From: Selaginella moellendorffii
Lineage: Eukaryota; Plantae; Lycopodiophyta
Direction of reading: 5' to 3'
Length of the DNA: 64,000 bases
NCBI RefSeq assembly: GCF_000143415.4
Contig: NW_003314280.1
Location: forward strand, 2,215,549-2,279,548
Shown here: piece by piece, positions 1 through 64,000 of the stretch
Numbering within the stretch: the first letter of the stretch is position 1
Layout of the letters: every line of letters starts with the position of its first letter
The notes under the pieces: model-generated
The model's database searches: none
What the model saw: the letters and a program-made list of their open reading frames with translations, nothing else
Told to the model about the DNA's origin: nothing
Made by a program: the position numbers and the translations under genes

Positions 1-777
1 AAAAAAGAGAGGGAGGAGCACAAATAAATATATGCAAAATAATGTTTATCGAATCAAATCGTTCGTTGGTGTCTGTCTCGTCTCGCCAATCTCATCTCTC
101 TCACACACTCAAACACATACAAAAAAAAGAGGAGCACGGTTGGATTGGATGATCCGTTCTTTCTTTCCAGCGCGGAGGATCACGTCGTCTTTCGCGGGGT
201 CACATCCTTCCATTTGAATCGACTAAAATTCCCAAGATCCAGAGGACTTTGCGATGCAGCTAGTATGTAGCTCGCCCTTGATTTGTCTGCGCCTGGAAGT
301 TGGAAGCATCCTCTTTTCGCCACAGCAAATGGTCAAAAAGTTTGCCCTGGACCAAAGCTGACCGTTGACATAGATCGGTACGGTCTCTGTGCCGCTGACC
401 ACGTACGGACGCGGCCAGGTTTACTTTACCCTTTCCAGCCCTAAATCGCCTGTCAGTGAGACACTTGCCAGGAAAAGGAATGGGCCGTCAGATGGTTTTA
501 GGGTAGTGATTTCGTTCGTCGATCGTCTGAGATGATCAGCGCGCTCGTCAGCCTGTTGCTCGAGGGCATGATCTGGTGCTCCGCGTATGGCCTCGTCGGG
601 GCGCTGGCCCTCTGCCCGCATGTACACTGGACATTGATTCTTCTCTTTGGATGATTGATTGCGAGGAATCCACCGGTGGATCGAATGATCGCGGTGATGT
701 AGTGCTCAAATAAAAAATCGCCCATTCTTTCTGATTGATTGGCTCGTTTATCTAGCGAAAAAATCTTCTCGTGTTAG

Positions 778-2720
778 ATGTGTTACCCAGCCCTAAGTGC
801 TCGCAGCGCGCTCATCGCTGCTCTGGCGGCAGGGCAGCGATCGCAGGTGAGGCGATTTCCCTGGTTGGGTGCGAATGCCGCGGCGCCATCGCGTCCGGCG
901 CCAGTGAAGCCGGATTTCTTTGACGACGATGACGAGGAGGAGGAGGAGGAGGATCAGAGGCAGCGGCGCAAGGCGGGCGAGCTGGATTGGGCGACTAGAG
1001 CTCGGGAGCTTGTGATTCAGGATATGAGCTTCCGGAAGTTCACCGACGAGGATTTCCAGGGCCTACTGCCCCCGCATTTGCGAATCTCCAAGAAGAAGGC
1101 CAAGAAGAAGAAGAAGAAGAAGACCAGGGCCAAGGAGGAAGGTGCCGAGGCTGCATTGCAGCTGGAGGAATCGCGCAGCGCGATTAAGACCAAAAAGAAG
1201 AAAGACAAGGACGATGATGCGAGCAGCAATCTCCAGGCTCCACTCCGGTCGATCCAAAGAAGCTCAAAGCGCTGGCTAAGAGATTTAACGCTCACAGGGA
1301 GCGCTACATGAACATCGAGCAAAGCTACAGCGACAGCGAAGGTGACGAGGGCGAGGAGGAGCTCACGACCGAGTTGACAGTGGTTTATGGGGAGCGTCGA
1401 GAGGAAGGAGGTGGTGAAGAGTCAGATGATGGCGAGCGGCCTTGAAAGATCCAAGGCTGCTGGAAATTCGTCTCAACCAGGACTTGGTCGACTCGAGGGA
1501 CGTGGAAGAAGTTTTGGAGACGATCGAGAGAGTGAAAGGAAGGTTTCGATTGAGCTCCATCAACGTCGCCACTGCTCTTCACAGGATCGCCAAGCATATG
1601 GTGACGCTGTCCATGTCCGAGACGAGAAGGCTCAAGTACGCCAGGCAGTGTGACGTGGCCGAGCTCGTTGCTTGGAATGCAACGCACAGGGCGTCTCCAA
1701 CATTGCCTATCTCCAAGATTGGAGGCCACCTTCTTTACCGCGGAGAGATGGAGATAATCGCTCGAGCAGCACTGGCGAAGGTTGACGAGTTCAATCCCAG
1801 AACATTGCCGGAGCTTTTGCTTCCATGCAGCACAGCTCGCCCGCACTCTTTGAGAAGCTCATGGACGCTGCGAGCAGAGTTTCCAAGGAGTTTCGAGCAC
1901 AGGAACTGGCCCAGCTTCTTTGGTCGTTCGGGTGCATGGCTCGGCCTCTGGATTCTTTCCTGGACTCATCGGCTTTTCAGCAAGAACAAGGTTCTCCAGA
2001 GCTCGGTGAAGAACAGTTCCAAGAGAATCTTTCCCCGTGAAGCTATCGATCGAGCAGCTCTGGAGCATCGTGTGGTCTTATGCTGTTCTCGGCCAACTCC
2101 AGGGTCCATTCTTCGCTCACGTTTGCAAGGAGATACGCGCGTTTGAGCAGCTGGGACAGCACAAGCATATGTTGCAGCTGACACAGCTATACCAGGTTGT
2201 GCTGGCCCTGAAGAGGGAAGGGAAGGATTTGCAGCTTGGCAGGATAGAGAAGCGGGCTCCGGGTGCCTGGGAAAAGGAGAGAAGCTCTCGCAAGTCCACT
2301 TAAAAGGATATTGAGAGGTTCTTGGTGTGCACTGGAAGGCAGTCGCATTCTCCGTGCTGAAGATTTCAAAATTCTTCCCCGGATCCCCGAGTACGTTGAT
2401 GCGGATTATTCTCTGGATTTTGCCATGAAGGGCGGTAAAGTTGCGATCTAGGTCAACGGGCCATTAGGATGTTTTTTCTTTTTGTGATAGGAGAACTTCT
2501 GGGACACACTGTTTTGAAGCATAGATTGCTGGAGGCTGCTGGATGGAAGATTATCTCTGCTTCCTATGAATTTTTTTTTTTCTTTGTTGTAGTGGAGAAA
2601 AATGTGTGTTTTGATACAGTGGGAGAACTTACAAGGAGAGTCGGAGCACGTTGACTTCCTACACAAGCTTCTGGCTCCTCACATCCGTCAAATAGAGCAA
2701 GTGAGTGAGCGAGCAGTGTG
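778..2720 (+). pseudogene. RAP-domain (OPR/RAP family) gene copy, disrupted
   Basis: Colinear with the intact gene at 38406-40487, including its promoter (from ~664) and last intron. It has lost the original ATG region and carries several frameshifting deletions (split ORFs 778-1311, 1442-2146, 2037-2303) and a stop in VAI*VNG. Confidence 0.92.
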
Positions 2721-2789
2721 ACCACTTTCACCTACCAGTTTCGAACCAGAAGTAACTCGTGATTTATAAACCAGGAAATTTCCCACACC

Positions 2790-3070
2790 AGAAAAGCTAA
2801 GAAAGCCTGGACCGGAATTCCATGGGGAATTACTGGGACCAGGTTTAGTTTCCTATCATGAAAGTTCTTGATGCTGATGTGACCTTTGAGAAACTTGGTC
2901 TTGTAGTATCGGCTCGTAATGTTGTTGCTGGCGCCTGCCACTAAATCCCGTCCTACCTCTGCTTGATTGGCTAGAGACACCCGATCGATTTCCAGCGCCG
3001 AGTTAGACGAACTAGGCAAGGAGAGTGAGAAAACAACTGCGGCTGCCACCACTCCCAGGTGATCCTTGAA
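2790..3070 (-). pseudogene. Unidentified gene fragment (hydrophobic VVAAAVVFSLSLPSSS segment), part of the duplicated unit
   Basis: ORF 2732-3052. A second, inverted copy lies at ~36460-36700 (+). No family recognised. Confidence 0.3.
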
Positions 3071-3127
3071 AGTTGTGTTTCATGATCACAATATCAGGAT
3101 CATAGAATATTTATGCTGGAGAATAAT

Positions 3128-3660
3128 TTACCCTCTGGGAGCAAGGTCTTGGTGCTCCTGCTCCACGTACTCATCCCTTACTTGGTCAGGAGGTCCATCT
3201 GGCGAGTGAGGTACTGCGTGGAGCTCACAGACCTCTTGAGCATGGCGTGCATTCTCTTGTAGAGCTCGCCGTGGTGGAAGACCATTGCGTGCTCTCCCAG
3301 CACGTCCTTGAGCGATCGAGGGTGGCCAGACTCAAACAGCACCCCCTCGTTGTGGAGCACAAACTTGACGCCCTCCACGTCCGTGACCCGTGAGCAAGCT
3401 CGTCTTGAACACCGTCCCATACCTCTCCACAAAAAGATCATAATAAAGATCATATCAGCATTCACAATCCAGCAACAAGATCATTGTATAGGTACTTCTT
3501 TCCCAAGACGTAAGGAGCCTTGGAGCGAGCAATCGTCACGTAAGGAATGAGCTCCCCAGTGAGAGGCCATCCCATGCTGAGCCTGTCCAGATTCCGGAAC
3601 CTCCATGGTCGCCAGTAAGCAAGTGCCACGAGCCAGAGAGCTCCGGCGATCCTTGCTACC
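3128..3660 (-). pseudogene. Cytochrome P450 5' fragment, CYP85 clan (CYP90-like)
   Basis: Translates to a membrane anchor (IAGALWLVALAYW), SMGWPLTGE, YGTVFKTSLL, then DVEGVKFVLHNEGVLFESGHPRSLKDVLG..GELYKRMH. No heme-binding C-terminal half is present. Confidence 0.8.
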
Positions 3661-3664
3661 TGCG

Positions 3665-3666
<2 letters not shown>

Positions 3667-3719
<53 letters not shown>
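3667..3719. repeat. (GA)n microsatellite
   Basis: Pure GA dinucleotide run upstream of the P450 fragment; a similar run sits in the equivalent position at 13257-13291. Confidence 0.95.
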
Positions 3720-3722
<3 letters not shown>

Positions 3723-4210
3723 ATTAGTTGGAAGAACTTTCGTGTCGCTATGTGCGAGACTTATTTACCCAGGTCGGTTGACCCACAAACTCGGTGGCAT
3801 TTCGATCGGTCGTGATGCTGTTGCTAGCGCCTGCCGCCTCCAGAAGATTCCTTGTAATAGGGAAACAAATGACGATTTTGGGTCTACGCCGGGAAATAAT
3901 GATGGCGATTAGTTTGTATCGGCTCTTGATGCTCTTGGCTGTATTTGGTTCCCCTGCACTCGCTGCTAGCGGCTGCGTAGCACGGGGTCGGGAGATCCAT
4001 CGTGCGGCCTCCAAGACATCGCCAGCGCTCTCGTGGCCATGTACGCGAAACTGCAACCAATTTCCGCTCCGGTCCTTACGAGCACGACACGAGCACGACG
4101 ATGCCGGTTGCAAGGGAAGAGCTGCTCTACAATCTCTCTGGCCAAATGATTCAAAGGAAGAGGTGAAACGAGATGTCGAATTATAAATAATAGATGTATA
4201 GGAAACAAAA

Positions 4211-5246
4211 CTAGCACGAGGCTCGAATTTCACCATGTCCTCCCGTGAGAGGCGAGAGCCTACCCATTTTGATCATGCCATTGGCGAAGGCAGTACAAAA
4301 TGCCTTCTGATTGTCCGCAAACTCCTTGACAAAGCCCGCCAGATCACTCTGCAACAGCTGCTGGTCTGAGAAGAGGAGCGACTGATTCGCTTGGACAGCT
4401 CGAAAGTACAAGTTGTCGAACGTGGTGGGGGAGGGATCCAAATTGTTCAATCTGTTTGGGGCTGTTGGAGGGCAATTCTTCTCGAGTCGGGACTTGAGGG
4501 CCGGATCGATGCTATCCCCTGTGGTTCCGTTGAAGAGGCGGGCGCTAAATGTGAAGCACTGGGCCTGGCCGATGGAATGGCCTCCTGAGAGCGCTACGAG
4601 ATCACGCTTGGAAAGGCCCCGCTTTTGGAATCTCTCATTGAGCTGCGTTGCGGTGAGATTTGGGCTGGGAATGGCGTCCACCGCGGCAGCGACGCTCGTG
4701 GAGCTGGGATTGTCCCGTCGGCCAAACTCTACTGTCCATGACGGGCCACCAAGCTGCAAAATTCGAAAGAGAAGAAAGCATTTGTAACTCAAATCAATGG
4801 AGACCTCACTTACGGCTATGACGGATTCCCGGGCGCTCAGAGCAAGAATGTCGGCGCATGATACAGTTTCCGGGCATGAAGTCTCCACGGCGCGCTTGAT
4901 ATTGTTGATGATTTTGAGTCCCTTGGTGGAGCGTCCATCTCCTACCTGGGGGAGCAGCGATCCGTCACAGCCCTGAGCGACAGCCAAATAAATGAGTAAC
5001 GGGGACTTATTGGAGTACTTACTTGAGCAAAGCAATCACGGAAGTGGAGCTTGAGGATGGATGCAGAGGATCGGCTGTCATTGGCAAACTCAGAGCGAAT
5101 CACGCTTCTAGCTATCTGGGGGAAGTCGGGACAAGTATTAGCGTAGAAAGAAGTGGACAGCTCTGAGGGCATCAGTGGTAATTCCTGGTGAATTACTAGC
5201 GCCGCAGCAGAGTTAACGTGAGGAGTAGATATTTAAATCGCTGCAT
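4211..5246 (-). pseudogene. Class III peroxidase-like gene, copy 1 (signal-peptide region disrupted; could still be read from ATG 5172)
   Basis: Motifs LKLHFRDCF, GCDGS, CPETVSCADILAL, LVALSGGHSIG, FDNLYF, GEIRASC; two short introns. ATG at 5246 runs into TAG TAA after 16 codons, and exon 2 has a 12-bp deletion relative to copy 2. Confidence 0.8.
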
Positions 5247-5350
5247 TCTTTCACGTAGGGAAGTGTGAAGAGAAGCTTGGCTTAGCACTCTAAAGAAAGA
5301 GAACACGGGATGGCTTTCAAAGAAAACTACTACTGGACTAGCATATGTAG

Positions 5351-5568
5351 TAGGGTTGTAGGTTCGTGGAAGCTCCGTACGTTGGTCGTAGGGTCGTGAG
5401 CGCTGTCGATCTTAAGACCCTGGGCTCTACATGATGAGGGCCGTCGATCTTACAATCGAAAGATTACAACCCAAAGATTACAACCGAAACAACATGATGA
5501 GGACCTTGTAGCGATGTTGTTTTTAATATGCTCTTCCACATATCTCTGCTTCTTGATAGTGGGCTTGA
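5351..5568 (+). repeat. ~220-bp direct repeat, copy 1 (copy 2 at ~9406-9647)
   Basis: Near-identical text AGGGTTGTAGGTTCGTGGAAGCTCCG...GATAGTGGGCTTGA on both sides of the MULE element. Confidence 0.9.
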
Positions 5569-8500
5569 TTACCGCCAGTGACGATGTACTCGACAGAGCC
5601 AAGGAGAGAATGAGCCTCCCGTTAAACACCATCCTGATTCACTCTCTCTCCGCTTACCTGGCGATGACGTGGCATCAGGCCGTTTTATCTCCAGCGCACT
5701 CCCTCTCCCGTCCGTCCGTCGCCGCTGCGCACTCCCGCCCGCGGCTCCCGCCCGCCCGCCCGCACTCCCACCCGCCCCCGCGCCCAGCGTGCGCCCTAAA
5801 ATTACTTCCACGTGGCCACAGTCCCAACACTTAGCCAAATTTCAATCAGCGCACCCTGTTCACGATTGTTGCCCCACAATTGACCTAAAAACGTTTCTGT
5901 TTCTTTTATGATCAAGCATGGCAGCAGCACATCAATTTCCAGAGGTAAGCAATCAATTCAACTTCATATTGATTCAAGAAAATCATTTAAAATCCCTCAT
6001 GGCTTGATGAGGTGCAAGAATTCCATGAAAAGGATTATTTTTGTGCAGATGATTTAGATTGGAATTTGTCTAAATCAAATGAAACTATAGCTCCTATTGT
6101 GTATATATTACAGAAGGATGTAAACAAGTTTTTAGATGGTGAGAGGAGAAGGGGTGATCGAGTGGATTTTTGGCGATTTTCTAACAAAAATTATGATCTT
6201 AGAGATTTGAAACGACCCAAAAACACAAGCTTTTTATCATTAATTAGGTATATCTTTTTAACAAAATATAATTACTAACTTCTTGATACAGGTATTGGTG
6301 TGAATATGGAAAACAAGATGCTTGTGAAACATCCTTTATTATGATTGCTGAATCTACACCAAAGTCAGGACTTGGAAGTAGACCAAGTTGAAGTTCAAAT
6401 AAGCGTGGTTGCCTTTGCAATTTTTTGGTCAAACAGTTTTACAAATGGCCTAATTATGTGCAAATTACATATTATCATAGAGAGCATTGTGATAAGAATG
6501 GGATTCCTTGTCATGGTCAACTTGATCCAACTGGGGGAAAGTCATTATTTCCTTAGAAGCTTTCAGCAGATATTTGACATTGGGTGATTCATATGATTCA
6601 ACAAGATTTCACATCAAATCAGATTTATAATGAGCATATACAGATTGTGGGAAGGAACAAATCAGCTAGTGAACCTCTTCATTGAGATGATTTTCTAACT
6701 ATGCAGGATATTAACAATCTGCATAGGAAGTATTCACTTTCAACTTATTGATTACATGAGAATGATGCACAGAGTGTACGTATTTGGAAGAACACAAATC
6801 CCGAGAAAGTATTTTTCTATCAGGAAGGTGATCGAGGTAAAGATTGTTTTACTATTGGGATTCAAACAACTTGGCAACTTCAAAAGATGGTGGACTTTTC
6901 AAATAATAATTTATTGAGTCTTGATGCAACTTTTGGAACTAATCGCTACAAGGTAAAATTTTCATTCATTTTTAAGTGAATAATATCTAATAATTTACAG
7001 TTTCCATTATACACCATGCTTGCTTTTGATTATCATGGAAATGGTATTCCAATTGCATGGGTTTTAACTTCTAGTGAGAAAGGAGAACACGATAGCTCTT
7101 AAAAAATGAGTTTTAGAACACATACCAAATTATAAACCATGGGTGATAATGATTGATGATGCTGAAGCATAGATTAATGCTATAAGGTAATTAATTTGAT
7201 ATGAAATAATTTAATTGTTTTCTTCTATATAGAGCTACATTTGATTGTCAAATTCTATTATGTATTTGGCATGTAAGGAGGAATTAGCTCAAACATATTA
7301 TTTGTAAGGTGAAATCTTGGGATATTAGGATGGAAATATGGAAATGTCTCAGAGATATTATGTATCATTTAATTCATACAGCTTTTCATGATGATAATAT
7401 TATGCGAGCTGAGATTAAATAACTTATTGAACATTTTGAGGTGGATTTTCAAAATGAAGTAGCCTTTATCAAGTATTTTCAAGACGAATGGAAAGACAAA
7501 GTTGGTAAGTGAATCAATATTTTAATTTTTATAATTTATTTTAATCTATATTTGATAGATATGTGGGTTGTTGCAACTTGAAATTTCCCTCATGCTAACA
7601 AGGAGACAAATAGTTCGATTGAGGCATTCCATGCAAATATGAAAGCTATACTCTCGTCCGAAAAAAAATATGCTCGCAATTGAAGGATGGATTGGGCAAT
7701 TCATCAACTTACTACTAAAGTTTATGCGAGGTACTGGTTTACTAGTTATTGCAAAGATCATGGTTTTATCCGAAACCATGCATATGAAAAACTAATCGAT
7801 GGTGCGATTGTTAAAGCAAGAAATATTAATGACTCTCAAGTAAAATTCGATAAGGACAATATTTATAAATCCTATGTACAATCCTCTTTAGATCCAGCTA
7901 TATTGTGTCTTGTTGTTGGAGTTGAAGGACACAGTGATTGGGCTTTTTCGACTTGGTGTAATTGTCCGTGGGCAACCAAAGGAAACTTTTGCAAGCATCA
8001 AGCAAAAATTATTATATTAAAACAAGGAGAAAAAACCGATTGGACTACAACTAGTTATGAGGTTCAACCATCACAATCGCATGCAATCTTAGAACCTGGG
8101 TCAGATGACTTATTTTATCGTCATCAAGATTTTGAAGCACTTGACTTGGAAGCTATGACAGAGGTAATTCACTTATTAATTAAAATTTTGAAATACTTAT
8201 AAAAATTTGAGCAGGAAAACATCCATCAAAATGTTTATCATGAGCAAGAAATTCAATTGGAGACTATATTAGGGGTAAACTAGCATATTTTATATACTAA
8301 TATATATGAATATTGAGCAGGAAGATATCCATCAAAATATACAACATCAACAAGAAATTTAGCTAAGGACTACTATAGAGGTAATTTACACTAAGTAAAT
8401 TTTAAATATTGATATGAACTTTGAGCAGGAAGATATCACTCCATCAAAAGTTACAAAAGCGACATTACAGCAGAAAATGATGGATATCTTACAAGATTTT

Positions 8501-9126
8501 CCTGATGAAGAAGCTTTTTTATTAATGGTTGACAACGATTTAGAAATGATACAGCAGAAGGTTGCAACTTTTAAAGCTAGGCCAAACAATCTTATTCATC
8601 CTGCAGCAGAATTTCAACAGCGTGTTGATAGTTATGGTACATCCTTGAAGCAAGCAAAACCTTTGGTGGAAAGAATTACAGGTAAAAGAAAAGCTTCTAG
8701 TAGTTTAGAAGCAACTCCTTTTACTAACCAGAGGAAGACAAGAAAGAAAAGCTCTTTAAACGAAAAACTCAATTTTAGCAAAGAATAAATAAAAAAACAA
8801 ACTCTTTATATACTTACATTGCATATATTTAAATTAGTGAGAAGATTTCATAAGTATACCACTCCTAATGGTCATCCATGACACTCATTGGCCACATAAA
8901 GCACGTAGAAAGACGCGCGCGCTGATTGAAATTTGGCATAAGTGTTGAGCCGTGAGGGCGAGTGGGCGGGAGCCGTGAGGGCGAGCGGGCGGGCGGGAGT
9001 GCGCAGCGGCGACGGACGGGAGAGGGAGTGCGCTGGAGATAAAACAAAACGAAGGCCTGATGCCACATCATTGCCAGGTAAGCGGAGAGAGAGTGAATCA
9101 GGATGGTGTTTAACGGGAGGCGGTAA
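5569..9126 (+). mobile_element. Mutator-like (MULE) DNA transposon with long GC-rich TIRs and a decayed SWIM-finger transposase
   Basis: TIRs at ~5569/5614-5852 and ~8918-9126 (GCCTCCCGTTAAACACCATCCTGATTCACTCTCTC... and its reverse complement) enclose an AT-rich interior coding LSLDATFGTNRYK, IMIDDAEA, LCIWHVRR and CNCPWATKGNFCKH. No TSD found. Confidence 0.85.
5918..8788 (+). pseudogene. Intron-containing MULE transposase with N-terminal Cys/His domain and SWIM zinc finger; several in-frame stops
   Basis: Spliced pieces read YWCEYG...KRGCLCNFLVK...HCDKNGIPCHG, FTIGIQTTWQL, DATFGTN, CxWH and SWIM CxCx7CxH. Several stops are TGA, consistent with CGA>TGA deamination. Confidence 0.8.
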
Positions 9127-9229
9127 TGAATGAAGTGGTGCGTGCCCTCTCTCTCTCTCTTTCATTCATTGCCTTTCATTCATTGAGAGAGAGGGCAAGC
9201 ACCTATAAATGGAATCTTCCCGAGATGCG

Positions 9230-9263
9230 ATTAGGAGGTCCCAGGTTCGAATCCCGTGGGCTC
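9230..9263 (+). other. tRNA-like 3'-half fragment (Pol III B-box)
   Basis: AGGAGGTCCCAGGTTCGAATCCC matches a tRNA variable loop plus T-arm consensus. No A-box, D-arm or acceptor stem is visible. Confidence 0.4.
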
Positions 9264-9405
9264 ATTGTCCTTATTTGTTCGGGTTGAATTTGTGTTGTGT
9301 GATGTTAAAATAACTCTCGTCATGGTTAAAATTCTCATGCTAAGGTGGTGAAAGTGACAAAATCGACATGGCCTCTTATCAAACCACGTAGCATGCTATT
9401 CTCCA

Positions 9406-9647
9406 AGGGTTGTAGGTTCGTGGAAGCTCCGACTCGTACGTACCTTTTCTTTGTGACCACCGTGGTCGTAGGGTCGTGAGCGCCGTCGATCTTAAGACCC
9501 TGGGCTCTACATGATGAGGGCCGTCGATCTTACAACTGAAAGATTACAACCCAAAGATTACAACTGAAACAACATGATGAGGACCTTGTAGCGATGTTTT
9601 TTTTAATATGCTCTTCCACATATCTCTGCTTCTTGATAGTGGGCTTG
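9406..9647 (+). repeat. ~240-bp direct repeat, copy 2
   Basis: Matches 5351-5568 with a short insertion. Confidence 0.9.
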
Positions 9648-10627
9648 AGAGATAACTTTTCTTTGACCCTACCAAGGCTTTGAGAGGTTTCTGTTTGGAA
9701 GTAAAAAGTAGTAAAAAGGATTTGATGTGACAAGTCAAATCGCGCTGATGTTTGCTCTTGGCCAACAATTGGCCGCCAGAGATTCTAATGCTTTCACTAC
9801 GATGTGCGGAAGAGAACACGTGGCGCGAATTTGAGTTAAAGCGCGTTGGAGAATCCCTTAAATCCCGACCACTCGAGCTCATCTTCAAGGCCTTGTAGCG
9901 ATGTTTGAAGATTAGATTAAACTTATATTATATTATGTTAAACTTTGTTTAGTAACAGTTAATTATTTTTTAATTATATAAATTAAATGAGTATTAAACG
10001 TTCGATACCCGTTCGAATCTGGTTGCGTTCGAATGTTCACATGCAAGTATGCCCGGGCCTCAACTTGGTGTGACTTGGTGTGAGGTACAAAAAAGATCCC
10101 TTTCTCTTTTTTGTACAAAAAAGAGAAAGAGAGAGCTGTACACACGTCATACTCCCCACAAGATCCCGGGAACTTCCCGCATGGCGAGTAGTCCTCCACA
10201 AAGTCGGTGATGATAGAGGTAAATTTCTCTTCCCTCAAATTTCTCTTTCTGTGGATCTTCAGCTAAGTCGTGTGGGGCATCCATCCACGTGTTGCGCCGC
10301 GAGAGCTCCAACTCGGCACTCTGAAGGTACCTGTCTGCTCGCATCATGGTCGTCTTTTTTCTTTTCGGTCTTAAGTGCGCTGCAAAATGCTCACTCGCCG
10401 GATATGTACAAAGAAAAGAACAGTACGAATAGGTACCGAACCTTCCACGAAGCCTCCCATTGGAAAGGCTTCCACGAACCTTCCATGTGCCTATAAATAC
10501 GCTCGTCCAGTAGTAGTTTTCTTGCTGTTTCTTTACAGCCATCCCGTGTTCTCTTTCTTTAGAGTGCTAAGCCAAGCTTCTCTTCACACTTCCCTCAAAT
10601 TCACGCCCACGTGAAAGAAAGATCACA

Positions 10628-11695
10628 ATGCAGCGAGTCAAATTTCTAACTCCACTCACCTCGGCAGCGTTACTGCTCGTGTTACTGTTAACGTTGCTAC
10701 GGCACTATGCAATTCACAAGGAATCACCAACGACGCCCTCGGAGCTCTCCACTTCTTTCTATGCTAATACTTGTCCCGACTTCCCCAAGATCGCTAGAAG
10801 CGTGATTCGCTCTGAAGTTGCCAATGACAGCCGATCCTCTGCATCCATCCTCAAGCTCCACTTCCGTGATTGCTTTGCTCAAGTAAGTACTCCAATAAGT
10901 CCCCGTTACTCATTTATTTGGCTGTCGCTCAGGGCTGTGACGGATCGCTGCTCCCCCAGGTCGGGAAGGAGCAAGGAGATGGACGCTCCACCAAGGGACT
11001 CAAAATCATCAACAATATCAAGCGCGCCGTGGAGACTTCATGCCCGGAAACTGTATCATGCGCCGACATTCTTGCTCTGAGCGCCCGGGAATCCGTCATA
11101 GCCGTAAGTGAGGTCTCCATTGATTTGAGTTACAAATGCTTTCTTCTTGCAGCTTGGTGGCCCGTCATGGACAGTTGAATTTGGTCGACGGGACAATCCC
11201 AGCTCCACGAGCGTCGCTGCCGCGGTGGACGCCATTCCCAGCCCAAATCTCACCGCAACGCAGCTGATTGAGAGCTTCCAAAAGCGGGGCCTTTCCAAGC
11301 GTGATCTCGTAGCGCTCTCGGGAGGCCATTCCATCGGCCAGGCCCAGTGCTCCACATTCAGCGCCCGCCTCTTCAACGGAACCGCAGGGGATAGCATCGA
11401 TCCGGCCCTCAAGTCCCGACTCGAGAAGACTTGCCCTCCAACAGCCCCAAACAGATTGAACAATTTGGATCCCTCCCCCACCACGTTCGACAACTTGTAC
11501 TTTCGAGCTGTCCAAGCCAATCAGTCGCTCCTCTTCTCAGACCAGCAGCTGTTGCAGAGTGACCTGGCGGGCTTTGTCAAGGAGTTTGCGGACAACCAGA
11601 AGGCATTTTTTATCGCCTTCGCCAATGCCATGATCAAAATTGGTAAGCTCTCGCCTCTCACGGGAGGACATGGTGAAATTCGAGCCTCGTGCTAG
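10628..11695 (+). CDS. Class III peroxidase-like protein, copy 2 (intact, ~322 aa, atypical active site)
   Basis: Exons 10628-10882, 10933-11103, 11153-11695 with GT-AG introns of 50 and 49 bp, all in frame. Signal peptide, eight conserved Cys and proximal His (GGHSIG) present. TATAAAT at ~10492. Confidence 0.88.
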
Positions 11696-11771
11696 TTCTT
11701 ATACGTCTATCCTTTTTCACTATACTCCATTACAACAAAGAAAATAAAACTTCACCTCAGTTCCATCCGCA

Positions 11772-12655
11772 ATCTATGCTTCAAACCAGTGTGTCCTAGA
11801 AGATCTCCTGTAACAAACAGCTCCTACATTCCTCGGCGCTGTGCGTAGCGCGCTTCCATCGCTGCTCTGGCGGCAGGGGCCGGGATTTTGGATTCCTCCA
11901 CCTGCAATGCAGCCTCGGCACCTTCCTGCTTGGCCCTGGTCTTCTTCTTCTTTCTTCTTAGAGATTCGCAAATGCGGGGGCAGTAGGACCTGGAAATCCT
12001 CGTCGGTGAAGTTCCGGAAACTCATATCCTGAATCGCAAGCTCCCGAGCTCTAGTCGCCCAATCCAGCTCGCCCGCCTTGCGCCGCTGCCTCTGATCTTC
12101 GTCATCCTCCTCCTCCGAATCATCGTCGTCAAAGAAATCCGGCTTCACTGGCGCCGGACGCGATGGCGCCGCGGCATTCGCACCCAACCAGGGAAATCGC
12201 CTCACCTGCGATCGCTGCCGCTGCTGGAAGAATCCAAAATCCCGGCCCCTGCCGCCAGAGCAGCGATGGAAGCGCGCTACGCACAGCGCCGAGGAATGTA
12301 AGAGCTCCATGGCGAGCACTTAGGGCTGAGTAACACATCTAACACGAGAAGATTTTCTCGCTAATCAAACAGAAAGAATGGGCGATTTTTTAGTTGACCG
12401 CTACATCACCGCGATCATTCGATGGATTCCACGATCCTTGGAATGCCCAGGGGAAGTCCCAGTTTGACAACGACGAGTTTCCATACAAAATCTTTTCCAT
12501 CTTTTCTTGGAAGAACTGCATGGTTTTTTTGTCGTGTGTCCTCTCGTTCATCACCTTTTCGTTCCTAGAATAAAGAATAGGATCTCATCTGCCATACTTT
12601 CACGTACCTCGGACTTGATCTTTTCGTTTCAAGCACTCGTTTCATTAAAGTGCCA
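11772..12655 (-). pseudogene. Rearranged RAP fragment: promoter, 5' exon 1, inverted ~82-bp segment and a piece of exon 2
   Basis: 12320-12655 is the reverse complement of the RAP upstream region (~38050-38400). 11901-12310 matches the start of exon 1, and 11772-11818 matches the intron 1/exon 2 junction. Confidence 0.88.
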
Positions 12656-12671
12656 TTTCATTAAAGTGCCA

Positions 12672-12948
12672 TTTTTGTGATTCGTTTTGTGTGTTTGTTA
12701 TAGGAGATCTTCTGGAACACACTGTTTTGAAGCATAGGTTGCTGGAGGCTTCTGGATGGAAGATTATCTCTGCTTCCTATGCTGAGGTGAAATTTTTTTT
12801 CTTTGTTGTAGTGGAGAAAAATGTGTGTTTTGATGCAGTGGGAGAACTTACAAGGAGAGTCGGAGCACGTTGACTTCATACAAAAGCTTGTGACTCCTCA
12901 CATCCTTCAATTAGAGCAAGCGAGTGAGCAAGCAGTGTGACCACTTTT
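12672..12948 (+). pseudogene. RAP 3' fragment (exons 2-3)
   Basis: Matches 40218-40495 (GDLLEHTVLKHRLLEASGWKIISASYAE). Confidence 0.88.
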
Positions 12949-12949
12949 G

Positions 12950-13251
12950 CCCTCCACGTCCGTGACCCGTGAGCAAGCTTGTCTTGAACACCGTCCCATA
13001 CCTTTGATCATACTAAAGTCACAATCCAGCAACAAGATCATTGTATAGATACTTCTTTTCCCTCTCCTTTGGGAAGACCTAAGGAGCCTCGGAGCGAGCA
13101 ATCGTCACGTAAGGAATGAGCTCCCCAATGAGAGGCCATCCCATGCTTCCTGGGGGGAGCCTCTCCAGCTTCCGATCGCCAGTAACGAGCCAGAGAGCTC
13201 TGGCGATCCCTGCTACCTAAATTCTGGAATCCACCATAGCACTTTGCGGCT

Positions 13252-13255
<4 letters not shown>
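12950..13255 (-). pseudogene. CYP90-like P450 5' fragment, copy 2
   Basis: Reads RKLERLPPGSMGWPLIGELIPYVTIARSEAP*VFPKEREK, then YGTVFKTSLL. Homologous to ~3370-3660. Confidence 0.82.
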
Positions 13256-13295
<40 letters not shown>

Positions 13296-14146
13296 CGTAA
13301 AGAGAGAAAGAAAGAAAGGCTTTCACTAACGTGATCTTCGCAAGATCTTCTCGCAAAATAAAAGCTTTGGAAGTTATTCGCCAATATCCCGCCAAATTCA
13401 AGCACATGAACAGCGACAGAATGCAGCAAAAGGTGAGTCCCAAGACGTTGGGGCTGGATGCTCCATAAAACCACTCCATCGTCCAGTCAGGATAATAGGA
13501 TAAAGAAAGGAGTGATCACCCTTTTAGCCAGTTGAATTAGGGTGTAAGGGATAGGATTGTAATATTGGTATTGGAGCTCACTTCGATTCTCATATTGGGG
13601 CAAAAATATTCTAAAGAAATATTTAACATATAAGGAAAATTAAAGCTTGGTAAACCCTAAGAGAAGAACTATGAGGGTGGCCTAAATATGATCGTAAACG
13701 ATCATTCCCTGACCAAGGGAGGATTATTAGGCACTAAGTCAGGATAATAGGATAAACAAAGGGCCCTTTCTCTGTTTTTTTAAAAGAGAGCGTAGAGACG
13801 AGAAATCCTTGCAACCAAATTTGGGCGCTTGATCCGCTAGAACCTCCCCAAGAAGATTCGTAAAACTGGTCAATGAATCACTGGTGAGCCAGAGCTCACC
13901 GATCCGGCGTCCCTTTGGAACACTCGGTGCCAGGACGGTGGCCAGGAGGAAGCGGCCCCACAAAGGTTTGGACTCTAGATGGAACGCTCCAAAAACGCTC
14001 GGAGATGGTGATCTCATACTCCGTACCTTGATTGCAGAACCTTGGGATCCGCGGGGACCTTGGTTGCAACCAGAACCACGACACCATTAAGAATCATGTT
14101 TTAGGATAGTCTCGGCGTGCAGATGCCAAGGACCTCTTTCTTTCTC

Positions 14147-14350
14147 TCGATCGAGCCGCAAAGTGCTATGGTGATTCGAGAATTTAGGTAGCAGGGATCT
14201 GGCTCGTTACTGGCGATCATGGAGGTTTCGGAAGCTGGAGAGGCTCCCCCTGAGAAGCATGGGATGGCCTCTCACTGGGGAGCTCATTCCTTACATGACG
14301 ATTGCTCGCTCCGAGGCTCCTTATGTCCCAATGGAGAGGGAAAAGAAGTA
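14147..14350 (+). pseudogene. CYP90-like P450 fragment, copy 3, part 1 (continues at 21580-21636 and 36143-36430)
   Basis: Inverted homolog of ~13050-13255. It ends exactly at the Helitron 5' end. Confidence 0.82.
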
Positions 14351-16567
14351 TCTATAATAATAAGAACGAAGAACCCACACCCCCACAGCTGTCCAATCCC
14401 AGGCCCGGGGCAGCCTCGGAAGCTATGGTTCTCGGCAAGGGGAGGCCAGCCCAGGCTCGGGCCAGGGCCGGTGGCCATGGTTAGCGGAAATATCGGCTCA
14501 ATGTTGTGGCGGCCAATGGGCGGGATGCACGCGTGGCCGGGAAGGGAAGAGGGCGTGGTGACAGGTGTTATGCCATGCACTCCTAGGGCTCCATGGCTGC
14601 TCTGGTCGGACACGGTTGTGTGGGCATTCCCGTGAGAGCCTGTGCGTGGTAAGTAACAGGGGCAAGTAGAATGGTAGTTGGGCACACAATCCAGGCTCTT
14701 CTCGGGATCAACTCAGGACTGTGAGAGGCAAATTGGCTCATCTCCAACTTAGCAAAGCTTTGATCCCTGTTCGCCACTGCCTCACGAGCTCTTTGGCCTA
14801 CAGGAAAGCAATTATCAAGGACACTCCCTCTTTATCCCCGGATTCTCTCGAGGAATCCCTTGCTGCTGGGCCTGGTGAGGGATTTTTGTTTCAGCACATG
14901 CTTGGGATCAACTCCATTTGTAGGAACCAGGTGTTTCGAGTTGACGTAGGGCTGTCGAGTGGCTGCGCCAGCCAACACTGCTCCTGAAGTTTTGGAAATC
15001 CTTCTCCTTGAAAGAGAAGGAGAAGCAGCAGGTGCCACCGCAAGCATCGCCTGGTTTAGCTTCGTTTTTAGATTGAGGTAAGTCGTAAGTTTGAATATCT
15101 TTGTATTCTATGATGAGATTTTTTTTCTGTCTGATACTGCTTCCATCGAATCTAAAATTTAGTTCCAGTTTCCGAGAGTTTGAGGGCCGGTTTCAACAAT
15201 GCTGTGCTGGGATGCTGTGCTAGGTAGCCTGATGCTGGCGTAGGAGCAGCACTTGGGGCTACAGCTCAAAATTGCAAAGCTGTGGATTATGAGGCAGAGA
15301 TTGGTAAACACAACATTGGAGTTATTTTGTTGTTCTTGAATATTTTTCTTTCAGATCATTACATAGTTGTGAAATTTATATATATCCAACTGTAGTCTGC
15401 ATTTCTATTCTGCATAAACTTCTATACAAACTCAATTAAAAAAAAAATATATAATCAAACCTATAATCGAAGTGACTGAAAATGCCTCACCTCCGCCATC
15501 TTTTGAGAACCATACGACATAGTAAACAATCTAATGGAGATTTAGATGCCTCTGAAACTATGATTGATCATGATACACATACTATAGCTGTTCAAAATAA
15601 TCATGATAATGATTCTATACACCAAAATATTAATCATGATAATGATTATATACAGCAATCAGTTGGACACTCAGAAGCATCTAGAACCTTACATGCATGT
15701 CATTATGACAATTACATATATCAAGCAATATTAAATCCACCACTCCCACCCATGAATACCACACTAGCAAGCCATAGCATTTATAATGACTTTAACATAA
15801 TAAATTTTAATATTGGTAGTTTATCATTTGTTTGTACTTTTTGTAATGCATTGCATTTTAAAGATGAAAACTCTTCAATGTGTTGCCAGAATAACCAAGT
15901 GTTATTACCTCCAATTTCACTTTTACCATTTGATTTACTTTCACTTTACAAGCAAAATAAGAACTCTAATTTTAAAACAAATATTAGACACTATAATAGT
16001 GCTCTTGATTTTGCATTTATGTCTTCTAATATTGATATTGTAAAAGGTCATGGTCCTTATTGCTTTAAAATCCATGGTCAAATATATCATAATATTGTTT
16101 CAGCACATCCTTCTGAAGGTCAATATCAAACTTATGGACAACTTTATATGCTTGATACTCTAGAAGCTACAAATATAAGAAAGCAAAACCCTTTTAATTC
16201 AAGCTATGAGACAAACTTACTTAAACATCTTGATGCTCTCCTTCGTTATGTTAACCCATATGCTCAAGCTTTTAAAATGATGTATGAAATGGAATAAGAA
16301 GAAATTCGTTCTGCTACACTTTTATGTTATCCTATACGTGGTGTTTACATGTTATTAAAAACTGAAGGAACTGATCCACGACGCTATAATGCTCCACAGA
16401 CAAATGATGTTGCTGTCATGTTTGTTAGTGATAATGGAGAACCGCCACATAGTCGTGAAATTTGTATATATCCAACAGTAAGCAATTCTAAATCTATCTC
16501 AACACTTGATTATAATTGTGATCCAATAGTTTACTCATTAATATTTCCTTTTGGTGACAGAGGTTGG

Positions 16568-18259
16568 TGTAAGCGACTAATTTTTCCATTCTACTTTAGT
16601 CACTTAACCACACCTCCGACCACTTGGAGGAGTCTCATTCACAACCTCCATAAGTCCCATTCAGGACTTAGGACTTGCTAGCCTCGAGAATGGCATCCAT
16701 GCCACTCAACCTTTGCACTTGGTCCAAGTGCTCCACGTGTCCGATCCCATGACCGACACCCTAAAGTACCACTGATATATGAGCCTGTTACGCTAGGCCA
16801 CGCTCATTCACCTTGGTCACATCGGTGGTCTCACACCACCTGCATTGCAATCCCGTCTCTCCAAGACTGGGCCATCCATCCATGAGTGATCATCCCAGAT
16901 CCACTCCTTAGCATCCTTAGGATGTCGACAGACATGGGGAATAGCCTTCCCCCAATGTCCTTTTTCTGGTCCCCACCAAGTCCCTTTATTGTCCATGGCC
17001 GTGTTCACCAACACTACCACTGAATCGAGGCTCATAGGCCCGACCACTAAGTCCCACAATCCTCTGGGACTTCCTCACCACACGACTGTGTCCTTGGTCA
17101 CTACCCCAGAGGACTGCTCCTCTTCCTTTCCACAGTCTGGGCCTTTGGGACAACATTTCAGAACACCGTGGCTTTACGTGAGCCACCTGGGTACTCTCCC
17201 CACCTTTCGCCTTTAGGTGCTCTAGCCATGGGCTTAGAGTGAGGTTCTGTTGAGCCACACCTGGTATCCAAGTAGGTAGTGCCACCCACACTTGGACTGG
17301 GAGCATCGGCCAGTCGATCTCCCGGGGGACCTAGAGCCAGCTCTTGAACACTTCACCAAGCTACCCCACTTGTTGGTCCGTATTCACTCTAGTCTTGGAC
17401 TTCCCAGTGGTCAGTTTATCACCCAACCTGGGTCTGGCCTTCTTGGGCCAAACTGGCTCCACTGCAGTCCTCCCCCTCACTATACTTTTGGAGCTCACCA
17501 AACCCCCCAAGGTCTGGGAGACGAACGCTTTGGGCTTTCACCCTCTCAGACTCGAACTCGGACTCGGACTCGGACTCGGACTCGGACTCGGACTCGGGCT
17601 CGGTCTCAGCCTTGGCCTCGGTCCCGGTCTCGGTCCCGGTCTCGGTCTCGACCTCGGACTCCATCTCGGGTCCTTCTCGGACTCCATCTCGGACTCCATC
17701 TCGGGCTCCGTCTTGGTCCATCTTGGACTCCATCTTGGACTCCATCTCGGGCTCCGTCTCGGTCCATCTCGGACTCCATCTCGGACTCCGTCTCGGTCCA
17801 TCTCGGACTCCATCTCGGTCCACTTCAGACTCCATCTCGGTCCACTTCAGACTCCATCTCAGACTCCATCTCGGGTCCATCTCGGACTCCGTCTCGGTCC
17901 ACCTCGGACTCCACTTCGGTCCACCTCGAACTCCATATCGGACTCCATCTCGGACTCCACTTTGGACTCCATATCGGACTCCACTTCGGGTCCATCTCGG
18001 ACTCAACTAGGGTCCGTCTTGGACTCCATCTTGGACACTTCCACGTGTCATGTGTTGGTCCTTTTTGGGTCCCTTTTTGGAGCCTTGCTTATTGCTCGCT
18101 CCTTGAGCACTTTGTCGGGAGTTCCACTCCCGCTCTCGACCTTCCAAGTTAGAGCTTTTAGTCCAAACGTGTTACACTCATTTGGGCTTTCGCTTCGGCC
18201 ACTACCACGTGGCACCCTTTCCGGCTCCACTTTAGGGCCTAGGGATTTTGTGTTTCATA
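16568..18259 (-). mobile_element. Solo LTR (same family as 22048-29980) inserted in the Helitron ORF
   Basis: TGTAAGCGAC...TGTGTTTCATA with a perfect 5-bp TSD GTTGG (16563-16567 and 18260-18264). The Helitron frame reads FPFGDRGW|HKNI across it. Confidence 0.93.
17546..18036. repeat. CpG-rich minisatellite in the solo LTR (CTCGGA/CTCGGT hexamers, CTCGGACTCCAT 12-mers)
   Basis: Directly visible tandem units, more degenerate than in the paired LTRs. Confidence 0.92.
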
Positions 18260-21200
18260 GTTGGCACAAAAATATTTTTAATTCCAAATGTTGAATTACA
18301 TTACTCCAATATTATGCATACCGTTTATCTATAAGAGACACAATACACTTTGGTTTTGATCAAATTTTACATGTAGGAAAACTCACACAACCATATATAG
18401 TCAATGCTTATGTAAAAGTTGAAAGCAATAATTTGAATTACTATCACACTCGTCAAAAACAACTGCGAGTTGAAATATATACTGGTCTTATGGATTATGT
18501 TGCAAACCGTGCTACTAATGAAAATATAAATCCAGGCAAGATTGTTATTTTACCTTCAAGTTTTGGGGGTGGCCCTAGAGCAATGCAACAAAATTATCAA
18601 GATGCAATGGCTCTAGTTACTCATTTCTCAAAGCTAGATCTTTTTATTACTTTTACATGCAATCCCAAATGGCCAGAAATTTCTAAAAACTTACATCCAA
18701 ATGAAGGCCTTAAGAATTGTCCAGACTTAGTTTCTAGAGTATTTCATATCAAGTTTAAAGAATTTTTGAATGATATTACTAAAAAGCATATTTTTGGAAA
18801 TTGTATTGCTTTTATATATGTAATTGAATTTCAAAAGAGAGGCTTTTCACATTGTCACTTTCTAGGGATTTTATCTCATGAAAACAAGATTAAAGACCGT
18901 GATGCTCTTGACCAATATATAACGGCACAATTGCTTAATCTTCAAAATGAACTTGAAATTTCTAAAATAATTACATTTCATATGATACATAGTTCATGTG
19001 GGCTTCTTTACCCTAATAGTCTTTACATGGCTTAAAAGGTTATCCAAAAAAATCTAATTATAAAACTACTTTTAGTGTTGATGGATATCCAGATTATTAT
19101 AGACTTGATAATGGCCGTACATTTCTAAAAAATGGGTGTTATATTGATAATCGTTGGGTAGTGCCTTATAATAAATATCTTTGTAAAAAATATAATGCTC
19201 ATATTAATATTGAAATTTGTGCTACTATAAAAAGTATTAAGTATTTATTTCAATATGTTTATAAAGGTTATGATTGTGCTACAATTGAAATCCATTCAAT
19301 AACCCAACAACCTGATAATATTTTAAATTGGGATGAAATCTTAACTTTTTTAAATACACGTTATATATCTACTCCAGAGGCAATATGGAGACCTTTTAAA
19401 TTTAAAATGCATGGTTGTTCAACCCCTATAATCCATCTTTCTATCCATCTTCCAAATTTTCAAAACTTCTATTTTATAGAAGGTTCTGAACAAATAGCAC
19501 TTCAAAGAGCTACTTAAAATGGTACAATGTTGATAAAATGGTTTAAATTAAATATAAATGACCCAAATGCTAGACAATATATATATCCGGAAATCCCTTT
19601 ATATTATACATTTAACCCTCATACTCATAATTGGCAAATTCGACATACAAGAAATATTATTCTTCAAATGTATTCTATGTCACCATCTAATGTTGAACTA
19701 TATCATTTACGTCTTATTTTACTCCATAAAAAAGGTGCTACATCTTTTAAAGATCTCAAGATAGTTAATAATATTTATTATGACACATTTCAACAAGTTA
19801 CAGATGCAATGGGGCTTATAGCTGATAATACCGAATAGAAAAAAAATTTAGAAGATGCTTGCTTTTTTAGAATGCCATCACAATTAAGATAATTATTTGT
19901 ATTATTTTGTATATTTTGCACTCCAAAAGATCCTTACTTTTTATGGGATAAATTTAAAGACTTCCTCTCTGAGGATTTCATGCAAACAAATCCAATTTTT
20001 CATTATGAACATGCTTTACATGATATAAATATTAAAATAAAAATGCATGGCAAAACTAATCAAAACTACCATCTATCTTTGCCGTCTAAAAATTTTGATG
20101 ATGAAAATATTGTCAACTCAACACAAATATATCAAAATGTTGAACAGAATATTCCTCAATTTAATCAAGAACAATTAAATATTTTTAATGATATTCTTAA
20201 TGTTATTGATCACCCAACTGAGCATAATTGATACATTTTTATTGATAGCCCTAGTGGTATTGGTAAAACATTTCTTTTTAACACTCTTATAAATATTTTA
20301 CAATTAAAAAACATAAATGTTGTTAGCATGGCTTGGACAGGAATTGCAAGTACTTTACTTTATAATGACCGAACTTCACACTTTTAAACTTCCTGTTCCA
20401 ATAAATGAAACATCAACTTCCGCTATAACTGCTAATAGTGAAGTAGGTACAAAAATCAAAACTACTAACGTATTGTTATGGGATGAAATAAGTATAATTT
20501 ATACTCATGCATTCACTGCTGTTGATCGAGTGTTGCGAGACCTAAAAAATACATCATTACCTTTTGGTAGCATAATTGTTGTCAAGCGGGGACTTTAGAC
20601 AGACACTTCTAGTCATTCCACATGGACATAGGGCATAAATTGTTTCAAGTTTATAAGAATGAATAAATTATGGAGATTATTTTGAAAGTTATTTTTGAAA
20701 ACAAATATACAACTTGCTAAAAGTGATAAATCATGGTTTGAATGGCTTCTCAAAGTTGGAAATGGTGAAAATTTTGAAAATTTACCATCTTTACCTTTTA
20801 ACTCCATTTTATTACCTCATACACAACTAATTTATTCATCTATTATTGATTTTGTCTACCCTTCAATACTTGATATTTCAAACCCTTATATTGCAACCAA
20901 TGGAGTCATACTTACCCCATTTAACGATGATACATTTGTAATCAACAACACTATTGTTTCTAAATTACAAGGTGATACATACATTTACAAAAGCATTGAT
21001 TTTGTTGACATTGAACATCCTGAAAATTTTCCAACAGAATTCCTAAATTCTATCACACCTTTTGGTCTCCAACCATATAAACTCTTTCTCAAACAAGGTG
21101 TTATTCTTATCCTCCTAAGAAATATGTCTCCATCAGCAGGACTATGCAACAACATACGTCTCATCTTGAAAAATGCACTACCAAATATTTTAGATTGTGA

Positions 21201-21579
21201 AATTGTGATGGGGCAATTTAAAAGGACAAGAGTTTTTATCCCACATATCACACTAATACCATCAAATACAGAAATTCCATTCAAAATGTCTAGACAACAA
21301 TTTCCAATTCATTTGGGTTACTGTTTAACAATCTAAGGACAGACATTTGACTGAGTTAGAGTTTATTTGCCCCACCCAGTTTTCACTCATGGGCAACTTT
21401 ATGTGGCTTTATCAAGATGCACATCACCACATGGACTTGGAATTAAAGTTCAAAACACCACATGCCAAAGCCACCTCCTTCCTCAAGATCTTTCTATTTT
21501 TACAATTAACATTTTCTATGAAAAGGTTTTATATTGAACTTCTTTGTAAACCACCCAGCATTTGTTGGGCAAGTACTCG

Positions 21580-21636
21580 TATATACAATGATCTTGTTGC
21601 GGGATTGTGACTTTAGTATGATCTTTGTGTGGAAAG
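21580..21636 (+). pseudogene. P450 copy 3, part 2 (intron remnant between the Helitron and the LTR block)
   Basis: TATACAATGATCTTGTTGCGGGATTGTGACTTTAGTATGATC matches the reverse complement of ~13006-13047. Confidence 0.85.
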
Positions 21637-23044
21637 CCAAGGGGAACTAGCACCTCCATTTCCGCACTCAATCTACCAATCCTTCCATTGTGTAGACCAG
21701 CTATTCCATGTGAGGCAACTAGTCATCCACCCGTACCGCAGTCCCACGGTGGATACCTTCGTCCGTGGATACTCCACACAAGAGGAAGGACATACGCATG
21801 GATGCCCAATACGTATGATTTCAAATTTTAGGGGTAGGAATATACCTTGCTCAAGGGTATATTATACTTTTAAGTAGCCACTAATCAATGGGAATCGAAC
21901 CCGTGCCATTTGCTCCGATACCAACTGTAGCGCACGTGGTTTTGACCCTTTATCCTATGGTGATTTACCATAGGATAACACCACGAAGCGGAACCTAAAC
22001 CCTCTTTGTGCCAAGTGACAGATGCCACATGTCACATACCACGTGTCTGTAAGCGACTAAATTTTCCATTCTACTTTAGTCACTTAACCACACCTCTGAC
22101 CACTTGGAGGAGTCTCATTCACAACCTCCATAAGTCCAATCCAGGACTTGGGACTTGCTAGCCCTGAGAATGGCATTCATGCCACTCAACATTTGCAATT
22201 GGTCCAAGTGCTCCACGTGTCCGATCCCATGACCGACACTCAAAGGTACCACCGACATAGCAGCCCGTTACGCTAAGGCCATGCCCAATCACCTTTGCCA
22301 CACTGGTAGTCCAATACCACTTGCATCACCGTCTTGGCTCTCCAAGACTAGGCAAACCATCCGTGAGTGGTCATCTCAGATCCACTCCTTAGCATCCTTA
22401 GGATGCCCCCCGACAAGGGGAATAGCCTTCCCCAATATCCCTCTGTCAGTCCCCACTAAGTCCCTTTCTGCCCCTGGCCGTGTTTGCCAACACTGCCACT
22501 GGATCGAGACCCACAGGCCTGACCACTAAGTCCCACGGTCCTCTGGGACTTCCTCACCACACGACTGTGTCCTTGGTCACTACCCCAGAGGACTGCTCCT
22601 CTTCCTTTCCACAGTCTGGGCCTTTGGGACAACATTTCGGAACACCGTGGCCTTACGCGAGCCACCTGGGTACTCTCCTCGCCTTCTGCCCTTGGGTGCT
22701 CTAGCCATGGGCTTAGAGCGGGTTCCGTTGAGCCACACTAGGTATCCAAGTAGGTAGTGCCACCCACACTTGGACTGGGAGCATCGGCCAGTCGATCTCC
22801 CGGGGGAACTAGAGCCGGCTCTTGAACACTTCACCAAGCTACCCCGCTTGTCGGTCTGTGTTCACTCTAGTCTTGGACTTCCTAGTGGGCAGCTCATCAC
22901 CCAACACTGGGTCCGGCCTTCCTGGGCCAAACTGGCCTTTCCTGGCCAAACTGGCTCCACTGCAGTCCTCCCCCTACTATACTTTTGGAGCTCACCAAAC
23001 CCCCCAGGGTCTGGGAGACAAACGCTTTGGGCTTTCACCCTCTC

Positions 23045-23161
23045 AGGCTCCGGACTTGGACTCGGACTCGGATTCGGACTCAGACTCGGGCTCGGGCTCG
23101 GTCTCGACCTCAGCCTCGGTCTCGGTCTCGGCCTCAGCCTCGGTCTCGGTCTCGGTCCCGA

Positions 23162-23199
<38 letters not shown>

Positions 23200-23770
23200 C
23201 CAGTCTCGGTCTCGACTTCGGACTCCATCTCGGACTCCATCTCGGACTCCATCTCGGACTCCATCTCGGGTCCATCTCGGGTCCATCTCGGACTCCATCT
23301 CGGACTCCATCTCGGGTCCATCTCGGACTCCATCTCGGACTCCATTTCGGGTCCATCTCGGGTCCATCTCGGGTCCATCTCGGACTCCATCTCGGACTCC
23401 ATTTCGGGTCCATCTCGGGTCCACCTCGGGTCCATCTCGGACTCCATCTCGGACTCCATTTCGGGTCCATCTCGGGTCCACCTCGGACTCCATCTCGGAC
23501 TCCATCTCGGACTCCATCTCGGACTCCATCTCGGGTCCATCTCGGACTCCACTTCGGACTCCAACTCGGGTCCATCTCGGACTCCACTTCGGACTCCACT
23601 TCGGACTCCAACTCGGGTCCATCTCGGACTCCACTTCGGATTCCAACTCGGGTCCATCTCGGACTCCACTTCGGACTCCAACTCTGGTCCATCTCGGACT
23701 CCACTTCGGACTCCAACTCGGGTCCATCTCGGACTCCACTTCGGACTCCAACTCGAGTCCATCTCAGACA
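23045..23770. repeat. LTR-internal minisatellite (6-, 11-, 12- and compound 35-bp units)
   Basis: Tandem CTCGGT, CTCGGACTCCAT and CTCGGGTCCAT units. Confidence 0.95.
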
Positions 23771-26700
23771 CTCCCACGTGTCATGTGTTGGTCCTTTTGG
23801 GTCCCTTTTTGGAGCCTCGCCTTTTGCTCGCTTCGTGCTCGTTCCTCGAGCCCTTCGTTGGGAGTTCCACTCCCGCTCTTGACTTTTCAAGTCGGAGCTT
23901 TTGGTCCAAACGTGTTACGCTCGTTTGGCTCTCGCTTCGGCCACTACCATGTGGCGCCCTTCCGGCTCCACTTTGGGGCCTAGGGATTTTGTGTCTCACA
24001 ACTCCACCACCCATAGACGAAGTTCGATGTCCTCATCGAACGGTGAACCATTTTATAAAGTAACACTTGCATGTGTTACCATTTCCATCCTTGGCGCGTA
24101 GCCAATATTTGTCAATGGTGTGACATTGAAGGCTCACCATGCCTTCTCCATATTCGTCAATGGTTGGACATTGAAGGCTCACCATGCCTTTTGCATATCC
24201 TCTAAGGAGGGTAGTCTCTTCAACTTAGAGACTGATTGGACCACATATAGTAGTTCTCTTCTTTTATTGGTTTAGTTCTCGCTAAACCTCTTAGAGACCC
24301 TTCTCTAAGTCAATCCCACTACTCCTTCTTGAGTAGTCTCAATTTCTGTCGATATAACCTTTGCACTTTGGAACTTTGAATTTTGACTTCTTGGAGTCAA
24401 TTTCCTAGGTGTCTTCGACACCTTGCCTTGCACCTTTTGTGCAACTCCACTTCCCATCCTAGGAAGTTCTCTACTCGAGGGCACCATCATCCTCTCTTCT
24501 ATTTTGTGCCAAAGTTCCAGTTATCATACTTTGTGCTAGGGCTGTTCATGGCCCTATCATTTGGCTACCTTACCGCTCCCTCCCTTGGAGCTTCCACTTT
24601 CGCCAAATCGGAGCATTTCGGAATCCATCCTTGGAAGTCCACTTCCTTTCCCACAAGCTGTTAGCACCGAACACATTAGTGTTCCTTGGCTAACTTTGCC
24701 ATTTGGATCCCTTCCATTAAATTCCATGGCCCAAACTTGGCCACTAGTCCTTTGCTCCTATCCTTGATTGTTGCACCCCGCAACATCGGATCGCTACCTC
24801 CATTTTTGAGGTATCCTTTCGGTTCCATAGCAAAGACTCTTCTTTGCCTAGTCCGGAGGATGTTTGCCCCTAGTATGTCTCTTTAGCATCTTCTGCTATG
24901 GGCTCTATCCATGGCCCAACTTCGTGACCCTCCCATGGGTCTTTTATAGAAACTACTTTCCTCGGACTCACTATGCCATCGCACGGACATAGTTTATTTC
25001 CCTTAGGTGCTCTTCCCACTTGGTCATCACGACCAAGCCACACCATCTTAAACAGTTCAATTTCAACATTTTGAACCAGGAACTTCATTCCTTAGCCAAC
25101 CAAGGACCTTGTCCTTATCTGGCCATAAGATCACCTAGTGATCTCACCTTGGCACGTTAACAGAGTTGCCAAGAGGTACTTGGTCTTCTAGACCTCCAAG
25201 TTGTTGACTATAACCCCGGGGGCATCCCCCACACTGGCGGTGCACCCAAGCTAGCCCTTACGGCCAAGGGTTCATAGCAACTGAGATTAGGTGTCCCCAT
25301 CTCACTCACCACGACCTTGGTGCCACTTGCACCAAAGCGTTCAAGTTAGATATGCCGAGCTTTCACTCTAAGCAATCTAACCGTGCATCACGACTCCGAG
25401 GCATCCCTCGCTTGGCGGTGTGCCCAAACCAGTCTCCCCACTGAGAGTCCATGACCACCGAAATATGAGTGTCCTCATATTCCAAACCATCACCACGCCC
25501 TAGTGATTTGGGACTCGAACCCAAGCACTAGAGGGTCGGGACTCAAACCCAACCTCCGTATATGCATCTACGGACGGCATCACACAAGATGCCTGGCGTG
25601 ACTCCCCACGCCGGTGCACCAACCTATTTTTAAAGCGCGCTACAGATCACAGCTTAGGAACCTAGTTCCTCCACATTGCCAAGTCCTCTCACTTGACATG
25701 TCTGTGATCATGCATGGACTCCTCCATGCTCGGCCCTATGGCCCACCCTTTTTGAAGTTATCACCTTCAACTAGGGTATTTTTTCCCCCGACGTGCCAAT
25801 CTCGCTTGGCAAGTCCTCCGACCACTGTAACATGGTTCCTGCATAAGCGTGAAAGTCCTTGACCATCGACTTTCGTTCAAAGCCCTCTCCTTGAACACTC
25901 GGGAACTACTTCCCTAACCTTGATAGCCTTGCCTCATGGCAAGCTTCAAGACCACACTTCTGCTGCGCCACTCTGATTTCGCGTGTTCCATGAACCATTT
26001 ACACTTGGCCTTTCTAAGTACTAAGCTACCTAGAATCGTCTTTGGGAACCTTGAAGGAACTCTGTCCCTCAGCTTGCTAAGGCCTCCCTTTTTGCAAGCC
26101 TTCCAAATGCCACATAGTCTAACATGGACAATTCCATATTTTAGACTCTCCATGGCATCACGGTTGCTAGCGGCAACACCCTCGAGCCCCCACTTGATTC
26201 TCCACTCCCAGCTGGCATAACCAACCTTGGTTATGCCCTTTGATTCCTACGGTTCGGTTCTATCCCCTTACTTCTTGCTTTTTGGCTTCACACCTTTCCT
26301 TTGGTCATTCTCCTCCAGACCAGGAGGATAGCTTTGCACTTTCTATCATGCTTTAGCAAGTATTCTTAGGGATGAACCTACCCAATAGCCTAAGGAGTGG
26401 TTCCTCAATCCGGGTATGCCCACCTTATAATCCCACGCACTGGGATTACATTGTTACTTATGGGCCTTTACCTGCCCATCACTAGCCTTGCCAAAATTCC
26501 ATTTTTGGCTTTGTCCAACTCGGGTAAACAGTCCTATCCTGTCTCCGCAACCTTGGACATTTGGATAGCACCTTCTATCCATCATTCGCTAGGGACTTAG
26601 TCCCTTGGGCTTTATCCATTGCCCTCGCGACATCAAACACCACCTTCTGGTGTTCTAGAGTGTTCGGGTGTCCCAATGATGGCTTTCTTGACAATGAGTA

Positions 26701-29096
26701 TTTCCTTTTATGACATTGACTTACTATATCGCAACACAAGCAACTTATCCCCCGTAAGGGTATATCCAACTTCCCTATGCTATTAAGAAGTCTTGGGTAG
26801 CTACCTTCTACCCGTTTAACCAGTTATTTTGCACCTCTTGCTTAGTTGCCTCATAGTTGTCAAGTCCTACAACTCATTGCTTGGTGCTTTCACACCTCCA
26901 TCATTATTTGGGTCACCACACTCCAACTGCATGCTCTGCAGCTTAGGCTATGCTATTCCCATTTCCATTGGGATTCCTTTGGCAAGGGGTTCTCATGAAC
27001 CCACCAACATAGCCTCAAGGTATCACACCTTGGCACATTTGGTGTCTCCACACCATCGGCTCCACGAGCCTACCTCTATGACATTTCCCCTTCGTGTCTA
27101 AGTCTTTGCCAAGACCCACACCGCTCTTTCTCATGCCAACCATCCGTTAGCACTGCACCATAGAGGTCACACACAACTTTATGTCAAAGTTGTTTTCTTC
27201 TGGGAACACCTTTCCCATAACTTTAGCATGGCACATTTTGCCATCGATGAGATACCCTCTGTTCTCATCCTTGGATCCTATTATCTCCCCCCATCCTTTG
27301 TGGGGTACAACACACCTCAGTCCAAATGCTTCCATCAGTCCTTTTAGGACCATCCGTTGACTCTACTTGAGTCATCCAGCAGTTTTGGACTTGGTTAATC
27401 CACAGACCTGTAAGGTCCTACTTGTGAGGCATTAGCTCACTGGAATACATTTCTTGCATTCCTGTCCTACTCAAAAGGACTATTTTCACAAGTGTTACTC
27501 CGACACTTGATTTTGTTCTTTGGGGGCAACCTTTGCCCCTTAGGACTACTTGTCCATGTGATGAGAACACCAACTCATCCACTTAATACACCCCCAACTC
27601 CTTGGGTTGTTCCAGCATTTATTAGAGGTAGCCCCGGCTACCTTTTCAAGGACTTGAGTCCTCTTCCGTATTTGACCTCCCACGGTCATTACTTCTGGTC
27701 TCACATTCATGAGCACCAACCTCAACTATATGAGGAAAATCTTGTGACTCCTTTATTGTTTTGGAGTCTTTATCTTTCCCGTGATCCCAACTGTAGTTGT
27801 TTACCACAACTACATTAGCCAGTTTGCTAAGTCAAACGCTCATCTGGATCACATCCTCAACTCTTTGAGGAAAACCATATACTGTTCCCAAGATCCCAAA
27901 GTCGTTCCCTTACTGGACCCTTTTCTATCCACCACATCGCGCCCAAGTTCATGCATGAACTCGAGTGGAGAGCCATGTCCTCTCGACGAGCTACTCCTCA
28001 AGGATAGGCCCATTCCTAGGACTTTCCGATGCCAATATCAATGGTGATATACTTGAGCACCAATAAAAGTCGGACTAAGGAACAGCTCCGATACCAAATT
28101 GTAAGCGACTAAATTTTCCATTCTACTTTAATCACTTAACCACACCTCTGACCACTTGGAGGAGTCTCATTCACAACCTCCATAAGTCCAATCCAGGACT
28201 TGGGACTTGCTAGCCCTGAGAATGGCATCCATGCCACTCAACATTTGCAATTGGTCCAAGTGCTCCACGTGTCCGATCCCATGACCGACACTCAAAGGTA
28301 CCACCGACATAGCAGCCCGTTACGCTAAGGCCATGCCCAATCACCTTTGCCACACTGGTAGTCCAATACCACTTGCATCACCGTCTTGGCTCTCCAAGAC
28401 TAGGCAAACCATCCGTGAGTGGTCATCTCAGATCCACTCCTTAGCATCCTTAGGATGCCCCCCGACAAGGGGAATAGCCTTCCCCAATATCCCTCTGTCA
28501 GTCCCCACTAAGTCCCTTTCTGCCCCTGGCCGTGTTTGCCAACACTGCCACTGGATCGAGACCCACAGGCCTGACCACTAAGTCCCACGGTCCTCTGGGA
28601 CTTCCTCACCACACAATTGTGTCCTTGGTCACTACCCCAGAGGACTGCTCCTCTTCCTTTCCACAGTCTGGGCCTTTGGGACAACATTTCGGAACACCGT
28701 GGCCTTACGCGAGCCACCTGGGTACTCTCCTCGCCTTCTGCCCTTGGGTGCTCTAGCCATGGGCTTAGAGCGGGTTCCGTTGAGCCACACCAGGTATCCA
28801 AGTAGGTAGTGCCATCCACACTTGGACTGGGAGCATCGGCCAGTCGATCTCCCGGGGGAACTAGAGCCGGCTCTTGAACACTTCACCAAGCTACCCCGCT
28901 TGTCGGTCTGTGTTCACTCTAGTCTTGGACTTCCTAGTGGGCAGCTCATCACCCAACACTGGGTCCGGCCTTCCTGGGCCAAACTGGCCTTTCCTGGCCA
29001 AACTGGCTCCACTGCAGTCCTCCCCCTACTATACTTTTGGAGCTCACCAAACCCCCCAGGGTCTGGGAGACGAACGCTTTGGGCTTTCACCCTCTC

Positions 29097-29207
29097 AGGC
29101 TCCGGACTCGGACTCGGACTCGGACTCGGACTCGGACTCGGATTCGGACTCAGACTCGGGCTCGGGCTCGGTCTCGGCCTCGGCCTCGGTCTCGGTCTCG
29201 GTCCCGA

Positions 29208-29239
<32 letters not shown>

Positions 29240-29750
29240 CCGGTCTCGGTCTCGACTTCGGACTCCATCTCGGACTCCATCTTGGACTCCATCTTGGGTC
29301 CATCTCGGGTCCATCTCGGGTCCATCTCGGACTCCATCTCGGACTCCATCTCGGGTCCATCTCGGACTCCATCTCGGACTCCATTTCAGGTCCATCTCGG
29401 GTCCATCTCGGGTCCATCTCGGACTCCATCTCGGACTCCATTTCGGGTCCATCTCGGGTCCACCTCGGGTCCATCTCGGACTCCATCTCGGACTCCATTT
29501 CGGGTCCATCTCGGGTCCACCTCGGACTCCATCTCGGACTCCATCTCGGACTCCATCTCGGGTCCATCTCGGACTCCACTTCGGACTCCAACTCGGGTCC
29601 ATCTCGGACTCCACTTCGGACTCCAACTCGGGTCCATCTCGGACTCCACTTCGGACTCCAACTCGGGTCCATCTCGGACTCCACTTCGGACTCCAACTCG
29701 GGTCCATCTCGGACTCCACTTCGGACTCCAACTTGAGTCCATCTCGGACA
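29097..29750. repeat. LTR-internal minisatellite, second LTR
   Basis: Same units as 23045-23770 but a different copy number. Confidence 0.95.
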
Positions 29751-31014
29751 CTCCCACGTGTCATGTGTTGGTCCTTTTGGGTCCCTTTTTGGAGCCTCGC
29801 CTTTTGCTCGCTTCGTGCTCGTTCCTCGAGCCCTTCGTTGGGAGTTCCACTCCCGCTCTTGACTTTTCAAGTCGGAGCTTTTTGTCCAAACGTGTTACGC
29901 TCGTTTGGCTCTCGCTTCGGCCACTACCATGTGGCGCCCTTCCGGCTCCACTTTGGGGCCTAGGGATTTTGTGTCTCACAGTGTCCATGCCACGTGTCCA
30001 TAGGAACCCGAGGTTCAGGGCCTTGAGCCACTGAACGAAGGAACGGTGCCAAACTCCCATGTGTGACGCCAAGGAGTGATGGAACCGGACCACGGAGCAA
30101 CTCACGAGCATATAGCCCAAGGAGCGAAGGGACAGGAGCCCGGAGCGACTTGGAACAGTCCTAGAGCAACCAGCATCCCAATGCCAGAACCAGCATGCAA
30201 AACGGAGCTAAACGGAGTTTGGCGCTATTTCGGCATACCGGTGGCCTAACGTGAGGATATGGGTACTCCACCAGCTAGCATGGAATGGAACTTGGGCTTA
30301 GACCCAAGCCGGACACAGAACAAGGACAGACACGCAAGCGGAAGCTAGACTATGCCTCAGGTTGGTCAGCCATGCCCGACCTACCCACTATCCCTACTAT
30401 ACATTTGGAACCCCCCATAGCCCCCCCCCCCCTTGAGGAACACACGCTTTGGGCTTTCACCCCAAGCCTCCCTTAGTACCAGGAGTTAGTCTCTGGGACA
30501 AGCTCAAAATTTACTAAATATGGAATGTCCTTAAATTGTGAATTTGGACACGGGACGAACACCATTGTGTTCAGGCCAATCTCTACATCTGTAGATATGC
30601 CAAATGAGCAAATCTGGACACTTTCCATAAATAGCATTTGGGACCGAAATAAGACCAACACAAAGGGCATGATAGCGAGGGTGTTTGGCAGACACGGTAA
30701 ACTATCATCTAGCGATATTGAGGGACCAAGCTCAATATCGCGGGGGTTCCCAACACTAGCAAGTGCAAGCCAACATCATGAGTTTCTCATCACTGTGTCA
30801 AGTCTGCTTGACTAAAATGACAACTTAGGATTTCCTTCCTTAGTGCCCTTCCGGTCTAAGTGCACATGTGATGACCAGTTTCTTAACTAGCTTAGGCGGA
30901 GACTAATAACAGGTCCAGCAATACTGACCTCCTGCCATCGTGGCAGTAAGGTAAGAGTGTCCGTAAGGACTGGCCGACAAGTAACTTTCGATACCCGAAG
31001 TCACATTCGCGACA

Positions 31015-34000
31015 CTCTCCCCCCCTAGGGAAGATTGACGTCCTCGTCGATGCATACTCGAGTCTAGAATACCGCCAAGGAAACAACTCCAAAAAAAAAG
31101 TTCACGATACTCACACTATGTGAGAAATGCACCAACTTAAATGAGTTAAAGGGGCAACCTCTTTGTCTAACGCGGATGCGCTACCAGCTCAGACACCTTC
31201 CAGCCGTCGCCAACATGGAAATGACCAACGGAGTCAGCCACCCTTGCTGCTCTGGGAGTCACCCAACTTACAAAAGTGTGATATGCCCCTGCCCACAAGA
31301 ACATAGAGAGAGAAGCCAGAGGCCCCAATCCTCCTAAGCAAAGAAACCAAACCCGTCGGTAAGGTTTAGATAGACTACTGTAAACAGGCAGTTAGAGTTG
31401 TTTACACGGTCACGCCCTTGTAACGGAATAAGGAACATCGACAAAGAGGCGGGTTATGTGACCAGTCGACAGTAGCTACCCCATGACTAGAGATTTCAAC
31501 ATGCACACGAAGTGCCGAAGCCAGTCTGCCTATACTGGCCCAAACTTAGAGATCAATGGATGGACAATATCAAAGTCAGAGACAATGATATCTAAGAAGC
31601 TTAATTACTAGTGACTATATCTTAGAGTAGAACACAAAAGTATTCTAAGCAAGTTATCATCCGATAAACCAGTAGTATTGTAGATAGGAACCACCAAGAT
31701 CAGCATAATTGGTAAATATAGGATTCACCATCCAACAAAATTCAATAGCCAATTGATCATCAAAGAAACTCAATGATGAAACTTAACTACCGACAATGGC
31801 AGATAGTATGCCAACCACTCACAAAACGCAACTCAAAGAACACAAAGTATCATTGACTAACAAGCACAATGCTCACGAATGTATCACTCGAAGGAAATAA
31901 CATCCTAATCTATGAGAATTAACTCGAGCAATAATCAACAGAAGAGAATGAATGTGGTAAGACCAACAAACACTCAATCCTGCCAACTATCACAAAAGCC
32001 AATCTGAATAGATCCCAGCCAACAATACTAAGGAACTCAAGTTGCCTAAGCAAATGTCAGCAATATCCTACTGACGTCTCAAACCCAAGAAACCAATCCA
32101 GAGCAAACCACAAAGAACATGTGGTATTGCGAAAAGCCAAAAGCCATCAAAGAGAACAACCAACTATTATGAAAGATCATCAATCATCCTATCAATAAAG
32201 AGATGCAAAATCACCGTTTAAGAAGGAATCCACCATTCCGAAGAATAGCAAATCATTCTAGATCAACGATAATCAAGCAAAACCTTCGACAAAGATAATC
32301 AATTATCCTAGATGATAATCAATCATCACCAATGATTGCTAGATGCAAATACTAACTTCAACATCGAAGCTAAAGAGCCAAAACTGCGGACAAATGGAAC
32401 AATGAGTATGAAAACTCAAAGAACCAAAAGCTCGAAGAAGCCTATAGCTAAGTCTTGCCTAATAATGATCACAAGTCTCATAGAAGCTAACTTCAATGCT
32501 AAAGAAGAAATCATGGTGCAACCCACAATGTCTTCTTCAACACATCCATAAGCCAAACTTCATAATACCAAAGCTAATGAAGAGCATTTCTGCATCAATC
32601 CAAAAGCTAAGCACAATGGAGCTATGCTCAACAAGTAATCACTAAATGATCCTCCATGAATTCATCTATAGCAAGACGTAACTCACTTCGGAACAAGCAC
32701 AAGGGAATCATCAATGATCAATATAGTCCAATTCAAACCCAATAAGGATTCAAACTTCCCAATGTCGATCACTAACTCTTCCGCTTGTAGAGTTAGCATA
32801 GTCCACGATTGAATCACTTTTCAAGGAAAAGCTAAAGCTCAACCCCTACTAAATAATCTTATCTAGAACACAACTAACTTAACTTGCCACTTAGTTCATT
32901 TGAACGTCAACACAATTGCTAACTAGCAAATGCATGAATGCCAACAACACAAAGCTAAAGCCAAATCATCAACACTATTTTTATTAAAACTAATGAAACT
33001 CAATATCAATCCTACAGAGAGACATCTCATTTCACTTGAATCTCAATACCAACAATGTCAACGATAGGGCATCACTTCAATGCCATCAACATCAGAACAA
33101 AACTAGAAGAAAGCAAGAGTGAATCACCACCCAAAGCTCTCAAGCAACCAAGCTAACCAAAGTCGAAGATACTTTACTTAATATCCAAGACCAATTTCTT
33201 CAGCAATACTCAGTTACAGATAACACTTCCTCAAGGAGTGAATCACCACATCCAAGACTAAATGAAATCTAACACCACAAATTAAATGTAACCAAATGAT
33301 ATCGACAAAGGTAGTGTCGACATGTCAACATGGAAAAACCATGTAAGTCTAACAACACGATCCTCCGCAACATCATCCGGTAAAGCAAGCTCATCACTGC
33401 TAAATCATTATCGAGTGAAGAAAGTATCAATAGTCTTTTGACAAAGTCTACCAGTAATCACTAGTTGCAAAGCAACTAACAATCACCCTTCAACTTGCCT
33501 TCACAAGACCCGAACACTAACTCATGTCATCGAGTTACATACTTATCCAACATGAACACAATACCCCAGGGACGAGATAAAAGTTCATAGACAAGCACAA
33601 ACTAAATGACCACTCGAATCCAACTCAACCGCAATAAGCTCACTAATGCATTTAGTCAATAGCTCTGAGCATGCCTTGAAGAGGCTAGCTATGTGATTAA
33701 CACTCAGTCGAAACTAAAGTGAAGACCATGAGATGGACTCATATCGGTACACAACCTCCTCATAGACAAAGCTATAGTACAGGTACCAACATCTTAACCC
33801 TAAACAACCAAGTTGGACATCACCATCTTCAGCCAAGGCACAGTGCTACCAAGACTAAGTCAAGATCAGTGAGAGCTCACTACTCTTATAGAGTTTAACG
33901 AAATGCAAGATGCAAACTGCCACCAAGCACAACGCTACAAAAGAAAGGCACAAAGGTCACCTTTCTTAGAAAAGCGCAACGGCCACTTTCCTACATCAAC

Positions 34001-36142
34001 TCCAGACTCTATCCAACCCAATTGCTTTAGCCCCAAAAGTCAGCATCCCTTTCGGGCCGCATCATACAAACTACCTACTAAGATCTAAGCCAACCAAAGT
34101 CAACTCCAACTTCTTCACTAGTTTGTATTGGCTTACGAAAACGGAATGGTTTTCGGTAAAGTGACCAATAGATCAGCTATTGGAGAAGTCTAAGAAAATT
34201 TGTGGAAAATTTCCCATCCTAGAGAAAGAATGACTCTCAGTCCAGGATTGCAAACTTTCAAGACTCAACCAACTTCCTCCTACCTACAACTTCACATAGG
34301 TTCACCTCAACACAAATTCTCATGATCCATCAATATGCTTAAGCATCGAACATCTTTGCCCATTTTTCCAATATCCAACACCGACATCCGTAAAGTGCTG
34401 AATGAATATCTAAAACTTGATCACGAAGACCACATCTTCGGATATCCACATTGCACTAACACTCTTCTTCAATCACCTTCAAGATTCAATGTGAAGTCAA
34501 AACACTAACAAGAAAAATGACATGAAAAATCAAGGTCTAAGGAAAATTCCTCATCACTCAAAATAACAATGCCACTTCCACTAACACCAGTGCTAGCAAT
34601 GTCAATGCCTCAACTACACACCTTCTCCATCCAACAATCTACTCCAAGTACTAATGGATCAACCGACAAGTCATAGCAAGTGAATGCTATAACCTTTTTT
34701 CAACACCAATGGGCAAACTCAAGGAAACAAGGTACCAACTTAAGCTTAGCACAATGGATCACCTCTGAGAATCCAGTTAAAGCTACTACAATGCTACTAC
34801 GTGCAGGTAGACTAGCTTCACCATTAACCACTTTGGGGTTGATCATCATTTACCCAAGCAACTTCGTAAACACATTGTTCATTATCACATGGATATGATA
34901 TAAATCACAATGACTTGATCATCAATTGAGTAACGCAATGAGCAATGCTTATGTCATTACTTCAAACGTTTATGTGAGTATCAAATGCCAACTCGATTCG
35001 ACAAAATGCAACATAAATGCCACACTCCACCAATAGAGATTTACGACACCCAACACCACTAACTTTTGTTCACAACACAGACAAGCTCATGCCACTCTCT
35101 TTCCGACCAATCTCAAAACTATTTCAACACCAAGCTACTCAAGGAGCAATAGCAAGGTTCCCTGGAAAAGAATTGAGCATTGCAACCCAAGCCTTCCAAT
35201 AGCAAGCCTAGACAAAATGGTTTAGTGTTTCACCACTATCCATCCCATAACTCACCACTTGTAAGACTATCACTTCCAACATGCATCAAGATAAGGACTC
35301 TTGATTGCATAATGTGAACACAAGTAATGAGTTAACACCTCGTTGCAAATCATCTCTCCAAGAAGAAAAAATGATTTACGTATTTGATCCTCCGTCCCCG
35401 ATGACTCTCTTTTCGGTCTCATCTTTGACCAAACCTCAAGCTTGCTTTCGCACTGCTTTTAGTTCAATCGAAGAAAAGTTTATGAGAGAGCACGGCAAAA
35501 ATTACTTGAACCAATAGACTATTCCCTACAGTCTTGATTGATCCACTTATAATCATGCCTAGGAAGGATCCACTAGTGCCGTGCTAAACCGCTACGGACC
35601 AGCCTATTTGCCACTCATAGCAAACCCAGGAAAAGTTTATTTTCACCCATGGTATATGGAACAACTCATGGAACCACCGATAGGCTAACATTAATCCTGC
35701 CAACTCAAAGTGTAACCTCGAGTTGCTAATGCGCCTCACTTACGAGCCCAAGTGCAAACTCATGTAACGGAACAACTCAATTCACCCTATGAGCCCAAGA
35801 GCAAGCTCACATAATATGGAACAAAAAGGTAACCAAAACCTATCCCAAGGAACCAATGTGAAGTCTTTGCACCCAAATGTGTACCCACTCGGATCATTGT
35901 TTTCATCTCTGCGTATGCAACGAGACTAGTTGCCCAATCTCATTGGATAATATCGTTGAGACTCATTCTCTGATACCAACTGTAACGCACTTTATCTCTC
36001 TCCCCTTAAGCCAACTAGAAAAGGGGCAATTGTTTGATGAGAGAGCCCTTAGTGGCTATTTTATCCCCATTTATCTCCCAAAGTTCCAAGGATCCACGGT
36101 GACAGTATATCCAAATCTCATCCCATGATCACATGCACTATA
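31015..36142 (-). mobile_element. Heavily decayed LTR-retrotransposon interior (possibly Ty3/gypsy) with PBS and truncated 5' LTR
   Basis: PPT at the left end. PBS TGGTATCAGAG on - at 35968-35978 next to an LTR end TGTAACGCAC at 35981. Strong A/C strand skew. Only faint RNase H-like words (ILMDHENL) on -. Confidence 0.6.
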
Positions 36143-36430
36143 GTATGGGATGGTGAGCTTGCTCACAGGTCACAGACATAGGGCATCAAGTTTGTGCTCC
36201 ACAACGAGGGGGTGCTCTTTGAGTCTGGCTACCCTAGATCGTGCTGGGAGAGCACAGCGAACTCTATAAGAGAATGCACACCATGCTCAACAGGTCTGTG
36301 GGCTCCACGCCTCTCAAGAAGTACCTCACACCAAGTAACGGATGAGTACGTGGAGCAGGAGCACCAAGATCTTGCTCCCAGAGGGTAAATTATTCTCCAG
36401 CATATATATTCTATGATCCTGATATGGTGA
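36143..36430 (+). pseudogene. P450 copy 3, part 3
   Basis: GTATGGGATGGTG...KFVLHNEGVLFESGYPRS; inverted homolog of ~3085-3422. Confidence 0.82.
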
Positions 36431-36739
36431 TCTTGTAATACGACTTTCGAGGATGGATTGAAAGCACCTGGGAGTGGTGGCAGCCGCAGTTGTTTTCTCG
36501 CTCTCCTTGCCTAGCTCGTCTCCCTCGGCGCTGGAAATCGATCGGCTGTATCTAGCCCATCAAGCAAAGGTAGGACGGGATTTAGTATCTGGTGCAAGGC
36601 TTGAAAGTGGCAGGCACGAGCCGATACTACAAGATCAAGTTTCCCAAAGGCAACTAAACCTGGTCTCCCAGTAATTCCCGATGGAATTCCTTTCAATCAC
36701 GAGTTACTTCTGGTTGCAATCCAAAATATGTAAACCCGA

Positions 36740-37588
36740 AACTGGTAGGTGAAAGTGGTCACACTGCTTGCTCACTCGCTTGCTCTATTTGACGGAAGTG
36801 AGGAGCCACAATCTTTTGTATGAAGTCAAGTGCCCCGACTCTCCTTGTAAGTTCTCCCACTGCATCAAAACACACATTTTTCTCCACTACAACAAAGAAA
36901 AAAAAATTCACCTCAGCATAGGAAGCAGAGATAATCTTCCATTCAGCAGCCTCCACCAACCTATGCTTCAAAACAGTGTGTCCCAGAAGATCTCCTATAA
37001 CAAACACACAAAACGAATCACAAAAAGAAAAAACATCCTAAGAGCTTTGAGTACTGACGTGTTCCGAGCAAAATGGCTCGGCCGGTTGACCTCGATCACA
37101 ACTTTACCGCCCTTCATGGCAAAATCCAGAGAGTAATCCGCATCAACGTACTCGGGGATCCACTGCCTTCCAGTGCACACCAAGAACCTCTCGGTATCCT
37201 TTTGCAAGAAAGAAGTGGACTTGCGAGAGCTTCTCTCCTTTTCCCAGCTTCTCTATCCTGCCAAGCTGCAAATGCTTCCCTTCCCACTTGAAGGCCAGAA
37301 CAACCTGGTATAGCTTGGGGTTGGCCGAGAACAGCATACGACCACGCGATGCTCGAGAGCTGCTCGATCGATAGCTTCCCGGGGAAAGATTCTTCTTGGA
37401 ACTGTTCTTCACCGAGCTCCAGAGAACCTTGTTCTTGCTGAAGAGCCGATGAGTCCAGGACAGAATCCAGAGGTTGAGCCATGACCCGAACGACCAAAGA
37501 AGCTGGGCCAGTTCCTGTGCTCGAAACTCCTTGGGAACTCCGCTCGCAGCGTCCATGAGCTTCTCAAAGAGTGCGGGCGAGCTGTGCT
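36740..37588 (-). pseudogene. Inverted RAP 3'-half copy
   Basis: Reverse complement of ~39537-40508 with deletions (FRAQELAQLLWSF, WIPEYVDADYSLDFAMKGGK). Confidence 0.9.
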
Positions 37589-37639
37589 AAGCTCTTCCGC
37601 CGCCTTCAGAGGCACTGATATTGGGTCAAAGAAGCCCTC

Positions 37640-37835
37640 ACATCCAAAGGGATATGGGGAGAGGTGTAAGTTCCTCCACGCTGTTACCACCGTCACCGGG
37701 TTGGCGCTCGTCACCACGCTCAAAGAGCACGAGAGCATCACGGGAATAGCTATGGTTCCAGACTCGGCAGTGCTCTTCACTGGTTCTACCGATGGAACTC
37801 TCAGGGCCTGATTGCGACTCAGGGACCGTGTCAGA
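37640..37835 (+). pseudogene. Fragment of a CCCH zinc finger/WD40 (ZFWD-type) gene
   Basis: YGERCKFLH...TTLKEHESITGIAMVPDSAVLFTGSTDGTLRA, followed by a frameshifted DCDSG. Confidence 0.65.
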
Positions 37836-38405
37836 TTACTCTGAGGCTAGAGGACAAACTTCGTCTCCTATCTCTGTCACGCGTATATGAGGCGGGACTC
37901 CTTGGATCAGTCGTACATGGCTGGACTCTGAAGTCTAGAGGATTCATGCGTAGGGGAACGACTTGGTACGAGATCAAATCTGATCAAAGCAATGCAAGTC
38001 AAGAAGATTAACGTGACAATGCATGAAACGAACAAGTGGGTAAGAATTATAAAGTGGCACTTTAATAAAACGAGTGCTTGAAACGAGAAGATCAAGTCCG
38101 AGGTACGTGAAAGTATGGCGGATGAGATCCTATTCTTTATTCTAGGAACGAAAAGGTGATGAACGAGAGGACACACGACAAAAAAACCATGCAGTTCTTC
38201 CAAGAAAAAATCGAAAAGATTTACTATGAAAACTCGACGTAGAGAAACTGGGACTTCCCCGTGGCATTCGAAGGATCGTGGAATCCATCGAATGATCGGT
38301 AGCGCTCAACTAAAAAATCGCCCATTCTTTCTGATTGATTGGCTCGTTTGTCTAGCGAAAAAATCTTCTCGTGTTAGATGTGTTACCCAGCCCTAAGTGC
38401 TAGCG

Positions 38406-40487
38406 ATGGAGCTCCTACATTCCTCGGCGCTGTGCGTAGCGCGCTTCCATCGCTGCTCTGGCGGCAGGAGCCAGGATTTTGGATTCTTCCAGCAGCGGCA
38501 GCGATCGCAGGTGAGGCAATTTCCCTGGTTGGCTGCGAATGCCGCGGCGCCATCGCGTCCGGCGCCAGTGAAGCCGGATTTCTTTGACAACGATGACTCG
38601 GAGGAGGACGAGGAGGATCAGAGGCAGCGGCGCAAGGCGGGGGAGCTGGATTGGGCGACTAGAGCTCGGGAGCTTGCGATTCAGGATATGAGCTTCCGGA
38701 ACTTCACCGACGAGGATTTCCAGGCCCTACTGCCCCCGCATTTGCGAATCTCCAAGAAGAAGGCCAAGAAGAAGAAGAAGACCAGGGCCAAGCAGGAAGG
38801 TGCGGAGGCTGCACTGCAGCTGGAGGAATCGCGCAGCGCGATTAAGACCAAAAAGAAGAAAGACAAGGACGATGATGCGAGCAGCCTCCAGGCTGCGAAT
38901 GACACCACTCCGGTCGATCCAAAGAAGCTCAAAGCGCTGGCCAAGAGGTTTAACGCTCACAGGGAGCGCTACATGAACATCGAGCAAAGCTACAGCGACA
39001 GCGAAGGTGACGAGGGCGAAGAGGAGCTCACGACCGAGTTGACAGTGGTTTATGGGGAGCGTCGAGAGGAAGGAGGTGGTGAAGAGTCGGATGATGGCGA
39101 GGAGCTTCCAGCGGCCTTGAAAGATCCAAGGCTGCTGGAAATTCGTCTCAACCAGGACTTGGTCGACTCGAGGGACGTGGAAGAAGTTTTGGAGACGATC
39201 GAGAGAGTGAAAGGAAGGTTTCGATTGAGCTCCATCAACGTCGCCACTGCTCTTCACAGGATCGCCAAGCATATGGTGACGCTGTCCATGTCCGAGACGA
39301 GAAGGCTCAAGTACGCCAGGCAGTGTGATGTGGCCGAGCTCGTTGCTTCGGCTATGGAGCTTCTTCCGGAATGCAACGCACAGGGCGTCTCCAATATTGC
39401 CTGGGCCATCTCCAAGATTGGAGGCCACCTTCTTTACCGGGGAGAGATGGAGATAATCGCTCGAGCAGCACTGGCAAAGGTTGACGAGTTCAATCCCCAG
39501 AACATTGCCAACGTAGCCGGAGCGTTTGCTTCCATGCAGCACAGCTCGCCCGCACTCTTTGAGAAGCTCATGGACGCTGCGAGTAGAGTTCCCAAGGAGT
39601 TTCGAGCACAGGAACTGGCCCAGCTTCTTTGGTCTTTCGCGTGCATGGCTCAGCCTCTGGATTCTTTTCTGGACTCGTTGGACGCGGCTCTTCAGCAAGA
39701 ACAAGGTTCTCTGGAGCTCGGTGAAGAACAGTTCCAGGAAGAATCTTTCCCCGGGAAGCTATCGATCGAGCAGCTCTCGAGTATCGCGTGGTCTTATGCT
39801 GTTCTCGGCCAACTCCAGCGTCCATTCTTCGCTCACGTTTGCAAGGAGATACTCGCGTTTGAGCAGGACGCGTCCCTGGGACAGCACAAGCATATGTTGC
39901 AGCTGACACAGCTATACCAGGTTGTTCTGGCCTTGAAGTGGGAAGGGAATCATTTGGAGCTGGCTCTTGGTGACAGGATAGAGAAGCTGGCTGCAGGTGC
40001 CTGGGAAAAGGAGAGAAGCTCTCGCAAGTCCACCTCTTTCTTGCAAAAGGATATCGAGAGGTTCTTGGTGTGCACTGGAAGGCAGTGGATCCCCGAGTAC
40101 GTTGATGCGGATTACTCTCTGGATTTTGCCATGAAGGGCGGTAAAGTTGCGATCGAGGTCAACGGGCCGAGCCATTTTGCCCGGAACACAGGTCAGTAAG
40201 CTCCTAGAATGTTTTTTCTTTTTGTGATTCGTTTTGTGTGTTTGTTACAGGAGATCTTCTGGGACACACTGTATTGAAGCATAGATTGCTGGAGGCTGCT
40301 GGATGGAAGATTATCTCTGCTTCCTATGCTGAGGTGAAGTTTTTTTTCTTTGTTCTAGTGGAGAAAAATGTGTGTTTTGATGCAGTGGGAGAACTTACAA
40401 GGAGAGTCGGAGCACGTTGACTTCATACAAAAGCTTGTGGCTCCTCACATCCGTCAAATAGAGCAAGCGAATGAGCGAGCAGTGTGA
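38406..40487 (+). CDS. RAP: RAP-domain/octotricopeptide-repeat protein, chloroplast (16S rRNA maturation factor homolog)
   Basis: Exons 38406-40191, 40251-40333, 40386-40487. Motifs NVATALHRIAK, ECNAQGVSNIAWA, FNPQNIANVAGAFASMQH, IEVNGPSHFARNTG, LGHTVLKHR. Confidence 0.9.
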
Positions 40488-40819
40488 CCTCTTTCACCTA
40501 CCAGTTTCGGGTCAAAACTTGTGAATGAACGGTCGGCCGGCTTGTGGTAAGCTATGGCGGAAGAAGAGAGAGAAGAGGAGCCACTCGGCTTGTCTGTGAT
40601 CGTAAAGAAAGGACGGTAACATTGGTTGAATCGTCGGAGCCACAGACAGCGCGATCAAACAGCTGTTTAGCGAGAGTAAGCTAGAAGCACTAGTATCCTC
40701 TGCTTTTTTTGTGTAGGGTTATCAGTGCATGCTTCTACTTGCTTAAATTCGCCTCTCCTGCATTGATATAACGCACCCAGATCTTCGCTTTTGCAGCAGC
40801 AGCAGCGAGAAAGAGCAAA

Positions 40820-42702
40820 ATGGCGGCTTGCGGCACTCGTCTTCTTCCAAAGTCCTCCTTCCTGTCTTCGGCCAATTCGTCCTCCTTTCTGGGTGGTTCG
40901 TCGGTTCCTTGCGCCTCTTCTCCTTCCTCGTCATCGTCCAAGCTCGGCAGCAGCAGGTGCATCAAGGTCCGAGCCGTCGTTGCATCGCCCACTAAAGTTC
41001 ATGCGGAGCCGGCCACCAAGATCAAGTCGATCAAGGCAAGGCAGATAATTGACAGCCGAGGCAACCCAACAGTGGAAGTGGATCTGGTGACTGACCGGGT
41101 GTATAGATCAGCAGTTCCCAGCGGGGCCTCCACCGGAATCTACGAGGCTCTTGAGCTCAGAGATGGTGATAAGACCGTCTTTGGAGGCAAGGGAGTGCTC
41201 CAAGCTATTGCCAACATCAACGATGTCATCGCACCAAAGCTCGTTGGCGTGGATACCAGGTAGCTTTTTTTCTAAAAGCTTACATTTTTTTCTTTGTTCT
41301 CCTGCCAATCAACTTATGTGCGAGCTTTCAGGAACCAGAAGGATGTGGACAACATTATGCTGGAGCTGGATGGGACGCCAAACAAGTCGAAGCTTGGAGC
41401 GAATGCCATACTTGGTGTCTCCCTGAGCGTGTGCCGAGCCGGGGCCGGAGCTAATGGCGTTCCTCTCTACAAGCACATTCAGTCCATTGCTGGGATCAAG
41501 GAACTAGTCATGCCAGTTCCTGCTTTGAACGTTATCAACGGCGGCAGCCATGCAGGAAACAAGCTTGCAATGCAGGAGTTTATGATCCTCCCGGTTGGTG
41601 CTAGCTCGTTTGCCGAGGCCATGCAGATGGGATGTGAAGGTTCGTTTCTTCGTTTCTCTTGATTTTACAGGAACTTTTGTTTGTGTTTCAGTTTACCAGG
41701 TTCTGAAGGGAATCATAAAGAAAAAGTACGGCCAAGACGCATGCAATGTTGGTGACGAGGGAGGTTTCGCTCCAAACATTCAAGACAACAGAGAAGGTCT
41801 TGTTCTTCTGGTTGACGCCATTGAAAAGGCGGGATACACTGGCAAGGTCCGTATACGTAAGACTGTTTCTCAACGTCTTTTACATGTTTTCATTTCAGGT
41901 GAAGCTGGGTATGGATGTCGCTGCATCCGAGTTCTATAAGTCTGGAAAGTACGACCTGGACTTTAAAGACCAGTCCAGCAGTGGAAAGAACATATACACG
42001 GGCGAGGAGCTGGGAAATCTTTACATGGAGTTCGTGAGGGACTTCCCGATTGTGTCCATTGAGGATCCGTTCGATCAGGACGACTGGAGCTCGTGGAAGA
42101 ACTTGCAGTCTCAGTGCGACGTCCAGCTCGTCGGAGATGATTTACTGGTGACGAATCCCAAGCGGATAGCCGAGGGAATCAGCAAGAACGCTTGCAACGC
42201 ATTGTTGCTAAAGGTAAGCACGGTGTCGCCTTCCATCATTTCTCATGGAATCGAATCCTTTTTTTTTTCTTTTCTTTCGCTTTTTGCAGGTGAATCAGGT
42301 CGGCTCCGTGACTGAATCCATCCAAGCAGCTTTGGATTCAAAAGCTGCTGGATGGGGTGTTATGGTGAGCCACAGAAGTGGAGAGACCGAGGACACATTT
42401 ATTGCGGACCTGGCTGTTGGACTCGCTAGTGGACAGGTACCAATTCTTCGACTTTTTAAAGTTTGCTTGTAGAATAGCTCTTTTTGTCTTGATTCGCTTC
42501 GATCCTTTTCTCATCGTTTCATGTTCTCGTTTCAGATCAAAACAGGAGCTCCGTGCAGGAGCGAGCGCCTTGCAAAGTATAATCAGGTAAGGTTGAAAGC
42601 TTTTTGGTCTGAGATTTGAATATTTGCTACGAGCAGTTGCTGCGCATCGAGGAAGAGCTTGGAAGCGTTTGCTACGCAGGAGAGAACTTCAGGAAACCAT
42701 GA
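40820..42702 (+). CDS. ENO1: Enolase, plastid-targeted (multi-exon)
   Basis: Ser-rich transit peptide, [75 protein letters not shown]. Confidence 0.95.
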
Positions 42703-45654
42703 CCGAGGCCAGGACTTTCTTTTTGTCCGACGGCGAGCTAAGAAACTTTTCCTGCTATGAAAATAAACCATGCAACTTGCGAGACTTGCAAAACCATGGA
42801 GTGCTTTGCGTGTCTTGACTTCTCGCCTTCGAAATAATTGTTCCAGGCAAGGAATTTGGATCGTCCTTGGGAACAGCATTGGATCTCTCGTACAGACTGT
42901 GTACGGAGAGAACTTTTGATTCTCGTCCAATTCTCGTCCCAAGGTAGGATGACCAACGAATTTGGTGGGCCAAAACTTTTCTTTCTTTTCGCAACCAAAC
43001 GTTTCACGGAGCGATGGGTATTTTTTTGGGAGGCACACGTCTTGGGAGGCATTGTTTATCTCCATAACAAGATCTCTCTCTCAAGTCAGCCTTGCGAGGA
43101 ATTCTTTTTCAGCCTCATAATTTCTACAAATGAATCACGACTTTGTGTACTCCTTGAGTTCTGCGCCTGAGCTAACAATCTGATACGATGTAGTACTCCA
43201 TTTTCTTTTCTTTTGGTACGGCAACGTTGAAACACAGTGAATGCCGCGAAAGTTTTTGTTATAGTGGCAGCAGCAGCGTTTATAGTATGTACTTCAGGAT
43301 TGTGACCACCAGATTGACGAAGAAGAAGAAGATCATCGTTGATGTGGAGATATCGTGAAGGATTGAATCAAGCATAAGCGGTTTGAATGCATGCGTCCCG
43401 AGGCCTTTGAGGCGTAAAAGAGATCAAAAGGAGAAGGGTCACTTTCGCTTCTGGGTATTGCTGGTCTGTGTGCGAGTTGAGTTTTGACAGTGAGGCTTGT
43501 GTAAGTAAGAACAGTCTATACCTGCATTCATTTCCGAAACATGGGTTTGGTAAGGAAGGATCAAACACAGTTCTGCAACAAGATCGTACAATTAAGAACA
43601 AAAAAAATTTCAAAAAAAAACTCGCAAAGCTGCACAAGAAAAGATAAAGAGCAGAAAAGAATTCTGAAACGGCAACAAACAGACAAGCGAGAACAAGCAA
43701 CACGAAAGCAGCGTACAAATGATATTCTTCAAGGTTGGTGGCGCAAAGTGAATTCATGAAAATGAAACGAAGGGTGGTGGTGGTGAAATGTGAGTGAGTG
43801 TTCAAAGCAACATGCACCGCGGAAGAACATGAGAGAGTTTGCTCGTCCGTCAATATCGACATCGCCCTCTTCCTTTCTTTGGCTCGAAGGAGAGAATTCT
43901 ACCACTGAAAGGGGAGGAAAACCAACCAGACGACGCAAAACAAGGTGGTGGCGCTAACTACCTCTGCTGCAACCGCAAAACAAGAAAAGACTAAAAAAAA
44001 GAAAAAAAAATGCTTGTCAAATTTCTTGTTTTTCACTGGGACCTTCCAACAAAACTTTCCAGTCCAGCAAAGAAAGACAGTTTGTTTGGAGCTGCTGCCA
44101 CGCTGCTACTGCTGCACTCTGCAATCTGCAACTAAGTGCAGAAGCTGATCAGCATCAGCTCCTGCCTGCCTCCTGCCTGCTGCTGCTGCTGCTTGCTTGC
44201 TTTCTTGCTTCTGTTGGATGGATGATTTAAACTGGTGAAAATGAAAACTTGAGAAGTGGGAGGCATTGAAAGCAACAGCAACGCGAGGCCTTTGTGTTTC
44301 TGGGGGAGGGGTTTCGCTGGCGCATCCACCGGTCCATCGGAAATCAAATCGAAACGATCACAGTTTCTTCAACCAATCTTTCCAAGAAAGGAACTCGCGT
44401 ACGGAAAAGAGCGGGAAAAGCCGCCGGATAAACCCTAAACCTCGCGCGGGAAGAGAAAGATCTGCAGATGCCGCCTTAATGGGCGATCGTAACGTGAGGA
44501 GAGATCGCATCGCAGTGAAGGTAAGATGGTTTTAGTGTAGATTAAGAAGAGGAAGAAGAAGAAGAAGAGAGATCGAGAATAGAAGGGACGAATCAGATGG
44601 GTTGCGAATGAATGCGAGCGTTAGAGCGGCCCAATGGGAGGCAAGTTTTTCCTGGCAGGCAGGCCAAGAAGGCATACTGGCGTTCTCTCGCTGTGTTCTT
44701 CTGGTATGCGTGTTCTTGCTGCTTATAAAGGATGGGAAGGTCAAAAACTTTAGATTTATTTTTCTCCCTTGAGTCGAAGCGAGCAGCCAAGGTCAAGAAG
44801 ACTCAAGAACAGCTTTTTCTGCTCTGCTCAGTGTGGGAAGCTTTTTTTTTTTCCCGTGTGTTTTCTTTCGTGCCCGGTTTGTTTTTTTCCTCTTGGTGCC
44901 TGGAGTTTTGGTTCCCTCTTTATCCGTGCTGCTGCGCCTCTGGCTGGGCTGGCTGGCTTTAAATTTTTGTTTCTCTCTTTTTCCACCCTTGCATTTTTCC
45001 CCAGGTAGCTATGCGTAGTTAATGGCTTTAGCTACAGGTTGAAAGAATCATGGAAGCAAACTTCTTCGTTTCGTCCTCGTGAGAGAGAAAGCGAGAGAGA
45101 GAGAGGGACGAATCGAGACTCGAGTCGAACAAGCTGAGCTTAGTTCTTCGGTCCCTCCGTGTCGGCTGCTGGACGAGCATGTCCCAGGAGTGGGCGGTGG
45201 AGGGGAAGGAGTAAAGATATTGTGAAGATTCAGTGAGAAGGAAGAAGAGTAGGGAGATACCTCGTCGGGCGCTTTCCAGCGTTTTGGAGAGGGATTTCCA
45301 GCAGGATCATCCGTAGAGCTCCAGCTGACGAGATTAAACTCCGGCTCACCAGTCGCCTTGACAGGTAAAACAACTTTCTGGTTCTTTTCTCTTGCTTCGC
45401 TCTGCCTCTTTTCTTTTTTTCTCTTTCCTACTTAGAGGGTGGTGGTGGTGTGCAGCTTGTGACGCTTCACAAGGTGGGAGAGAAGAGAACGGTGGCACGA
45501 AGAAGAGGCAAAGCAGCGTTTTGCTACTAGGCGTGGTGACTTGCGTAGTTGGCAAGGCTGGCTGATAAACAAAGAGGAAAAAATTGGCACCAAAGTACAA
45601 GTGGTCGGGGGCGGGGAGGAGTTTCGCGAGTGTTTTGTGGGATATGATTGTCGA

Positions 45655-47796
45655 ATGGCGAGGATGAAGAAGGATGTCTGCACTGGCACCAGCAGTAGCA
45701 GTAGCAATAGCAGCAGCGGCAGAAGTAGCAGCAGTTTCAGTCACAGCGGCAGAAGTATCATCAAGAACAACACGAGCAAGAGTTGCAAGGATGTCCCGCA
45801 CCACCAGGGGCAGCAGCAAGGAGAAGACGGGGGGGTGGAGGAAGATCAGCAGGAGCAGCAGCCATTCTCGTTTCCCAGGCTATTCAAGATCGAGGACGAA
45901 GACGAGGACGATCCAGTGACGAAGAAGGGAATGTACATCGACATGGATATCGCCTTGCCGTGCGCGTGGGAGAGCATGAAGCGCCAGGGGTCGTCAAAGT
46001 CCTCGTCGGTGGACTCGCAGGAGTTTGATTTCGGCAAGTGCTTGCGGGGCTTGGATCCCGCGGTTGACACTCCGGCCGACGAGCTCTTCTACAAGGGACA
46101 GCTTCTTCCACTCCATCGCAAACTCAGGGACGAGGACGAGGACGCGGAGGATGTGGATGACGAACAGGACGACGAAGAACAATCTATGGTGAGAGAGGAG
46201 GACGCCAAGGCGGATTCTTTCTCGTTCAAGGCCCAAGGTGGTCTTTTGAAAGACTTGGGATGCTTGAGCCCGGACAGGTTCCCGACGCGCGAGGAGGCCA
46301 CCGCTTGCGGCCTGATCGATTCCAGAAGCTCCAGCTTCCGCTCCAGCAGCAGCTACTGGGATTCCGGGGACAAGGACAGCGGCGACAGCAGTAGCAGCTG
46401 CCGTGACTCCAACGGGAGTTCTCAAGACTCTTGCTTCGAAGCTCCGGCACAAGGTACGAGTTCTACTGCCGCTGCTGCTTCTTCTACTTGTATTAGCGGC
46501 GCTCCAGTCGTCCATCCAAAGAACGAGGAAGAGAAGAAGAAGCAGAGCAAGTTCTCGTCCTCGTCTCCCTTGAGTTGGAAGAGGAGTGCGTTCAAATGGA
46601 AGGTTCTGCTGGGAGGCGCCTCCTCGCCCTCCTCCAAGAGGGCCTCCCTGTCCGCCTCCTCGTCCTGCTCTTCCACCTCGTCGGCCTCGTCCGCCTCAAG
46701 AGGCGTCCACTTGAGCGACCGGAGGAGGAATCACTCCTTCACATACGGCTCCTCGGCATCAACGTCGTCGTCAAACTCGGGCCCGTTGCTCGGCTCGTTC
46801 TTCACGGGCAGTGACAGACCGAGGCAGCAGCAGCAGCAGCAGCAGTACAGGCACTCGGTGTTGTCCTCCTCGGCTGGGAAGAACTTGCAGCAACTGAGTT
46901 CCTCCTCGTCTCACCACAGCAGCTTTAGAGACGTGAGCAGCAGCAGCAGCAGTAGCGGTGGTGGCAATGCCGCATCGTCGAGCAAAGCCACCGAAGTCCT
47001 CCAAAAGTACTTGAAGTTCATCAAGGAGAAGGTCTCGTCCGCCAACAACACCATCCCCGCGGGCGGCTCGATCTCCACGCCGCCGTACTACCTCTACCCG
47101 TACTCGTCGTCGTCATCGTCGCAGAGGAAGCACGAGTGTGGAGCTTTCCTGCCAGCGTCGTCGTCGTCCTCGAGGGCAGGAACTCCGAGGCCGGGTGGTA
47201 GCGGTGGTGGCGGAGGTGGTGGCGGCGGAGGCGGCGCTCACCAGCGCTCTTTCGAAGAGTGGCGGGCCGCCATGACGTACTACGAGCAGCAGCGCGAGCA
47301 GCACGACAAGGAGCTCATTACGTGCCCGTCGTTCCTCCCGGGGAGCCTCCGGGTGTCGTCCTTCTCGTCCCGGAGATCTAGCACGCATGCCAGCTGCGTC
47401 ACCTCGTCGCGCTCCTCGCCAAACCACAGCGGCGTGCTCAAGCAGCAGTGCGTCGTGGATGGCGGTGGCGCTAGCGCTGCCGGTGGAAACGGTGGAAACG
47501 GTGGAAATGGTGGCAGCGCCAGCAGCAGCAGCAGCAGCACCGCCAGTGCCGGCAGCAGTGGCAGCAGCAGCATGAGCGACTTGCAGAGCGCTATCCAGGG
47601 CGCCATTGCTCACTGCAAAAAGTCTCAAACGTCCAGTACGCTGCTCCACCACCATCTTCGTCAATCCCACCACCACCAGAGCCAGCACCAATCCGGTCCT
47701 CTCCTGCTCGTGGAGCCAACCAGATCATCGCCACCCTCGTCTCAGACCCCCGCAGGAGCGATCGAGCAGCAAATCTTTCTCAAGCAAAACAGCTGA
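45655..47796 (+). CDS. BKI1/membrane-associated kinase regulator (MAKR) family protein, single exon, low-complexity
   Basis: PADELFYKGQLLPLH, LQKYLKFIK and SSMSDLQSAIQGAIAHCKKS. First in-frame ATG at 45655. Confidence 0.88.
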   Translation: MARMKKDVCTGTSSSSSNSSSGRSSSSFSHSGRSIIKNNTSKSCKDVPHHQGQQQGEDGGVEEDQQEQQPFSFPRLFKIEDEDEDDPVTKKGMYIDMDIALPCAWESMKRQGSSKSSSVDSQEFDFGKCLRGLDPAVDTPADELFYKGQLLPLHRKLRDEDEDAEDVDDEQDDEEQSMVREEDAKADSFSFKAQGGLLKDLGCLSPDRFPTREEATACGLIDSRSSSFRSSSSYWDSGDKDSGDSSSSCRDSNGSSQDSCFEAPAQGTSSTAAAASSTCISGAPVVHPKNEEEKKKQSKFSSSSPLSWKRSAFKWKVLLGGASSPSSKRASLSASSSCSSTSSASSASRGVHLSDRRRNHSFTYGSSASTSSSNSGPLLGSFFTGSDRPRQQQQQQQYRHSVLSSSAGKNLQQLSSSSSHHSSFRDVSSSSSSSGGGNAASSSKATEVLQKYLKFIKEKVSSANNTIPAGGSISTPPYYLYPYSSSSSSQRKHECGAFLPASSSSSRAGTPRPGGSGGGGGGGGGGGAHQRSFEEWRAAMTYYEQQREQHDKELITCPSFLPGSLRVSSFSSRRSSTHASCVTSSRSSPNHSGVLKQQCVVDGGGASAAGGNGGNGGNGGSASSSSSSTASAGSSGSSSMSDLQSAIQGAIAHCKKSQTSSTLLHHHLRQSHHHQSQHQSGPLLLVEPTRSSPPSSQTPAGAIEQQIFLKQNS

Positions 47797-48266
47797 CTAC
47801 ACGAAAAAAAAGAAAGAAATCTAGAAGATTTGTAGGTACGTACATATGAATGGGATGAATGAATATATTAAAGAGTCTGGCTATGGATCTTTTGTATATG
47901 GAGAAAAGCTGTGATTGTCTGAAGCTATATAGAAATAAAAAGCCCACCTTGGGAGACACTTAGATCGTTTGCTTTCTTTCGCTGGGTCCACTCCTCTCGC
48001 AGCACCAGACCACTTTGCTCATCACCTTCACCGTCATCGCCATCTTTCTAGCTGGCCGATGAATCAAAAGCTCTTCTGGCGAGGATCTGACACAAAGAAG
48101 ATGCACTAGAACAACCTCAGCACTTGTTATTTACACAGCAGCGCTCCAATTTGTCTCTCTCACTCAATCCTCTCTTGCTCTCTCTCTTTCTTTTCACTCC
48201 CTCGCTGGTACAAAATTGATGTACTAACCTCCCCGGTGTTTTTCCTCCGTGTTGTTTGTTTGCTTC

Positions 48267-51200
48267 CTAGTCCTCCATGAAGATATCTCCCGCCCCACCA
48301 CGTCCCTTTCGCAGGTCCTCGCGAATTTCCTCCTCCCTCTCCTTTAACTCCTTTACCATGGCCTGGATTTGCAGCAGTTCCCGCTCCAGCCTCTTAAACT
48401 TGGACGGGTCAGCTTGCTGCTGCTGCTGCTTCTTTGTTGCAACGCCGTTGACGTGAATCTCAACGGTGCCGTTTGCGACGCAGTCGAAAGAATGCCCGTT
48501 GTCCATCGTCGTCACCATCGTCCCTGCGTTTTTCCCGCTGGCCAGATAGCTATCCATTTGCTTGGACGCGGCCAGTATCAGCCCTGGCAATATTCGAGGC
48601 GCATTGTCAGCAAACTGGACAAGGTGGATGGAAACGTAACGCCAACTTACCCAGGAAAACGGGGGATGGCTTCCCCGGTCGCGACTTAAACTCGGGATGA
48701 AACTGCACACCCACGAAGTACTTGTGTTCTGGCAGCTCGACAATCTGGAAAGCGGTGGGGTGTGAGTTATGAACAAACTGGAGAGCAGGACTGACTCACT
48801 GACTCACCTCCATGCGCCTGCCAGTCTCGTCTTTGCCGACGAACGTGAGGCCGGCTTCCTCGAGCCTGTCAACAAGCTCCGGGTTTACCTGTACAGATTG
48901 GAAGCAATGGTACAAAGAGACAGATGGTTAAAGCTTACCTCGTAACGATGTCGATGTCGCTCATCCACAAAAGACTCGTTACCGTACCTGAACAAAGAAA
49001 GTTTAGCATGCTGTTACGAACGAGTAAACAATTGCCTTACAGCTTAGATGTAAGACAGTTTGGCTTCTGAAAGAATGTCCTCCTCACACCCAGCCTCATC
49101 GTTCCACCTTTGTGAGTCCTAGATATCTACAGGAAGTATTTAAATCGCATGCTAATGAGAGAAATAATATATATACCTCAGGCATGTACAGAACACATGG
49201 ATGCGGTGTTGCAGGATCAAACTCAGTGCTATTCGCGCCGTCGAGGCCAAGGACCTAGTGGACCAGTGAAAAAACAACAATTAGAAGATTAAAAAATTAC
49301 TTGTAACTTACTGAGCGTGCAAACTCAATCACTGCAATTTGCATGCCGAGGCAAACTCCAAGGTAAGGAACATTGTTTTCTCGAGCATATTTTGCAGCCA
49401 AAACCTTCCCTTGTGTTCCTCGATCTCCAAATCCTCCAGGAACCAGAATACCGTCAACACTCTAAGAAAACACTATCAAGACCAAAAAAACTCAAGATAA
49501 ACAACGACACAAACTTTTAACGCGGCCCATGCGGCATCATGTAAGTCTCTGGGCGAACCATCCTCCAAGTCCGTTGACGCAACCCACTCAATCACTAATT
49601 TTCTCCCACAGGCAAGTGACGCATGTGTAAGAGCCTGCAATGCTTTGATGAGATTAGATAGATGATCAACAAATACCTTTAGAACAGAAAGATAGGAGTC
49701 AGATAATCCAGTGTACTTGCCAACCATACCAATCTTGACCTACAAAAATCACATCTTTTAGCTTACAAGCTAGCATCTGGCGACAAAGATAGTTAACAGG
49801 TATCGATAGGGCGTCTGATCGCTCGGCTCTCTGTGTCCATTCAGACAGCTCAGGCTGCGGTGCAGAACTGGGATAAAGTAAAGACAAATTAGCCACGAAT
49901 GATCCAACAATCACACGTCCAAACCTCAGGTTCAGCTTTTTCAAAATAGCTAGATGAACATTTTGATCCTACAACAGAACGTAGTTAGCATTCCTGAAAA
50001 TGAAGAAAGCAATCCTTACTCTTAGTAGTAAAGGCACATGCCAGATATTTGACACGTCGTGGATACTGAGTATATGTCCGGCCTGAAAGAAACAAAGAAA
50101 GGGAGAAAAAGTTTTTAGAAAGCTGGAAAAGACAGTGAACATAAAAAGACGCACCGGAACGTGGCAAAATTGCGAAAGCTTTTCCCTTGTGCACTGCTCC
50201 AGTGGCTACAGAGAAACTTTTAAACCGTTTGAATAAAGCTGACCCATGCTAAGGCTGAAGTTTGTTACCTTCGCGCTTCTACACCCAAGTAAATCGGGCG
50301 TCAGTCCTAAAGCTCGAAGAGCCTGGACGCTATGCTGTGTCGGTTTGGTTTTCTGAAAGCGATCAAAATATTTTTCTTCAGTGATAGCTTTCAGAAGACA
50401 ACATCGTTACCTGTTCTCCAACAACACCGAGGACAGGGATAAGACTGACGTGAACGAGGCAGAAATTCTCCTGTCCTGTTGAAACAGCAAACCGGAGAAA
50501 CTGCGTAAAAAGCAATCCCGTCTTGCAGAAAGCCGACTTACCAACACGAAATTGGAACTGCCTTAACGCCTCAACAAATGGCGACGACTCGATGTCACCT
50601 GTACACGCGAGTCACAACACGAGAAATCATGAGAAAGGCCGAACCCACCAATTGTTCCCCCTAGCTCGATCACGCACACGTCCGCTGCACCTTCTTTCCC
50701 ATCGACAGGCACAACCGCGACACGTTCGATCCACTCTTGGATCTCGACAGTTATATGCGGGACAACCTTGCAAAACAATCCATTGGCCACTTGAAAGGAA
50801 TGCAAACTTACAAAGTCACGCTCACCTGAACGGTCTTCCCAAGGTAATCGCCCCTCCTTTCGGCATCGATGACGGACTGCCAGACGCAGGCAAGTTTCGT
50901 GAAAAACCAAAAGCAATAGACTTTGATACCTGGTAGATTTTTCCAGTGGTGATGTTGTTGTTCTTCGTCAGAGTCACGTCCAAGAAGCGCTCGTAGTTCC
51001 CGAGGTCCAAATCCACCTGCATGTCACGAGGATTACATGGAAGGAGAGACCAAAATCTCATAGTGTGAAAGCAAGGACAACAAACGAACCTCCCCTCCAT
51101 CGTCCAAAACGAAAACTTCCCCATGCTCGAATGGAGACATCGTCCCGGCATCGGTATTGAGATAAGGGTCTAGAAAGCATCGATGAGAAAGCAGCAATGA

Positions 51201-51353
51201 GATGAAACAACGATCCAAGAAGCGAGAATACGCACCGATTTTGATGGAAGTCACGCGCAGGCCGCAGGATTGGAGGACAACGCCAATGCTGCTGGCAGTG
51301 ACGCCCTTGCCGAGGCCGCTGACAACACCGCCGGTGACGATCACGTATTTCAT
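48267..51353 (-). CDS. CTPS: CTP synthase (many short exons)
   Basis: [87 protein letters not shown]. Confidence 0.95.
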
Positions 51354-52089
51354 CCTCGCAGCCGCCCTCCAAAAACCCTGCTTTTCGGCTATAGAACCCT
51401 AAATCAAAGAACGCGGTCCCTCCTCCCGGCAAAACCCCCTCTTTCAAACAAATATCTCTCTCTTTCAATCCTTTTTCTTTTCTTTTTTTTTTCTGTTTTT
51501 ATTTCTTTCCAAGCTTGCCTCTTCGAGAACATCGATTCCGAATCGTCTCTTATTTTTTCTGTCCCGTGCGATCGTTTTGTTTTAGGCGTGTTGACTGGCG
51601 ACGACTTATTCTAACCTCGTCAAATAGTATAATAAAAAGAGATTAGTATTAGCTTGTAAACCAGCCTTTGTTCATAGGCCTTGGGACGTTCTTGTCTTGG
51701 GCCCTTCGCTCCAAAATGGACCTCGTCCTTAGATTTTCTCTCCGTCCCAGCGCGCTCCAGCTGCTCTAGAATCCATGCCTCTCTTCTTCTTTTTTTTCTC
51801 TCGGCGAGTTCGGCCGTCTCTGCCTCAATCATCGCTACAAATGCTGCTCTAGAGACGGATTAAAGAACCTTCCTTCGAAAATAGTGTGACGATGGATCTC
51901 TCTCTGATCGCCTTCGTACAGTCTCCCGCATTGATCTCTCCTGATCCTGATCAGCACAAAATAAGTTTGATCGGTATTCTTTTCTCGTTTCCACCTTGCT
52001 CTTGTCCATGCTCTTGCCAGGCTGCGCTCGTTCTCAGAGACAGATGCGAACTAAAAATCAAGATCACGCTTCTGGAAAAAAGCTATAGA

Positions 52090-52163
52090 CCACCTGGTAG
52101 ATGTTCGTCACGTCTACGAAGCGCTCGTCCGGAGGTCCAAATCCACCTGCACGTCACGAGGAA
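52090..52163 (-). pseudogene. Degenerate duplicate of CTP synthase exon 3 with its splice sites
   Basis: Matches 50928-51032 (ACCTGGTAGAT...AAGCGCTCGT...GAGGTCCAAATCCACCTGCA.GTCACGAGGA) with internal deletions. Confidence 0.8.
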
Positions 52164-52456
52164 GATAGCAAACGAAAACAAAAATTTCTTGGTGTGGAGA
52201 AACAAACGTATTACATTTATATAGAAAACCACGCAACACAAACATGTATAGAAACCATAGTAGTAAGGTGGACGCGGCTTATTTCTCGTTGCGCATGGAT
52301 GGATTGTTTGCTAGATAGCGCAGTAGAGTTGACGATCTACTAGCAGTAACGATCTCGAACTTTCCCGCTTGATCCTGACCATTCTGCCGGAGCACGTAGC
52401 AATGGCAAGTGCCTCCGGTACAAGCATCCTGCCATCCCGCATGTTGCATCATGAGC

Positions 52457-53263
52457 TTAATAGCGCCAATGTGGAAGCTCCAGCGGCTTGTAGAAGAGGC
52501 GATCAAGGTTGACGCGCTCATTCATCTCCCTCTGTGAGATACAGTAGGCTGGAACAGCTCCACTTCCCATGGCACAGACATTCCTCTTCTCGATTTTGAT
52601 GTCGTCTCCCAGTCCCACGATCGTCAGGATTTCCTCGCTGCTGATGATGACTCCACCGTGCTGTGCAAGGTATGGTTGACGAGCACGGCGCAGCTCGTCG
52701 GCGGAGTTGGAGGCCTCAAGCATCTTCTCCAGCACCCTGACCTTGGCGACGTGGCCTCCAAAGACGGCCCAGAGCGTCCCGTTCGCGATCGGGATCGCCT
52801 TCTCCCTTTTTTCGTCGATCACTGGCGGGAGAAAATCTTCCCAGGACCTGAACTGCAGAAACCCGGCGATGCTTTCGATCTGGTTGAGCTCGGCCACAGC
52901 GGCAAAGACCGGCTGTGAGACGCTGGAGCAGCGTTAAGGGAAGAAGGCCTTTCGAACTCGAGACCACGGTGGCGAACCATTTCTGGCCAGGGATGACGCT
53001 GGGATCGCTTCCAAGATAAACACCCCACAAGGGAGGGCGAGCGAGTGGCGCGGCCATCGACAAACAGCATCGTTCCTCCGAGGAACCGGCGAGCCAAGAT
53101 CATGGTGCCCGTCGTCCGCAAAGCAACTCCTCCTCCAGCGCTCACCTCGCTCGCGAATCCACTGACGCTGCCGTTGCCGTCGGCCGCGATCCCCCGATCA
53201 CATCCTCCCTGCGCCGCGAGGAGAGGCGAAAGAGGGAAATCGAGGACGTGAGGAACCGCCATG
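52457..53263 (-). other. Hypothetical GC-rich coding-like region spread over three overlapping frames (probable frameshifted gene)
   Basis: ORFs 52819-53304, 52716-53063 and 52457-52897. VVSSSKGLL is reminiscent of F-box-associated blades. Not identified. Confidence 0.35.
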
Positions 53264-53579
53264 GAGAGAAGAAAAGAAGGAAGATTTCTCGCGCTGGAGA
53301 GCAAGAGAGAAGACGAAAACCCTAGCTAGAGCTCGCTGGAGCGCAAGACGCAAAGATGTGGCCTAGGATTCATGAACCTGGAACTTCAAACGTGAGAATA
53401 TTCGCTCATTCCTACGCCCGCTCCGTACCAACGACTATTTCGTACATATCCTGGATATGGTTAGTTATGCCTTTTCTGACAAAATATTCTAAGAATATGT
53501 GTACCTAATTTAGGTCTATTAAACCTAATTTGACCATGACCGGGAATATACAAGACTTTGACGGTAGTCAACGTAGGCG

Positions 53580-54830
53580 ATGGCTCACTTGAGCAGCGCC
53601 GGCGCCTTCGCTTCAGTGGATTCAATCCACAAGGACACCTGCAGGGCGGCCATCCTGCGCCTCCGCCGCGTCAAGGGATTTGGAAAGTATAGGTTGGCGG
53701 ACGACGAGCGCCTGCAGGCTTGGTTTCCCGCAACACAATCGCATCTGGAGCTTCAGGCCGATGCGGACAGCCGCCTCGGCGTCTCCCGTCCCGTCTCCTA
53801 CATCGGCGGCTTCCTGCTCCTGGAGATGGAGCGCGAGAACGAGATACGCCTGGCGCTGAAACCCATGGACAGTCAAGGATCCGGAAAGCTGGTCTCGTTG
53901 CTGCCACCACTTCACGCACCTCCCAGGCTCCAGCACGCGGCCACCAGTGCTGCTTACAGAGTGCATGTCGATGCCACGTTTCCGTTCTGGCGGATCTCGG
54001 CCATGGAGAGGATCGATGCATTGTGCAGCATCAGCAGCATTCTTCCATGGGTGGCAACCATCGACGGCCTCGCCGAGACGTGGGCTGTGCACGAGGGGAT
54101 CCAGGCGGATATGGTTCCCAGGCATGTCCCCGGCTACGCAGGCCTGAGCCTGGATTCGTGCGCCTACTTCTCAAGGCGAACCGGCGACGACGAGGTCAGC
54201 CTCTTCATCTACGACATGATCAATTGTCCGAGATGGTCAGTGCTCACGGTTCCGGCTCCCGAACGCCACATGGAACAGGCCCAGCAGACAACATCGCACA
54301 AGTTCTTCTCGTACAAGGGGCGCCTGCTCTTGGCATGCGTTTCGTGCAGCTACTTCTGGGCGTCGCCTTTGCTGGAGGTGTGGGAGTTCTGCCCCGTGAA
54401 GAGGCACTGGTACAGGAGGAGCTCGCCGTTTGCGATGGCTGAATGCAAGGCCGCCCGTCGCCACCGGGGTCTTGCTAAAACCAGGAGCAGTCGAGTGAAG
54501 AGCTCAAGCGATGTCTTCCTTGAAAGGCATCCCGATGGTATCGAGTCGTATGGCATCGAGTCGTGGAGAGCCGTGGATGGCCGGAACGCCGCGGTCTTCA
54601 AGCTGGATGGCAACTTCCTCATTGCGTTTCCTCACAGGACTAGCGCGCGGCCCATCCAGGACGCGAATTCTCGCGAGAGGGTGAGGGTGGAGCGGGACTT
54701 TGTGGATCCGGACTCTTACATAAGACATGACAAAGCGGCTTTTCTTCCAGTGGCATACAACTTGGACACGGACGAATGGATCAAGATGGCTGGCTATGAC
54801 AGTGATTTTGTCTATGAGCTCGTCTGTTAA
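53580..54830 (+). CDS. Hypothetical 416-aa single-exon protein, F-box-associated/kelch-like beta-propeller features
   Basis: Long ATG-initiated ORF with blade-like words LFIYDM...RW, FFSYKGRLLL, LEVWEF...W, VAYNLDTDEW. No F-box recognised. Confidence 0.6.
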   Translation: MAHLSSAGAFASVDSIHKDTCRAAILRLRRVKGFGKYRLADDERLQAWFPATQSHLELQADADSRLGVSRPVSYIGGFLLLEMERENEIRLALKPMDSQGSGKLVSLLPPLHAPPRLQHAATSAAYRVHVDATFPFWRISAMERIDALCSISSILPWVATIDGLAETWAVHEGIQADMVPRHVPGYAGLSLDSCAYFSRRTGDDEVSLFIYDMINCPRWSVLTVPAPERHMEQAQQTTSHKFFSYKGRLLLACVSCSYFWASPLLEVWEFCPVKRHWYRRSSPFAMAECKAARRHRGLAKTRSSRVKSSSDVFLERHPDGIESYGIESWRAVDGRNAAVFKLDGNFLIAFPHRTSARPIQDANSRERVRVERDFVDPDSYIRHDKAAFLPVAYNLDTDEWIKMAGYDSDFVYELVC

Positions 54831-54887
54831 TCAAAGAAAATTCTCACTCTTCCTTTATACTACGTAATATGTCGCTTTGATCGATCG

Positions 54888-56777
54888 TCAAAGAGCCGGG
54901 AGATTGAGAGACGGTGGCAGCAGCATCGCGATGGAGAACGTAAACAGCGCAATGATGGAGATGGCCAGCCACGCCAGGAACTGGTGGAGTGGGAACGTCT
55001 GCCTCACAGCATACGACCAGATTGTGCCGCCAAAGGCCGGGCCGACGGCGCGGAAGAAGCTGCACAGGCTGTGGCTCAGCCCCATCACTGCTCCCATGTT
55101 CCCGGAGCTCGCCGAGTTGCTGATGAGGACCAAGACCCCGGTGAAAGTCGTGCACGCGATGGCGCTGCGAGCGGCCATTGCGACGGCGAGGAGCGTCCAC
55201 TGCGCTGGCCGGGCGTGGGAGAGGAGCGATGCCGCCGGGAAGACGAGCCAGAGAGGGACCGAGGTGATCAGTCCCAGCCGGAAGCAGTTGAGAGGCCCGA
55301 GCTTCTGGGAGACGAGCGGATAGAGGAGGAGAGTGTAGAGGAAGAGGACGACTCCTCCCTCCCCGAGGATCAGTCCCAGAGAGGAGGAGCTCAGTCCCAG
55401 TCCTCCCACTCGCTCCGAGGCGGCTCCAAAGATCGGGAAGAGCTCATCTGGATAGAAAAGAACCTTGAGATAGAAGAACTCGAGAAAGTTGACGAACCTG
55501 TTGTGATGAATATCAGCCCTGTTAGCGAGTAGCAGAAGGACGTCAAGAGCACGTTCCGGTCTCTTAGCAGTGGCACAGTTCTGTTTTTGTCGTCGCTGGT
55601 TCCGTCCGGGATCACGACGAACTTTGTGCTCTCGTCTTCGTCGCCGGATTCAGTCACCTTGATGCTCGGATCCGTGCCCATTTCGAGAACACACTGGTGG
55701 CAGTCTTCCTTGGGCTTTGAACCGTTCACCTGGACGTAAGGTACTCGGTTGGGCCTCGTCTCTCGCAAACTCAGGGAGGCAAAAACCGCAGCTGTCGAGA
55801 AGATAGCCGCAGCAACACAAGGGAGAAGGAAGGGGTAGCTTGTAAGGATACGAGGACAGCTCCGGATTCCATATTGTGAGCAAGGCTGAGCTAGGAGCCC
55901 GGATAAAACTGGGCCAGCGACCGAGCCAATTCCCCATGCCAAGTTCAATATGCCAAACCCCTTGGCTTTGTTCGACCTGTTGAGACGGAGCTGCGTGAGG
56001 ACGCTGACTGTGACAACCAAAACTTTACTTACGTTACAACACGATGCTTACCCATCACAGATTTCTCCAAGCACCGATTTTGTAATGGTCATTGTACCGT
56101 TGAGGAGACCGCCAACAAATCTTACAATACAGGCAGACGTGTATCGCTGGCATAAACCCAGCAACAGTGCGGAAACTGCAGAGACAATGTTTCCAAACGC
56201 AAGCCATGGCTGGAAAACAAAATCGTCAGTACATGAAAACTTTCCAGTTGAAGCCAACCTTTCTTCCTGTAGAATCCGACACGGTACCCCACAATATGGA
56301 GGTGCAAAACTGTGCCAGTGGGAACAGAGAGGCCTAAAAAGAAATGAGACATCAGACATATCTTTACATGAGGCAGCAGCTACCAGGATCCCAGCATATT
56401 GCCCGGCTGTGTGAGAGGAGCGACTACCGACGTGATAGTGCTCGACCATGAAAACCAGCTGCATAGAGCTCAAAGTAAGCACCGGAACGTGTTTCAGTAA
56501 AAGCCTTACCATCGGGAACAACATGGTCGTCTGGAAAGCCTGACTTGCATGAATAATCCTAAAACCAAGAACAAGCACGAAAAGCAAGCTTCAGGAGCAG
56601 AACAGAACAGAAGATTTTTCAGATGAAATTACCAGATCATGAAAAGCTCCCATCTGGAAGGAGACGGTTTAGCATCATGAACATCTTGACTAGAATCAAG
56701 AGGACAAACCTGGGAAGGGGTGTAGCCAGCTTGAAGCTAGACTTTTCGTTCGAGTGCTCAAGCTCCAAGTCCCCCAT
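54888..56777 (-). CDS. Major facilitator superfamily transporter, zinc-induced facilitator-like (ZIFL)
   Basis: TPLP start, LFPM..FMV, GQYAGIL, DSTGRK loop, RFVGGLLNG, KSVLGEICD, YPFLLPC, MGAVMGLSHSLCSFFRAVGPAFGG. Start codon is inferred. Confidence 0.85.
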
Positions 56778-57145
56778 CGATCAAGCCTCAATGAAGCTGC
56801 TAGAAGAAGCAGGCGCCACCTCCAAAGCGGACGATCATCACTGGCAAACAGAAGGACGCCAGATGCGATGCATGCATGCAACCGGAGGCGGATGCTCTGG
56901 AGCAACCAAGCCAGCGCCAACCGCTTTGGGGAAGAAGACTGTTACTCTGTTTTGCAGTTTACCATCTGCATTCACATGCGTAAAAAAGGAGACGTCGCAT
57001 CGGTTAGGTCAATACCTTTGCGGTCACTCACGGGACGCCGCCATGCATTTCCCACGCCTCAACAGGAAGACGTCAGCACACATACGTGAAAGTCTATTTA
57101 CCGGGAGTTTTTTTTAAAGCGGGACACAGGCAACTCGCTCTTCTT

Positions 57146-60100
57146 CTAGGAGTGCCGCAGCGGTTCTACGTTCCATATTTCCTCTGCATACTCGCGGATG
57201 GTTCTGTCAGTGCTGAACTGTCCACAACCGGCGGTGCTTAGAATGCTCATCTCGGCCCACCGCTTCTTGTCGACAAATGCTTTGTCAACAGCAGCCTGCG
57301 CAGAAGCACCGAGTGTTTAAGGCACGAGAGTTGTCAAACGGAGAGCGTACCTGAGCTTCCAAGTAAGATGGAAAATCATGGCCTAGCAAGTAATAGTCGT
57401 CCCCAGCTCCGTCAATGGTGTCACATAACGGTTGGAAGTACTCTGCATTGCCAAATACTCCTTTGCGAATCATGCTGAGCAGCAGCAAAATATCATGCTT
57501 AATTCGAATATAGAGAAAAGCAATAAGATACTGTACCCGACCACACGGCGAAACTCCAATACAGGTTGAAAATCTTTTTGCCCGGTTCGCAGCTCTGGGA
57601 TATCCTCTGCGCTGGGACCAAAGAGGAACTAGCCAGAGTGCAAAGTTAAGAGCCATGCAAAATGATAAAAGAGTGACAAACCATATTTTCGCTTCCTAAT
57701 TCTTCTTGAATTTCAACATTGGAGCCATCCTTGGTCCCTACAATGAGACAGCCGTTCATCGCAAACTTCATGTTTCCTGTGCCACATGCCTCACTCCCAG
57801 CAGTGCTGCCAGCCAAAGAAAATTGAACTGTCCGAGGCATTTCTCTAGAAAAAAAAGCTTACCTGAGGTGCTGGGATATATCACTTGCAGGTATTACAAG
57901 TTCTGCCATTGAGACATTATAGTCTGGAATGAAAATCTGCGTGTGCCAAAAGTGATGATCGATCGAACTTTTGGATTTCATACTTACTAGCTTCAATAGG
58001 TCTCCCACATCGGGGTCATTATTTAGCTTGTCGCCAACAGCATGGATCAATTTTATTATCCTTTTTGCATTTTCATAGCCAGGGGCCGCTTTTCCTCCAA
58101 GTATGCAAACGCGAGGCACAACCTTTTTTCTGTCTTCTGCTGTCATATTCTACAGCATAAAAGAGTAAGAATGTGCAAAATAGTGAACTAAAAACAATGC
58201 ACCTTAATGCAATCGTAGCGATGGATGATGCCGATAACATTCAAAAATTGCCTCTTGTACTCGTGAATGCGTTTGATTTGAACGTCAAACATTGCATCGA
58301 CATTCACCTGCAGCCGAGATGAGAGTCAATGGAAGTTAAAGTATCACCCACCTTTGCACCGCTGATTATTTGTATATAGGCTGCTAGCCTTGACTTATTT
58401 GATCTTCTCACCTACAAACCATGAGATAAGCCTTTACCAGAGGAGCTACCAAAAGATACCTTCATCCACTGCTCTTGAAGATTATAATCATTAGCGTGGA
58501 GACGAAGGCCCAAGAGCAAGTCCAGCTCTTTAAGCCAAGCTTCTGTTCCTAGCCACTTAGTGATCAACTGACTTAGATCCGGATTGCTGCATGCCATCCA
58601 TCTCCTCTGTTTTACAGTAAACGTCAACGGCAGGGCAAAACAAATGCGGAATTTACCTGGGTAACACCATTTGTTTTGCACTGAAATTTGTGTGGCCACA
58701 TATCATGAAAGTCCTGATAACACTCCTCGTCACAGATAATTCGGAGATCCAAGGAATGTACCTTAAATAGTGACGATTTAATGAACTCGAAGTGGCTTTT
58801 TGACACTCCGTTCACGGTATGACAGCTTACAAGCGCCAAATTTGCCATACGCACATTCTGCAAGTGGAACACTTGATCAAAGTTTGTTGAAGACAGCGAC
58901 GCTTACTTTCTTCTCGCCTTCCTCGATAATAGATAATCTAGACAGACGAACAAGATCATCGCCAAATTTTTTCTTCATTTCCTCCATAAAATAGAAATTG
59001 ATGCGATAGATTATCTGCAACACGCACCATGAGAAAAACTCAACAAAGATTCCAAAGAAAGACCTGCAAATGGCGTGGCAGAAGGTTCTCTAAAAGCTCT
59101 AAAGGCCACTTTTCCAATGCTTCGGGGAGGATTGCGTGATTTGTAAAAGAGAAAACTTTAGTGGTTATTTCCCATGACTTCACCCAATCTAGCTTCTCCT
59201 CATCCAAAAGTATCCTCATCAGTTCTGCCACGCCAATGATTGGATGTGTATCATTTAGCTGAAAGGCAACCTGACATTTGGACAATTTGTAAGTTAATCA
59301 TTCATTTTACCAAGATACCAACCTTTTGAGGAAAAGCCTCAAAATCGCAATGAAAATCTTTATATCTTCGTACTACATCTTGTAAAGAAGCTGATACCAG
59401 GAAAAATTGCTGTTTCAACCGGAGCTCTTTGCCCTGTAGCATGCGTTGAGTTTACGAAAGAAAAGCATAAAAAATACAACCTGATATGTCCTATCGTCTG
59501 GGTAAAGAATACTGCTGATCGTCTCAGCTCGCTGCTTACTAAGCACTGCATTCACATAGTCGCCAGTACTAAAAGAGTCCTGAAACGGGAAGAAATTAAA
59601 GATCAAAATGATAAAGTTTACATAGCCACCTACTAGTTCAAGTTCGCCACTTGGTTTTGCAGCCCAGAGCCGCAGATTTATGGTATTTTTTGTACCATAC
59701 CCGGGGATTGGATTGTCGTAGGCAACAGCTTCAACCTGTTAATCTAGTTAGTCTCATCGGAGAGAAATCAATATCTGTTTACCGTTTCCCCAGATGTCCA
59801 AATATATGTTTTCTTATTGTTCTCTTGTATTTCGTCCACATGACCATAGAACTGCCGGAATTCGTCAGATTAGAGCCTCCGCTTAGCAGGACTTCGACTA
59901 ACCTTTACAGGATATGTTGTATGAACTCGCTGAATTTCCCATGGATTACCAAAATTTAACCAGTAATCGGGATGCTCGAGTTGGAACCCATCCTGTATAG
60001 TCTGCCTAAACATACCATATTCATATCTTAAACCGTAACTGCCAGAAAAAACAGTACGCTGTTTCGCAGTTCTTGAAACTAATACGTGCTTACCCCCAAG

Positions 60101-61277
60101 CAGGATAGTCTAGAGTCGCAAGCGAGTCTAAAAAACAAGCAGCAAGCCGGCCGAGTCCACCATTTCCAAGAGCAGCATCTCTCTCCTGCAAAAGAAGAAC
60201 AAAAGACAAAGAAAACCTGAGAAACTCTGTAAAACACACACACTATATACCTGCTCGACCAAAATTTCTAAATCGAACCCGAGCTGTTTCAAAGCATCCG
60301 CATACTGTCCCTTGACCCCGATATTGATGATACTGTTTAGCAACGAACGACCTGATTGCATGCAAAGGTTGAGTCATAACGCTCAAGAAGGCGACCTTGA
60401 AGAGAATGCTCACCCATGAGGAACTCCATTGAAAGATAATATATCCTTTTGGGGTCCTTTTCTCTCATAAGTGAATGCGTATCGTTCCATCTCTCGATCA
60501 GCCGGTCCCGCACGCTATAGGCAGTGGCCTAGACATGGAGACACGCGTCAGCCACAAGGATAGGCACGAAAAATCGACAAAACCAATATCACTTACCTGG
60601 TATGCTTCGAAGTCATCAAACCGGAATCGTGATCTCGCCAGAGTATACTCGGAGTGATCCACGATGTTTTTCTGGATGCTAAACGTATCGTTCTTCAAGT
60701 ACTGATCCATGAGCTTGTACATTCGCTCCATCTTGTGCCTAAACCCCGGATCCGAGCTAGGAGCGCCTGGAACGTACGACCTGACGATGAAATCCATGAG
60801 CGATGTTGCAAGGTTGCTCTTCTCCGCGGCATCCAGCTTCTTGTCCCTGGCATTCTTTACCAAAATCTTGAGGAACTGCACAGAAACCCCGTCGTCCATG
60901 GCATTCTCTTCGAGCTGGACCGTCGCCTCGGCAACCTTGAATCCCAGATTCTTCACAAGGGCCACTGCTCCTTGCAACACATCCAATCCCTTGTTCTTGA
61001 CGCGAGCGGCGAGGAGGCAATCGCTCTCCCAGAAAACCGCCACTTCCCCGGCGGCATCCGACGCGATCGTCCCTACCTTGGAATCCAGAGCGGCAAATCT
61101 CCCACTGCCGCTCGCCCCAATCTGCGTCACCGATCGCTGCGCCGCGATATTTCCATGCCCGAGCGGTGGATTCTGCCATATCCGTGGATGATCCGGCGAG
61201 GCAATGCCGGCGCGCTTGCTCCCACAGCCGTGATGCCGCCATGGAAGAATCGCGGCGACGCTCGCCACCCGCGCCAT
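57146..61277 (-). CDS. Alpha-1,4-glucan phosphorylase with transit peptide and ACT-like N-terminal region
   Basis: [94 protein letters not shown]. Confidence 0.93.
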
Positions 61278-61367
61278 AGCCAGAGAGCTCCCTTTGCCAC
61301 ACTACCTAGACTACTCGATACACATGACAATGAGAAGCCACAAACTCCCCTAGCAAATATATGTCGC

Positions 61368-62960
61368 TCATGGCAATTGTACACGAACCATGTTTCTATC
61401 ACAGCCATACGTTTTGAGGCCCGAGTCATTCTTATAGATGTTCATGAAGAGCTCCTCCTCGCCGGGATTTGGATCATCCTTGGCCTTGGCTGCCGCATCG
61501 TCAACTTCTTGCTTGATTTCCTTGTCCACTGCCTTGAATTCCTCCTCTCTCATCACATTCTCCTGTGAAAGAAGAACAAATGAAGAGTGAGTGAAAACTG
61601 AGGAAGACTTTCAGTGCTTGCGAGCTCAACTTACTTTAATCATAAGTTTCTTGATGCGCTCGATCGGGTCGCGCTCCTGACGAACTCCCTGAATCTCGTT
61701 TCGTGTCCTGTAAGTGCTGCCGGGATCCGACATGCTGTGGCCGTGGTATCTGTACGTGTCCGCCTCCAAAACAATGGGACCCTGGAGAGGAAGCACTAAA
61801 AGATCTCGAAGAAGAACCAAGAAGAAAAAAAGAAAGCTCTACCTTTCCAGACAGGCAGTGCTCTTTGGCGAATCTCGTAGCTTCTTTTACAGCAAAAGCA
61901 TCCATCCCGTCAACCTGCGATTCCAGTTGAGTGTTCAAGTACAAAAAATCAAAGCCCCTCGGTACCTTTATCCCAGGAATGTAAGAAACACGGTCATAGA
62001 ACGTAGTCTTTTTCGAAGCTCGCCACTCGGCTGTTCCCATTCCATACTGCAAACCGAGGGAAAAGAAGAAACGCTAATGAAAAGTACGAGCTTCACTTAC
62101 GTGATTGTTCTCGACGAGAAAGATAAGCGGCAAATCCCACAGCCCGGCCATGTTCTTCGCTTCAAACAATTGTCCCTAAGCACACACTACGCTTTGAGAC
62201 CAAGCAAAGAGGCAATGCTCACAAACCTGATTACCTGCACCATCACCGTAGATGGCCATCGCAACGTTGTTCTTCTTCTCGTACTTATTTGCAAATGCCA
62301 AACCGGCACCGAGCGGTCCCGTGGTTCCCACAATCCCCCATCCTCCATAGAAATTATTGGAAGGCTTGTAGAGATGCATAGACCCTCCTTTCCCTCGAGC
62401 ACACCCTGTAGATCTTCCCATGAGCTCGGCAAAACATTCCTGGAAGAAAAAAAAAAGAAATTTTCAGCTCCTTTCGTTGAAACCATCCTAAAACTGAGAA
62501 ACTCACTTACGTGCACAGTTCCTCCTCGTCCGAGAAATGTAGCGTGATCTCTGTAAGCCGTGATCACGGTGTCCTCGTACGTCAAAGCTGCCTCCATCCC
62601 TATAGTGACCGCTTCTTGGCCATCGTAGAGATGGCAAAATCCCCGGACGAGCTGGGACTTGAAGAGCTGGCGCCGAAAAATCGATCAATCTTCTTCCCCT
62701 GGAGATAACCGAAAAGAAAATCCCTATACCTTGTCCGCAGTGATCTCCATTCGCCGGATCCGAAACATATCCCTGTACATCTTGACCAGCTCCTCTCTGC
62801 TCGTGACGGACTCCCGCGCGGGGCCTTCCTGGAGGAGATGGAGCTGGAATGGCACCGGAATTTCGACATTGATCGCGTCTGGCGCTTGAGCGGCGGCGGC
62901 CTGGCGGGGCTGCGATGCAAAGAGGCGCCGGGCGAGCGATCCGACGGTGGATCTCGTCAT
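61368..62960 (-). CDS. Pyruvate dehydrogenase E1 alpha subunit, mitochondrial
   Basis: [14 protein letters not shown] presequence, [48 protein letters not shown]. Confidence 0.93.
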
Positions 62961-63069
62961 GGATCACGGATAGAGGGGAAATGCAATACCTTGTCACACC
63001 ACGCCCGCAAAATCCATCGCCAGAAGCCCCTGACACGGGACTGCATAGCATGCTTGCCACGTAGTAGCC

Positions 63070-63244
63070 CAAAAACCCTAGGAAAGTGTCTTGGAGAATA
63101 TTCTCAAAGTCAAAGGCTAAAGGTAATTTCAATTATACAGTTTTTAGGGTTCTAGCAGGAGAATATTCTTATTGTAAAGTTAAAAGGCCTTTAATTTGGT
63201 TTATTATCTGAAAGGTAATGTCAAATGTTTTAGGGTTCTAGCAT
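63070..63244. promoter_or_regulatory. Telo-box-like motifs upstream of PDH E1-alpha
   Basis: AAAACCCTAG at ~63072 and two copies of TTTTAGGGTTCTAGCA at ~63142 and ~63228. Confidence 0.5.
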
Positions 63245-63259
63245 TTCTTCACTCGAGGA

Positions 63260-63958
63260 TCACGAGCAGAACAAGCGACTAAAGAGGTGATCGTGACAAG
63301 CCTGTGCGGTGTCCAAGAGAGGCGAGACCTGGCAAGCGTCCTCCACACCCCTGTCCGCGCATTTCCTCACCACGGCCTCGCCAAATCCTCGCAAGCTCTG
63401 CTGCATCGCCGCGGCTTGCAGCGGCCCGACCAGATTCAACCGGGTTGCCGCCGACAGCACGTCCCTCAGCGTCAGGTAGAGGTAAGCTCGCTGGCAAGTG
63501 AGCGCGTCCAGCTTGAGCAGCCCACACACGATCCCAAACACGCCGGCGTGGTGGCCGGAAGCTCGCCCCGCTCGGACCACCCCTCGCAGCTCTCCCAGCT
63601 CCGCAAGATCGGGGTACACTGTAGCCGCGGTCCTCAGCAGCGCGGACCCCTGGCTCGACGACGCTCGTCTCGCGACGTGGTTGCTCAGCGTCGCGTTGAG
63701 CAGCCGGTCCAGCTCGATCCATCCGGCCACGTCCGGTAGCTTGAAGCTCGCTGAGACGAACGGCAGCAGCAGCGATCCCGAGTTCTCGAGCGTTGACTTG
63801 ATGAAAGTGTCGAGGGACTTGGAGTCGCTAACGAGTCCCGCCTGGACTGCTGCCTCGAGACCGTAAGAATGCGCGAAGCCGCCGGTTGGAAAGAACGAGT
63901 CGACCAATTGCCATACTACCCAGTCGGACCCCTGTGACTTCTTCGCTGGGAGATCCAT
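63260..63958 (-). CDS. UREF: Urease accessory protein UreF
   Basis: WQLVDSFFPTGGFAHSYGLE, GHHAGVFG, RDVLSAATRLNLVGP, HDHLFSRLFCS; single exon. Confidence 0.95.
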   Translation of the reverse strand: MDLPAKKSQGSDWVVWQLVDSFFPTGGFAHSYGLEAAVQAGLVSDSKSLDTFIKSTLENSGSLLLPFVSASFKLPDVAGWIELDRLLNATLSNHVARRASSSQGSALLRTAATVYPDLAELGELRGVVRAGRASGHHAGVFGIVCGLLKLDALTCQRAYLYLTLRDVLSAATRLNLVGPLQAAAMQQSLRGFGEAVVRKCADRGVEDACQVSPLLDTAQACHDHLFSRLFCS

Positions 63959-64000
63959 ACGAAAAGCTAGACCCTGCAAGAGTAGCGCCCTAGCTAAGTT

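Follow-up and report, generated by a model that had tools for sequence, protein, structure and literature searches.

We report that a 64-kb stretch of Selaginella moellendorffii DNA (the window) very probably carries, at 5614-9121, a decayed copy of a once autonomous Mutator element (MULE) belonging to a distinct lineage whose seed-plant kin have most likely been domesticated. In liverworts, Selaginella, ferns, Taxus and metagenome eukaryotes this lineage is represented by multi-copy or TIR-bounded elements, and seed plants additionally possess two SWIM genes of the same descent. The copy is intergenic and lies between two head-to-head peroxidase paralogues of S. moellendorffii; a peroxidase in the flank shares 93% identity with a protein of this species. 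The surroundings are rearranged: the duplication of the peroxidase is inverted, and a direct repeat (97%) flanks the element on either side.

The element is ~3.5 kb long and its inverted ends of ~200-240 nt enclose the gene. There is a left terminal inverted repeat (TIR) of 239 nt at 5614-5852 (+ strand, GC 0.65), which includes a CCCG-rich subterminal repeat at 5734-5785, and a right TIR of 203 nt at 8919-9121 (- strand, GC 0.61), the pair being aligned both by BLAST and globally; TIRs flanking a transposase gene, as in MULEs, are thus found at 5614-5852 and 8919-9121. In their outermost 68 nt (5614-5681 and 9054-9121) the arms show 97% complementarity, both mismatches being CpG transitions, and collinear arms continue inward to 5852 and 8919; BLAST aligns 175 nt of the arms at 84% identity and another 29 nt at 96.6%. 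Within the 64-kb window, a 25-nt probe taken from the terminus has exactly two occurrences where 0 are expected, and neither the probe count nor self-BLAST detects a second copy of the element there.

An earlier, sequence-only reading of this DNA had set the ends at 5569 and 9126. All that marks those termini is the 8-mer pair TTACCGCC / GGCGGTAA, and the left one lies 45 nt outside the inverted repeat; since these 45 nt (5569-5613) have no counterpart in the right arm, we place the ends at 5614 and 9121 instead. The boundary 5568/5569 is the point at which the flanking direct repeat breaks off (5383-5568 equals 9463-9648 at 97%). A reading of this repeat (5352-5568 / 9406-9648) as an LTR or TRIM was rejected: by eye, it is devoid of TG..CA ends, and neither a primer-binding-site-like sequence nor a flanking duplication was seen, while ARAGORN found no tRNA gene near it. 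Directly abutting the TIRs are a candidate target-site duplication (TSD) on the left, GAGAATGA (5606-5613), and on the right, GGTAATGA (9122-9129). The two 8-mers agree at 6/8 positions, a score that flank pairs drawn at random from the window reach in only 0.6% of cases (p ~0.006), and a 9-mer reading agrees at 7/9 once shifted by 3 nt (1.7% within the space so searched, p ~0.017); either reading is weak evidence. For the Mutator superfamily a TSD of about 9 bp (range 8-11) is expected.

Could the locus be a pseudogenised paralogue of the host SWIM genes, with inverted repeats that are fortuitous or arose by local rearrangement, and no transposon at all? The single copy in the window and the rearranged surroundings described above would suit this scenario, which we nevertheless consider highly improbable: inverted repeats of 200-240 nt bracket the gene symmetrically, the terminal probe has a chance expectation of 0, the window exons fall outside the strongly supported host clade (see below), and the C..H and C-terminal motifs are common to relatives that are TIR-bounded or multi-copy.

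Within the transposon so delimited, nine exons can be modelled on the + strand, separated by eight introns of 44-67 nt that are all GT...AG and consistent in phase, and every peptide block quoted in the sequence-only reading is present on that strand. Exon 1 (5918-5944) comprises a presumed ATG start plus eight codons, covered by no homologue, and is followed by a GT donor at 5945. Exon 2 (6012-6247), aligned by tblastn with residues 20-91 of the Perilla protein P0057, encodes the N-terminal block FCADDLDW ... VNKFLDGE. Translation, tblastn and the family alignment together define exon 3 (6292-6952), which encodes a putative zinc-binding N-terminal domain (YWCEYG, 6293-6310; GCLCNF, 6407-6424; H..CH, 6485-6514) as well as the first part of the catalytic core, including its first Asp (6923-6925). 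Exon 4 (7001-7186; translation, tblastn) holds the second catalytic Asp pair at 7155-7160, exon 5 (7233-7504; translation, tblastn, family alignment) the C..H motif CIWH (Cys 7261-7263, His 7270-7272), and exon 6 (7559-8163; tblastn, HMMER, Pfam) the catalytic Glu at 7621-7623 (SIEAFH) and the SWIM finger CxC..CxH at 7957-7998. Translation and self-BLAST define two 20-codon mini-exons within 8215-8380, exons 7 (8215-8274) and 8 (8321-8380); these two and the beginning of exon 9 make up a tandem repeat whose exon-plus-intron unit measures ~105 nt (self-BLAST, 8198-8352 versus 8303-8464, 72%). Exon 9 (8429-8788; translation) encodes the C-terminal region, which contains the motif ..YGTSLKQAKPLVE.. 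and has a basic tail, and ends at a natural stop at 8786-8788.

This reading frame is ruined by twelve in-frame stops (7 TGA, 4 TAG, 1 TAA) across ~813 codons and by one frameshift, in keeping with the earlier description of TIRs around a spliced, stop-ridden ORF. Five stops lie in exon 3 (6389, 6554, 6575, 6683, 6749), two each in exons 4 (7107, 7170), 5 (7285, 7420) and 6 (7579, 7681), and one in exon 8 (8360), and exon 4 carries a +1 frame change near 7095-7110; the window copy is therefore unable to make a transposase. The conserved residue opposite a stop is mostly Arg or Trp, as expected from CGA>TGA and TGG>TGA/TAG changes, and the observed/expected CpG ratio (o/e) of the element interior is 0.40, versus 0.8-0.87 in the flanks. 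With this decay and a degenerate TSD (6/8), the suggestion that the element is 'recently mobile' is not supported. The TIRs are not CpG-depleted (o/e ~1.2, versus 0.40 in the interior), and uniform in-place decay fails to explain this contrast. It would be accounted for if the element were non-autonomous and had moved fairly recently, its ORF having decayed while intact relatives mobilised the lineage in trans and selection acted on the termini only: across their terminal 128 nt the two TIRs show just two CpG transitions and two indels relative to each other, next to a ruined interior, and cis-selection on the ends would produce such a CpG contrast. Set against this scenario, which we regard as unlikely, though the most credible of the alternatives, are the abutting target duplication that agrees at only 6/8, the 64-kb window devoid of a second copy and, among 1.84 billion representative proteins, the lack of any more than ~43% identical to a 160-residue piece of the window copy. 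We retain the reading of a decayed, formerly autonomous MULE.

Exons and stop-free pieces were searched individually. In Pfam, ten stop-free window pieces yielded nothing above threshold, the sole match being SWIM at 15.5 bits, below its cut-off. As the pieces from the window itself are too fragmentary to reach a threshold, MULE membership rests on the homologues. The Pfam MULE domain (PF10551, cut-off 27.6 bits) is matched by P0070 (52.2 bits), the fern protein P0004 (44.1), P0008 (29.1) and an ORF of the metagenome locus L004 (32.3); P0070, P0004 and P0008 also match ZSWIM1-3 RNaseH-like and, weakly, SWIM. Nine full-length relatives searched against Pfam at E up to 0.1 gave no KDZ/Zisupton, FAR1 or DBD_Tnp_Mut match. 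Since relatives pass the MULE threshold, match none of these other families and have metagenome kin with TIRs and 8-9-bp TSDs, the lineage is, judged by its sequences, a divergent one within the Mutator superfamily, as the sequence-only reading had supposed in proposing a poorly catalogued MULE lineage.

In the family alignment the window copy keeps the D, D, C..H, E and CxC..CxH of the signature: D 6923, DD 7155/7158, CIWH 7261-7272 and E 7621 align with invariant family columns, forming a predicted D-D-E triad with a C/DxxH motif between the second D and the E. Mutator transposases are characterised by an N-terminal zinc-finger DNA-binding domain of the WRKY/GCM1/FLYWCH type. The N-terminal part of the present protein has a conserved CxC...H...CH pattern that finds no Pfam match; an AF2 model of this domain (pLDDT 59) contains three short strands, its best PDB hit had a Z of 2.9 and a PDB-wide structural search with the model returned none above that value, and phmmer of P0004 against the PDB gave no match. 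At the other end, the exon 9 motif (..SLKRxKPFIE.., without a Pfam family) is common to Adiantum, Taxus and metagenome relatives. Structural neighbours in the Atlas are all MULE, SWIM, ZSWIM1-3 or FAR1.

Zisupton/KDZ elements, reportedly described by Boehne et al. in 2012, are said to encode a SWIM-bearing DDE transposase and to generate an 8-bp TSD. Membership of that superfamily instead of Mutator would fit the SWIM finger downstream of the core and the TSD length, the best abutting TSD in the window being 8 bp and that of locus L064 being readable as 8 bp. It is, however, the least probable of the alternatives, next to negligible in our estimation, given that full-length relatives score above the Pfam MULE threshold and match ZSWIM1-3 RNaseH-like with no KDZ match at E up to 0.1, that the Atlas neighbours are MULE and FAR1 clusters, and that the TSDs of L064 and L065 fit 9 bp too.

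The Mutator lineage to which we assign the window copy is widespread. HMMER retrieved 86 matches among the 1.84 billion representatives; as far as looked up, all belong to the same family except one, which is spurious. The best identity to the 160-residue window piece is ~43%, so these representatives include no intact or near-intact close relative from S. moellendorffii. End-to-end alignment by tblastn gives 32-35% identity for P0004 and 27-29% for P0057. Multi-copy relatives are found in Taxus, Adiantum, liverworts and metagenome contigs: 18 sequences with >=90% identity make up one Taxus cluster, spread over many chromosome-scale contigs, and the metagenome contigs hold 217 relatives. L004 has 130-nt inverted repeats that are 99% identical, and its ORFs are uninterrupted over the aligned parts. 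In L064 and L069 the TIR measures 43 nt and the 8-9-bp TSD is perfect; L065 is TIR-bounded with a TSD matching at 8/9. A seemingly exact 8-bp TSD with TIR at 1314-7258 of L065 was discarded as artefactual, the 8-mer being a palindrome that lies within the long inverted arms.

In angiosperms, the family is represented by conserved host genes. In agreement with the proposed resemblance to plant SWIM-finger genes, HMMER and tblastn show the ORF to be homologous, over the whole span between the FCxxDLDW block and the SWIM finger, to an AT1G60560-type angiosperm family: residues 20-601 of P0057 align collinearly to exons 2-6, and the P0057 family contains P0215 (73% identity), named 'like AT1G60560', a source name carried by a Hibiscus member of this conserved family. 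Its members share 72-88% identity across angiosperms and lie mostly on one contig per cluster. The host genes form two paralogous clades on short branches, A (AT1G60560-type) and B, each with a Ginkgo orthologue; no source name connects clade B with At4g13970. Clade A has lost the C..H motif (SLWR replaces CLWH) and kept the first Asp, and in clade B the first D has become H. As the loss affects one part of the catalytic signature in clade A and another in clade B, the two paralogues are, from their sequences, most likely domesticated transposases. The first catalytic Asp, which had been singled out as a feature still present here, is indeed kept in the window copy; it does not set this copy apart, as the AT1G60560-type clade keeps it as well and only clade B lost it.

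The phylogeny was assessed with a quick PMSF tree and with careful LG+G4 per-exon trees, for which exons were individually translated in frame, stops being written as X. The host genes of seed plants group in one clade (support 99-100) with the multi-copy Taxus lineage as its sister (93-98), and the window exons fall outside, in a polytomy at the base. In these trees the place next to the host genes that had been anticipated for the window element is taken by the Taxus lineage; AU tests did not firmly reject a grouping of the window with the host clade (p 0.059 for exon 6 and 0.365 for exon 3). As the family tree is unrooted, the direction from transposon to host gene is one that we infer.

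FHY3/FAR1 and MUSTANG are MULE transposases turned conserved plant genes (PMC4948706, PMC6446971). We tentatively propose, at somewhat less than even confidence, that the AT1G60560 type and its paralogous clade represent a third, so far undescribed plant MULE domestication, fixed before the gymnosperm-angiosperm split, whose transposon relatives, the window copy among them, would survive in recognisable and in part intact form in bryophytes, Selaginella, ferns and conifers. A literature search with the Arabidopsis gene codes and with domesticated MULE/SWIM families returned none that describes the host family as transposase-derived. AT1G60560 and AT4G13970 are absent from the main texts of PMC4948706 and PMC5715367 and from the supplements of the latter; in the full texts searched, the codes occur in only two, as entries in tables, with At4g13970 entered as 'Zinc ion binding'.

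Extrapolating from the family, an intact element would encode a transposase of ~820 residues that binds the long GC-rich TIRs via its N-terminal Cys/His domain and, by means of an RNase-H-like D-D-E core with a C..H motif followed by the SWIM finger, would cut and rejoin DNA in a cut-and-paste manner, with insertion expected to duplicate 8-9 bp of target. At most, an intact relative could mobilise the window copy in trans. There is nothing unusual in Selaginella harbouring a dead MULE copy; the value of this one lies in the link to conserved host genes. We found essentially no functional literature on the AT1G60560 type and its paralogue, and their whole architecture is common to elements bearing TIRs and TSDs; an origin of the host genes as domesticated Mutator transposases is therefore testable. 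The retained Cys/His and SWIM domains suggest that the host proteins may bind DNA without transposing, and the residues changed at domestication would be the C..H in clade A and the first Asp in clade B.

Of the known systems, Zisupton/KDZ differs in that relatives of the window element have MULE matches and no KDZ Pfam match. With FHY3/FAR1 there is a structural likeness, FAR1-related clusters being among the nearest structural neighbours of P0004 (TM 0.57-0.58); the differences are that no FAR1 DNA-binding domain was found in the relatives and that the host genes form two seed-plant clades with a Ginkgo member in each. Many MULE groups are listed with 9-bp TSDs, TIRs of 30-400 bp and a SWIM domain (PMC6446971, Table 1; this Mutator survey does not mention Selaginella). 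Our element resembles plant MULE/MuDR elements in its TIRs of hundreds of nucleotides, its D-D-E with C..H and its SWIM finger, as well as in the MULE domain and 8-9-bp TSDs of its relatives. It departs from them in that the FAR1, DBD_Tnp_Mut and PMD domains common in angiosperm MULEs are matched in none of the relatives, that the MULE domain has diverged enough for the angiosperm host relatives to score below threshold (P0057, 14 bits), and that the N-terminal Cys/His domain and the C-terminal motif belong to no Pfam family. Finally, AT1G60560-type host genes differ from the transposon lineages in having no C-terminal motif, and the window copy in turn has TIRs, is 25-32% identical to them over exon 6 and lies outside their clade; both nonetheless share ~600 collinear residues, comprising FCxxDLDW, YWCxYG, GCxCxF, H..CH, GIQTxWQ, DxTFG, DD, the E block and the SWIM finger.

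Class III peroxidase paralogues lie on either side of the decayed Mutator-like element (MULE) at 5614-9121, and their 5' (promoter-proximal) regions form an inverted duplication (5036-5373 versus 10468-10869, 77%); the element therefore sits in the ~5.4-kb gap separating two head-to-head S. moellendorffii peroxidase genes. The minus-strand ORF at 4211-5035 (gene 4211-5172; Pfam PF00141, 181 bits) has 'peroxidase P7 isoform X1 [Selaginella moellendorffii]' as its best database match (93% identity), and the second paralogue is on the plus strand at 10628-11695. A direct repeat of ~190-240 nt (5352-5568 / 9406-9648), the core of which (5383-5568 = 9463-9648) is 97% identical, encloses the element together with 284 nt of unique sequence. 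It bears no LTR-like ends, and its left copy ends exactly at 5568/5569, 45 nt ahead of the left terminal inverted repeat (TIR). Close by, positions 9229-9270 resemble part of a tRNA, with GGTTCGAATCC as a T-arm motif; since ARAGORN predicts no tRNA gene there, the fragment may be what remains of a SINE or a tRNA. Further along lie three tandem copies of a ~5.5-6-kb unit (16568-18185, 22048-23928 and 28100-29908), each with long TCCATCTCGGAC-like arrays of 12-nt and 35-nt period, the second and third being up to 98-100% identical in parts, as well as a segmental duplication (833-2150 / 38497-39866, 94-100% identity, ~37.7 kb apart).

The inverted repeats enclose the low-GC interior of the element. 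Their arms at 5614-5681 and 9054-9121 are 97% complementary, and more collinear arms extend to 5852 and 8919; BLAST pairs them at 84% over 175 nt plus 96.6% over 29 nt. In a global alignment the outer ~128 nt of the arms differ at only two substituted positions and by two indels, of 8 and 4 nt; further in come a degenerate CCCG-rich stretch and a well-matched inner end. A 25-nt terminal probe occurs in the window only at the two TIR ends (0 expected), and BLAST found nothing else in the 64-kb window that duplicates the element, whole or in part. The TIRs that the sequence-only reading saw around an ORF are thus real, while the ends it placed at 5569 and 9126 had nothing but an 8-mer in their favour, 5569-5613 being unpaired in the right arm. 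Immediately outside the two TIRs, the flanking 8-mers agree at 6/8 positions (GAGAATGA / GGTAATGA), which 0.6% of random flank pairs equal; as a 9-mer the match is 7/9 and requires a 3-nt offset. A decayed 8-9-bp target-site duplication (TSD) is plausible but not proven.

Three-frame translation allowed us to trace nine plus-strand exons, at 5918-5944, 6012-6247, 6292-6952, 7001-7186, 7233-7504, 7559-8163, 8215-8274, 8321-8380 and 8429-8788, in which every peptide block picked out by the sequence-only reading was recovered. The eight introns measure 44-67 nt, have GT...AG boundaries throughout and keep consistent phases. One 20-codon exon with its intron is repeated in tandem as exons 7 and 8 and the start of exon 9. 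The intron between ..GTNxYK and FPLYT.. falls at the same place in the element (6952/7001) and in the metagenome contig L004 (1832/1960), so this intron position has been kept in transposon lineages that are very distant from each other. The lesions comprise 12 stops (7 TGA, 4 TAG and 1 TAA) and a +1 frame change near 7095-7110. Those stops that fall opposite conserved homologue residues mostly face Arg or Trp, which fits CGA>TGA and TGG>TGA/TAG changes, i.e. cytosine deamination. The interior has a GC content of 0.32, a CpG o/e of 0.40 and a TpG/CpA excess; CpG o/e is 0.8-0.87 in the flanks and ~1.2 in the TIRs (GC 0.61-0.65), where both substitutions within the outer 68 nt are CpG transitions. 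Recent mobility, also claimed from the sequence, is not supported for this copy, whose ORF is ruined, whose interior is depleted in CpG and whose target duplication is degenerate.

Database searches used separate stop-free pieces. A HMMER search of 1.84 billion representatives with the 160-residue piece at 7684-8163 matched 86 proteins, none of them more than ~43% identical to it. Those looked up come from liverworts (Riccia sorocarpa, with several paralogues, and Calypogeia), the fern Adiantum (many paralogues), Taxus chinensis (one cluster with 18 members at ≥90% identity on many chromosome-scale contigs), Phoenix and Perilla, as well as unnamed metagenome and Logan sources; a single sea-urchin match was spurious. 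A non-autonomous history, in which selection preserved the ends so that the element could be moved in trans, would suit the contrast between its well-preserved termini and its decayed interior; we consider it unlikely. No protein close to the element exists in the databases searched, and therefore no intact S. moellendorffii partner is on record there. The element itself is unremarkable, a dead representative of a MULE lineage that is little described.

In Pfam, the broken pieces of the element yield only a SWIM match below threshold. Full-length relatives match MULE above the cut-off of 27.6 bits (P0070, 52.2; the fern protein P0004, 44.1; P0008, 29.1 bits) and also ZSWIM1-3 RNaseH-like, with no Pfam match to FAR1, DBD_Tnp_Mut or KDZ reported; in the ESM Atlas, P0004 has only MULE, SWIM, ZSWIM1-3 or FAR1-related clusters as neighbours. 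On these matches and neighbours the lineage is a divergent branch of the Mutator superfamily rather than Zisupton. This bears out the suggestion of a poorly catalogued MULE lineage; the Selaginella element's own family may well already be catalogued in Repbase. One Adiantum family member (P0226, 1248 aa) is annotated as a fusion with a lipase domain (PF01764), which may reflect either a faulty gene model or a host-transposase fusion.

Some relatives carry TIRs and TSDs. Scanning metagenome contigs with a profile built on the C-terminal half yielded 217 relatives, from a few JGI sample series that are probably peat-moss associated. L004 (8842 nt) has a 130-nt inverted repeat, 99% identical, at both ends; its ORFs of 158, 315 and 501 aa span the full-length alignment without stops and include a MULE match; the element is apparently intact. 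Two opposite-strand ORFs, of 589 aa (6255-8024) and 332 aa (5165-6163), match no Pfam family and may be accessory genes. At one locus, sampled twice (L064 / L069), a 7.1-kb copy riddled with stops has TIRs of 43 nt and a perfect TSD, GTGAAAGT(G), whose length can be taken as 8 or 9 bp; L065 has ~600-nt inverted arms and an 8/9 duplication. A simple screen detected no long inverted repeat at most other metagenome loci. By established MULE knowledge, the N-terminal Cys/His domain would bind the TIRs, the RNase-H-like D-D-E core would cut and paste the element, and integration would duplicate an 8-9-bp target. The AF2 model of the N-terminal domain is poor (pLDDT 59), and no PDB match to the domain exceeds Z 2.9.

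The host-gene resemblance noted in the sequence-only reading is real. P0057, a Perilla protein labelled 'SWIM zinc finger family protein', is one of a set of angiosperm proteins sharing 72-88% identity over a range that takes in Magnolia, Nelumbo and the asterids; P0215, named 'like AT1G60560' at source, is another member of this family. In tblastn, P0057 (27-29% identity) and P0004 (32-35%) align collinearly with the element from the FCxxDLDW block to the SWIM finger. We built unrooted family trees, a quick 45-row PMSF tree and careful per-exon trees (exons 3 and 6), in which the element was represented by single exons in frame with X at stops. In the PMSF tree all seed-plant genes group together (SH-aLRT 100) in two paralogous subclades, each with a Ginkgo protein plus angiosperms on short branches; the multi-copy Taxus lineage is sister to this host clade (98), and the Adiantum proteins group on their own (99). 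Below these come the Riccia lineages, the clade from metagenomes and the window's piece, in an unresolved order. The per-exon trees recover the host clade (99-100) and, on exon 6, the Taxus sister (93/82), and leave both window exons in a basal polytomy. Forcing the window exon into the host clade costs 12.3 lnL for exon 6 (p-AU 0.059) and 3.1 lnL for exon 3 (p-AU 0.365). The element is thus a member of the family, but the sister position to the host genes that had been suggested is not demonstrated.

In a full-text literature search AT1G60560 and AT4G13970 appear in two texts only, as table entries. For PMC4948706 and PMC5715367, which deal with exapted plant transposons, a term search did not find either code in the main text, nor in the searched supplements of the latter. 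Selaginella does not figure in the Mutator survey PMC6446971, and a search for literature on PF21056 and domesticated MULE/SWIM families returned nothing relevant.

The element and the multi-copy lineages retain D (DATFGTN, the first catalytic Asp, as the sequence-only reading had it), DD, C..H (CLWH / CIWH), E (IEAYH) and the SWIM CxC..CxH, so that both catalytic residues and zinc ligands are conserved. In the AT1G60560-type clade SLWR replaces CLWH, with the first Asp kept in most members; the second host clade keeps CLWH and has His for the first Asp in angiosperms, Asp still standing in its Ginkgo member. A C-terminal ..DGxxxSLKRxKPFIE.. motif with a basic tail (8620-8680) is common to the window, Adiantum, Taxus and metagenome lineages (relatives P0004, P0228, P0297, P0033, P0308 and P0009), and a pattern search did not find it in seed-plant host proteins. 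The noteworthy part is the confirmed kinship of the element with the AT1G60560-type host genes. These look like an undescribed MULE domestication, a direction we infer because the conserved low-copy genes have each lost a different catalytic feature while the multi-copy, TIR-bearing relatives keep them all. Conserved low-copy genes with lost catalytic features, beside multi-copy relatives that bear TIRs and retain those features, are the usual signature of transposase domestication.
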